A stretch of DNA of 64,000 nt from Geosiphon pyriformis uo1 (lineage: Eukaryota; Fungi; Glomeromycota): contig JAAOMT010000239.1 of assembly GCA_016748015.1 (NCBI GenBank), positions 96,356 through 160,355 on the forward strand, given 5' to 3'. Made by a program: the position numbers and the translations under genes. Under the pieces are notes generated by a model. The model worked only from the letters and a program-made list of their open reading frames with translations, made no database searches and was not told the origin of the DNA. Below, piece after piece: positions 1 through 64,000 of this stretch (positions are counted from its first letter, which is position 1; each line of letters begins with the position of its first letter).

Positions 1-31
1 TGACCAGTCATTTGAACTGATCAGGACAATA

Positions 32-3000
32 CTAAACACCTATATGAACCGAAACTGGGTCACCAATTCCTAAAAAAACAAACAAAACTTGTGAAATCTA
101 AAACAAACACCAAATGCCTCAGTAATACCAAGCAACCTAATAACACCAGCAGACAACCCTGAAAACAGACCAGAAATTGAGATAAAAGCTGAACCATCTG
201 GTGAAATCAGCCCATTTTTTTCCATAAAAACACAATGCTTAGCCCAAACCAACCAAATCTCATCTCTAAAAGTAAGGCAAAAAGTTTGCACAAATTTTAC
301 AACTTTTAGATGTGTTACTTTGGGGTCACTAAAAATAGACACCATCTTCTGGAACCAACCTGCAAAGACAAAACCCTTACAAATGACTGTATACACATCA
401 ACATTAGAAGCACAAAATAACATCAGCTAAGACACACAAAAAGATGAACAAGAAAGACCTGAAGTAAAAAATCAATTTATATTCACATAAGCTCTTTTGT
501 CTCTTGACTTTATACAACAAAAAATTATAGAATATATGCCAAAAAAAAGATGAGAATACTTCTTTTGATCCAAATTATTATGCACTAAATATCCATTTGT
601 TAAACTAAAATCAGTCATAATTTTGTTAATGTGACTATTATAAATACTGCCAAAAAATTGAATAAACTTGTTGCACATTTTATTTTAACCAAACTTTTTT
701 TGAGATGTTTCTATCTAACAGAATCATATGCTTTTCACATATCCTGTAAAATTAACCATAACTCATGATTTTTTTCCAATGCATCTTCAATCATTGACCC
801 AACTGCAAAGATAAAAAACTATGTAGTTGTATTCTTTAAAACCGAAAAATTGTCTCCATAGAGAACATTATACATGCTGCATAACAACAAAATCTTATTA
901 AAGAAAATCTTAGAGAAAATTTTATGTGCAGTTTCAATCAAAGCAATAAAATGGGTATTCATTAGAATATTCTCCCATTTATATAGTTTGAGAATCATTA
1001 AAACCCAAGTCTCCTTCCAAAAACTAAGCACCAATTCACTAACTAAACAAGAATTCAAGAGCTTCAAGAGCATATCCAAAATTGTCTTATTACAACATTT
1101 CCAAAGTTTATTAGAAATACCAGAAAGTTTGGCAGTTTTGCCATTGAGAAAATTAGAAACCACACAGAACAACTTGTTAAAACCAATTAGACACATTACT
1201 TCTGAAAAAGCTTCATCAAAAACATATTCCAAAAATTGATATTAATGGCACCAATCTTTGAATACATTAGCAATGACTCCATATTTCCTGGTCCAACCCT
1301 CCATAACTATATCTACCTTGGCTTTAACTTGATCAGGTTTTAGAACCAGTTCATTATCAACTACTAAATAATCCAATACCACTTTACAAAAAGGACATTC
1401 CAGAACACTTTTGATAGTATGGCTTTTGTTCACCTCAAAACTCTCTATCTTCTTATTAATGATATGTTTAATGCTTGTTTTTTCAGCCCTCTTAGATTCA
1501 GCAAGTTTGCTGATATAATATAATTTTTTTACCCTAAAAAGAGCAGAACACACACAATTAGAGTTGGCACCAGAATCCAAAAGAGTCTTAATATTTAAGA
1601 CATTATTATCATCTAAAGAAGATTAAAGATTCAACAGAGATATAAATTCATTTTCAAGACTCATACAGAAATACTTGACAATTTTTGATACTAAAAGCTC
1701 TAATTTGTAAAATTTAGAAGATTTCTTGGTAAACTCCCCAGTATAACTCTTGTACTATTTTCTTTTAAATGTTTCATCAGTTAATAAGATCATAATTTTG
1801 CGAACAATATTCCACATTGTATTTAAATCTAAGAATCTCTTACACATAAGAAATTTATTTGAGAACATAGCAATATTAGTCACTATAGCACTCTTAAACT
1901 TGCACTATTTCAACTCATTAGCATTTTTGAAATCAAATTTTCAACAATTTTTATTTACTCATTTGTGCAGTAAGTTCAGTCACACATTCAGTAATTCATT
2001 CAAACTCACAAAAACAGAAACAGCTTTGTGATTAGTATTAAAATGTTTATTGACATCCATGATATTGTGATTCACCATTGTATTAACCAAATTTGAAGAA
2101 ATAAACATGTAATTAATTATTTTTTCTATGCTTTTTGAATTTTTTTATGTAGAATTTTTCATGATTAAACTCCCTAATAAAGAATTAACCAACCCCAAAT
2201 TAAGGCATTTCTTGAAACTTACACACCTGTGAGAACCATCTTCATTGAAATCACCACCTAAGATGACAAAAGAAGATTCATTCATAGTTTTTACAATTAG
2301 AAAATTAATATCACCAGCTTGAAAAAACCAAACTACAGAAGAAACACCAACATAGAGCCCCAAAATCGAAATGAAAAGCTTATTTTTGAAGAATAACTTA
2401 ACAGAAAGGAGCTGACCAGGCATCTCAGAAATTTTACACATGTAATGAGTCAAAGAAATGTCTATGATGATGACAACACCAAAACCCAAATAATCAAAGT
2501 CCATACCAGAAGTAAAAACATAGACACTATTAAACTTATTAACAATTCATAAACAGACTTTACTCTTTAATTTAGTTTCAATAATGGTCAAAATCAAATT
2601 GCCCATATCCTTGTGCCAATGAACTATATCTTCTTGCTTTACAAGATTGTTCATATTCTGAGCATTGTATGTAATAATTTTCCAAATCAAACTGATTATT
2701 GAGATGAAAAGAGAACTGATATATCCAAACCAGAACACAAATAATCCAATCTTCCCAAAATCAAATTAATTAATGCCTCTAAAGCCATCATTTTTGATTT
2801 CAAACCACTTATCTTGGTGGTTAGAACCTTAGAATTACTAAAGCTGAAATTAGCAACTACATCAAAACCAACAGAAAAAGAGAAAATGGATGAGACCAAC
2901 ACATTATCTAAAACCATATTTAAATCCAAAACAGGAGCCAGAGAAATAAGGACAACTAAAGGGAAAATGGAAAAGGATGTAGTCAAAAACACCAACTCCA

Positions 3001-4532
3001 CAAAGCTTAATTTTTTTAATAGAACAAAAACCTGATTTAACAAAAGCTCCAAAGAGCATTTTAAGACTGCCAAAAAATCACTTAATCCAAAATCAACAGA
3101 GAAAACAAGACTCAAAAAAAGAGACACCACATCTGAAGATAAACTACCACTAAACAAAACTGATGATACTACATAAAATAGAAAACTTACTACATTTACC
3201 AGAATTCTCATCCACTGAACAAGCATTAAAAACATGACCAAATTTTTTACACAGAGTACAACAGGCCAAAGACAGCCCAGCCCAATATAAAGTTACACTT
3301 TTGAAAACAAGAACAGAACTAATAGCAGCTAATTTAGATGCTTCATTTGTAAAACACACTATTACACATCTATTATACACATACATATTGAGATTATGAC
3401 CAATGAAGCAAGTTTTCTCACCATATGAGTTCAACAAATCAGACAAATTATGAGCTGTGGTTCCAACTCAAAAAGTATACAATAGAGCCTGATAACAGTC
3501 TCTTGTTACTCATGAATCTTTGTCATTAACAGCCAAAGTCACATACATTGAATTTTTTTTCATAAAAACTGACCATTTGGAAGCAATTAAGCTAGCTACA
3601 TCTGATCATTCAAATTTTACCAAGGCCTTTTTCCAAAGACCAATTAAATGTATTTTGATTGAAACAACTTTGCCAAATTTAGAAAAAACAGATTCTACAG
3701 CTGATTTGGGAAAATTCACTGGGATTTCCTTCACAATAATTTCCCAATTTATGTATTTGTTTATCTGCTTAACATTATCATTGACTAAAATTTTTTTACT
3801 AACAGCCAATTTTTTTGCTTTTTTCAAACTTAATTCAGATATAAAAGATAATTTAATGATTTCTGAAAACTTTGAAGAAGTTCAAGCTCCTCCAAAACCA
3901 TCCACATGATAGAAAATTTTTTTAACAAAAATTAACTTATCACTAACAGTTTTATCAGGCACTGTGGAAAGCTCAATATCAAGTACAAATAACTTAGCCA
4001 AATTGAAACTCCATTTCTCTGATACATGTGACTTGAATAGTGGCAACTGATTGGATCCATTGAATTTAAAAGAAGGAAGTTCTAAGACCTTATTATTATT
4101 ACTTATGTTATTATACAAAGGCACTTTTGAGAAGTGACTTAATACATACATATATATGCAAGTTTTTTTTGGAGTTGTTTTGTCTATGTTTTTATTATTC
4201 ACCAAATTATCTAACTTTACATAACTTGTTTCCTTAGCAACAGTGTTTTTCATATTATTAATATCTGAAAGCTCATTAACACTATTTGCAATGCTGCCAA
4301 TGTTGCTTTCTCAGAATATCACAGGTTTAACACTAACAACACTAATATCTTCCAAGCTCAGAGAACTGGCAGATGAGTCAATTACACCACCAGTTACTGG
4401 CATCTTCAGTTTTTTATAGGATGCACTATGGGAGTAGATAGTGTTCACATGCTTCTTTTTTGCATTCAAACAGGCCTCCAAACCAGTTATACCAGCACTA
4501 GAACCATTAGCAGATGTGTCTACAGGTTTCAT
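32..4532 (-). mobile_element. Degenerate non-LTR (LINE-like) retrotransposon with ORF1 (CCHC knuckle) and ORF2 (APE endonuclease, partial RT, C-terminus)
   Basis: Broken minus-strand ORFs. ORF1 starts MKPVDTSANG (4532) and has C-x2-C-x4-H-x4-C (CTLCKKFGHVFNAC, ~3220-3262). Endonuclease motifs: WKIITYN..IIETKL and VILGGDFNEDG. RT motifs: IALIETAHKIFSKI, LQDM*KAYDS, GYLVHNNLDQ. ORF2 ends ...GDPVSVHIGV* at ~32. Many stops and frameshifts; almost no CpG. Confidence 0.9.
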
Positions 4533-4966
4533 AATAATAAAATTAGAAGTATCTGAAGAAATAACTAATAAAAAAAGAAGAAAAGGAAAAAAATAAAAAG
4601 AAAAATGCTATATTTTCAACAAATTTTATCACTCTCAATATGAACAGGGGATCGACAAAAGAAAAAAAAAATTATTATGTGATTTATATAATCTTACATA
4701 TCTATTAATAAATTACTAAATATATCTATAAGTATAAATATATTCAATTTAAAAAAATATCTGTTTTATTATATAAATGTTAAAATAAGGAGTTTATAGG
4801 CAACAAAAAGCAAAAATTTTAAATAATAAAACAAATAAAAATTAAATAAGAAAAGGAAATTAATTGTATAGATTAATAAAATTTTTTATATTTACAAAAA
4901 TAATTAAAAATGTCATATATTATTTGATCAGAAATATTATTAAACATAATTAATTTCTTTTAATAA

Positions 4967-5024
4967 AATTTTATTTTCTAAAATTTCAACAATTTTATTT
5001 TCTAAAATTTCAACAATTTTATTT
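4967..5024. repeat. 24-bp tandem duplication (x2.4)
   Basis: AATTTTATTTTCTAAAATTTCAAC at 4967-4990 and 4991-5014, plus a partial third copy. Confidence 0.85.
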
Positions 5025-5784
5025 AAGACTTTAATAATTTGAATATTATTTAATAAACATAATTTTTAATTTTATGTTAAATTTTTTTTATTGGTTTAAA
5101 ATCTCAATTAAAAAAAATTTAATAAAATATTATAATGTTAAATTGTCACATAATTACAATTTTAATTAATATCATGTTTATTTGCTATATTTGAAAATTT
5201 TATTTTATCCCTATACTTTAGAATAATTATTTTATAAATCAAATATTATATATATATTGTTATGCTAAAGCTAAAAATAATTATTGTAAAAACTAGTATT
5301 AAAAATCTTGAAATAAAAAATACTTGTAATCGAAATTTTAGTTCATAATAATTATATTTTATTAAAAAATTTGGAATTAAAATACAAATAAAAATAACGT
5401 ATGATTAAAAATATTTATAATATATACAACTCAAAATATGTTTAATAATAGTAAAAAAAAATAAAGATTCAATTTTTGTCATTTAAGTAACTGCTTTTTT
5501 AATTAAATTTAATCAATCTAAACTTATTATCTTATATTTTTTTTCCTTAATTTTCGACATTTTAATTTCTTTGTTTTATTGTATTTGAATTTTTTTGGTA
5601 CTGAATATTATTTTTCTTATTAAATGAATTGGGTAATTTTTAAAATAATTCTTAATATTTTATTACAAAATACATTATATTGAAAGAAATTGTTTATGCT
5701 AAAAAAATGAATATAACGCATAAGAATAAAAGCTTAACTTTTTGCTTGGTTAATTGACAACACTGAATACATTAATTATCACTA

Positions 5785-7593
5785 ATGAAGAAAAAATACC
5801 AAGCTAGATACAATTGGTAATTTTCGTTTATACATGTAATAGCTCTACCTTTACAAAACGAGATTCTTAAAAGTGAAAATTAATGGCTTGAAGGGATTGC
5901 CTGAAGCACCAGGCCGGATTCCTATTCTTGGTAATTTTCCGATATTTTTCAATTTAAAAATATTAACAAACCCTATAATATTTGAAAAATTAATTTCAAA
6001 TTCTTTTATTATTATAGGACATGTCTTTTTAATAAGTCGTACTATGTATAAAAAGTAATTATATTTTAATAATCTTTAAGTTATTGTGAATCACTTATTT
6101 TACTAAAATACAATTATTTAATATAGATTCGCTAAGTTGGGTGATATATTTACAATTTATATCGGCCCTCAGCGTTTTATAATTCTAAACAGTCCCAAAA
6201 TTATTAATGATCTTATTGAAAAGCGTAACTATAAATTTTATTGATTTTCTGAGATTGACCTAGAAATCTAATAAAACAAAATCTGACTATTAANNNNNNN
6301 NNNNNNNNNNNNNNNNNNNNNNNNNNNNNNNNNNNNNNNNNNNNNNNNNNNNNNNNNNNNNNNNNNNNNNNNNNNNNNNNNNNNNNNNNNNNNNNNNNNN
6401 NNNNNNNNNNNNNNNNNNNNNNNNNNNNNNNNNNNNNNNNNNNNNNNNNNNNNNNNATTTACGCTTCACCTCATTCAATATGATAATAAACATCTTGTTT
6501 GCGATCCAATTGGAAGATTTTAATGATCAAATTTATCAAAAATTAGAGAACGGTTACGCAAGAATTCTCGAAGCTCTTGGCTTTAAAAATCTTCTACCAA
6601 ATCTATTCCCAATATTCTTGTCCTTTCCTCCATATCGAAAGGAGCTTTCAAATATTATAGAAATACGTGACGAATTAGAAACACTAATTCGAGGCCTATT
6701 GAAAAGAGTAGAGGATGATTTGGAAAAGAAACCATGTGTTTCCCAAGATTTTTTGCAGAAATTGAATGAAGGCACTATTGACGAGTTAAGCGTTATTGTA
6801 TTATGCAATGATTTTATGCTAGCAGGAACAGTGAGTCCACAAATCCTATTTGAAGTCGAATAAATTCAAAATCCTTTTGTCAATTCTAGGAAACTATATA
6901 TTGGCTTATTGCAATTTTAGCCAATCATCCTGAGTTTCAGCAGAAAGCGCACGACGAATTAGACAGAGTAGTTGGATGTGAACATTTACCAAACATATCT
7001 GATTTTAACTCACTTCCATATATCCAATCACTGATTAAAGAAACTCTTCGTTGGATTCCTCTAGTTCCGAAACTTGGTTATATTCCACTGCGTTTTTTTT
7101 TCCGAAAATATATCACTTATATATTTATAATTTTTCTATTATATTTATTATTATAGTCCAGCACCTTTAAGGTTTCTTGAACAAGATGATGAATATTTAG
7201 GATATTATTTCCCGTAGTTTTCAATCCGGATCGGTTTTTTGAATTAAAAGAAAGCATGGCCGCTTCCCTACCAAAATCCAGATCATTATTCTTTTTCGAT
7301 TGGGAGACGAATTTGTACTGGAATTCACTTAGTAAGTTTTTAACAATTCTTTTATAAATTCATTTTATTCTCCCCTAGATTCTGAAAATAAAATTTATAT
7401 TTAATAGGCTGAAGTAAAAATACTCTCCATCTTAAGTGGGCTACTTTGGACCTTTAAAATCGAAAACGTGAAACGGGATGCAACTGGAAGGGTTCTTCCA
7501 ATTGATCTAAACGATTCGATTAAAAGTGTTCTTTAGACTCCTAATCCATACAATGTTCGATTCGTTCCAAGGCATCAAGAAATAAATCTTTAA
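5785..7593 (+). pseudogene. Cytochrome P450 pseudogene (multi-exon)
   Basis: Pro-rich hinge LPEAPGRIPILG, I-helix DFMLAGT, ExxR (KETLR), PERF-like FNPDRF and heme motif FSIGRRICTG. Disabled by a frameshifted start region, a deletion/frameshift after GYYFP (~7213), a frameshift before the heme motif and an in-frame TAG at 7534. Spans a gap. Confidence 0.85.
6294..6456. other. Assembly gap (N run)
   Basis: Run of N. Confidence 1.
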
Positions 7594-8489
7594 GCTTATA
7601 ATTAAATAATATTTCAAGTTTTTTAAAACTGATTTTATTATATGAAAGAAATTCTTAATTCTTGATTCTTTTATTTACTATTATAATATTAATTTATAGG
7701 AATATATAAATATATTTATGGCTAGCATTTTATAATAACAAATTCAAAAATTTTGAGGTTGTTATATGTTGCACAATTTTTTTTTTATTACATCCAGTCG
7801 CTATTCAACAATTACATGTTACATATTACACGCGGCTCGTGCACTTTCTGCACGTGACCAGTCCACTTTTGCATTTAATATAATAGTCAATATTTAATAT
7901 CTTAAAATATTATACTCATCCGAGTTTATTTATTTAAAAATGGTTTAATATTAATTATATTATTTCAATAAAAAATGTAATTAACTACTATAATTGTTTT
8001 AAACTATTTCAAATAGCAAAGATCATATCTGCATTGATTATATTATTGCATGTATAATTTTTTATATTGTCTATTTAAATACTGAATGTATTTATCAATA
8101 AGAATTTAAAAGTTTTATTAAAAAAGCTACTTATTTTCAATGTTATTTTGACAATATTGTAAATAAAATGTTTAAATGTTTAATATTTGAAAATTACCTA
8201 TTTGTTATTTCAATATCAACATATTATACTATTAATATTACTGAATTGTAAAATAAACTTTAGATGTGAGTGAATAAATTTTATAATAAAATAAATAAAT
8301 CAATAAAAATATTTTTATATCGACTATGTTAAAATTTACACTACCAATTATTGACCACGATTAGATCTATAAAATAAATAAAAGCAAACTAATTTTGCAT
8401 AATTATATTTTAACCCTTATTTTTAGGTAAAAAAACTAATTTTTTTGTAGTGTAAAATAAATTAATCTATAAGTCTATCATTTATTAAA

Positions 8490-8730
8490 TCAACTATTTG
8501 AGCAGTTAAAAGATGACTGGTATAAATTCCTGGATTAATTTTGACCACAAAATTCGAAAAGATTTTTATAGCTTCTAAATGTTCTCGGTTGGGTTTAGGT
8601 TTGGTGAATTTTCCAGCCAGTTGATAGTCATATTGTTACTTTCCGTTAACCATTTCTTAATACTTTCCGCAGTATAGGTTGGTGTGTTAGGTTTTTAATT
8701 GCATTCTGAGATTGAAAAAGTTGGCTTTTA
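8490..8730 (-). pseudogene. Relic of a TKL kinase C-terminus
   Basis: Minus strand gives KINPGIYTSHLLTAQI, matching IHPEAVYTSRLLTAQM of the kinase at 36.2 kb; ATTTGAGCAGTTAAAAGA is shared at the DNA level. Confidence 0.6.
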
Positions 8731-10137
8731 AGATTTCAAGTAAAGTATTTGCATTTATTTTTCGTCATTTTTCTTTTATTCATCACAAAATACTCATGGA
8801 TCTCTTAATTCTCCTGCAAAACACGTTTAATTTTCAAAGTAAAGACTAAGCAATTAGCACTAAACCTTTCTCTAGCGTGCTGTCAAACTCTTGTCTGTCG
8901 TGATTGCTTCCCAATTTCCACGTGTCTCTTATCAGAGAAGATAACTTTGTCCAATTGCAAGCGGTTTTATTTTCCTCAAACCACCCAATGGAAGCATAAA
9001 CATGTTTTTCTGGAACATAGGTTTTTTTGCTGCGATGTGTGAATGAAGTCCGAAATTGTATATTACATTTGTGGCTATTTTTGAATCTGAAAAAGTTTTT
9101 AAGCATATTAGTAATTAAGCCAGTAATTTTTTTAATCTAAATCTTTAAAGAAAAAGTATCTAATTTTGCAACAAATTTATTTTTGATAGCCAATAAAAAA
9201 TAACTAAGACTACTAAAAAACTAATAGGCTTAATTACAGACTCTATTAAGTAAATTAATTTTTTGCAATTAGAAATTCGAAGAAATTTAACTTTTTTCAT
9301 TGAATATAACAAATAAAGACCCAATAGATAGAACATTCTTTATTGAATGTAACAAAGCAAAAAATAATAGACAGAACAGTGGTTTTAACATAAAATACTA
9401 AATTAACAAATTAAATTATAAAAACTTTCAAAATTACAGACAGTTTAGAAGCAAACTTTAATAAATCAAAAAAAATAACTTAATAATTAAAAACTAGATA
9501 ATCTAAACTTTGATATTTGTAATAATATCAATTTCGAAAAGTTTTTTATTACATATAATATTTTTTCAAAATACTATTCTTAATTACAGAGTCTCAAAAG
9601 CCAATTAAAATTTAATTAACACTTATCAAAAAAAATATTTACTGTAATACCTTAATAGCATATAATTTATATAAAGTGCTTTGAACGTTTGAATTCTTAA
9701 AAATATAGTAACATTTAAGTTTTTTCAGTAAGCATGATATAATTTGAAATTAAAGCCTAATTATATTGGAAACTGGAAAAATAATCAATTTAAAGATAAA
9801 AAAATTAGTCATTTATAAACACATTAAATTTATCCAGCAAAAAAAAATTTTAATCTATTATCGAATCGGAAAAACACTACATCCAAAAACTTTTCAAGCA
9901 TAAAAAATTTTGTTGTCCAAGTAAATTCTAATTCAATTAATTGAAATTTGTTGCATTTGCCTAATTAAATCCAAGATCAAAATACTGTTTTTATATTCCT
10001 ACTTAAATTTCACCTTGCTTCCATTAAACCCAAAAATTACACTTTAAATTCGATTTAGACTATGTATTCTGAAATAAAATTTTTAATCTCAACTTACCCG
10101 TTCTAGTTATAAAGCTTAAATTGCGAACAATGGATTT

Positions 10138-10198
10138 CATTCCATTCCATTCTATTCTATTCTATTCTATTCTATTTTATTCTATTCTATTCTATTCT
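10138..10198. repeat. Pentanucleotide microsatellite (ATTCC/ATTCT)n
   Basis: About 12 units, read directly. Confidence 0.9.
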
Positions 10199-10441
10199 TC
10201 TAAAAATGAATGGTGCGATTTGCATAGTAGATAGCGCGCTGATCGGATTTTAAATAATCAGTTTTGCACATCCTTACCAAAATCTAGTTGATAATCGGTT
10301 ATATATTGGATCCATTTGCAGCTTTGATTGAATATTCATTAAACTTGAATAAAGTTGCCTTCTTTTTTTTTTAATTAGCAGCGATCTTATCTATTAGAAC
10401 TGGTTTCTTTTCAAACTTTCAAGGTCGATGCACGTTATTTC

Positions 10442-11548
10442 ATGTCACTAATCATAAATCGGCCACTGCCAAGATATCAAATTAGGATTCAAAACTCTGT
10501 ACGATCCTTCGCTTCGATTGTCTCAAACCTACCTATAGCATATGTCAGAAAATCAAAAAAATCAAATAAAGGTTTAGTAGATGCTTTTTTCGCCAAAGGG
10601 GAAAAACTCGGTCAAATTGATGTCGAAACTAAGCTAAGCAGTAAGAAATCAAAGTTGAAACTGAAGTCAGAAGCTGGGATAGGTAGTTTCACTTGTTTTA
10701 TCATACTCAATATGTAAATCATATTAAAATTTATGCTTTGTACATCATTCGATGTGAAGTGTTTCAACAAGAAGACATACAAGGATTCATAATTGGCTGT
10801 CAATTGATAAGGTTGCTGAGGGAAAAAGGCCAAAGTGAAAAGTTGATGAACTATCAAGTCGGTACAAAGTATTGGAGTAAGCGTGAGGATAATTTATTGC
10901 TGAAAGGTGTTTTAAAATTTGGAGCCGGTAACTGGGCTCTGATCTCAAAGGTTATTAAAACAAGAAGCAACAAACAAGCTTATTTTCGATGGCGATTACT
11001 TTCGAAAAGAGAAAATGTGGCTTGGGAAAAGAATAAAAAATCTTTTACCAATATGGTTGAAAAAAAAGATTCAAAATGGTGTAAAATTTTCCAGAATCAA
11101 AAACGGAATACTTATTTGAATACACTAGAGCCTACAAAGAATGGTAAAAATAAGAATTCTTGGAATAAAATGGAAAGACAAAATGTTGAAAAACCGGTAC
11201 GTTCCCCTGGACCAGATTCAGAAAATATTTATAACATCCTCAAGCTCAGTTCGCTAAAAAAGGGCTCTGAATTTTTTCGAGAACAGGCTTACAAATGTAA
11301 GTAACTTCAAATAAAAATTTCCACTTTTCAAGTTCAGATTCGCTTTGAAAATTTTCAAAAATTATCACTATTACGCAGATTATTCAAGTATGAATCTCAA
11401 TAAAGGAAGGTGGAATGATAAAGAAATCGCAAAATTCCAATTTTCTTTTAAAAAACTTGGTAAGAACTGGTATGAAGTTTCAAAAGCTGTCGGTTCAAGA
11501 ACACCTCGACAATGTTATGAATATTTTAGATTACATTTTAAGAATTGA
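10442..11548 (+). CDS. Myb/SANT-repeat DNA-binding protein (~315 aa; exons 10442-10682, 10760-11296, 11379-11548)
   Basis: Two clear Myb repeats (WSKREDNLLLKGVLKFGAGNWALISKVIKTRSNKQAYFRW; KGRWNDKEIAKF..KLGKNWYEVSKAVGSRTPRQCYEYF) plus a degenerate region between them. Two phase-1 GT-AG introns (77 and 82 nt) join the three ORFs in frame. Confidence 0.8.
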
Positions 11549-12549
11549 TAGCTCCGTTTAAAAAAAGCAATATTCATTCACTAGATTTGGATGAGCTTTG
11601 GAATTTTCGAAATAAATATATTGAAAAATACTCTTTTTTTGAATCTTTGATAAACATCAATTAAAAGTTTGGAGATTTTGTTAATTTTGGAAGCAATATG
11701 AAATTAGTAAATTATTATGATATAATGTAAGATGCACAAATAATAAAATATTTTTTTGAATTTTAGGCACACTTTAAAACTAAATATGAAAAATATATAT
11801 ATGTTTTTTGTTTCTAATTCGTTAAATTTGATTTTTTTGTTTAAATTTAGGTTTCCATTTATCAAGTTTTTTTTAATCATTAATTTAAAACACAAGATTA
11901 GATAATTTTAATGTAAAAAATAAACCAAAGATATTTGAGAAACCATTTTTGTAAAAAAGAATGTAGTTAATAAATGATAGAAAAATTAAAATAAGGTTAG
12001 GTAAAATATTCTCTTAATAAATATTGTGAGAGCATTTTGATATCATTAGGATGAGCTTTCTCACTATGGTAATTTTAATTCTTTTTGTTTGGATAAATTA
12101 TAACATTCTTAGAGGTAAAAATATGTCAAATTTGTAAACTCTCAACTTTTCTGTCAAAGAATAACTATTAATTTTTATAAACTCAATTTCACAATAAGTA
12201 GTCTAAAAGATTTTTTTTCTAGTTATTTAAATCAAGTGTGTGTTCCCTCATCATTAGTTTTTCATTTTACTTAAGGTAACCCTAAAAAAAAAGAATTATG
12301 GGACTTGAATATAAGAAATTATAATTTTTCACTTTGCTCTGTTACACAATTTAAATACACTAACATGGAATCAACAAGCTTATCAAAGACTGATTGGATA
12401 TATTTTAAAGCCTGTGAAAAATTGAATATTATGTAGTTATTTCCCTATGTAGATCGCAAAATTCAGTAAAAAGTGGTAAGGATACTTTTTTTCTTTGAAA
12501 GAAATGTCAAAATTTCACATATCGATATTACGCCTGCTTTGAAAGCTAA

Positions 12550-13190
12550 ACCTTTCTTGTAAACATAAATGATGATCCTTATTTTGATTTCCGAGGTTGA
12601 CGAATGAGTCTGCGGGTACACATCATCGGGACAATTACTCCGCAAAAAAACATCAATTGTGAATGGTATTTATGTACTACCTGTGCTAATCGTATGGAGG
12701 AATTTTTCAATTGATTTTCTAACAAAGTTAAAAGATTTTTGGTGGCATTTGATTTTTTAAAATACATTTGAAAAAATACGCTGAACTTGAAATCACGAAA
12801 TAAGGATTAAATTTAATAATCGATATCAACCACTATGGGGTAACCATGAAATGCCAAAAGGATTTGAAAGGATAAAAAATTGATTTAGTTTCAAAAAATC
12901 CAACCATTGCATCGATCAAAAAGATCAATGGAGTTTAATTCTTTTTCGTAACTTAAGACAGTCTTGTAAAGCAGAAAGTGTATGGACAATTTCCAAGGGA
13001 ATTTGTGATACTATATTTGTTGAACTTCTTTATAAATTGAATTACAACCAAAAAACGTTCAGATTTAAATTTGAACTCGAATCAAATTTTTCTTTCACAT
13101 AAAGATCTTCACCAAAATTCCCCTTAAATTTTTTTGATCAATCATATTACTTGACAATAAATGGAAACGGATAAACCCAACGAAGAAAGT
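12550..13190 (+). pseudogene. Decayed coding-like sequence of unknown family
   Basis: Long near-open frames (LVNINDDPYFDFRG*RMSLRVHIIG...CEWYLCTTC; NRYQPLWGNHEMPKG...) interrupted by isolated stops and a frameshift. Confidence 0.35.
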
Positions 13191-13515
13191 CCCACTTGAT
13201 AGCCCTCGGTTGAAAGCCTTCGTAGTCAACCTAAGTCAGGGCATATCATACTTACACCCAGTAAGCCCGTCACTTTTCTATGGTGAATATACCATGGCGA
13301 AGCATTTCAAATAAATCAAACTGAATTTTAAGCAGAAAAATGAATCTTGGTCAAGCATGAAGATTTCTGTATTTAAAATAATTTTTTGAATGTTACTAAA
13401 ATGTGATTTTCAATTCTTTGCTACCCCTTTACATGTTTCAAAAATAAAGATAAAAATGGTTAATGTTCAATTTTTACAATATAAAATTTGAATCAAATGT
13501 TTCATAAAATTAGTA

Positions 13516-14559
13516 TTAACTTAATGCTCCCAATAATTCAGCTAAACTTGTCTTCGCCTGTAACCTTTTATTCTTTAAAGCACGATGATACCACAACAAA
13601 GCTTCATGCAAATTTCGCTGAACTCCAATCCCTTGTTCAAAACAAGTTGCGTATCCTTGTTGTCCTTCTGAATTTCCACTAACAGCTGATATGCGAAACC
13701 AATGGAATGCCCGCTTTTTATCCATTTTTCCATCCACTCCGCCATCAGAAAACGTCTTCGCTAATCTTACCTGAGCATTAGTATTTCCATTCTCGGCCGA
13801 CTTTAAATACCATTCCCTGGCAGTATCCATCTGCCGCTCATCTTCATGAAAAAATCCTAAAGCCAATTGACCAACAGCACTCCCACCTCCAGCAGACCTT
13901 AGGGCCCAATACCATGCTGATCTGTAACATTTTTGCGTGCCTGTACCAGTCGCATAGCAGTACGCCAGATTATTCTGTCCTGCGGCTGAACCAGCGTCTG
14001 CTGATCTTTGAGACCATTCAAATCCCAGTTCAGAACTTTTTTCCGTCCCAATTCCATCCAAGTAGCAAAGTGCAAGTAGAGCTTGTGCTGTAGGATCTTG
14101 ATGCGTTTCTGAACAACCTTTATAAAGGTTATAAGCCGCTATTTCATCCACGGCCGTACCAATTCCACGTTCATAAAAACATCCGAGAATGATTTGGAAT
14201 ATGACGTCATGATCTTGATTGGCTATTAGGAAGTTAAGAATGGTGCTATGTGTATAGGTTGGATATTGTTTCTTGAGAAACGTGTTAAGCGAAGGTATAA
14301 ACATATCTTTTTCGCCACGGTCTACAGATTTAAAAAAGAATTGTTTTAGGTCTTGGCCGAATTTTGAGATGGTTGAATTCATTGTTGTCGTTGGATCATT
14401 ATCAAGACAATTATTTAAAGAAACATCTAAGCTGCTGATAGAATTATTATTGTTATTATTTTCACTATTTTCATTGTTGATCATCGAATTCATAGTTTCG
14501 AAAATATCTGTGATTTCCTCTGGTGAATTTGTGATATTATAATTGATTAGTCCGGGCAT
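13516..14559 (-). CDS. Sel1-like repeat (HCP-like) protein, 347 aa, intronless
   Basis: About six SLR repeats (LGCFYERGIG, AQALLALCYLDGIGT, GQNNLAYCYATGTGT, WYLKSAENGNTNAQVRLA). The ATG of MPGLINYN at 14559 is the likely start. N-terminus is Asn-rich. Confidence 0.92.
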   Translation of the reverse strand: MPGLINYNITNSPEEITDIFETMNSMINNENSENNNNNNSISSLDVSLNNCLDNDPTTTMNSTISKFGQDLKQFFFKSVDRGEKDMFIPSLNTFLKKQYPTYTHSTILNFLIANQDHDVIFQIILGCFYERGIGTAVDEIAAYNLYKGCSETHQDPTAQALLALCYLDGIGTEKSSELGFEWSQRSADAGSAAGQNNLAYCYATGTGTQKCYRSAWYWALRSAGGGSAVGQLALGFFHEDERQMDTAREWYLKSAENGNTNAQVRLAKTFSDGGVDGKMDKKRAFHWFRISAVSGNSEGQQGYATCFEQGIGVQRNLHEALLWYHRALKNKRLQAKTSLAELLGALS

Positions 14560-14973
14560 TATATTCCTCAATTTTTCAAAGCTGTGTATATAAGTATGGA
14601 TTACTCGGAAAAGAATACAGTATTTTGAAATCATTCAATGCTGTTCGACTTTTTACTTGATTTGCCGTTTCACAATGTTAGTTATGCGCCACATTTCTGC
14701 AATAAGTACAGATGATCGATCAAAAATACACTGTTATTGGAGATTTGGGTCTTGATAAAGTTAGACTGAGATATGTGGCTTTAGGAATTGATGTTGATGT
14801 TGATATTGATTTTTATGAGTTTCATTAAAGCGGCTCATAATATCAGTGAATATTCAGATCAAATTTTTATATATATGGTAAAGAAATTATTTGTCAATAT
14901 TTTATGCCTATATTTTCTGGAAATTTTAATTATTAATAAGATATATACATATAAATGTATATATCTTACTTTG

Positions 14974-15973
14974 TTATATCTCATCAGTATTGTTTTCTAA
15001 ACCCTGGAAAAGATCAAACAAATCATCCCTCGTAGACATACACCCATTTCGTAGCGATCTCCATTTCCACTTCAGACTTTGATGAACATCTGATAGCGTA
15101 CCTTCACCGAAATTCCAAAATAGGCCTAAATCACCTTGCAACACTCCCATTTCTATAATAATCTTTTCTCTACAGTCCATCAAAACTTTTAGGTCTGATT
15201 TTTCGAATTCTATTCCGTCCTCTCTTAATAGTTTATCAATTTTTTTAAGTTTAAAATGTGTTTCTGCTTCGGCTTCGCGACAGTAAAGAAATGCTAGACG
15301 ATCTTCTTTTTCTTCCAGCTCGTAGTAGCTTTGTAGTTTGAATTGAAGTGGGTATGAATCAGCTGGCAGGATTTTTGCTTGGCATTCTTGTAATTTTCCT
15401 AAATTGACGGTCTTTTCGTTTTCTGGGTTATGGTACCAATATACCGATCGATCGGTAGGCCAATTGTCCACACGGATACGGTCACCGAGAGCACAAGGTT
15501 TTTTGTATATCACTCCAATTCCTTAGTAGATAAATATTTTTATTAATACAGTTTGGCATCATCAGATCTGGAATCTTTCGGAAATTCTAAACCACAAAAA
15601 ACAACATAATTAACTAAATCTTCTCCAATTATACGAACCATAACAATCGAAAAATTCGAGCAAACAATCCATTTCCTCTGTCAAAATTCCCTTATAGGCT
15701 AACAAAATCCCATAAGCACTATATTCAGTCAATTCCGGTTCATCAGCAATCCATTCTTTCAAGATTTCGACAATATAATAATCGTCAGGAGCATATTCCT
15801 TCATAATTTCAAATAGTTTATTAAGACGTTTCATAAGTTTTACTTTATCATCATCCATCATCAAAGATTGTTTGGCCGCAACTGTGGAGGTGATACTGTG
15901 TTCATATGAGCTTGATTGAGGATCAAATCTAGAATGGGTTGAAATTTTTAGAGCTTTTTTTAAAGTATTTCAT
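14974..15973 (-). pseudogene. Divergent Sel1/HCP-like paralogue, frameshifted
   Basis: Two ORF halves (15610-15864, 14974-15513) separated by stops; the upstream ATG at 15973 is out of frame across an A-run. The C-terminus LGLFWNFGEGTLSDVHQSLKWKWRSLRNG parallels the last SLR of the neighbour (YATCFEQGIGVQRNLHEALLWYHRALKN). Confidence 0.55.
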
Positions 15974-18900
15974 AAGAATAAAAAGGAAAGGGTCGAAGTT
16001 TAAGTGGAATCGATCACAGGACAATAGATTTTATAAATAAATATCGTCATACTTGTCGTGTTACTGTTAATCTGATCTAAGAGTTTTTAAACTCCGATTT
16101 TAAATAACGTGACTGCAGTTTACTCTTTGATTGAATTAAATATTCTTTTCCTTGCAAAATATTAATTAAAATTGTTACATAATAATAATAATCAAAAAAA
16201 TTTTTAGTCAACATTTTATAATCTGTGAAATAGTTTTTCATTTTGGAATGAATTAACATATATGAATTAATAAGTAATATTTAAATTTTATAATTATTTT
16301 ATCAATTATATATTAGCTATTTATATAACATTTTAAAATTCATTGTTGATTTGATCATTAACGTAGTTTTTAATTTAATCACTGATTTTTTTTACTTTAA
16401 TTAAGAAATAATATTTAAAAAACAATATTTTCTGTATCTTTAAATTTCTTTTTTTAAAGAATTAATATCTTAAAACTGATTTCGTCTTATTGAATAAGTT
16501 ATATATTTAATTTGCTTTCTTTTTCATTGTCTTTAGTTCTCTTGTTTTCTATTATTTATCAATTTATTTTGATCTATAACAATTTTGTATATAACTAAAA
16601 GAAACCAGTTGAAATTATCATAATAAATGTTTTTATTTTATATTATTTTACTTTAAACTATTATATTTAACACTTATTTTATTACTTAAATAATACTTGA
16701 GTATTTTAATGTTAATTGTGTGTATATTTTAATTAGACCAAATGTTTCTATTTCAAACTATATATTTTATTTATTGTATTTAAAGTCTGCTAGAAAATTT
16801 AAATAAGTGTTTACTATCTACATGAATTGAATTCGTTTTAGCATATTATTTAACCAAAGTTTTAGCTGATTAGTATAAGACGAACAATATAAAGAATTAT
16901 TTGTATATAATATGAAACCATGTTTCAAATGATATTACAATTTAGACGATTAAATTTCTTATTTTATTTTAATTTAGATGCACGAGGGTATTTAAGACTT
17001 TAATAATATATGATGACCATTTTTACTTAATCCTGTAACGGTAAAAAGATTTCAATAGAAAACTAATCTAATTGATTTAAGATCGCTTAAATATTTATTG
17101 AAATTATTTAATGCCTTTTGGTTGCACTAAATAATACTCTAAAATGAAAAGTTTCCAATGATGCGATATTAAAAAAATTTTAAGAAATTAAAATTAAATA
17201 ACTTTCAATATTGAATATTTATCATAAAGCTTTTATAACATGCTTAATATTTTTTTATTATAAACATACATAAAACTGTATTATAATAAATTTTGAATAA
17301 ATTTTTCAATTGCAGGGTGTATAATAATAGATTAAAAAAAAATATAATTTTAAAACTGATGATTTGTAATAATCTTTTATAAAATTATTCATTTTTTCTT
17401 AACATTTTCTAAAAACAATTAAATATATAAAAAACCTAATAAACAATTACTTTTTATCAGATTCGAACTAGAATTTGTATTAGTGTTAAAATTTTTGATA
17501 CGCATTTATCTAAAGCTAAAAAGGCTATTTAAACTCCTAAATTTCTGACAAAATTTCTCTACATGATTTAAAAACATTTCATAAGTAATTTAACCAGATT
17601 TCAAAGTTATTGTAATTCAAATTTTGTTTTGCTTAAATAACTTGTAAAACATATCAGAACCAATTTTCTTTCTTATTCATAAGGCATTCTTATATATTTT
17701 TGAAAATATCTAAATTTTGTTTTATTTTTTTGAAAAAATTTAAAATTGTTAAATAAATTTCAACATGTTAACAATATAATATATGAATTTTTTTTGCTTA
17801 TATTATTTTCAAATTATTCATGAGAACTAAAGTAAATTTTTTTAAAGGAATGTAGATTTGGTAACTCTAAATTATTTTCAAGCTGATATATAATGTTAAA
17901 ATGCTATTTGCTTATGCTATTTGAAAGTTGTAAAAGATAAAATATTTTTATTATAAATTTTAAATATGCAGAATTGGCAATTATAAATTTGGTTAATTTA
18001 AAATATTTAAAGATATTAAACAATAAAATCAAAAAATGTCAAGATCGAAGGTCATTTGATGAAACCCCAATTATATAAACGAAGTGACTTGTAAAAATAC
18101 ATTGAAAATTTTATTTGAGTAATTTCCATTTAGTTTTCGTTTTATTAAATTGGATAAATCAATTTCTTATTCAATATATTTAATTTTAATAAATTATTTT
18201 TTAATTAGAGTGTGCTTAATACTTTTTTAAATTCATAAATTTAAATGAATGAGTTACTGAATTTTTAAATTCTTCTAATTTCATTCATTTTTGATCTAAC
18301 TCATTAAAAATAATTTCTAATTAATTAATAATTTTAATAATATTTTGAATCTGTTTATATTTAATTAACTTTTATTTAATTTTCAAATAACTTTTCAATA
18401 TTAATCCATTTCATAAATTTTCTCATTTGATTCTAATTTTTTGAAATTTAAAATACATTAGTCATAAATTTGCCTATTTCATAATTTTGATATTTGCTAA
18501 AACTTTAGTATGCGGCTAATATATTTATAATAGATCCTAGAGAAAGTAATAGCGGACGGCTTTTTTTGGCTTACACAGTTTTTCAAACATAAACCAAAAA
18601 AGATTTTTTATTTAAGATACTTTTATATGTATTTTATAATATATATAAAAAATAATATAAAATATAGCCTCTTACTTTGATATTGGCTGTTATAATGAAA
18701 TAATTTCTGTGCGTGATTGCGAGAAAACAAGCTTATAAACGGCTAAGACGATAAAATATCAGAAACTTGATTTATTTACATAAAATCTAATATAATTTTT
18801 TTTTGATTTTTATGTTGAAAAAATCGATTTCCTATTAATAAAATACATATTGCAAACATTTTAATATTTTTTAATGATAAATTATGTAATTCAAAACTTT

Positions 18901-19466
18901 AATTACATCATATTAAATATGAAAAAAAGCAATCAACAATTATTAATAAAAAGAACTGATTTTAATAAAATAAATAAATAAAGTTCAAATAAATAAAAAC
19001 TTGAAAATATATTTAACTTTTTAAAATTAAAATAATAAAACGAATTTATTAGCAAGTTTTTCTGATTCATATTTTTTTACTAATTAATGTTTTATCAATT
19101 ATCGTATTTCTAATATTTGATACATAATTCGTCATATATATTCACAAATGAAATTTTATGATACAAAATAATTAGATATATATTTCATATTTTAACTTTA
19201 TCTAATCGTGTTGTAATTAATCAATATAATATAAAATGATTATTTTAACCCTAATAAATAATAATAATAATATAAACATATTTTATAATTGGTTTTAAGA
19301 AAGCATAAAAATGCAAAAATGATGATTCGAGTGAGCCTGATTTATTGTTAAAAAATTAATACGGTCAAGATGACTCTAAATCTGTGTATGACTTCCTTGC
19401 ACACCGTGTGACTCACTTACACTTATATAAACCCAATAATGGGTGTTCTTATAAATTAAAATTATA

Positions 19467-20720
19467 ATGCAAGATCAATACCACAACATTCCAAAATTCC
19501 TTCTTCGTAATTTTGCTATTAATAATTATGAGAGAATATTTGTGAGCAGTGTAAAGCTATCTAAACAGAAAAAACATAAACGGAACTTTGAAAATAGGAA
19601 TAAGGAAGAAGCACTACTTCAAGTTTACAATAGAGCTATAGGTCAATTGGACGTTTCGTTGGCCGCGAAAACCTATGGATACCAAGACATGTACAAAAAT
19701 CTTAATCATGAAAACGCGATGCACTTAGAAGAAAAACTGGCAAAACTTGAAGAAAAATGTTCAACAGTGGTCAGAGATATTATAAAAGCATCTCAAGTGA
19801 AAAGTCAGGTCGTTTTGCTCAGGAGAGACCTTGAGAATCTACGCAAGTTCCTCTTTATCATGAGCTATCGAAACCGTTCTCGATGGTCCCAATATGCCAA
19901 TGAAGATTTTGATTTATTCACTTGGTCGATGGTAATTGACTTTATGCGACAGAATAATTTAAAAAAGGCTCAAGAAGTGTGGTTACAGAATATCCAAGAA
20001 ATACTAGAGACCCCGCATGAAGAGATCAAAGACAACTTGCGAATTTTTTTGATAGATAGGGCAGAGTACGACACACGCATGGTTCAATGTTTTCTCGTAA
20101 TTTGGCAAGCTGGTGAAAATGACGAGTTTATACTAACCAACAACGGATTTGGAATCTTCGAAGGAACGAACAATTCCCTTGGGATTTTTGGTCCATCTCA
20201 ATTTGCCTATCATTGGTTTTACGTCATCTCTCCAAAGCTAGTGTTGGTTCTCTGTCATCCTTTATTCCGAATAGATAATGGACTCGACATTATTGAAAAA
20301 GAGCTCGAATTGAGACGTTCGATATTTGAACATGTTTCTCATAAACCAGCGACTCCGAAATATGCAGCAATTGCAAAACATGTGCCAATTCATAAATTTG
20401 CCAGACGGGAGGATGACACATTTACTTTTCCCTTTGTCAAAGTCGATTCGGCCACCGTTCATCTTGTAAACTCTGTCGTGCTTAATGAGGCTGAACCAGA
20501 CCTAGTTCTGGCTTTCCTTTCCCGTTCGTGGCTCTATAAGACAGTTGTTAAATACCATAAAAACAAGAAAATTGGTCTACAACACGACTTCTCAAGTTTG
20601 AAAAGGAGGTTGTTCATGGTGTTAAACAAAACTCACGAGGAAAACTTGAATCTCCGGAGAAACATCCCGGTTGGCGGCATATGTAATTGGAATGTGTACG
20701 TGATGAGTTCGGAACCCTGA
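19467..20720 (+). CDS. DUF4238-domain protein, 417 aa, intronless
   Basis: N-terminal QYHNIPKFLLRNF (family motif qHyiPxflLrxF), LEEKLAKLE helix, LRKFLFIMSYRN, EFILTNNG and FYVISPKLVLVL motifs. TATA-like TTATATAAA ~40 nt upstream. Confidence 0.8.
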   Translation: MQDQYHNIPKFLLRNFAINNYERIFVSSVKLSKQKKHKRNFENRNKEEALLQVYNRAIGQLDVSLAAKTYGYQDMYKNLNHENAMHLEEKLAKLEEKCSTVVRDIIKASQVKSQVVLLRRDLENLRKFLFIMSYRNRSRWSQYANEDFDLFTWSMVIDFMRQNNLKKAQEVWLQNIQEILETPHEEIKDNLRIFLIDRAEYDTRMVQCFLVIWQAGENDEFILTNNGFGIFEGTNNSLGIFGPSQFAYHWFYVISPKLVLVLCHPLFRIDNGLDIIEKELELRRSIFEHVSHKPATPKYAAIAKHVPIHKFARREDDTFTFPFVKVDSATVHLVNSVVLNEAEPDLVLAFLSRSWLYKTVVKYHKNKKIGLQHDFSSLKRRLFMVLNKTHEENLNLRRNIPVGGICNWNVYVMSSEP

Positions 20721-21463
20721 TTAGTATCAATCGCATGAGGAGGATATTGCATATATTGTGCTTTTTAATTTTTGAACAGGAGGGTTTATAAGGCTAGCAT
20801 AATGACATGTAGAATGAACCTACCTATTTCATATAACATATGTCCATTAATCTATTAATGGGACAAGGTATTATTAGTGTTATTTTCTTAGCTAGTTTTC
20901 TATATAATTAAATTTTTTATGTGTAACTAACTATCTACAGATTGAATCTCAGTTCCATAATTGGAATTTTTGAATTAGGGCTTTGTTTTTAAAATTAAAT
21001 TTATGAATAAAAAACAATTTTTTGTATAATTATTTTTCGAAAATCAATTTGGCAAATTTTTAACTTTGACAGAAGCGAAGGGGAACACCAGTTTGGCGAT
21101 TTCCCTTGCATTGTAATGATCATTGCATCAAAAGTATTTAACGACTTCACAGTTCGATTTTGGGTGAAAAGTAGATGTAACCAAAAATAACATTTACGCG
21201 TCGACCTTGCTGCAAGGAGGTTGGTAACGCGACAAATTTACTAATGGTGTTGCGACCATTATTTTCTGCCAAGACTGTAATTAATTTTTAGTTATCAATT
21301 ATTAATTTATCTACTTTCGACCTATACCGAATAAAATAGGAGTCTAGCCTTTAAAATATTAACACATAAAAGTTTTCAAAAGAAGCTCTCCTTTTTCGAA
21401 TTTCGAATTTTCAAGTTATTGATAAGACTTACAAAATAATAACTATTTGAATTTATCAACATC

Positions 21464-22500
21464 ATGGGAAACCTTGAAATCAAAAGAACTCGTGCAAAAG
21501 CTCATAATTGCAATTAGTGTTCAACCTGTTAAAAGAGCATGTCAATTCATATTTTCAAAAAAAATTGCAAATACTTTTCAATTAATTAATGAAATAATTA
21601 AGAATTCAATCTATATATTCACCTAATGATGAAGATATAAATAGTAGAATCTATAGTGGTAGAGTTAATTTTTATGAATAAAAGTGAAGCAAGTAGCAAA
21701 AATTTTATAAAGGCATCTTTAAAACACTAAAAAATCTTTAAAGAGGCAATAAAATTTACTATTATATATATTTATCTGAAAGTTCAATGCTTATTTATAT
21801 TTTTTTTATTTTTAATAGCTGAATATTTATTCATTAGAAATAGTTTAGGTCGCATATCTGAAATAATAGGGATTACGCAAAAATGCTAAAACACTTAATA
21901 ACAGGATTGTGATGAAGTTTGCTTAACACGGAGCCTTGCGAAAATATATATCCAAAAATTATTATTCTATTCTTTAGTAAAATAAATTAATGATCGCGTA
22001 TACTATAGCTGAAGGACTTGGTAAAATTTGTTCTGCTGGTATGGTTATCTCGGGCAACATCTTACAATATAAAACTTATGAAGCAAAAATTTGTGACCTT
22101 GATTTATGTTAATCAATACAGAAGGAGATAATAAAATCAGGAACAGTAACAGCAGGAGCAGGGGAAAAAGAAATATTTGGAGTAATTATATACATCCCAC
22201 TTATTCTACCTTGCTATGCTAAACTCATTGGAGAATGTTGGAATGTTAATTCATTCAATCGGCCTACTACTCGAGAAGTTAAAGAGAATTTGAATGAGAT
22301 TCAAAGATTGTCTCGGAATAAGTCGTTAAATGAGAGTCTACAGTTTTTAGAATCAGGAAAGTACATAAAAGAAACGGCGGAAGCAACGACGTGACAAAAA
22401 ACACTTCAACAACAAAATTGTTCAAGGATAAAAATCACCCAAGTACAATTTATACAGGTCGTCTCTTAACTTTGCAATGAATTGATGAATCAAAAGGTTT
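21464..22500 (+). pseudogene. TKL kinase pseudogene with internal deletions
   Basis: Starts MGNLEIKRTRAKAHNCN*CSTC (cf. MENKEIKRTTRPEAHDCNECQRC). Remnants SGNILQY, AKICDLDLC, KEIFGVI, AKLIGECWNVN..RPTT and HPSTIYTGRLLT. Many stops and frameshifts. Confidence 0.85.
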
Positions 22501-22549
22501 TATTTTTATTTAGGTTTGTTTTGATTAATTTATTAATTTAATTATTACA

Positions 22550-25500
22550 TATTAAAATTTTAATTTACTATTTTAAAGAGTTGGTCTATAATATAATTTT
22601 ATACAATTTTTTAACAATAGTTGATTTTTCATTATTCTATTTTTATTTTCCCACTTGTGAGTAATACAAAAGGCTATACTTTAAAGTTGGAATCTAATAA
22701 TAGGTATTATTAAAACATTTCTAACTATTAGAATTAGATCAATCATTTATATATTTAGTGAACTTTCTTTGATTAATAAAAGTTAGATTATAGTTATACT
22801 TAGATATGTATATTAGTATATTTAAAATTTTAATCTTAGACAATATTAGCAAATTAAACCATTTGTTTATATAAGTATATTAAAAACATGAATTTTTTAA
22901 TCTCATATTCATAAAATGCATTTTTTGTTTAAAATTAAATTTTGAAATTTTTTTAAATATACAAGTATTATTTTTTTCATTTTGTTTTATTTAAAAATAT
23001 AATAGAGAGCTTTTAAAATCTTCTTTTTATGATCAAGATTTTAGTCCTAAGCACCAATTAATGATTAATATAAAAATTTTAGCCTCTGAAGTTTGTTTTC
23101 ATGTTAAATTTGACAACAAAAAAGTTATGTTCTGAAAGTTACATCGCTTTTGATGTTTTCGAATAGGGAAATTTATATCATCTAAATCTTAGTGTTCTAA
23201 AGCTCTTGAAATAATTGCTTTAATATATTAACAATCCATAAATCACTCTCAGTAGTATTCAAATATTTATAATCAATTTTTTAATTTTGAGCATAATTTA
23301 CTTGAGCTTTCTCATGCCTTATAAAAAACAACAACAAAATATTTTCACAATATTATATAAAAATGAGAAAAAAATGTTAAATTTATAGACACACTTTGCA
23401 TAATAGTGCAATACTCTTTAAGAGATTATTCAAAAATTTGCATTTATTAACTAAGCAATTTTTCAATTTCAATAGGCAAATATTCAAAAAGTTATGTTCA
23501 TTGGGAGAATGAAGTTATTCAAAACCCTAATAAAACTCAAATACAAAATTTATTAATATGAAAGATATACATTTTATCATAATTTACATTTGAAGAATGT
23601 TGTATAATATAATCTTTGATTTTATAAGACAGTAAAAAATGAAAAAATAGCTGAAAATGGTATATTCCGAATAGTTTAGAAAAACAAAGTTTACAAGAGG
23701 TAAAATTTATAGATTTTCAATTTTAATATGCCTTATATGATTTTTCTTATAATGACTATTCTAAATCATAAAAGATTTAAATCTTTCTACTGTCGAAGAA
23801 GTTGTTGGAATTTTTTAAGATGTATGTAACAAATCTATAAATAAGATTCTAGAGAGCCAAATATCAAAGAATTAGGTAAATTTTTAAAGAACAATAGACC
23901 AATTAAATCTTTAAACATTCTCACAAGCAGTATATTTAAGCCAGCTTTTAATTTTGCGAATAATTATTTTTTCAAAGAGTGTTTGAATAGGCTAAACATT
24001 TATTTAGCTTTGAAATTTTATATTAAATAAAATAGCATATTTTTCTGAATATAAGCAAGAAAGAATTTAAATAAAATATCTGTAAATTTATTAATACTTA
24101 TTGTATTATCTATTATCATTAGACAATCTAATCGTAATTGTGGATTAGAAATATGTATTTAAAATTCCTAAAAGAGAAAGAGTATTTTTTAAGATAATTC
24201 AATTAATTTCAATAAAAATAATATTAAAGTTGTTTAAAATAAAATTTCTTAAGAAAATCTTAAGTTTTAGTTAGGATCTAGATTTTTATTAATAAAAAAT
24301 AACTTATTTAAATATATAAATAATTTAAAAAAAATTCTAATTTAATTTTAATTGGCTCTTTAAAATATTAACAATAAATTAATTATTTTAGCCTGTTATA
24401 TTACTTGTAAAGAGTAAATAGTAAAATAAACAATCAGATAAATATTATTCTAGATTTTATTTAACTTTGTTATCTTACAAATTCTTATTAATAATTAATT
24501 AAAAATTATTTGCAAAATAAAATCTAGTTAAATTAGAAATTATTATGCATTTATTTTTAATATCTAATAACATTTATTTTTTTAGTTTTAATTATTTTTT
24601 ATGTTAAATAAATTATTACATTTGATGTTTTCATTGTTTTATATTTTCTAAAGATATTTTAAAGTTTTTATTATCAAGTTATTACTTTTTACTAGTTTTA
24701 TACAGGTTTTTAATTTTAAAAACTGTAAACTTTTATTTAAAACTTATTTAAAAACAATTTCATAGCCTTTGTCAACTTTTTTTCAACTTTTTTAATAGTA
24801 CTATAATTTTATTAGATTTTAATACTTTTTATAAATTTAATAATACAAAATAAAATAAAACCAAAGTAATTTTAAGTCTTTTACATTTAAAATAGCCATT
24901 ATAAAAAGTTAATTATGTTTATATTTCTGAATAAAAAATATTACTGTCGTTAATTTATATAGTAACATATCAAAACTATAAACATTACAAGTTATTATAA
25001 ATGTTTTTCTTCTTAAAACTTTTAATATATTATATAAAATTATTTTTTTCTGCTTTTTTTTTGTTTTATTGTTTACTATATTATAAAATATAAATTATAA
25101 TTAATTATATTAGCAGAATAAATTTATAAAAAGTTTTTAATTATAAATTTTATAATCTATAGTTTGTTAAACTAATTTACAAAATAAATAATTTCTAACA
25201 AATATTTCTATATATTTTTAATAATAATAATAAAATTTTTTTATGTTTTGCAAAAATTTTTTATAAATTTTATTGCTAGTTTTATATTTTTTTGCATCTT
25301 TTATATTTTATTTTATTATAATGCTTTATATTATTTAAATTTATTAATTTATTAAATTAGATTGCTTTTTAAATTGCAATAAAACTTTTTTTTTAATATT
25401 TAACAAATATTTTTATAGAATTCAAAAGTAATAATTAAGAAAATTAATTTTTTTTAAATTAAATTTTTAAATATTTTATTGATTGTTTTATTGTTATTTG

Positions 25501-27200
25501 AAAAATACTTAAAAAATAAAAATATATATGCTGCATACTTATTTTAATTTTTAAATGTTTTTTTAATATTAATAATATTTAATATAATTATAAACTTTTA
25601 AACAAGTGAATAAAATACAAAAATAAAAATTTGCTTTTATTAATAATATATTTAAAAAATTTTTTCTAAAAACCAAGTTTGTTTTTAATCTAAAACTTTA
25701 TATTTAATCTTTAAAAATATTGTTATTTATTAAATTATTATTAGTTATAAATTTTAGTAAATAAATTTTAACTATAAACAAATTTATGTATATAATAATT
25801 TTTGTTAAGCCAAAAATAAATTAACTAAAGATTATGCAAATTACTCAAATATTAAAAAATATATTATTACTTATGTAACTTATGTAATATAAAAAATAAT
25901 TAAATCATATTATTTATGTTTTGTTTTTATAATATCTAAAAATTAGATTTTTATTTTAAACTTAATTTTATTGAATTTTTTTTAAATTTAAAAAATATTT
26001 TATTCTTTAAAAATTTAATATTAACAAAAAAACCAAATATCAATTAAGTAAACTTTTTTTTAAAAATTTAATTTTTTGAATTAATTAAATAGAAAATTAT
26101 TATTTTTATAATTAAAATTAATATATTTTAATATTAAATAATATTTTTCAACCAATTAATTTTTTATACTTGGAAATAATAAGTATTTTAAGTAGAATTA
26201 TTAAAAACAATTTAATTTATCAAGTTTTATTTTATAAATATTATTTTTTTTGAATGTTTTAATATTATCTTTTTATTTTTTGTTAAGACAATAATTTTTT
26301 AATAAGATTTCAAATTTAATTGTAAGCTTAAAAAATTTTATGTTTTTAAATATTATTTTTTGACAGTTTTTAATTAAATTTAAATTTTGTTGATTTATTA
26401 ATTAGTTAAAAAAATTTTTGCCAATTTTATTAAATAATAATATTTTTTTCTTAAATTTAAATATATAAATAAAGATTCATTTTTTCATATAAAATAATTT
26501 TGGTAATTTAAGCAATATTTATGGTTTTATATATATAAGAATTTTTTAAATAAATAAATTGAATATTATTTTTTTGAAATTAATATACACGAGTGGCTAA
26601 TCATGCGTTGGTGGTTGGATTACACTGGATATGCAATAAAAAAAATATATAACTTTATTATATTAAAAATTATTAAAACTTTAATTGATAAATATTAACT
26701 TTTAAATCTTATTATAAAATAATATTATATAAAACTTAATTATATATTTTTAATTAACATTTTGAAAATCAAAGTTAAGTAAATATTCATTAACAAAATA
26801 AGTTAATTCATAATTTAAATATTATTATTAAATTTTAAAAATAAACAACTTCTTATGTTATTAAATTTGAACTGAATTTTAAAAAATATTGTTTATTTTG
26901 TAAGTGTTATTTATTTTAAAACTTGACAGTAATTTTTAAAAAGGGCTGCTTATTTAATTTTTATAACTTTTGGACTTAAAAAAGAAAGATTGCTTTATAA
27001 CTTTAATTAAAAGTTAAATATGTGGTTATTTGGATTATGCTGAAAAAACCAAATAGTTAATTTATGTAATGAGACTATTAAGATAAAAAATGGCTAACAA
27101 TATGACTATATTCAAAATTATAAATAATATTTGCATATTTGAAAAATATTGTCTAATTTAATTAATGAAATATAAATTTGTTTTTGTAAAGTAGTCTAGA
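22550..27200. other. Extremely AT-rich gene desert, probably fully decayed repeats
   Basis: No ORF of 60 aa or more in the track; very low GC by eye. Origin cannot be assigned. Confidence 0.5.
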
Positions 27201-27610
27201 TTTGCAGACATGACTTCATAAGCTGAATCGTATTAGTTACTAATCTAAAAATTTTGGGCTCAAGTAAAAACGAGAACACAGGAATTCATGGTGCCCTTTT
27301 AGCCTCCCCCAATCATTTTCTGAAACAAAGAATATTGTCATGGGTAAGATCACTCGAAAGTTGCTTGCTGTTCATGATTGGATCACTGATTGAGGCTTAT
27401 CCCCATGCGTTTTAACCTTCATCTGCTATCGATCGGAAAATTCATTCGGCGATCATCTACATTTGACGCGCGAGAAAAGATAGAATTTGAATCAACACTT
27501 TGGTTAACAGAAGTTCATATATTGCAACACATTTTCCCGACGATTCAGTATAAATTTCACTCCAGTTTGTTCATTTGGAGTTTTGAAGTTTTTAAGCATA
27601 TGAAAAAGTT

Positions 27611-30600
27611 ATGTCAACAACGACCAGTAACGACCCTTTTGCGTTTTTTGAAGACGACCTGTCAACCCTGCTAAACACTCGAACCACCCGCGGCATGGCA
27701 AAACGCGAGAAACTTAGACGAAATGCCGGTTCACCGCCTCAGAACAGAGCCTTAACAAATAATTCGTCCTTTGAAACGCCGCCTAATACTCGAGCTGAAG
27801 TTGAGTCAAAAGAAGTCAAGGTCACGATTGTGACACCTTCTTTCTCAAAGCCTTCGTCTGTAATATCCGAAGAGGCCTCTTCTTTATCAGTTACTACACC
27901 ACCACATAACTTTTCACCCTCGCCGTCACGTTTTACTCGGTCAAAAAGAAAAGTCAGAGAGATATCTGAAACACCTGAGACTGTTACAAAAAGTGCACCA
28001 AGAAAGAGAAAGCCTAACGATATAGATAATCATATGGGTACACCTTCGCGTAATACACGCTCAAAGGCTAGAGCAAAAGACCAAAATATAATTTCGGAAG
28101 ATGCTGAGTTATTTGCCGAAAAACCCAAAAAAACGGCTGTTACCACGGAAAAAACCAAGAGCCAATCAATGGCAAGAAAGTTTAAGGTACAAAACAAAAG
28201 ATTGGTTCAATACACGAATGTAAGCAAAAGTATTTTGGGAACTATTGATGGACAAACTTCAGAGTCGGATGATGTGATAATGAATGAGGAGAATCAATAT
28301 GGTGAATTAAGAGATTTCACCAAAGACCAGGCTAATCAATCTAACGAAATTGGCTCAAAAACTAATCAAGAAATTGATGATGAGAGAATGGATACGATAA
28401 ATTTTGATAAATCATTTTTATCAGAGGAATCTGAAGGGCAGCCTCAAGCCCAAGATGCTCAAGTCAAGGAAGATGATAGCGATGATTTCGAAGAAGTTGA
28501 GATATTTGAAACTCAAAAAGAGGGTATGTTAAAATTCTTTTCAGGAATGACGACGCTTTTAATTATAATAATATTTTGCGATTTACAGAAATTTTTGAAC
28601 CTCAAGATTATTATGGAGACTATACTCTCCCTGAGAAATTGGCTGATGAAACCATTGAAATTACGGTCTCGACAAAAGCAATCAAGTAAGTTCAAGATAT
28701 TTTTTTATTAAATCCCTGTTACAATCAAAAACAACATTAAATTTCAAAATAATAGATCACGAGGTGTAACTAAAATGGACAGACTGATACGGACTGAGAC
28801 ACACAAGATTCATGTATTATCCCTAATTGGACATGGTTTAATTCGGAATAAATGGTGTAACGATCGCCTTGCCCAGGTAATCATTATATGAAATCCACTG
28901 ATATTTGAAATTTCCTGACATCTGTTTGCCTTAAAAGATTCTAATATCCAGAGACTGTTTTCATATCAGTGTCTCGCTCTTTCTTTGATTCCTCCAGATC
29001 TCTTTTCTCAATTTGACACAAAATTTTGTGAAAAAGAGAAATTGACAATTGAAGAATGGACGAATATATTGCAACCTCTGTGCCTTTGGTGGAAAGGATT
29101 TTTCAATATTTGTCGTCCTGGAATTCTTTCACGAGAATATAATGAATTTGGAGTTCTGGGGGTTGTCACTGTATGTTCTTATGCATTTAAAATGTAATTT
29201 TAGAATTTCGAAGTTGCACTCATCATCGCCATTTCTGACGAGTTTTATAGGATGAAGAAAAGAGCTATGTAGATTGGATTCCTTCTATTCAAGCTTTTCG
29301 AATGTGCTTCAAGGAAGGCCGTGGAAGCAAAGACACTAGTGCTCAGTTATTTGTCACTTTATTAAGAGCTTTAGGAATACCTGCTCGCTTGATAATTTCA
29401 TTGCAGGCCGTCCCTTTCAAGTTTTCAGCTAAAAAGCCAGTCGCAAACAAGAAATCGGCAGTAAGAAAGACTGTCAAAACTGAGAAAAAGCAAAAAACCA
29501 AAGCCAGTGACGAAATAACCGGAGATAACATGGAAACTAAAACCTACGTAGTCACAACCGCCAAAAGAGGTCGCAGAACCAGCCCAACTCGAGCACGAAA
29601 AAAATCAAATACAGAGGAAAGTGATCTGAATTGTGTCATAGAACCAGAAAGAGTTAGCAAGTATTTTACAAAGCCCCAGGAAAAAAACGCTGATGAAACA
29701 CTCAGCAAGTATTTTGCAGCGTCACCAAAAGCATATGATGATACTGTAGCAACCAATTCCGCTAATTCAAACAGCTCAAATCAGAAAGGCAAGGCACCTC
29801 AGGATAGAGAAACGGATAGCGATGATGTTTTCCAACCACCATTAAGAAGATTTTCACTTCGGTCTCGAACGAGAAATCAATCACCCAAAGCCATAAAAAT
29901 GAAGATTGAAATAAGTGACGACGAAGATGAAAGTGAAAATGAAAGCGATCAACACAGTGATTTTGAACCCTCTTCCAAGTTTCCATTAAGTCCAAAGCCC
30001 CTCAGACAAACAAGTAGCATTAAACGAGAAAAGCAAGAGGATGAGGAATATGAATTGTCAGTATCTCATCAGAATAAATTTCCCACGCAACATAAAAGGT
30101 CTGGATCTAAAGTAAAACTCAAGGTAGCCAAAGGTATTTATTTGTCCGATTTTTGAATTTGAAAATTCCTTAATATAACCTGATTTTTCTTCTCAGCTGA
30201 TTTTGAAGTCGAACCTCCACCTGTATACTGGTGCGAGGTATATTCGGGAGGGGATAAAAAATGGTTTTGCATAGACCCAATTAGAGCGATTTTGAATAAT
30301 CCACAAACAATGGAGCCAGCATCTTCAGCAACAGACAATATAATAGCTTATGTTGTGGCTTTTGAAGAAGGTACTTAATAAAGATACATCAGCTTAATTT
30401 CTTTTACCTCGCTTATGACTGATTAGCTCATTTATCCCTAGATTTGTACATTAAGGATGTTACACGTCGCTATGCTTCGAGATGGGGTGCTCACACGCGT
30501 AAATTACGAATCCCTGCTACCAAAGACGGGATCGATTGGTGGAAAGAGACATTAAATGTTAAAATGCGACCCTACGAGACTGTAAGTTCTCGATATCCAT

Positions 30601-32181
30601 TATTTAGATTATTTATAATGATGAATTATAATATATCGCACTTTTTTTTTACAGGAACAAGACAAACTGGAAGATACAGAGTTGTTGTCTTCTGAAACAA
30701 TGGAGGCGATTCCAACAACTATTGGCCCATTTAATAATCATCCTTTGTGTGAATTATTTTTTCTTATATTTTGTCAAGAAAAAAATATGACTTTTCCAAC
30801 GAGTAATTTTTTGATTTAGGTATGCTCTTGAACGTCACATTAAAAAATTTGAAATATTACATCCGAAAGAGCCTATTCTTGGATATATCCGTAATGAGCC
30901 AATCTTTCCCCGGGAATGTGTAAAGCCGGTAACGTATGATCATTGAGATTTCATTAATTTTTACATGGCCATTATTTGTGTTTTATCCAGCTGTTTGTAT
31001 ACAGTTGCATACTGTGGAAACCTGGCTGAAAGAAGGTCGTCAAATTAAGGTAAGAATATGGCTTAATATATAATTGAAATTCATTTGAATGCCTTTAAGA
31101 TTTCAATACAAGATTAAAAACTTGGTAGGAAGGTGAACAACCAATGAAACATGTAAAATCCCGTGCGGTCACCTTAACGAAGAAAAAACTGGCAAAAATG
31201 GCAGAATTGTATGATGAACCCCCACGTGAATCAGGACTTTACGCTGAATGGCAAACCGAGCCTTATCAACCTAAACCTGTAGTCAATGTGTGTACTATCA
31301 TAGTATTATTGTAATCTTTTTTATAGTTACTTTGAATGTTTGAAATTCTTGATTTGTCCTATTAAAATAGGGGAAGATACCCAAGAATACTTACGGAAAT
31401 GTCGATCTCTTCAAACCGAACATGTGTCCGATTGGAGCAGTACACATCCCCAGTAAGTATTCAATGATTATTAGCTATCCTGTTATATAATTTTTTATTT
31501 AAGTACATCTACAATCATATAATTTTACTTTTGAATAGTTCATGGAATATCCAAGATTGCAAAGCAACTTGATATTGACTTTGCCGAAGCTGTGGTGAGC
31601 TTTAAAGAGAGAAAAAATTTCTTCATATCCCAAGATCTCATCTAACGTGAAAATTGGCCCTTTTTATAAGATTGGCTTCGAATTTCACTGTAACCGATGT
31701 ATTCCAACAGTAGGTGGAATTGTCGTGGCACAAGAACATGAAGAAATGGTCCGAGATGTATGTACTACAAATATGTTGTCTTTTTCATTCGAAAACCATT
31801 TCCTCTTTTTTATATAATGTCTCATCTTTGGATTTGAATTGTGTTAATTTTCAGGCATGGCGTGAATACTCGGAGAATGTGGCCGTTGAAAAAGAAAAGA
31901 AACGTGTAAAAGTGGTTTTAGGTCGATGGCGCAAACTTTTCATTAAAATGAGGATCAAGTTACGAGTCCAAGAACAGTTTGCTGAAGAGATTATGGAGCC
32001 TATGGAGAGTGAGGAAAGCGAGTTTGATCATGATGGCGATGATTCCTTTTCTGATGATATGGCGATTAATAATAGTGAGAAAGAAAAGACAAACGTGACA
32101 TTATTTAAAGAAAATGGGGAGTCATCCAAATTTGCGGGTGGATTTTTGAGAGAAGTTGATGAGGATGGTGTTGAGTGTTGA
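27611..32181 (+). CDS. RAD4: DNA damage recognition protein Rad4/XPC (multi-intron)
   Basis: Spliced motifs: THKIHVLSLIGHGLIRNKWCND, GSKDTSAQLFVTLLRALGIPARLIISLQ, PPVYWCEVY..WFCIDP, KDVTRRYASRW, FNNHPLYALERHIKKFEILHP (BHD1), LHTVETWLKEGRQIK (BHD2), GKIPKNTYGNVDLF..GFEFH..IPTVGGIVV (BHD3). More than 10 short GT-AG introns. Confidence 0.95.
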
Positions 32182-32372
32182 AGCAGGTCGGTAGGTGATC
32201 TGCAACCTAATTTTTTAACGAGGTTCCTGTAGGGATTGCGCATCTTGATATGAATTTTGATAAATCTTCTGAAATAATAAAGATGTAATTAAAGAATACT
32301 ATGCACGCAATTTAATTTCATTATTCTTCAAAAATAATGCCATTTTTTAATTGTCATTACATCTTTGTTTCT

Positions 32373-32425
32373 CTGCAAACTTATTTTCCGCTTTTATAAA
32401 TTAAAAGCGGAAAAGAATTTTGCAG
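32373..32425. promoter_or_regulatory. Inverted repeat/hairpin upstream of the SBP56 gene
   Basis: Perfect 13-bp arms TTTTCCGCTTTTA (32384-32396) and TAAAAGCGGAAAA (32402-32414) with a 5-nt loop; extends to 24 bp with 2 mismatches (CTGCAAA/TTTGCAG). The structure is seen directly; function is inferred. Confidence 0.6.
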
Positions 32426-32528
32426 TGTAATAATTCTGATGTCAAAATTCAGAACTGGTCGCACAAGATTGAGATATTTAAAAAAAAAACTATGTTTGTA
32501 GTGATTGCTATTTTGCTGCTGTAATACT

Positions 32529-33899
32529 ATGACTCATACTGGCTGTGGTCGTGGGTGTGGTCCTGGCCCTGGCTATGCATCTCCAGAAGCAGCCATAAAG
32601 GCAGAACCAGAAAAGGTGCTTTATGTAGTCGCCCTTTATACAGGCACTGGTATTGAAGAACCAGATTATTTCGCCACCGTAGACGTTGACCCCGATTCTC
32701 CAAACTACTCCCATGTGATTCATCGTCTGCCTATGCCCTACATTGGCGATGAGTTACATCACTTTGGATGGAATTCTTGTAGTTCTTGTCATGGCGACCC
32801 CAGTAAATCCCGACGCTTTGCTGTGATTCCTGGACAACGTTCTAGTCGTATTTATATTGTTGATACAGTAGATAAAAAAGCACCAAAACTGCACAAAGTT
32901 ATTGAACCAGAAGAAATTCGAGAAAAGACCCACTTAACTGCCCCTCACACAGTACACTGCCTACCAGATGGTCATGTAATGATTTCCATGCTGGGTGATA
33001 GCGAGGGAAATGGTCCTGGTGGTTTTTTGTTATTGGATAAAAATTTTGACATTGCTGGACGTTGGGAACGCCAAACCGACGGCATGAGATTTAATTATGA
33101 CTTTTGGTATCAGCCGCGTCATAACGTCATGGTGAGTAGTGAGTGGGCCGCACCCAAAACTTATTATCCTGGTTTTGATCTCAATGACGTAGAAGCTGAC
33201 AAGTACGGTCACCATATACATTTCTGGGATTGGTCAACACGGGAGATTATCCAAAGTTTTGACTTGGGGAAAGAAGGGTTAATTCCCTTAGAATTGCGCT
33301 TTCACCATAATCCCAATAGTGATCATGGGTTTGTCGCTGCTGCACTCAGCAGTACCATCTGGCATTGGTACAAGCGTAATGATGGTTGGGAAATAGAGAA
33401 AGTAATTGAAATAGCACCGGTTGAAGTAGAAGGCAGGCCTATCCCTGTGTCAGCTCTAATTACTGATATTTTGATTTCAATATCTGATCGCTATATTTAC
33501 CTCTCAAACTGGCTACATGGAGATATTCGCCAATATGATATCAGCAATCCCGCGCATCCCAAACTCACTGGTCAAGTTTGGTGTGGTGGTTTGCTAGGTA
33601 AAGGCGGGGAAGTTCAAGGTCATAAATTAGCTGGTGGACCACAAATGCTTCAGCTGAGTTTGGACGGTAAACGGCTTTATGTAACGAATTCCTTGTTAAG
33701 CAGTTGGGATAATCAATTTTACCCCGACTTGTCCAAGACTGGGTCATATATGTTGCAGATTGACTGTGATACTGAGAATGGGGGACTAACAATCAACGAA
33801 AATTTCTACATTGACTTTGGTGAAGAACCAGCCGGGCCCGCTCGCGCACATGAGATGCATTACCCTGGCGGTGACTCCACCTCTGATATTTGGGTGTAA
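32529..33899 (+). CDS. SELENBP1: Selenium-binding protein SBP56 / methanethiol oxidase family, 456 aa, intronless, cyanobacterial-like
   Basis: Family motifs [85 protein letters not shown] and terminal [11 protein letters not shown]. First in-frame ATG is at 32529. Confidence 0.97.
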
Positions 33900-36030
33900 C
33901 AGTATTTGATTTGCAGCAGTTTATTCAAGTCATCTCTTAAATTTGAATAATTTGGATTTAGTTTCTCGGTCAATTATTCCAAACCTTATTTTATTTTATA
34001 AAAGAATTCGAATTATATTTTTTGAATGATAAAGTTTGGAAATAAAATAGAAACTTGAAATTCTTTTGACAATTTATTACGAGTATTAAAAAATGGTAAA
34101 CTGTAGGAGAGATTATTAAATAAACATTAATATTTTGTTTAAATAAATTTTGAAATTTACATGCGACTAACTTTTACAATAAATAAATATATTGTAGTCA
34201 ATATAATTTTAGAATATGATAAAAACAATCTAAAAAGTTGTAATTTTGCTTTATAAAAATGGAAACCTGTAAAAATGTATTTTTAAGAATGAATATGATT
34301 TTAGAAAATTTCTAAACATAAAAATTTGAAATCAATTTTAGATAAAATTCGAAATTTTTATTAGAACAGAAGCACTTTTTAATTTTTGTTAATAAAAGCA
34401 AGTTAGAATAATGACCACAAATGACAATAGATACTAGATCACCTTTTTTTTCTTTTGATCAAATTAAAGCTGAGGGCAAAAAATAAAAAAAATTTGGATA
34501 TGAAAAATCAGTAAGCTAAGAGCGTTAAAAAATATTTCGATTAGTACTTTTTATTTAGAAATCTAAAACTAAATTCTTTCGACAAAATATAATTGTAAAA
34601 GCATGTAATTTCATTTTCGGTTTAACCACACTATGAAGTAAGAAAAAGAATTAATTTGAACATGAAATAAAAGAAGCATAATCAATAATATAGTTTTTTA
34701 TACAAAACAATATTCATTACCGAAGATAAATGTGAAATGGGTATTTTATTTTGTTTTTTCTGAATATTTACTTCTTTTGACCAAATACATATTTGGTCAT
34801 TTTTTTTCATAGTTTGCTAATTTACCTTTAAGTTAAGTTTTTTTAAAAAAAATGTTTAGATTTAATTTCTGCTGGTATAATCTATCAAAAACCTTTATTG
34901 TCTAGTGTTACATTTCTTTCAAATATAAGCCTCCAATATGTCACACTTTTTGAAATTTTGGCATAGTTCCTGTATTTGACTGTAAGATCTTTTTAAGACT
35001 ATATATTCAATCTGAAGATGCTTTTGAATCAGTGTTGTCAAGAAAATTTTTTTGTAATAATATGGTATTCTATTTAATATTTTTTTTGAAGATATTAAAA
35101 AAACAATCTAGTACCATCGAAATTATAGAATAATATTTATGCTTTATCTTAAATTTAATTATAAAGAGTATGTTAAAATTTCTTGAAAACGCTATTTGAT
35201 TTTTCTGCTTGAGCAAATCGAATATACTTTATAGGCATCCAAATATTTATATAGTCAAGTTTTAAGTAAGTAAAAACAATATAATCCCTTCATTTTTATC
35301 TTTGCAAAAATTAAATACAAAGCTTGGGTAATTCTTCTCGGGCTATCGATTAATTAGGTTCTTGTTCAAGAGCATTCAAGATGGCGATTTCGGGATCTTG
35401 AAAAGATAATCTAAGCAAAAGGGTTTGGATAAGAAAGGTTTTTAAGAAATTCGGAGCTGGAAAGTGGATCAATATTTCAAGAATTTATTGGAACAAAGAT
35501 TAATTATTAAGTTTTTGGTGAAAGCCTTTTTTTGGCTTGGTAAGAATTTGATGAAAGATTTCAAAGACACTTTATTGATTTTTATCGGGTTTACAAAATT
35601 GAAGAATTAAACAATTATTTGCACTTTTTAGCAGTACTTTCAAAAAATTACTTAAATGAAGTTCTTTTCAAGCAGAATTTAATTGAGATTTCCAAAAAGA
35701 TAAGGTCAAGAATATCTCAAAAATGTTACTTTTATAATTGTATTAATTTTCAATTCAAAGAATCTTTAGTAAGCTTTGGTGAAGTCTTGAACGAAATTAA
35801 AAAAGTTTTGAGGCGAGATATATATTTGGCTTTATCAATTCATTTTCAATTGAAACAACACTTAATTAATTTTTTATTAATAAAGTGATGATTTTCGCTA
35901 AATATATAAATAATTCTAATTCTAATCTAATTATGATTGATTTATGATTGGTTTATAATTAAAAAGAAACAAAGTATAATTAGATAATTTAGATAATAAA
36001 TAGTAAAATTAACGATTACACATTGAAAAT

Positions 36031-37742
36031 TCATTCAAAATTTTCTTCAACTTTTTTACTCTCAGGCAAATAGACTAATTATTTAAAAAGAAAGTTAAAA
36101 TATGTAATTAAAGCAAATAAAATGAATCATTTTATAAATTAAATAAACAAACCTGTTGAAAAATTGACCATTTGAGCAGTTAAAAGACGACTTGTATAAA
36201 CTGCTTCTGGATGAATTGCTATCTTTGTTGTTGTCGAGTCATTTTTTGCTATTTTTGTTAGTATATTTGATTTCCCAAAGTATATCAATCTAAATATATG
36301 ATTATTATACAAATCAAGAAGTTCCATAAACTTTCCTGTAAGTTCTCTAGCAGTAGGACGATTCTTAGGATTAGCATCCCAACACTTTTTAATGAGTTTA
36401 CCGATAGAAGGTGGAATAAGTGGGGAGGTAATATTAGGTCTTTGACCATTTAAAATAGCCATTATAAGGATTTCGTCATGAGGACAATCATGAAAAGGNN
36501 NNNNNNNNNNNNNNNNNNNNNNNNNNNNNNNNNNNNNNNNNNNNNNNNNNNNNNNNNNNNNNNNNNNNNNNNNNNNNNNNNNNNNNNNNNNNNNNNNNNN
36601 NNNNNNNNNNNNNNNNNNNNNNNNNNNNNNNNNNNNNNNNNNNNNNNNNNNNNNNNNNNNNNNNNNNNNNNNNNNNNNNNNNNNNNNNNNNNNNNNNNNN
36701 NNNNNNNNNNNNNNNNNNNNNNNNNNNNNNNNNNNNNNNNNNNNNNNNNNNNNNNNNNNNNNNNNNNNNNNNNNNNNNNNNNNNNNNNNNNNNNNNNNNN
36801 NNNNNNNNNNNNNNNNNNNNNNNNNNNNNNNNNNNNNNNNNNNNNNNNNNNNNNNNNNNNNNNNNNNNNNNNNNNNNNNNNNNNNNNNNNNNNNNNNNNN
36901 NNNNNNNNNNNNNNNNNNNNNNNNNNNNNNNNNNNNNNNNNNNNNNNNNNNNNNNNNNNNNNNNNNNNNNNNNNNNNNNNNNNNNNNNNNNNNNNNNNNN
37001 NNNNNNNNNNNNNNNNNNNNNNNNNNNNNNNNNNNNNNNNNNNNNNNNNNNNNNNNNNNNNNNNNNNNNNNNNNNNNNNNNNNNNNNNNNNNNNNNNNNN
37101 NNNNNNNNNNNNNNNNNNNNNNNNNNNNNNNNNNNNNNNNNNNNNNNNNNNTATCCCTTATAACTAAACATAGCTCTTTGAATATATAACTATCAAAACA
37201 CAGTGTAAAAAAAGATTAAGTAAATAGATAATATATATAGTAAATAACTAATAAGTAAATGTGAATTAAATTAATATATATAAATATAAATAGTTTGTTA
37301 CCTCTTTAAACACTTCTGAACTGTTCGTTGGGATAATTTTTATTGCTACCGCCCATCCTATTCTTTTTCTTTTATATTCCATTGAACCATGATGTTTTAT
37401 ACTTTCTACATCAATTAATCCATCAATTAAGGTTGCTTTATAAATTATACCAAACCCTCCTCTAGCAATTTCGTTGATATCCGACAAACGCTCCCATGGA
37501 ATCCATTCATAGTAATTCAATTGACTATTCCAATTATCAGGAATATAGATTGGATTCTTAATTATTTTATCAACTTCTTCATTGCCACTTGAAAAGTCTT
37601 TATAATGTTTTTCAAAAAACATGAACTGGCATTCAATACAATCATTAGACGAATTATATTTAATACTCTTTTGACACCGTTGACATTCATTGCAATCATG
37701 AGCCTCTGGACGAGTCGTTCTTTTAATTTCTTTGTTTTCCAT
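36031..37742 (-). CDS. Tyrosine-kinase-like protein kinase (Glomeromycota-expanded type); middle lies in a gap
   Basis: Start MENKEIKR (37742), Cys-rich N-terminus, EWIPWERLSDINEIARGGFGIIYKA, AVAIK, intron after EVFKE. C-lobe GQRPNITSPLIPP..KCWDANPKNRPTA and AVYTSRLL; last mini-exon LVYLPESKKVEENFE*. Intactness cannot be verified. Confidence 0.8.
36499..37151. other. Assembly gap (N run)
   Basis: Run of N. Confidence 1.
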
Positions 37743-38334
37743 GATATAAATAACGGACAAAGGATAAAATGTGAATAAGTTATTATTCAAAGAGGGTTTC
37801 TTTAAAGGTTTATTTGATAGTACGTTTATAGTTATTTGTCCTAAAGGCGAGTTCTTATTTATATCGTTTCGCATAGTGTAACAAATCAATTTATTAACCT
37901 TATTCATCAGACTGTGATTCGCTACAAATTATACTAAATAGGTTTAACTATGAACAAATCTAAGTAGCTATAATGCACAGAGACGCCAAACAAGTTTCCC
38001 ATTGTCAAATTGTCTTGTTACATAAATTAAATGAGTAGTTCAATTTCTTTATAAAACAACAAAAATAGCAACAACAACAACAACAATACTAATAGAAACG
38101 ATTTAGGCTTCGTGTGATGCATGAAAAATACTGTACTGCTGAAATTCATTTGTGCATTAAAATAAAAGATTTTTTAACGGCGGCCAAATGTTATCAAACT
38201 TTATCGTGTTTCTAAATTCCAAAAAGGTCGACACTTAAATGTTATTTTTGTTTACCTTAATACCCACCGTTATATTGCCAGCCATTCTGCCCAAACTTAT
38301 CCCTCTGTTTTACTAAAAAGCTTCAAAAAGAAGC

Positions 38335-38920
38335 GCTTGCGATAAGTCGAATCTTCGGCACATTTGTTCGAATGCGCTACCGATACAAACACTATAAGGA
38401 ATTATGGTCTACATGGTCAAATTCGAGAATCGGTGATTCTAGGGTCATGCAAGATCTTTGTGAATTATCGTCTATGGATAGGGTTCACAACACAGAGTCT
38501 GTAAAAAGGCTTTACATGGCATTGGCAAAGGGGTTTGTTATAAAGTATTGGTATAGCAATGCGCTAAAGACCTTCAGATCCACTAAGACAGCCATTGTAA
38601 GATTGTGCTGATAATAGCACACAGGGAAAGGGTGTGGTTACCGACCGTGAAATTGAGAGCAGAATATGAGAAGCACAGTATGATTTATGGAATTTGTCTG
38701 GTTTGAGTGACAAGCTGAAATTTTTCTTGTATGTACAATCATTAGTTAGTCGCTTATGCACTTATGATAATGTAATGATGATATGTTGAATTGTGCGCAG
38801 TGTTGTCTTTATTGGCTCGGGTAGCTGGTCACGTGAAGAAAAAGTATGAGCTGCATCTACCATAAAATGTTTTCGGTTTTATGTGGTTGGGCCTCACTTT
38901 GTTGAGCAAATAAAAAAAAA
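38335..38920 (+). mobile_element. 5'-truncated 3' end of a LINE-like element with short poly(A)
   Basis: Frameshifted pieces VESSAHLFEC (end of the ORF2 zinc finger), LYMALAKGFVIKYWY and AHRERVWLPTVKLRAEYEKHSMI align with VYTVICKGFVFAGWF..FRDEIWLVWAKHCVFMEKNGLI of the element at 70-423. Ends AAATAAAAAAAAA. Confidence 0.7.
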
Positions 38921-39868
38921 CTATTTAAATAATTTGATTTAATTAATATTATTTTTTTGAAAATTTTATAAAATTTATAAATCATATATATATATTGTTG
39001 TTTTTATGATATTTTAGCTTATAAAAAATTAAAAATTTAAATATTAACGTTATTTTAATTCAAATTTATAATATCATTTTAATATAAAATAGTATTAAGA
39101 ATATAATAAAATCAATTTATTAAAATAGTCGTATAATGATTAAAAGACTTTAAGTAACTAATTTTACATTGAGTCTTAAATATAAAGATGATAAGCAAAC
39201 AAAAATTGATAAATTAATGTAATTTTATTATTCTTAAGTAATAAATATACATTTATTATTAAACTTCAATCTAAGAGAAAATAAATTTGAATTTAACATA
39301 TTAAAAAGTAATTTTTATTATTACAACAGTTTAAGTTACTCTGTTATTTAGAATTCTTTATTTACGTTAACTTAATTAATATGAAATTCCAAGTTTACTT
39401 ATTAATAAAATAGTTAATAAAATAATTAAAAAAATCTAATTTATAATAATTTATAACTATTGTAAAACAATTATTAATTATTAAGAATTAGCTAATAAAA
39501 AAGTTTGTAAAAAATAATTGCATTTTTTATGTGATCTTATTATATAATATACATATATGTAAATTAAATATAATAAATAAAAAATTAGTTTTGTTATTTC
39601 TATTTAAGAATATTAATTAGTAAAAATTCAAAAAAAATTCAAGTAAAAAATAATTATTAATTTTATTGTTAAAAACCAACAATGAAATTTAGTAAAAATA
39701 TTATTATATTATTTAATAATATATATTATTTTAAATAATTTTATTAAAACTTTAAACCAATTTAATTTAAATATATAAAACATTATTTTTCAACTATAAA
39801 ACTTAATAAAATAAAAATGTTTTAAAGATTTATATAATATAAAAAAACTCTTTCTCTTTTCTTATTTT

Positions 39869-42010
39869 ATGACCATAACCAGAGCAAAGAGTAAAAAAGT
39901 TTTAAACATTATTTTCTCTATAGTAACTCATAAAGTTTCAACAAAAAAGAGTTTTTCTATCATCAAAGCAGCTAAGCAGAATGATTTGGTAATGTTTTTT
40001 TAAATATTAGTAATGAAAAGCTATTTTTGGTGGCTTTTAAAGCATTTTTTTCATCTTTAATTGGTGGTTCTTTTCCAGTCAAAGTTTTTTCTAAGAAATA
40101 CATTCGAATCAGTTTTAGTATTGTTTTTACTCTTTCTAAAAGCCCTAAGTTTTTCAACAATAGACTAGTTAACAAGCTGGTTTTTTTCGTTTTTACTATC
40201 AACTCCATCATTATCTTTTTACAAATAGCCAAAAAGGCCAAGAAATCAAAAAAACAGCAGCAATTACTTGCATTTGCTATTATTATACTGAATTTTTTTA
40301 TGATTCTAGATAAAATCTTAAATAAAATTTCTTTAACAACAACCAGCCCTTTTTCTAATACAAATAACAATAACAATAGCATGTTTCTTAAAATAAAACA
40401 AGATCAATCACTAGTTGTATTGTCAAATATAGTGTTTTTTAGTAGATTATTACTAGTTTTAAAAGCAAAACAACTTATTGAGTTACTTGATTTCAAGAAT
40501 TGGGCTGATCAAATAGAAACTAAATTAATTTTTCTTTTTTTGTTTTCTGATGCTATTTTTAATAATATCTAAAAAATAATTTCCAATTATCAAAAGTTTT
40601 TTGGATGAATAATTTCTATTTTGGTGTTTAATGCTATCTTTAAAATCAAGTAAATTTTAGTTAATTTTTTGTTTTATTTGTTGTCTGGTTTTTGGGCTTA
40701 AGTTGGTTTTCAAAAACAACATTAAGTTGTTTTGTGTAAATTTTGCTTTTAAGACTTCTTTAATTACTGCCATTAAAGTTTTTATTAGTGGTTTTCTTTT
40801 TTTGACTACATTTAAAATTGTAAAATTTTCTGTAATGACTTTTGGTTCTTTTTTTCTTAATTTTGTTGTACTCTATAATGTTTTTCTTGGTATATTTTCT
40901 GATAATATTAAAAATACTTTTGGTATTGTTATTTTTATTAAATTAAAATCTGTTAATTTGTAGCAATATGCTGTTGTTAATTTCAAGGACTTTTTTTTTG
41001 CTGTTACTGCTGTTCTTAGTAATTAGTCTGTTTTGGTAAAAAAAACTATATTCAGATTTTTTTTTCTTAATTAAAAAGAAATTATTATTTTAAAAGATTT
41101 TTTTAAAGCCAAATTAATTAATTTTTTTTTGGCTGTACTGTTTTTGAAATCGGTAATATAATTTCTTAAGTTGGTAGTCATTCATGTTTCATTCTTTATT
41201 TTCTAGATTTTTATTATTGTTAATGCTTTGTTATTATCACTTTTAAATTTAGAAAAAGTTTAGAACTTGTTATAATAAAAACTAGTACTTGGTACAGATA
41301 TTATATTTGATGAAAAACTTTTGAAAGTTATTATTACTATAGGTATTAAAGTCTAAATTATTTGTTTGTTGACTATAAGATGTTTTTTTTTCTTTTTTTT
41401 AAGTTGTCTTTTAAATTAGTTGTTAATTTTTAACTTTTCATATTTTTTATTATTATTGACAAGTTTTATGCTATGGCTTTTGTTTTTTTGGCTTTTTTGG
41501 CTACTGTTTTTTTGGTTGTTTCTGCTGCTAATCCTGTTATTAAGTTTAGATTAAATTTTTTGAAGACTTAAATTTTGAGCTTGGCTGTTTTAGTGAAATT
41601 TTTTGTTAAGCTTATTGGTTTTTTGGTTATTTTAATTATTAGTTTTCTAAATAATAATGCTGTCAAAACTTTACAGATTAAAAAAAAATTGCTTTTTATA
41701 AAGTATGTTGTTAACAATTTATTCAATCTTTTAATTTGTGTTTTTAAAAATATTGTTGGTCTTAGATTTGAAGTTGATTTTAATAATATAGATTATAATA
41801 GAATGCTGACTGCTAAATCTTTTTTTTTGAGTAAGAACACTATTGAATATGTTATAATATTATAATATATGTTAAGTACTAATATAAAAAGTATTGAATC
41901 TATTAGATTGTTTCTTAGTAAGTTTATTTTTGATTTTAAAAACTTAAATAGTATTATTAAAATAATTAGTAGGCTGAATTTACTTTTTATTTTTTTTGTT
42001 TTAACATAGT
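39869..42010 (+). mobile_element. Heavily mutated ORF1-like retroelement relic
   Basis: Begins MTITRAKSKK; fragments SKSPKFFNNRLVNKLVF, AKKAKKSKKQQQ and WADQIE resemble a high-copy Glomeromycota retroelement ORF1 as recalled. Strongly T-enriched with many stops. Confidence 0.6.
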
Positions 42011-43334
42011 GTTGTTTTAATTAGCTTAAATATTTGGTCATATGTAAAAAATACATAATTTATATTTAGTTTAGATTACTTAATTTGATATATTATTTTA
42101 AATTGTGTTTGGGCCTTATTTATTAAATATAATAAAAAAAATTTATATAAAAAATAAAACAATAAAAGCATAATATAATTGTTTATTATAATTATATTGT
42201 TATTATTTAAATTATTTAATAGTATTATTAATAATTTTTCTATTTTTTTAAAAGTATTTTAATTTTTTTAAGTTAATTAAATATATTGTTTTTTCAAATT
42301 CAATAATTCTATACTGTTGTTAAATATTTAACCAATTTTAATAGCTTAAAAATTCAATTAATTATAAGTAAATAATATAAACTTATTTTTAATTTAAATA
42401 TAATAAGTAATTGTTTTTTTGATGTTTTTTTTTAAATAAATTTTTCGTTAATTTTTATTTAGTTAAAAAAATTTGGTTTGATAAATTATATTTATTTCAA
42501 GTATTAAAACTAATATATTCTGTTGTAAAATACATTTTTTTTAGAAAAAACAAGCCCTTTTTTTATTAATTTCTTTTAAATACTATTATTTTAGTTTAAT
42601 TTTAATTAAAATAATTGAAATTTATATTATTACATATTTTAAGATAATATATATTTTAATTTAGTATTTAGTTACATTTATGTATTAATGCAAATTGATT
42701 GTAATAATTAATGTAAAAATCAGAAATTTTGTATAAATAAAAATTGAATAATTAATGTAACTTGTAAACAATAATAATTAAAAATAATTTTTAAGCAAAT
42801 TAATAACTAATAACAACAGTTCTGAAAGTAAATAAAGTATTTTAAAATAATACTTTGCAAAAATTTATTAAAATTTATATTTCAAATAAATAAAAAAAGT
42901 AGCAAGCAAAAAAAAATAGGTTGATATCTTTATAAATTTTTTTTTTGCTTTTTGTAAAAATTACTATTAAACGAAAATACAAAAAGAATCAATACTTTTC
43001 AAATTGCTCAATTATCAAATATTTAAAATCACTTGTACATATATATATAAAAAACTCATTAATTACTATGTTATTAAATGAACCAAATTTTGTTTTAATA
43101 ATAATTGGAAAAAGCCTTAATTTTAAATAAACAGTATTTTTCAAACACAATTGAACATTTGGTACGAGAGAAAAACAAAAATCCTAAAGCATACAAAAAA
43201 TTTCATATTAAATTTTATATCAATAAAATCTTTTGCTTTTGGTCTTTTTAATGATATATTAATCATATTATTTCGTGTAGATAGCATGAAAAATCATGGT
43301 AAAATGTAATATGAAAAAAAAACTAATTCCAAAG

Positions 43335-43534
43335 AGAAGAGTTGGAATAAGGGGAAAGGTAATATTTGGTTTTTGACCATTTAAAATAGGATTTCGTCAT
43401 GAGAATAATCATGAAAGAGAGGTTTTCCTGTTTCTTGATAAATACTTCCGCATTTGGCGAACGCCATTATAATCCCGTATTCGAGGGTTTCAGCGTTTTG
43501 TCCCATATAAATAAATAATAATTAAATGTTAAGG

Positions 43535-43578
<44 letters not shown>

Positions 43579-43605
43579 TTGATTACCTTTTTAAAGACTT
43601 CATCT
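43335..43605 (-). pseudogene. Miniaturised TKL kinase relic (multiple internal deletions)
   Basis: Minus strand in order: EVFKK|GTAAT donor, intron with (ATT)n, QNAETLEYGIIMAFA, MRKYLS, then directly TGKPLFHDYSHDEI..ILNGQKPNITFPLIP. Confidence 0.75.
43538..43578. repeat. (AAT)n microsatellite
   Basis: About 13 units. Confidence 0.95.
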
Positions 43606-43910
43606 TGAAAAGCTTTGTAAAAATCTTCAAAAAATATGTATTAGCATGTAGCACAATAGTTATTTCCATTTTTTTGAATGTTTTCTTGACATGAAATTCT
43701 GAATGAATTTTCTTAATTTCTTTGTTTGGATAAAATATGAATAGATTCGTTGTTAGAGAATGTCGATAAAATATTATTTGTTTTATATTTTCATATTATC
43801 ATGTTTCATAATCATGTACTCTTTAACTTTGAAAAATGATGTTTTTCGCCAAAATGGAAATACAATAATAAATTTAATATATTATATATTTTTTTTGAAT
43901 TTTAAAAATT

Positions 43911-43911
<1 letters not shown>

Positions 43912-43948
<37 letters not shown>
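43912..43948. repeat. (TAT)n microsatellite
   Basis: About 12 units; reverse complement of the (AAT)n tract at 43538. Confidence 0.95.
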
Positions 43949-44035
43949 TTGAAGGGTTCATTCTTATTTATTTTTTATTATATATTTATATACTTAATCT
44001 AATTATCTATTTATCATTCTTTCAGTTTTTGATAG

Positions 44036-45006
44036 TTAAATATTCAAAGAACCATGTTTAATAATAACGATAGCAATTTCCTATACAATGTATCTAAAAT
44101 ATATGGAATTTCCCAAAACACTAAAACATTTGAATATAGAATTGTGATACAACTTGCTCGATATGGAGACATGCGGAAGCATTTATCAAAAAATTTTCAT
44201 TATATGAGTTGGGAAGATAAATTATTGATCGCGTCTGATATAGCTTCTGGACTTTCTTCAATTCATTCTTCTGGTATGATTCATCGTGACCTACTTTCGG
44301 GCAATATCCTACAATATTATTCACGATCGGTACAAATTGGAGACCTCGGATTATGTCAATCTACAAACAATGGAGAAAAAACAGCAGGGGTGGAGAAAAA
44401 GATATTTGGAGTGATTCCATATATTCCACCAGAAGTTTTAAGAGGAGAAAAGTTTACGACAGCTGGGGATATTTATAGTTTTGCCATAATATTATGTGAA
44501 TTGGCAACAGAAAAACCTCCCTTTCATGTTTATCCTTATGACGAAATCTTTATAATGGCTATTTTAAATGGTCAAAGACTTAATATTACCTCCCCCCTTA
44601 TTCCACCTTCTATAGGTAAACTGATTGAAAAATGTTGGAATGCTAATTCTAAGAATCATCCTACTGCTAAAGAAGTTTGGAAGAAGTCGGGAAAACTTGA
44701 AAATTTGTACAATAATATATTTAAAAGATGGATATACTTTAGGACAATAAAATTTTCAAAAGGCATTCAACCCCTTAAAAAGACTATGAAACACGATAAG
44801 AAATTAATTCATACAGGAGCAGTTTATAAAAGTCATCCTTAACTGCTCAAATGGTTAATTTTTCTAAAGATTAGTTCATTTAATTTCAAAATGACTGATT
44901 AGGTTATTAGTTAAATTGAATATGCTAAACTTTGCTTTTTATTTTGCTTTTTAAAAGAATTAATCTATTTGACTGAAAGTAATGAAGTTGAATAAATTTT
45001 CGAATG
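44036..45006 (+). pseudogene. TKL kinase lacking its N-lobe exon (probable pseudogene)
   Basis: HRDLLSGN, IGDLGL, GVIPYIPPE and GDIYSFAIIL present. No GxGxxG/VAIK exon upstream of the acceptor at 44035; frameshift at AVYKSH; eroded consensus (QRLNI, WNANS, HPTA). Confidence 0.8.
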
Positions 45007-48000
45007 AAATTTATGTATTTTATTTATTTTATTATTTATTATGTTTAAATAAGTTTAAACTTCAAAATAATTAATCTATTATTAGAAAATATTAAAATAA
45101 TATTTATAAATAGTTAAAAGTTTTTAAAGATAAGATAAATATTAAAAATACTAAAAAAGTTATTTAGTTAATAATTATGTTTTTTGGTTTTATATATATA
45201 TATATATATATATTTAGGTATTTAATATATTATATTGTAAAATATTATAACCAAAAAAAGCAAAAAAACATTGATATTTAATTAAATAATTAAAATAACT
45301 ATAAAAAACAAAAATAATTATTTAGAAAAAATACAAAATATGTAAATTATATTAATTATTTTAATAAAATTAACAAAAATAAACAATTTTACATTATTAT
45401 AAAATATTAAGTTAATTTTAAACATATATATTAAAACAAAAAAAAAACAACTTGATTTAAATTGAAACTTTTTTTCCTAATGCAAAATAATAATTTTAAA
45501 TTAAATAAACACTTTTAATAAGGTAGTTTTTATTAAATATACAATAAAACTATTTAATATGTTATTTAATTCTTTTAGATTGAATTTACAAGATCACGTG
45601 TTCTATATGGAGTTCTCAACCCAACTATATTTTTTTAAGACATGAAAACTAAATCATCTATTCATTGTACAAATAGAAACTAATTAATCCTTTTAGTTAA
45701 AAAATAAATTCCTTATTCTGTATTGGCGTTATTGTGCTTGAATAAAATTAAATCATTAAGGCTAATAGCTAATAATAATTTTGTGAATAGCGTTATTTTT
45801 TAAAAGTTTAAGAAATAAATAATTGGACTTGGAACTCAATAATTGTTGCTTTTAAAATAATTGTTTAGAAATTAAATGTGCTAAAAGTCATTTAAATGGT
45901 TTTGGTTTAAAAAAGCCCATTCGTTTTTTTCGGATTTGGTTATAGATATTAGAGTTGTATTAAGTATGTAATATAATTTTAAATTACATTTATTTTAGAA
46001 CATATTTTATTGTATTATAGTAGATAGTAGTTAAGTCTCACTTATAAAATAAAATAATATTAAAACTTTAAGATTTTTGTAATAATAATTATTTTATTAT
46101 TATTATTTAAAAAAACTTTATTTAAAAAAAAACTTTTGACCAAAAAAAACAATGTTTTTAAAACAATTAAAAGTTGTTATTTAACTGTTTTTAATTATTA
46201 TAAAGCAAATTTTTTAAGTATTTAAATAGTAGTAATAATTCTTACTTAAACATAATTTTTTGTAATTTAAAATTATATAATTAAATTAAGTTTTATTTTT
46301 ATTGCAATTTAATTGTTATTTGATAAAAATAAAATTTAAAACTAAATTATATTATTATTTTATAAATAAAAAAATGGTGTTTGGTGTTTTGTTTTTTATT
46401 TGAAATTAATTTATTTTTAATAAGTTTAATAAATAATAATAATTTAATGTAAATATTATTTTTTAAGAAATAAAATATTATTTTCTAAATTTTATTTTAT
46501 TTAATATATTTATAAAAAAATATATTCAATGTTACAAAAAAATTAATGTTAATTTTAAAAAAAATATATATATATATTCTTAATAAAAAATTTTATATAT
46601 AAAAATTAGTATATAATTATAATTATAATATTTAAAAAACATTAATATAGTTATTACAAAGATTATTATACTAATAAAAAGTTTTGTATTTTTATAATAT
46701 AAAAAAATTTAGGTATTTAATTGTAAAAACCCGATTTAATTTAAATAATTAAATATAATAAAAAATAATAGTATTATTAAATAAAAAGTTTATTATAGTA
46801 ATATAAAGTAGTTTGTGTGTAATTTATATATAATATATATAATAATTATATTGTATAAAAATAATTAGTTGTTGAGTTATACTTTTAATTTTATTTATAA
46901 TAATATAATAATATAAAAATATAAAAATTTACAATATTTTTATAAATATATATTTAAAAGTAAATTTTTAAAACAAATTAAAAATATATTTTTAATATTA
47001 TATTTATGAATGAATTAATAAAAAATTTTTTTTTTTCTTTGTAAAAATTTTTAATTACTAAAAGCTAAAAAGTTATTAAATATTGTTAAAACACTAAAAT
47101 GCAAAGCTTTTTATTTAAAAGTAAATTTTTTTGATAACAAGAGGAGTTTTATTATATTATTAAAAACTTATTTAAAAATATTACCAAATTTGGTTTTAAA
47201 AAAAAGTGGTTTAATTTATTTAAAAGAGCAAATTATATAAAAAATACAACATAATTAAATATTAAAAGCTTTTGAAATAATGATAAAAACAGTAGCAAGA
47301 AAAAAAAATAAAAAAATAGTACTGAAATGATAAAGTTTATAACTCTTTCTAATAATGAATATATATATATATATATATTATTATTATTACAATTAGTATG
47401 AAAATTTTTAAAAACAAAATAGTTAAATATCTTAATTAATGATAAACACTAACATAAGATAAAAGGAAAAGTGGCAAAAGGAGATATTTTGAGATAAAAT
47501 AAATTTCCATGTGAAAATAAGATAGAACAAAACGGCATAAAAGTATGTCATTCTCTTAATTGAAATTTTTGATTTCGACACAATACCTCTTTTATCTTAC
47601 ATATAAAAATTTAGCATTTCCTTTAATAATGAGTAGAAAATCTTGAATTTTATTAACTCTATAAAATAATAATTGAAAAGAAATCAGAAATTCATCTAAA
47701 TAAATAAGATTTATTTTGGTAAAAAATGATATGGATGTTTTAAATCAACAAAATTTTTATATATATATATAAATTCAAAACTTTAAATAGAAAGAGAACT
47801 TTTTATTCCTATTTGCATTTTGTTTAGAATTTAAAAGAGTGAGAATAAATAAATCAAGTTTCTAAATAACTCGGGTCTTTTCTAACCTTGTTAGGATGAC
47901 AAACCATTGATTTTTTAAATGTAATTTTTTTCTTGTCGTTTAAAAATAATTTTTTATGTGAAATATTAAACATACGAATCGAAATTGTAATAATAATTAC

Positions 48001-51000
48001 ATTAAAAACTGAATATAAATTTTTGAATAAAATGAGCTATTTTAAAAAAATTTCATTTGTATGCAAAATAATAATTGATGGCTGAAAACTAAAAATGTTC
48101 ATCTTAAAAAATCAAGCAAAATTGCAATTAACAATTTTGAACTAATTTTTTTTTCTTTGTTTTTTTATTTGGAGAATAAATACCCAAAAATAACAAAATT
48201 AAATGAGGCATCGTGAAGTTGCCAAAAATCTGTGAACAGACTGTAACTTAGTAGAATATTTCAATAGCTGATGAAAAATTAAATTAATCTCCTTGTTTTT
48301 AAATTTGTTATTGAAAAATTTGAAACAAAGGTTTTCATTCAAAATTTTTTTGAAGATGAGCCTCTAAAACCTCAACAGATATATATATTCAAAGGCTTCA
48401 GCAGTTTTTACTCGAATTAGCAATTTGTGAAAAGGTAATAAAATTATTACTTGCCTTTGCAAGATAGTAGACTATTTTTTCTAAATTAAGAGCCATGGAA
48501 AGCAATGGCAAGCTTATATCAAAAGATAAATTGAAATTTTATTCATAATATCTTCAAAAAGGAACAGATTTAATCCAACCATTAAATTTATTTACTGGAC
48601 AATAATAATAATAACTTTAAAATTTGTGTAGAAAATTTTTACAAATTTCTAAAGTTTAAAAGTTTGGAACTTTTTAATATCACTATCACAAAAATTGAGA
48701 ATTTTAAAATACGATAGATTTTTTTGCTTTCAATTGTCAATTAACTGAAATAGGATCATGTTAAAGGTTTATTATAAGCTTTTTCTCAAACATATCTAAT
48801 AAAACTTTGAAAAAAATCTAATGTTATTATATATTATAAATCAATTAAATGGAAAAATATTCATGTTGAAATACTCAAAAAGCTCAAATTGACATGTTGT
48901 AAAAGGATTTCATCGATAACCTATCGGTAATCCGATTAGCCCATACATATATATATATATATATAGGGTCAAGGCTTAGAGTGAACATCAGATCAAATTA
49001 AAAGCTAAAAGCAGATCCTTTCACCGATTTGGGGCAGTTTTTAATCAAGATGGTTTTGAGCAATCAAAAATTAACATAAAATAGCTCCATCTTTGTGGTT
49101 TAGAATCTACATAATACTTAGACTAGCAATAAAAATTTTCAAGAAAGCATATGATTTCAATTTTGGTAGACAAGTTTCCTTTCAAGTATATGGTTTTGCT
49201 AAAAGACAAATAAAACATTCAATAAAAGGAACCTCAACAAACTGCTTAGTCAATTTAACCTTTTACTGAGTAAAAAGGTTTTTTTTGGTCAAAAATCTTA
49301 TTTTATTCTTGACTTGAAGATTTTAAATTTGGGCAAAAAAGCAACCACATTTGTTTCTTCTAAACTTTTTAAAACTCAAAAAAAAAAAAAAGTTTATGAA
49401 AACCTACTTTATCAATATTCTACCACAAATGAATTTGTTAGTTTGGAAAGATTCTCAAACTGAATCACTTGTTATTTCTGTCATAGGCTTCGATTTTCAT
49501 GATAAGAATAGGAGTGTTTTTTTGGTCTAAAAACGGTTTTTACTTTATCCGTCGTACTCAATGGAACCTACGATCTTTGGCCCTTGTGTTCACAATAAAT
49601 TTCTTGTATCACACTTAGAACTACTGCCTATTGAATTAGAGTCATTGGCTATTATATATTCTTGAAAAATATTTTCTAGGCTGATGAACCCCCCACCTAA
49701 TGATTAGTTTACAAATATTTTCAATTATTCATTCTTCTTGCTTGGTATTGTTTTTTAAGTGACATCGATTGTTGACTTTGGCTGTAGAATTCTTAATAAA
49801 CAAAATGAATATCAGTCACTGGTAACCAAGAAACTCGTTAAAATCGGGTTTCAATTTGTCAAACAGTCTTTCAAGTTTTTTTTTTTTTTTTTTTTTTTGA
49901 GGCTGACGAATGTTGTTGATAAGCTTACCCGTTTTCTATTAATGGATATAGTTCATTTGAAACTCTAAAAAAAGTAAAATTTTCAATTTCTCTGTTAAAC
50001 ACTTGGGTATTCATGAATAAGTAAAAACTACTATAGATAAAATTTTCAACTCTCATATTTTTTTTTAAAGAAAGCATCATCTTTTGTAAAATCCTTAGAT
50101 TCCCAAATATTTATTAAAATAAAAAAGATAAATAGATAAAAAATTAAGATAATATGAAAATCAATATTTAATATGAAATTTTTTCATAACAGATATATTA
50201 GATTTTCAGCAAAATAAATAGTGTGATTTTTTCTATATTTATTTTTATCCCCTTTTCCAAGCGGAAATTCGAGTACTGGATAAATATTGAAATGACAATG
50301 ATCTTGTTATCTTTGAAACCGTGATATCATTAAATAATAATGATGATAACTCTTATAATAGATCATAGCTATTGTTATGATAGATTTGATTGCCAGATAA
50401 ATTTGAATACTAAATTAGACAAATAGAGTAAGTCTCATTGATATCTTTTTTAACAATGGGAATTTTTTTTAAGATTTTATTGATCAAAAATATTTTTAAA
50501 CCAAAACTTCCCCAATATATGGATTTTTTAACTTAATTTTTATAATTTTTGGGGTTGAAAAAATCCGATGGAGATGTTCTCTTTAAATCATCATCTGAAT
50601 TTTTTTTAAGTTTCCACAATGGGGATGATTGCAATCAATGAGAAACTTAAAAGCTGTTATTGGATAAAGCATAACAAATTTTTATTTACATCTTGAGCTT
50701 TTAACATATATATTGAACCAATGACCTTGATAGTGAATTTATAAGAATTTTTCTTATATTGACAGGCATAATTTGAGTTTATACTGAAGGAAAAGGTCAC
50801 CTAAACCATCGTTATCAAAGTTCAGAATTTTTATTTGATTTTAAAATTAAGAAGTAATTATTTCTTTGTAGACCTGTATGTTGACTAAACATGGTTTGAT
50901 CTGCTCATATTTTTTATATAAATGTTAAGTACTAGTAAACAAAATGCAGAAGAATTTCAAATATTGGTTTAGATATATATGTTTAGCAGTTAAAATAAAG

Positions 51001-52355
51001 TTTTTTTAATAATCCCAAATCGTTCATGAAATCCATATTAATATATTAACTTCAAAGTAACCTCAACGTTGCTCTCACGATCGATGGTCAAAATTTTTGG
51101 GAATTTTTTTTTTTTCGCAGATTCATTTCGATCTAACATTACTTTAAAGCTTGTGACTTTGACATTTTAATACTTTCATGCTGACCAAGATGATACCATA
51201 ATGATGTCTAAGCATTTTCGCCTATAATGAAAGATTCAAAACTTAAGTTGAAAATTCACATTAGTGAGCCAATCAATGATAGCGATCCTAACGTTTAGTG
51301 AAATGTTTGCTTATATTTTTCTTTTTCAAATACTAATAAGAGACTAGCACGTGAAGTTCTTTAAAGCTATAGTAATTTTTATTTCTTTGTCAGCAAACAC
51401 AATTTGAATAACGAGTAAAGATTTTTTTTAATATGATTTTCTAAATTTCCGATTATTGCTTTTGCGATTTTCTATCCGAAAAAAGAATCCATGTTTTTCA
51501 ATTTCCGTTTGTAAATACTTTTAAAGAATTTACCTTTCGTTACTGATTGACTGAACAAAACAAAAGACATGTATCGATAAGTTCATGCCTTTGTTGCTAT
51601 TGTAAGCTGTCAGGAATTTTTTAAGGCTGGATAAATAAGTTAATCAGTAAAATATTTGCCTTTGTTTGTTCTTAAATTTAATGGGAAAGTTCTCTCGTAT
51701 TATCAATATTCTTCGATATGATTTAAAGTTGGGAAAATTAAGAATAAAATATTTTTCTTTTGATCTCGATTTTAAGGCTCGAGCGTAAAATCTAATTTTC
51801 ATTTCAAAAATAGGAAGAGTTCAAAAAACTTTTTACCAAATCGGAACAATGTGAGATGATCTTGTGGCAAAAAAGTAGTAAATTTTTTTTGAATTGAAAA
51901 CTTTATTGATCAGAGAAAAAAGTATTAGAGATAACAGTAGTTTGGTTTTTTTTTTTCACTAAGCTGTTTGTATAAATTTTTCTTTTATCAACATCAAATA
52001 TGATACTAAGATTTTTCAAAACACCAATATATCCGGTTTTTATATAAATGATAAAATGCTTACTGATATACAATTAACTATCCTAAAAATCAAATGTTCA
52101 TCTGTCTTTACTTTTAATTTTTAGGATTATTCATGGCTGAAAATTTGGCTAGCTTTATTTTTTTGTAAAACTTACATTTGCGCTTATGGATCGATTTTGA
52201 TAGTTTCTTATGTATTATTAGAAGATTATTATTAATTTTTGGTGACCATTAAATTTTGAAATTTTTTGCTTCGCCTGCGAATTCAAAAGAAAATTGAAAA
52301 GTGATTGAGATTAAACGGAAAATAAGGAAAAAAGTTTTTTGCATATTTTTGGTGT

Positions 52356-52358
<3 letters not shown>

Positions 52359-52404
<46 letters not shown>
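52359..52404. repeat. (AG)n microsatellite
   Basis: About 23 units. Confidence 0.97.
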
Positions 52405-52408
<4 letters not shown>

Positions 52409-52736
52409 CATCAATTTGATTTACAAAGAACGACATAAAATTTGCCTCAAAATTTAAGTTAAGATGGAATGAATGTAAAACCGAAAACGAAAGAATCCAA
52501 TACGAAAAATAATAGATAGAGCCGAATTTCGCCTTTACTCGTTTCATTAAATCAACCAAAAAGTTTTCCAAACTCGGTCATGAAACGTATTTACTTTTCA
52601 AGATTAACATTAATTACAGTAATTAAGAAGAAATGAAAAAAGATTAATACAAAACTCATCAAAATTAAATATTATCACCCATCTCAGAAAATTTTTTTTT
52701 TCCCCTTATTCCCATATTTACTTTAGATATTATCAA

Positions 52737-53880
52737 TTATTCGCCATTAGCCAATTCACCAGCATCGCAGGTATCCCCACAACCAGCCTTAATACAACGT
52801 TCACATGGTTTGCAACGATTACATCCCTTTTTCCCTTTTCGACATCTTGAACAAGCCTTTGGTAAAGGTTGGCTTGAACCGGTAGAGATTTGAGAATTTG
52901 AAAGTTGGGCTGCTACTCTTTTGGAAGCTTTTCCCAAGGTTCTACTTTCGCAAATACCTTTGCTTCCCGAGGCCTCGTTATTTTCAATCTGGTCATTTGA
53001 TGATTTGAAATTAGATTGGTTATCATCTGAAAACTCGTCTTCTGGTGATAAAAGACCTTGTCTTGATTTTATAATCCGAGAAGTTAAAGTTTCTTGAAAA
53101 GCTTGTTGGTTTTGATTCTGATTTTGATGGGCTCGGGGATTGGACGTAGTTTTTGGTCGTTTTACAGTCTGGAGAAATGAGGCAGAAATTGTACGAATAA
53201 ACTGTGACGATCTTCTACGTTTCTTTCCAAATTTATCTTTCGTTCTCTATTTTTTTTTGGTAGGAATATGAATCGATACCAATCATTTTTGCTCGCTTTC
53301 AATGCTTGCAAAAAAAAAGAAGGATTCACTATTCCTTTGAGAATTTTCAACTATTTTACACAACTAAAAAAACAAGGCTTACCCTTTTCCCTGATCTATT
53401 ATCAAAGCTTCGGCTTTCATTCTCTCCTAGACTATCTGTAATTTCTCCTCCTTCATAATCAGATTCTTCAGCTGTACGTTTAGGGATGGACTGAAAATTT
53501 CCCCTTTCCTTTCTACTACTTTTCCTATGAAAAGTTCGAGGGATGATCTCGTATTGCTGATTAGTTTCCAAGGAATCAAAACTACCAGTCACTATATTCT
53601 TCTCAGGATCCCTTAACGAAAATCTTTCTATATCAAAAGCTTTCGAGATTTCTTCTTTTATATCTTCTCTTTTGTCAGTCGCTACGAACCTAAATGTAAC
53701 TTTTGGCTCTACATTTAAGGGTATGCCTGATTGATTATAAATAATATAAATTGTTTTCACAAACATTGATGGAAGACTTAAGGTAGAGTTAGGTGGAGAA
53801 GAAGGAAGTGGAAGATTGTACAATGGTTGGGAAAGAACATGACTGGTGTGCTGGTTTGAAAACGTAGGAGTCCTGGACAT
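52737..53880 (-). CDS. Putative transcription factor with C-terminal Zn(II)2Cys6 cluster (~335 aa; exons 53880-53383, 53246-52737)
   Basis: ACSRCRKGKKGCNRCKPCERCIKAGCGDTC fits C-x2-C-x6-C-x5-C-x2-C-x8-C. A phase-0 intron (GTAAG donor at 53382, TAG acceptor at 53247) joins the 174-aa ORF to an open frame running into the cluster. NLS-like GKKRRR. Confidence 0.8.
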
Positions 53881-56800
53881 ATTGCGTCTGTTTGAAAAAA
53901 AAAATCAAAGTGGGTAAGATAAGCAATGAGAATTGGAAGCGTAGAATATAATTTTCAAAGTTTAAGGTTGCGATTCATCGAGAAATTCCATTCAGAAAGT
54001 GAAAAAATGAATTCCTCCAAGAAAGCTTGATTTCCATTTAAATTAACTTTTTAAAACCTACATTTTTCAATTGTTTTGCTGAAAAGTACAATCTGTTCTT
54101 ATTTATAGAAAGGACGCGTCTTTTTTTATAGAAATCTTGGCTCCAAAGGCCCTTCAAGAGCCACGTGAAATAGATCTAAAGAGTAGTGCAACAAAAATTG
54201 CAAACCAAACCGACAGGGAAATATTAAAGAGACTGGCTCTTTTTTATTGTTTGGGCGATCGAGAAAAGCAAACTTGCTTGTAATAAATTTCGGGTATGCG
54301 ATGCCAATTTGAAAATTATTGGGGCGCCCAAGAGTTCACTACAATCTTCCTCTTTATTTAAGCTTTTTTTTTATTTTTACAAAAAATTCTCCAATCTATA
54401 TGAAGTATTCAATATTAAGTTTTAAAAGAGGTTTTAATCTGCAAATGACGTTTCATGTTTTATTATTAGATAATTCAACATTAAAAATACATTTAAACAT
54501 TTTATATTCATTTTTGTTAAGATTTTTTATAAAAACCATATTCAAATGATTGACCTAAAGCTTCTTTAAAAATATTTATTTAAGAAATATGTATTTAATC
54601 AAACTATTCACAGTTTAAAAAAAAAAATTGAATAAAAAATTTAGAATAGTAAGTTTTAAATTATCTTTTTCATAAAATTAGAATTTTTTTTGTATTCAAT
54701 AATAATAAACCATGCAATTTGAATAAGCGGCTCAAAGGGAGTTATTCCGAATTAAATTCTCCGACTGCCAAATATATTAGTCTTATCTACACGAAAATGA
54801 TAAGAAACGGATTCTGAAAAATCAGAGTTGAAAGTTATATCTTAAAACTATTTGCTCACTCCGATGAACGAATATTGAAAATAGATTTTTTGAAGATACC
54901 CTCTCAAGCCTTAGTGGCAGATAAAGATCGGAATAGTATAGTTGAACAATTTTTTTTTAATGTTAAAGCTTTTTACTTATTTTAAACGAATATTCACAAT
55001 AATAAATTCAACGCCATGAAAGAATATAAACAAACAAATAATTACCGCCATCAAATAGACATGCACAAATTAAAGTACGACAATTTGGTTTGAAGAACTA
55101 GATAGGAGAAACAACGTTTAACTATTACGACATATGTCATTCCTCTAAGAAGTACATTTTACTCATTTCTTTCTTATCTTCTAAGCTGGAAGTTCTTTAC
55201 TTTCTATCAATTGAAACTTTTCCAGTTGCTTTGATCAAAAATTTAGAGACTCAAATATTTAAAGATATTGTTCAAAAAATTTCAAGCTGAGCTTAAAATT
55301 TAAGCAATCTTTTTCTGGGTATAATAACGCAAGAGCTGCTTACTTTGATGACTCTTTTTAAAGACAATTTTCGAGTTAATTTTCCTTATTAAAAGATAGA
55401 TCAGAGGACACAATATTTGGATTTGGAAAGTTCTGATCACTTTTTCTACATTGTCATAAAAATTTTAGAATTCACAGAATTGCGTATCTGAAATGAAACC
55501 AATGGAAGTCATGTCAAAATGTAAATGAAATATGGTAAAAGTTTTGGTCATATTCCTTTTTTGCTTTGCAATAATTGGATATATATTAAAGGTTAGAGGA
55601 ATTTTGATATGACAATCGTTTTGGGCTGCCAGCGGAAACAATCGGTATATTAAATTTTTTCTGGTTAAATCCGATAACTAATATATATCATTGTATCTTC
55701 TCATGTTAGCTTCTATTAGTCTATTGTTTATAGAAAAATTATTTTCGTCTCTGTTGGGTTCCTCCACTCATTTTTACTAATCAAAAAGGGGTTAGATTTG
55801 TTGATCCCATAATTTACAGTCAACGATAAAGCAAACTTTAATATTTTTTTGGATCTTTTTTTTTAAATTCAACATTTCGAAAAGTTTTACCCTCCAATGA
55901 GAATAAGAATTAATGAGTTATCTTTTAAATTTTCTCAAAAACTATAAGAAATATTCTAGTCTTAAAGAAAAGTAAACCTTTTCTAGAAAAGCCTAAAAAC
56001 AAAGAATTGAAATAAACGTTTGCTATTCAAAAGATTTTAATTATGTTTACAATCATTCTGTTGTTGATCCCCTGAAATAAAATTAGCAGTTTCTTGAGAA
56101 CTTAAGGGGTTTAAATAAATTTTTTCTTCTCAATAATCTTTTTTGCCTAATGAGAAAATAAATTGAGAATATCAAAATCACAATGACATTATAAAAAAGC
56201 TCAAAAGTATAAAATCTAAAAATCTTTTTTTATCATATGAAGCTTTATTTACAAAAATGACGTTTTAATGACGTTTAGAATTTAAAGATAGTCAATTCAT
56301 TCATTTACACCTTTTATTTGCTGATTAAGCCTAGAAATACTCCTTTTGAATTAAAATATTTTAATTCTGACAATTAATAGTCTAGCTTTTTTTTGAAAAT
56401 AATAAAATATTAAACAGAAAAATTGACAAATAAACTGTTTTGAGATTAATGAGATTTTCAATAATTTTATATATATAAAATTTATAACAAAAATAATCAC
56501 AATTTGAAAATTGTAAAATATAATAAAAAAATTGGAAATGCAAACTTTAGATTTTTTTCTTTACATTTAATTCACTTGAAAAGTTTTTATTGATTTCATA
56601 TTTTGTTAATTAGAATAATATTAAGAATCTAGATTAAAAAAATAATTCATAGAATTTTCTTAGCATACAATTAATGTATAGTTTAATTATCATTGTGTAC
56701 TTAAAGGACTTTCTTTCAATAGGCCTTCCATATTGTAGTACATTAAATAGTCTACAATATTGCTTTCCACCGAAATGAACACAAAAAATTTGTGAATCTT

Positions 56801-59800
56801 TTGCACGGTTTAAACGGACTTACTCTAAATGCTGAATGACAAAAGTTTTCTTTTCCTGGTATACAACATGAATACCGGTTAAATACAGTCGGAATATTTT
56901 TTTAGGGAGGTTACGAAACTTTACAAATCCTCGGTATAATCGGAACATTCGGAGCATTTATGATCCATTGTAATATATATTTTAATGGTAATTACTTCAA
57001 CTGAGAAGCATATAATTATCGGAAGAATATTGAATTGAGTTGGTAATATAAATAGCACAAGAATTATAGCAAACAAATACAAGCTTATCGATCAATCTTT
57101 TGACTATAAGGTATTTCCCATTCATTTGATATTTTCGCTGTTTTTAAAGTTGCCCAAAAAAATGGTTTGGCAATTTTTAAATATTAACATAAAATTTAAT
57201 TTAGAATTTTTTTTTCATGCTATTTCTCTTCTATTAAAGTAAATTTAAGAATCCGACACCGTAAGGGTCAATTACTTACACCAAATGTTTAAAATATATA
57301 CATGGTGAAGTTAAACCGAATGAAAACAAAATATTTTACCGCGACACACAACTCCTATCTATGCTTGAAAATTTTGTGCAAGATTTTCTTTATCAGCTTT
57401 CATGCGATTTATCATGCAGTGGCACGACATTCATGGTGGAACCAAAATCAAATCTTTAATCGTGTTACGATAATGCTTTAAAATTTTTATGTTTTTAATT
57501 GTGAATATCCGAAAATTTTAATATTAGTCTTTTGAAATGAATTCTTTGATTGTTTTATTATATTAAGTATCTAAAAATAACTAGAATTTTAACGCATGCC
57601 ATAAACTTTTCAGCGATTTTTCGATGATAATAGATATTGGTTTCCTTTTCCCGCGGTCAAGGTGATGAGGACATGAAATATTTCAAAGAAACAAAGTAGA
57701 CATATTACAATTAAAATTTCTTAATAAATTAAAATTTTCAGTAATTTTGTATCTAGGTAATATTTTACAACTTTAAGCCATTTTTTATATTATTTGAGTT
57801 TTTAACTTAATTATTCATCCAATTATAAAATAGGTGAGAAAAATCTTTTAAATCTTTAAAAAAATAGTTCATTTCACAAAAAATTTGTATTTGCTCAATT
57901 AAAATTAGTTTAAAAAGTAAAAAAAAAAACTTGCTTTTATACCTTTTTTATAAAAAAATGATTATTTAATAAACAACATTTATTATTAAATTTTAAAAAT
58001 TATCAATTGAAACCTAATTTGTGTTACTTTATATTATTTATAAATTGATACTCCAAAGATAGTTTCTCTTAATTGAATAACTTATATAATCAATTTTTTT
58101 TTTCGTTATATATTATTTTTTCAATTTTTACTTATTGCTTACATCATTTTATTATTTGAATTTATAATAACATGTATACTATGTTAAAAAATTGAAATTT
58201 TATTATTAATTTTGAATTTAAAAGATTTTAATAAACCAATTTTTTCTATTTGAATTAAATGTTTTTTTTTTAATTCTTAAAATAAATAGGATTTTAATTT
58301 TTTCTTGTATACAAAATTAAATTTATTATTAAAAAACTTGTATATTCAATTAAAAAAAATATTTAATTATAATTTGTAAAATATAATATTTATTTAGTAA
58401 AAATAAGTTTTAAATTATTTGTATATAAATTTCGTCATATATAAAATGTTTTGTCTAATTATTTGATATTAATTAATCGAATATTTTAAATATATTGTTT
58501 TAAAATTTAATTTTGCTTATTTTATTTGATTATTAATTTAAAAATAAAAAAATTATTTTATAATTTTATTAATTAAAATCAAAACTTAAATAATAATAAT
58601 TATTTTAGGTTAAAAATGTTTATTTTGGTAATCAATTTAAAATTTTCGTTAAAAAATAATAGTAATTAATAAATAAGGACTAAAAAATTATAAAAATAAT
58701 TTTTCGGTGTTTTTGCATTTTATTATAAAAAGATTAATTAAATTTGATTAACAATTTTTTTTTATATTTTAATAAAACCAACAATTATTTTTGTATAAGA
58801 ATAACATAATATTATATTTAAAATGGTTTAATAAATGTGTAAAAATTATTTTTTTCAAAATTTTAGATTTAATTATTAATACTTTTTATTAATAAATCTT
58901 GGCATAAATATACAAAATTTTATACAAATTTGTGATATATATATATATATATGTATATTTATTTAACAAATAAAATTGATGTTTTGACCGAAAATTTATT
59001 ATTTCAAATAAAATTTTTAACCTAATTTTTTTTATCTATATTTCCAGAAAATAGTTAAAAAATTTATAAAATAGTACAGATGAAAATTAACAACTATCTT
59101 TCAACTAATAAAACATTCTAATTTTTGAAATTATTCACTACTAAGTGTTATTAAAAACAAATCAGATTTTGATTGAAGAATTATTTACTTGAAAATATAC
59201 TTGACATTTAAGCCAAGAGAAATATATCATACAAAGTAAAGTCTATATGTAATTACATAGAGCCTACTTAGATTTGATAAGTTCTTTGATTTTAAATTCA
59301 CATTCCCCAAGCCAGCAATAACTGTTATCATAAATTTGCAATTTCTTAAAAAAAGTTACTGTTAATCTAAATTATAAACGTTGTTAATATGAAGAATTTT
59401 TTTAATATTTCAAAACTAATTTTGTTAAAAGAAATTTAGGTTACTTATTAAAACTGATATGTGTATTTCGAATAATCTTATCAAAAAATTACTTCTTTAT
59501 GTTGACATCAATTTTTTAGCTAATGCAACAAAATATAAACATGTATGGTTTCTATGTAAAAAAATTGGTCTTAATTCACTCTTAAGAACGCATGAATGGG
59601 TTTCTAGATTGACTCGTAGTAAAAATTTTGATAACAAATTTAGCTTTTATGATTCATGCTTGAAATGTAACTATGAAATTCATTTAATACACATTACGCA
59701 ACTTTATCAAAAATTCTTGGCAAATGATCAGAGATTCTTTACTATCGCTTGCATATGCATATAATGACATTATCTAATGAAACTTTCCCTGACAATCTTA

Positions 59801-61035
59801 TCCATCTCAATGTATATACTTTTGTAAAATAATCACTTGATATCCTTTTTTAAAAGTTGGTGAATTCTTTCTTTTTGTTCTATTTGATCAATCAAAAATT
59901 AGCAAAATTGATTTCAAATTTATTTTAGATATAAGAAAAGAGGGTAATTATTTGTTTCAAAGCGATATGAATAAATAACATTACATAAAGTTTCCATCCT
60001 TGATTGCCAGTCATAACAATATTTAAAGGTTAATCCTGCTCACTGATCTCAAAATCTATATTTGCATTGATAAATTCTTTTGAAATGAGAAAGTATACCA
60101 ACTTTTTTCGAAACCTTGATAATTCAAATCAAGATTTTTATTTAATCTTGAGTTACCATTGAATTTGCCAAGTCTTTTCCAGAATTCATATTTTATATTG
60201 TTCATATAAATTTTATGTGTATAATTAGACAAGAATGAAAAAATGATTAGACTTTATAATTGAATAATTTTTACTCTGATAAAAATATTTTTGAAACTTA
60301 AAGATATATTTTTGATAAGATAAGAGAAAACAAGGCTACAATTTAAGTCAATAAACAGCTTCAATTTTTTTTGACAAAAAATTAAAGAAAGAGTTTTGGT
60401 TAGAAAATGTTGAATTCATCAGATAATCTTTTATCAAGATAAGACAAAAGAATTCTTTTGAATTCTGGCCTGTTTTTATTGATATAAATATTTGAAATTT
60501 ACTTAGTTTCTGTTATTTTTATGAAATTTCGATCCCTAATTTTGTTTTCTGGATATTTAAGATAACTGAAAAAGGTTTTAAATTTTTGACCACTTGAATG
60601 CCAAGCCAAATTTCGCTTGCCTTTTTTAAGACTAATATGTTGTATACTTTGTAATAGAAAATAAGACTTATTTAATTAGATCTAAAATGTAAATATTAAC
60701 AAAATATAAATAATTTCCCCAAAACCAAAATATTGGTTTAAAATTTTAAAATTCTCATTAATTTGTATGGTTTCGTAAGCTGTGAAACCTGAGCTTTATT
60801 AAACAAATGCTCTCTTTATTTAGGATTTTCATCTTTGGAAACAGATGACAGAAAGTTTAAATACTAATTTATCATTTTTTCGTTTTCATTGATAATTGTC
60901 GGCCAAGTTTTTTGGAAATTTCCGAGTTTTTAATGTGAATTATTTTCACTAAAATTACGGTCAAGATGTTTGATTGAAAACTTTGTATTATAAAACATAA
61001 ACTAATTGCCAAAAAATTATAAAATCATGGTCAAG

Positions 61036-61061
61036 TTTCTTGTGTTTCTTGTGTTTCTTGT
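61036..61061. repeat. 9-bp tandem repeat (TTTCTTGTG)x3 upstream of the MFS gene
   Basis: tttcttgtg tttcttgtg tttcttgt, read directly. Confidence 0.85.
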
Positions 61062-61144
61062 AAGAATACTTTCTGTAGCCAACATTTTTGTCTTATAGAA
61101 AGCTTGATTAGTAACTTTAAATTATTATTTTCATTATTATTATT

Positions 61145-63537
61145 ATGGATTCAGGAATTGAGCAATGTTCAAAATCCCATTTTTTTGCGACTCTGAAAAC
61201 TTCGACAACTATAACCTCATTTAAATCAGATAAATGTTCTAAAATTCCTAACCAAGAACCTGAATTGATAAATGCTATTAACCACGATCCAGAAGACAAA
61301 TTCAAAAAACCTTTTCAAAATCCTGACGCTTCAGTTAAAAATCTTATTAGATCGGATTTCGAAAAATGCAGTGAGAAGAAAATTAAAGGAAATGAGTCAG
61401 ATGATGAACTTACATTAGTGATTGGTCAAAATGCAAATGAGGATGATCCAATGTCATGGGCACCAGCCAAAAAAAGGTCAATCTTATTCACGATTGCGCT
61501 CGCTGGATTGATCGCACCAGTTTCAACCACGTGAGTTTACTTGATGTTGAGAAACTTTAAACTTATAGAACCTAATTTCTCATTTTTGACATTTTTATAG
61601 GATTTTTTACCCTGCCATAGATTTCATACGTGATGAATTTAAAACAACTCAAATTTTGGCAAACTCAATGAGTAAGCTGAATTTTTGCAATGTTTTTTTT
61701 ATTATCCTTGTCCAGTCATTCACTATTTTTTATTATACAAAACTTTAAACTCTGATTTACTATAAAAAGTTGCCTCATTTATATTTTTATGTGGAATAGC
61801 GGTAAGTCGATACAGTATTATCGAGACTCATTCAATTATATCAATTACCCTCAAGTTTATACTCACTTCCTCGCCATAATGAAGCTTTCTCTCTTCCATT
61901 AATAAAGCCACTAGGATGGGCCACATTTTCAGACACATTCGGTACACGAAGAAAAATTTATCTGATATCTTTCTCGATTTTTATCTTGGTTTCAATTGTT
62001 TGTGCTCTTTCAAAAAATGTTTGGCTTTTACTTTCGATGCGAGCTCTTCAAGCATGTGGCGCTTCTGCGGTACATAGCATCGGAGCTGGGACTATTAGCG
62101 ATATTTATCCTAAATCAGGTAAATGAAATGCAAACAAATTTTTCAAAATTTTATTGAGAGAAATTTCTCATCAAATTCTTTTTTTATTTTTATTCATCAT
62201 AATAAATTGCAGAGCGTGGGAAGTCCTTCGGGTTATTTTATATCGGACCATTGATTGGTAGGTATTTTATTCATTTTAAAGTGGTCAAGTTTTTGTAAAC
62301 TCTAAAAATCTTTTCGATATTTGATCTTTCACAGGTCCCGTTCTCGGACCTATAATAGGGTACATGATAGTAACTCATGTTTGATTATTATGATTATGAG
62401 GACCTCAAATTAATAATTCCTCAAACTTTTAATTTAGTGGCCAATTAAGTCACCATCTGGGATGGAGGTAAGTTACACACACTTATTAATAGTAATTTTT
62501 TCACGATCAACAAAGAAATCATATATTGCATTGTTTTTCAGATCAATTTTTTGGTTTTTAACAATCATCGGGACTCTTATTGTCATAATCATCTATTTCT
62601 TTCTCCCGGAAACATTTTATCGTCCATCTAACACCTTTGACGATTCTCTCCAATCCAAATTAACGAAAACAAAAATCAACGCTCATGAACCTCGAATAAA
62701 ATTTAATCCTCTAAAACCATTATATCTTTTTCGCTATCCATTTGTCTCGATAATTGTTATTTATATAGGTTTAATATTCGGAACTCTATATTCACAAAAC
62801 GTTCTCATTTCAACTAAATTTGCTCGACAATACAAACTCTCCACAGACCAAAAAGGATGGGTAATGCTTCCAAATGGTATTGGATACATGATTGGTTCGG
62901 TATTTGGTGGTCGATATTCTGATTATATGCTTAAAAAAGCTGGAGCAGATAGTTGGCCAGAATTAAGGATTAAAAGTTCTTGGATTGGTGCTACAATTTT
63001 TCCAATTGGGATGATATCTTTTGGGTGGTTTGTTGAGAAGAATGCCCCTCTTGCTGTTCCTTTGGTCTGCATGTTTATTTGTAAGTTTAAATAAAGGGTG
63101 TCAAATTAAAAATTTAGGGTTTCAAAACTTGAAAATATAATTCCCACTCCATAAATTTATAATCCCATACTATTTCAAATTTCAAATTTCAAACCTCAAA
63201 TATTTTAGCAAGCCTAGGCACAATGCTTATCTTCTCGTCAACTTGCAGCTACCTGGTTGACGCATTTCCATCCCACAGTGCCTCAGCAATTGCGGCAAAC
63301 AACTTTACACGATATATGAGTGCGGCCATTATGACAATTTTGGCCGAGTCGATCGAAAGAAACCTTGGTCCGGGCATAAGTTTCTCATTATTATCTAGTT
63401 TTACGATTGTTAGTGGGTTGTTTTTAATTTTAGTGTATATTAATGGGCGTAAATGGAGGGAACAAATAACTAAAATTGTAATAATTGAGATAGACGAGAA
63501 AGAGAAAAATGATAGCAAGCGGGATCAGACAATTTGA
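61145..63537 (+). CDS. MFS transporter, DHA1 drug:H+ antiporter type (9 exons)
   Basis: DDPMSWAPAKK, motif A WATFSDTFGTRR, MRALQACGAS, GAGTISDIYPKSERG, motif C GPLIGPVLGPIIGG..LGWRSIFW, FFLPET, GGRYSD, YLVDAFP..ASAIAANNF. Eight GT-AG introns. Confidence 0.93.
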
Positions 63538-64000
63538 AAACTTTTTTATTTTTTTATTTAGAATATTGAATATTTTAAAACAAACAAAATTTTGAATTTA
63601 ACAACCTGCGAAATGGTGAAACGTCTGTTTGTTTTTCTGATTGGTGTGTGTTATCCAATATGTAGAGTTTGAAAAGTGATTCTGATTTCAGTAGATAATA
63701 AACACTTCATCAGAAAGAAACTTGCATCCCTCTTTAACTGAAATCGGAACCTTTTACATTAATGATTCCATCTGTTTTATAGACAAAAAATTAAGAAAAC
63801 AAAAGCTGATACTATGAGCAAAAATAAAGTGAACAAAATATTTCATCTTTACAACAAACAATTTTACATCCATAAAAATTTTACTTTCCGTCTTCTTCAA
63901 CTAAAACTTCATATTTTTGAAATTTTGAAGATGGTAACGATAGCATTGTTTAGGAGTTCTAGTACCAAGAGATTGAGAAATTTTTAACCAGTTTTTTCCC

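Follow-up and report, generated by a model that had tools for sequence, protein, structure and literature searches.

A transcribed SBP56 gene of Nostocaceae origin next to Rad4 in the genome of the fungus Geosiphon pyriformis

A gene of the SBP56 family was very probably transferred horizontally from the cyanobacterial family Nostocaceae to the Geosiphon lineage, in the nuclear genome of which it is transcribed, is kept under constraint and, judged by homology, would encode a copper-dependent thiol oxidase. The gene lies in a stretch of 64,000 nucleotides of Geosiphon pyriformis (contig JAAOMT010000239.1, positions 96,356 to 160,355), which is called the window here and to which all coordinates refer. 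In the proposed course of events, the coding sequence alone would have survived the transfer into the nucleus, placed between Rad4/XPC and AT-rich DNA; the transferred gene would yield an unspliced RNA that extends past its stop codon into fungal DNA, and purifying selection would have retained it. A first-pass annotation, made from the sequence alone, had mentioned a selenium-binding protein among the candidates for horizontal gene transfer (HGT) in the Geosiphon genome report. This was confirmed second-hand by a 2026 review, which names such a candidate with reference to the Geosiphon genome paper of 2021 (Malar et al.), so that the transfer was already known (PMC13315312). New here are the assignment of the donor to the Nostocaceae and the finding that the gene is no copy of any sequenced Nostoc, its transcription from the fungal locus, the purifying selection that persists together with a faster protein rate, and a natural Cys-to-Ser replacement at a residue that was found to matter in two mutagenesis experiments of 2026. 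The presence of a gene from the symbiont's family in the nucleus of the host bears on the genetic entanglement of such partnerships. The locus comprises the following features:

27611..32181, + strand: Rad4/XPC gene, the intron-rich upstream neighbour; 5′ limit approximate, defined by joints in RNA contigs and by Pfam
30820-30927, 31004-31047, 31127-31287, 31371-31452, 31539-31593, 31670-31757 and 31855-32181, + strand: the last seven exons of Rad4
32182..32528, + strand: spacer between Rad4 and SBP56, 347 bp, GC 0.30; holds the Rad4 3′ UTR (contig support to 32298)
32529..33899, + strand: coding sequence of SBP56, methanethiol oxidase type, 456 codons plus stop, intronless; defined by the open frame, Pfam and identity to Nostocaceae
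32547..32564, + strand: N-terminal tandem-duplication insert of about 18 nt (6 codons), its placement within the repeat being ambiguous
33876..33878, + strand: Ser codon 450, at the position of the conserved C-terminal Cys, from comparison with Nostocaceae and 94 orthologues
32527..34049, + strand: stretch under unspliced RNA-derived contigs, comprising the whole ORF and 150 nt of AT-rich DNA 3′ of it

The SBP56 frame extends on the forward strand from an ATG at 32529 to a TAA at 33899 without any internal stop codon, and the program-made open reading frame starts further 5′, at a TTG at 32505. Contigs derived from RNA follow the genome without a break over 32527-34049, so that the gene is without intron; the intact, intronless ORF of 456 codons described earlier is thus borne out by the open frame together with these contigs. 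The translation matches the Pfam profile SBP56 (PF05694) with a score of 706 bits (cut-off 34), covering profile positions 3-453 of 453. All motifs that the first-pass annotation had quoted (the His-rich motifs, CSSC, SSEW and SSWD) were located in the translation, namely HH at residues 77-78, CSSC at 84-87, HTVHC at 140-144, SSEW at 203 and SSWD at 391, but its statement that the conserved features are all retained went too far, as the C-terminal Cys is replaced by Ser450. The ORF is, as had been noted, richer in GC than its surroundings (0.446 compared to 0.30 upstream and 0.20 downstream), and this contrast mostly reflects coding versus non-coding DNA because the Rad4 exons themselves reach 0.40-0.41. 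SBP56 is present as a single copy in the assembly of 128.3 Mb (792 contigs) and it is carried on a contig of 764 kb.

The origin of the gene was analyzed by homologue ranking and by maximum-likelihood (ML) phylogeny. Among 7889 homologues, the 120 best are bacterial without exception, with identities of at least 74% and with Nostoc on top at 84%. In a ranking over 185,579 species genomes the identity tracks taxonomy, with 82-86% for Nostoc, 78-81% for other Nostocales and 72-76% for other cyanobacteria, followed by Chloroflexota, Armatimonadota and others; the Nostocaceae proteins as a whole show 84-87% identity to the fungal copy, the best of them 86-87%. A careful ML tree of 56 rows, calculated under LG+C20+F+G4, places the fungal SBP56 inside the Nostocaceae clade with a support of 100/99, its position within this clade being a basal polytomy. 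A DNA tree agrees with the placement in the Nostocaceae and leaves the exact sister open, and a quick tree of 105 rows, to which sea urchin, nematode, archaeal, Bradyrhizobium-type (proteobacterial) and Nitrospira-type SBP56 sequences were added, recovers the fungal protein in the same Nostocaceae clade (SH-aLRT 96). The cyanobacterial (Nostocales) rather than animal type that had been proposed for the protein is therefore supported by the ranking and by the trees. The gene is of Nostocaceae origin. Descent from an ancestral eukaryotic or fungal gene might be considered as animals and plants widely carry SBP56; however, the animal proteins that were retrieved are just 34-45% identical to the fungal copy and remote in the tree, and the fungal gene is nested within a single cyanobacterial family. 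Furthermore, a survey reported that SBP homologues are absent in 762 fungal proteomes, other Glomeromycotina included, and that fungal SBP is known solely from a few Ascomycota, where it is of acidobacterial type (PMC10277263). Inheritance from a eukaryotic ancestor has a vanishingly small probability, and vertical descent is excluded.

The SBP56 proteins of Nostocaceae, such as those of Nostoc calcicola FACHB-3891, Nostoc sp. ChiSLP01 and Nostoc sp. T09, are annotated as selenium-binding family protein or methanethiol oxidase. They share with the fungal copy the start (MTH...), the stop, all family motifs and the lack of a signal peptide. In contrast to them, the fungal gene is located in AT-rich eukaryotic DNA next to the spliced Rad4, its CC motif is split by an N-terminal insert of 6 residues, it has Ser for the C-terminal Cys, and its end branch is longer (0.18 compared to 0.003-0.09 in Nostocaceae). 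The acidobacterial-type SBP of Ascomycota was likewise gained by fungi from bacteria; it represents a separate event with another donor phylum and another recipient phylum, and its CSSC and HxD motifs are modified whereas they are intact in the Geosiphon copy (PMC10277263). Besides the fungal gene, two further placements in the trees were observed. SBP56 of Armatimonadota (two Chthonomonadaceae sequences) adjoins the cyanobacterial clade with a support of 97-99, and the SBP56 of a metagenome-assembled genome labelled 'Planktothrix' falls outside the cyanobacterial clade; the 105-row tree joins it to Obscuribacterales (support 100), the 56-row tree, weakly, to Chloroflexota. These placements suggest that SBP56 was passed between bacterial phyla or that sequences were wrongly binned.

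The upstream neighbour of SBP56 was assigned to Rad4/XPC by Pfam searches of its exons one at a time, which yielded Transglut_core, Rad4, BHD_1, BHD_2 and BHD_3 on successive exons, and six of its GT..AG introns are removed in RNA-derived contigs. Its stop codon ends at 32181, leaving 347 bp without any N up to the ATG of SBP56, in agreement with the gap-free distance of about 350 bp from an intron-rich Rad4 that had been reported before. The nearest assembly gap is located downstream, at 36499-37151, 2.6 kb past the SBP56 stop codon. The promoter of SBP56 is presumably located in this 347-bp spacer. The spacer furthermore contains, at 32340-32458 and in a part without coverage by RNA contigs, an imperfect inverted repeat with arms of 57 nt that are 72% complementary and 5 nt apart, which could be part of the Rad4 terminator region, a promoter element or the relic of a small transposon. 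A search for flanking repeats and target-site duplications around SBP56 returned, apart from this one imperfect inverted repeat, just AT-rich matches at chance level. The similarity to Nostoc DNA starts just past the small N-terminal insert and does not extend beyond the stop codon; comparison of 6 kb on each side to 30 cyanobacterial loci by blastn and tblastx revealed no cyanobacterial remnants.

As Nostoc is necessarily present in the material and as the ORF is intronless with a cyanobacterial-like composition, an assembly chimera or contamination, i.e., a cyanobacterial ORF from the sample wrongly joined to fungal DNA, has to be weighed. In run X1, another assembler produced a contig of 12,667 nt that covers 30800-35391 without a single difference, extends 8 kb further upstream and joins Rad4, SBP56 and the AT-rich downstream DNA across both junctions at one depth (86.5). 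This run may stem from the assembly's own sample, so that it is not independent and is a check on the assembler, not on the biology. In two studies, RNA contigs pass from the ORF into a 3′ flank with 20% GC that is unlike cyanobacterial flanks, and the first 601 nt past the stop codon occur only once in the assembly. Moreover, the flanks have no similarity to Nostoc, and the DNA identity of the fungal SBP56 to Nostoc coding sequences is only 77-85%, with synonymous distances of 0.66-0.86 to the sampled Nostocaceae copies, from which it follows that the gene is no copy of any sequenced Nostoc. An identity of about 100% to the co-sequenced Nostoc, which would have indicated a chimera, is thus not seen against sequenced Nostoc, where it amounts to at most about 85%. 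A chimeric origin of the locus is very unlikely. SBP56 is physically linked to native fungal genes and is no assembly artefact, with the reservation made above for the bridging DNA run, and the embedding in a fungal chromosome that had been proposed is upheld by the re-assembled contig over both junctions and by the transcripts that enter the fungal flank.

The transcripts were found in two runs. Run X2 is from the same sample as X1 and run X3 is from a different sample and study; as the Rad4 introns are removed in the contigs of X2 and X3, both runs are RNA-derived. The X2 contig spans 32527-34049 and the X3 contig 32566-33976, neither differing from the genome, and they reach 150 nt (X2) and 77 nt (X3) into the fungal 3′ flank. 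SBP56 is transcribed from the fungal locus as an unspliced RNA, on the strand, ends, polyadenylation and level of which the contigs are silent. The X2 contigs end at 32298 on the 3′ side of Rad4 and start at 32527, each fused to Illumina adapter sequence, and neither position was taken as a transcript end as both are adapter-tagged contig ends; if 32527 was the true 5′ end, 2 nt before the ATG, the SBP56 mRNA would be almost leaderless. A ranking of expression by contig depth (286 and 504 for SBP56, 12-78 for Rad4) was rejected as well, as contig depth cannot rank genes.

The dN/dS comparison to Nostoc orthologues that had been suggested gave pairwise values of 0.08-0.13 between the fungal SBP56 and Nostocaceae, i.e., purifying selection. 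With the tree held fixed, the end branch leading to the fungal copy has a length of 0.0895 at codon positions 1+2 and of 0.28 at position 3, and the ratio of the two is 0.32 on this branch compared to 0.16 tree-wide. In relative-rate tests, 37-45 unique amino-acid changes were counted in the fungal copy compared to 11-27 in the Nostoc copies; 17 of 18 tests were significant, and the protein evolved 2-4 times faster on the fungal branch than in Nostoc. The fungal SBP56 remains under purifying selection, at about half the stringency seen in Nostoc. Its raised protein rate is in line with a relaxation of constraint or with a change in function. The base composition was considered as a clock for the transfer and rejected for this use: the GC3 is 0.37 in the fungal SBP56, 0.35-0.39 in Nostoc orthologues and 0.33-0.35 in Rad4 exons, so that composition is alike in donor and host genes and uninformative on the time spent in the nucleus.

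Of the 147 columns that show a conservation of at least 97% among 94 bacterial orthologues, the fungal protein keeps 146, and it is altered at 19 of the 298 positions that are invariant in Nostocaceae. Two alterations concern cysteines. By the N-terminal insert, the bacterial sequence ACCGPGY, as encoded by four Nostoc coding sequences, is turned into a stretch given as 12 protein letters, and all 94 bacterial orthologues are gapped at residue 10; the N-terminal CC of bacterial SBP56 thereby becomes C6-x3-C10, and the CSSC at 84-87 is intact. CSSC and N-terminal CC or CxxC motifs have been linked to selenium binding. The second alteration is Ser450, at a position that is Cys in 25 of 25 Nostocaceae and in 80 of the 94 bacterial orthologues, five other bacterial orthologues having Ser. 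It corresponds to Cys466 of human SELENBP1 and to Cys448 of Roseobacter RdMTO, for both of which mutagenesis reported in 2026 showed that a Cys-to-Ser exchange causes a loss of up to 55% of activity, and the residue was termed important and non-essential (PMC13603461).

The gene is predicted to encode an SBP56-type enzyme with a seven-bladed propeller, namely a copper-dependent thiol (methanethiol) oxidase of the cytosol that would form formaldehyde, H2S and H2O2 from methanethiol, O2 and water. Experiments have demonstrated copper-dependent methanethiol oxidase activity for human SELENBP1, C. elegans SEMO-1 and Roseobacter RdMTO. They have in common with the fungal copy the Pfam family, CSSC and the positions on which copper binding and activity depend (HH, HxxHC, Asp and Glu), and they differ from it by the C-terminal Cys, which is replaced in the fungal protein. 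Six residues, the mutation of which abolishes the activity of human SELENBP1 and of SEMO-1 (PMC10362175), are matched by motif and spacing to His77, His78, His140, His143, Asp191 and Glu255, all present in the fungal SBP56. By the same approach, Gly227 and His330 match Gly225 and His329 of the human protein, the two known sites of halitosis mutations (PMC10362175). Residues 16-454 align with SBP56 of Sulfolobus tokodaii (PDB 2ECE) with an E-value of 4.6e-131, which would imply a seven-bladed β-propeller for the fungal protein. This archaeal protein is the only solved structure of the family that was found and, in contrast to the fungal copy, it has several loop insertions and an Ala at the position of the C-terminal Cys. 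From these correspondences we infer that the fungal SBP56 binds copper and oxidizes methanethiol.

It has been considered that the gene is integrated and expressed but encodes a protein that is no longer a methanethiol oxidase, i.e., one that took over another role, such as metal or selenium binding or redox sensing, or that is decaying. The replacement of the C-terminal Cys by Ser, the rebuilding of the selenium-linked N-terminal CC to C-x3-C, the 19 changed positions, the 2-4 fold increase in protein rate and the doubled ratio of positions 1+2 to position 3 point in this direction. However, the frame is intact with a dN/dS of about 0.1, the near-invariant columns are kept with a single exception together with all six residues essential in SELENBP1, Cys-to-Ser mutants of orthologues keep about half of their activity (PMC13603461), and other bacterial orthologues have Ser at the same position by nature. 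A loss of the oxidase activity is therefore unlikely, and a functional thiol oxidase is the preferred reading for the Geosiphon protein.

Less clear than the family of the donor is its relation to the resident symbiont, the source that the first-pass annotation had proposed. SBP56 is present in 18 of 127 Nostoc species genomes and missing from 109, none of the proteins exceeding 87% identity to the fungal copy, and by these comparisons the donor would be a Nostocaceae lineage that is unsampled or long diverged. No targeting sequence toward the symbiont compartment was added: apart from the internal Gly/Cys-rich insert of 6 residues, the N-terminus aligns with that of the bacterial proteins from the first residue on, and with the bacterial start codon still in use the fungal SBP56 has gained no leader. 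The sparse distribution of the gene in Nostoc, the basal polytomy inside the Nostocaceae clade, the synonymous distance to every sampled Nostoc and the unmodified N-terminal start would all be in line with a donor other than the resident Nostoc lineage, i.e., a free-living or unrelated Nostocaceae strain. On the other hand, Geosiphon is, to our knowledge, the only fungus with cyanobacteria (Nostoc) inside its cells, so that the lineage of the symbiont had far more opportunity for transfer. The SBP homologue is also absent from the proteomes of other Glomeromycotina (PMC10277263). An unrelated donor is thus a possibility to be taken seriously, although we do not consider it the probable one; if it applied, the gene would say little about the integration of host and symbiont. 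The more specific proposal, that SBP56 came from an ancestor of the resident Nostoc and now serves as a symbiosis enzyme, which would clear volatile thiols of the cyanobacterium or produce an H2S/H2O2 signal in the Nostoc-bearing bladders, is unlikely. It remains speculative that the fungal SBP56 acts on thiols of its Nostoc partner, as do the thiol detoxification and H2S/H2O2 signalling in the symbiosis that the first-pass annotation had suggested. If true, the proposal of a symbiosis enzyme would constitute the first functional step of a genetic integration of host and symbiont in the only known fungal endocyanosis.

Elsewhere in the window, ORFs encoding a Sel1-repeat protein (13516-14634, − strand), a TKL-type protein kinase (44054-44842, + strand), a Myb protein (10693-11304, + strand) and an MFS transporter (62462-63094, + strand) represent an ordinary Glomeromycotina gene neighbourhood. 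An intronless DUF4238 ORF of 417 aa is located at 19467-20720 (+ strand) on the same 764 kb contig as SBP56. The DUF4238 family is expanded in Glomeromycotina, including Funneliformis, Ambispora, Rhizophagus, Paraglomus, Gigaspora and others; the closest named relative of this ORF is a Geosiphon pyriformis paralogue with 68% identity, and remoter matches are found in Basidiomycota and Ascomycota. This ORF thereby supports the assignment of the SBP56-bearing contig to a Glomeromycotina chromosome. The window contains two runs of N (scaffold gaps), at 6294-6456 and at the above-mentioned 36499-37151, and a C-terminal fragment of a protein kinase (36139-36462, − strand) is found just before the latter. 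Finally, the segments 26000-27000 and 39000-40000 have a GC content of 0.09-0.15, compared to 0.20-0.30 in the local intergenic DNA.
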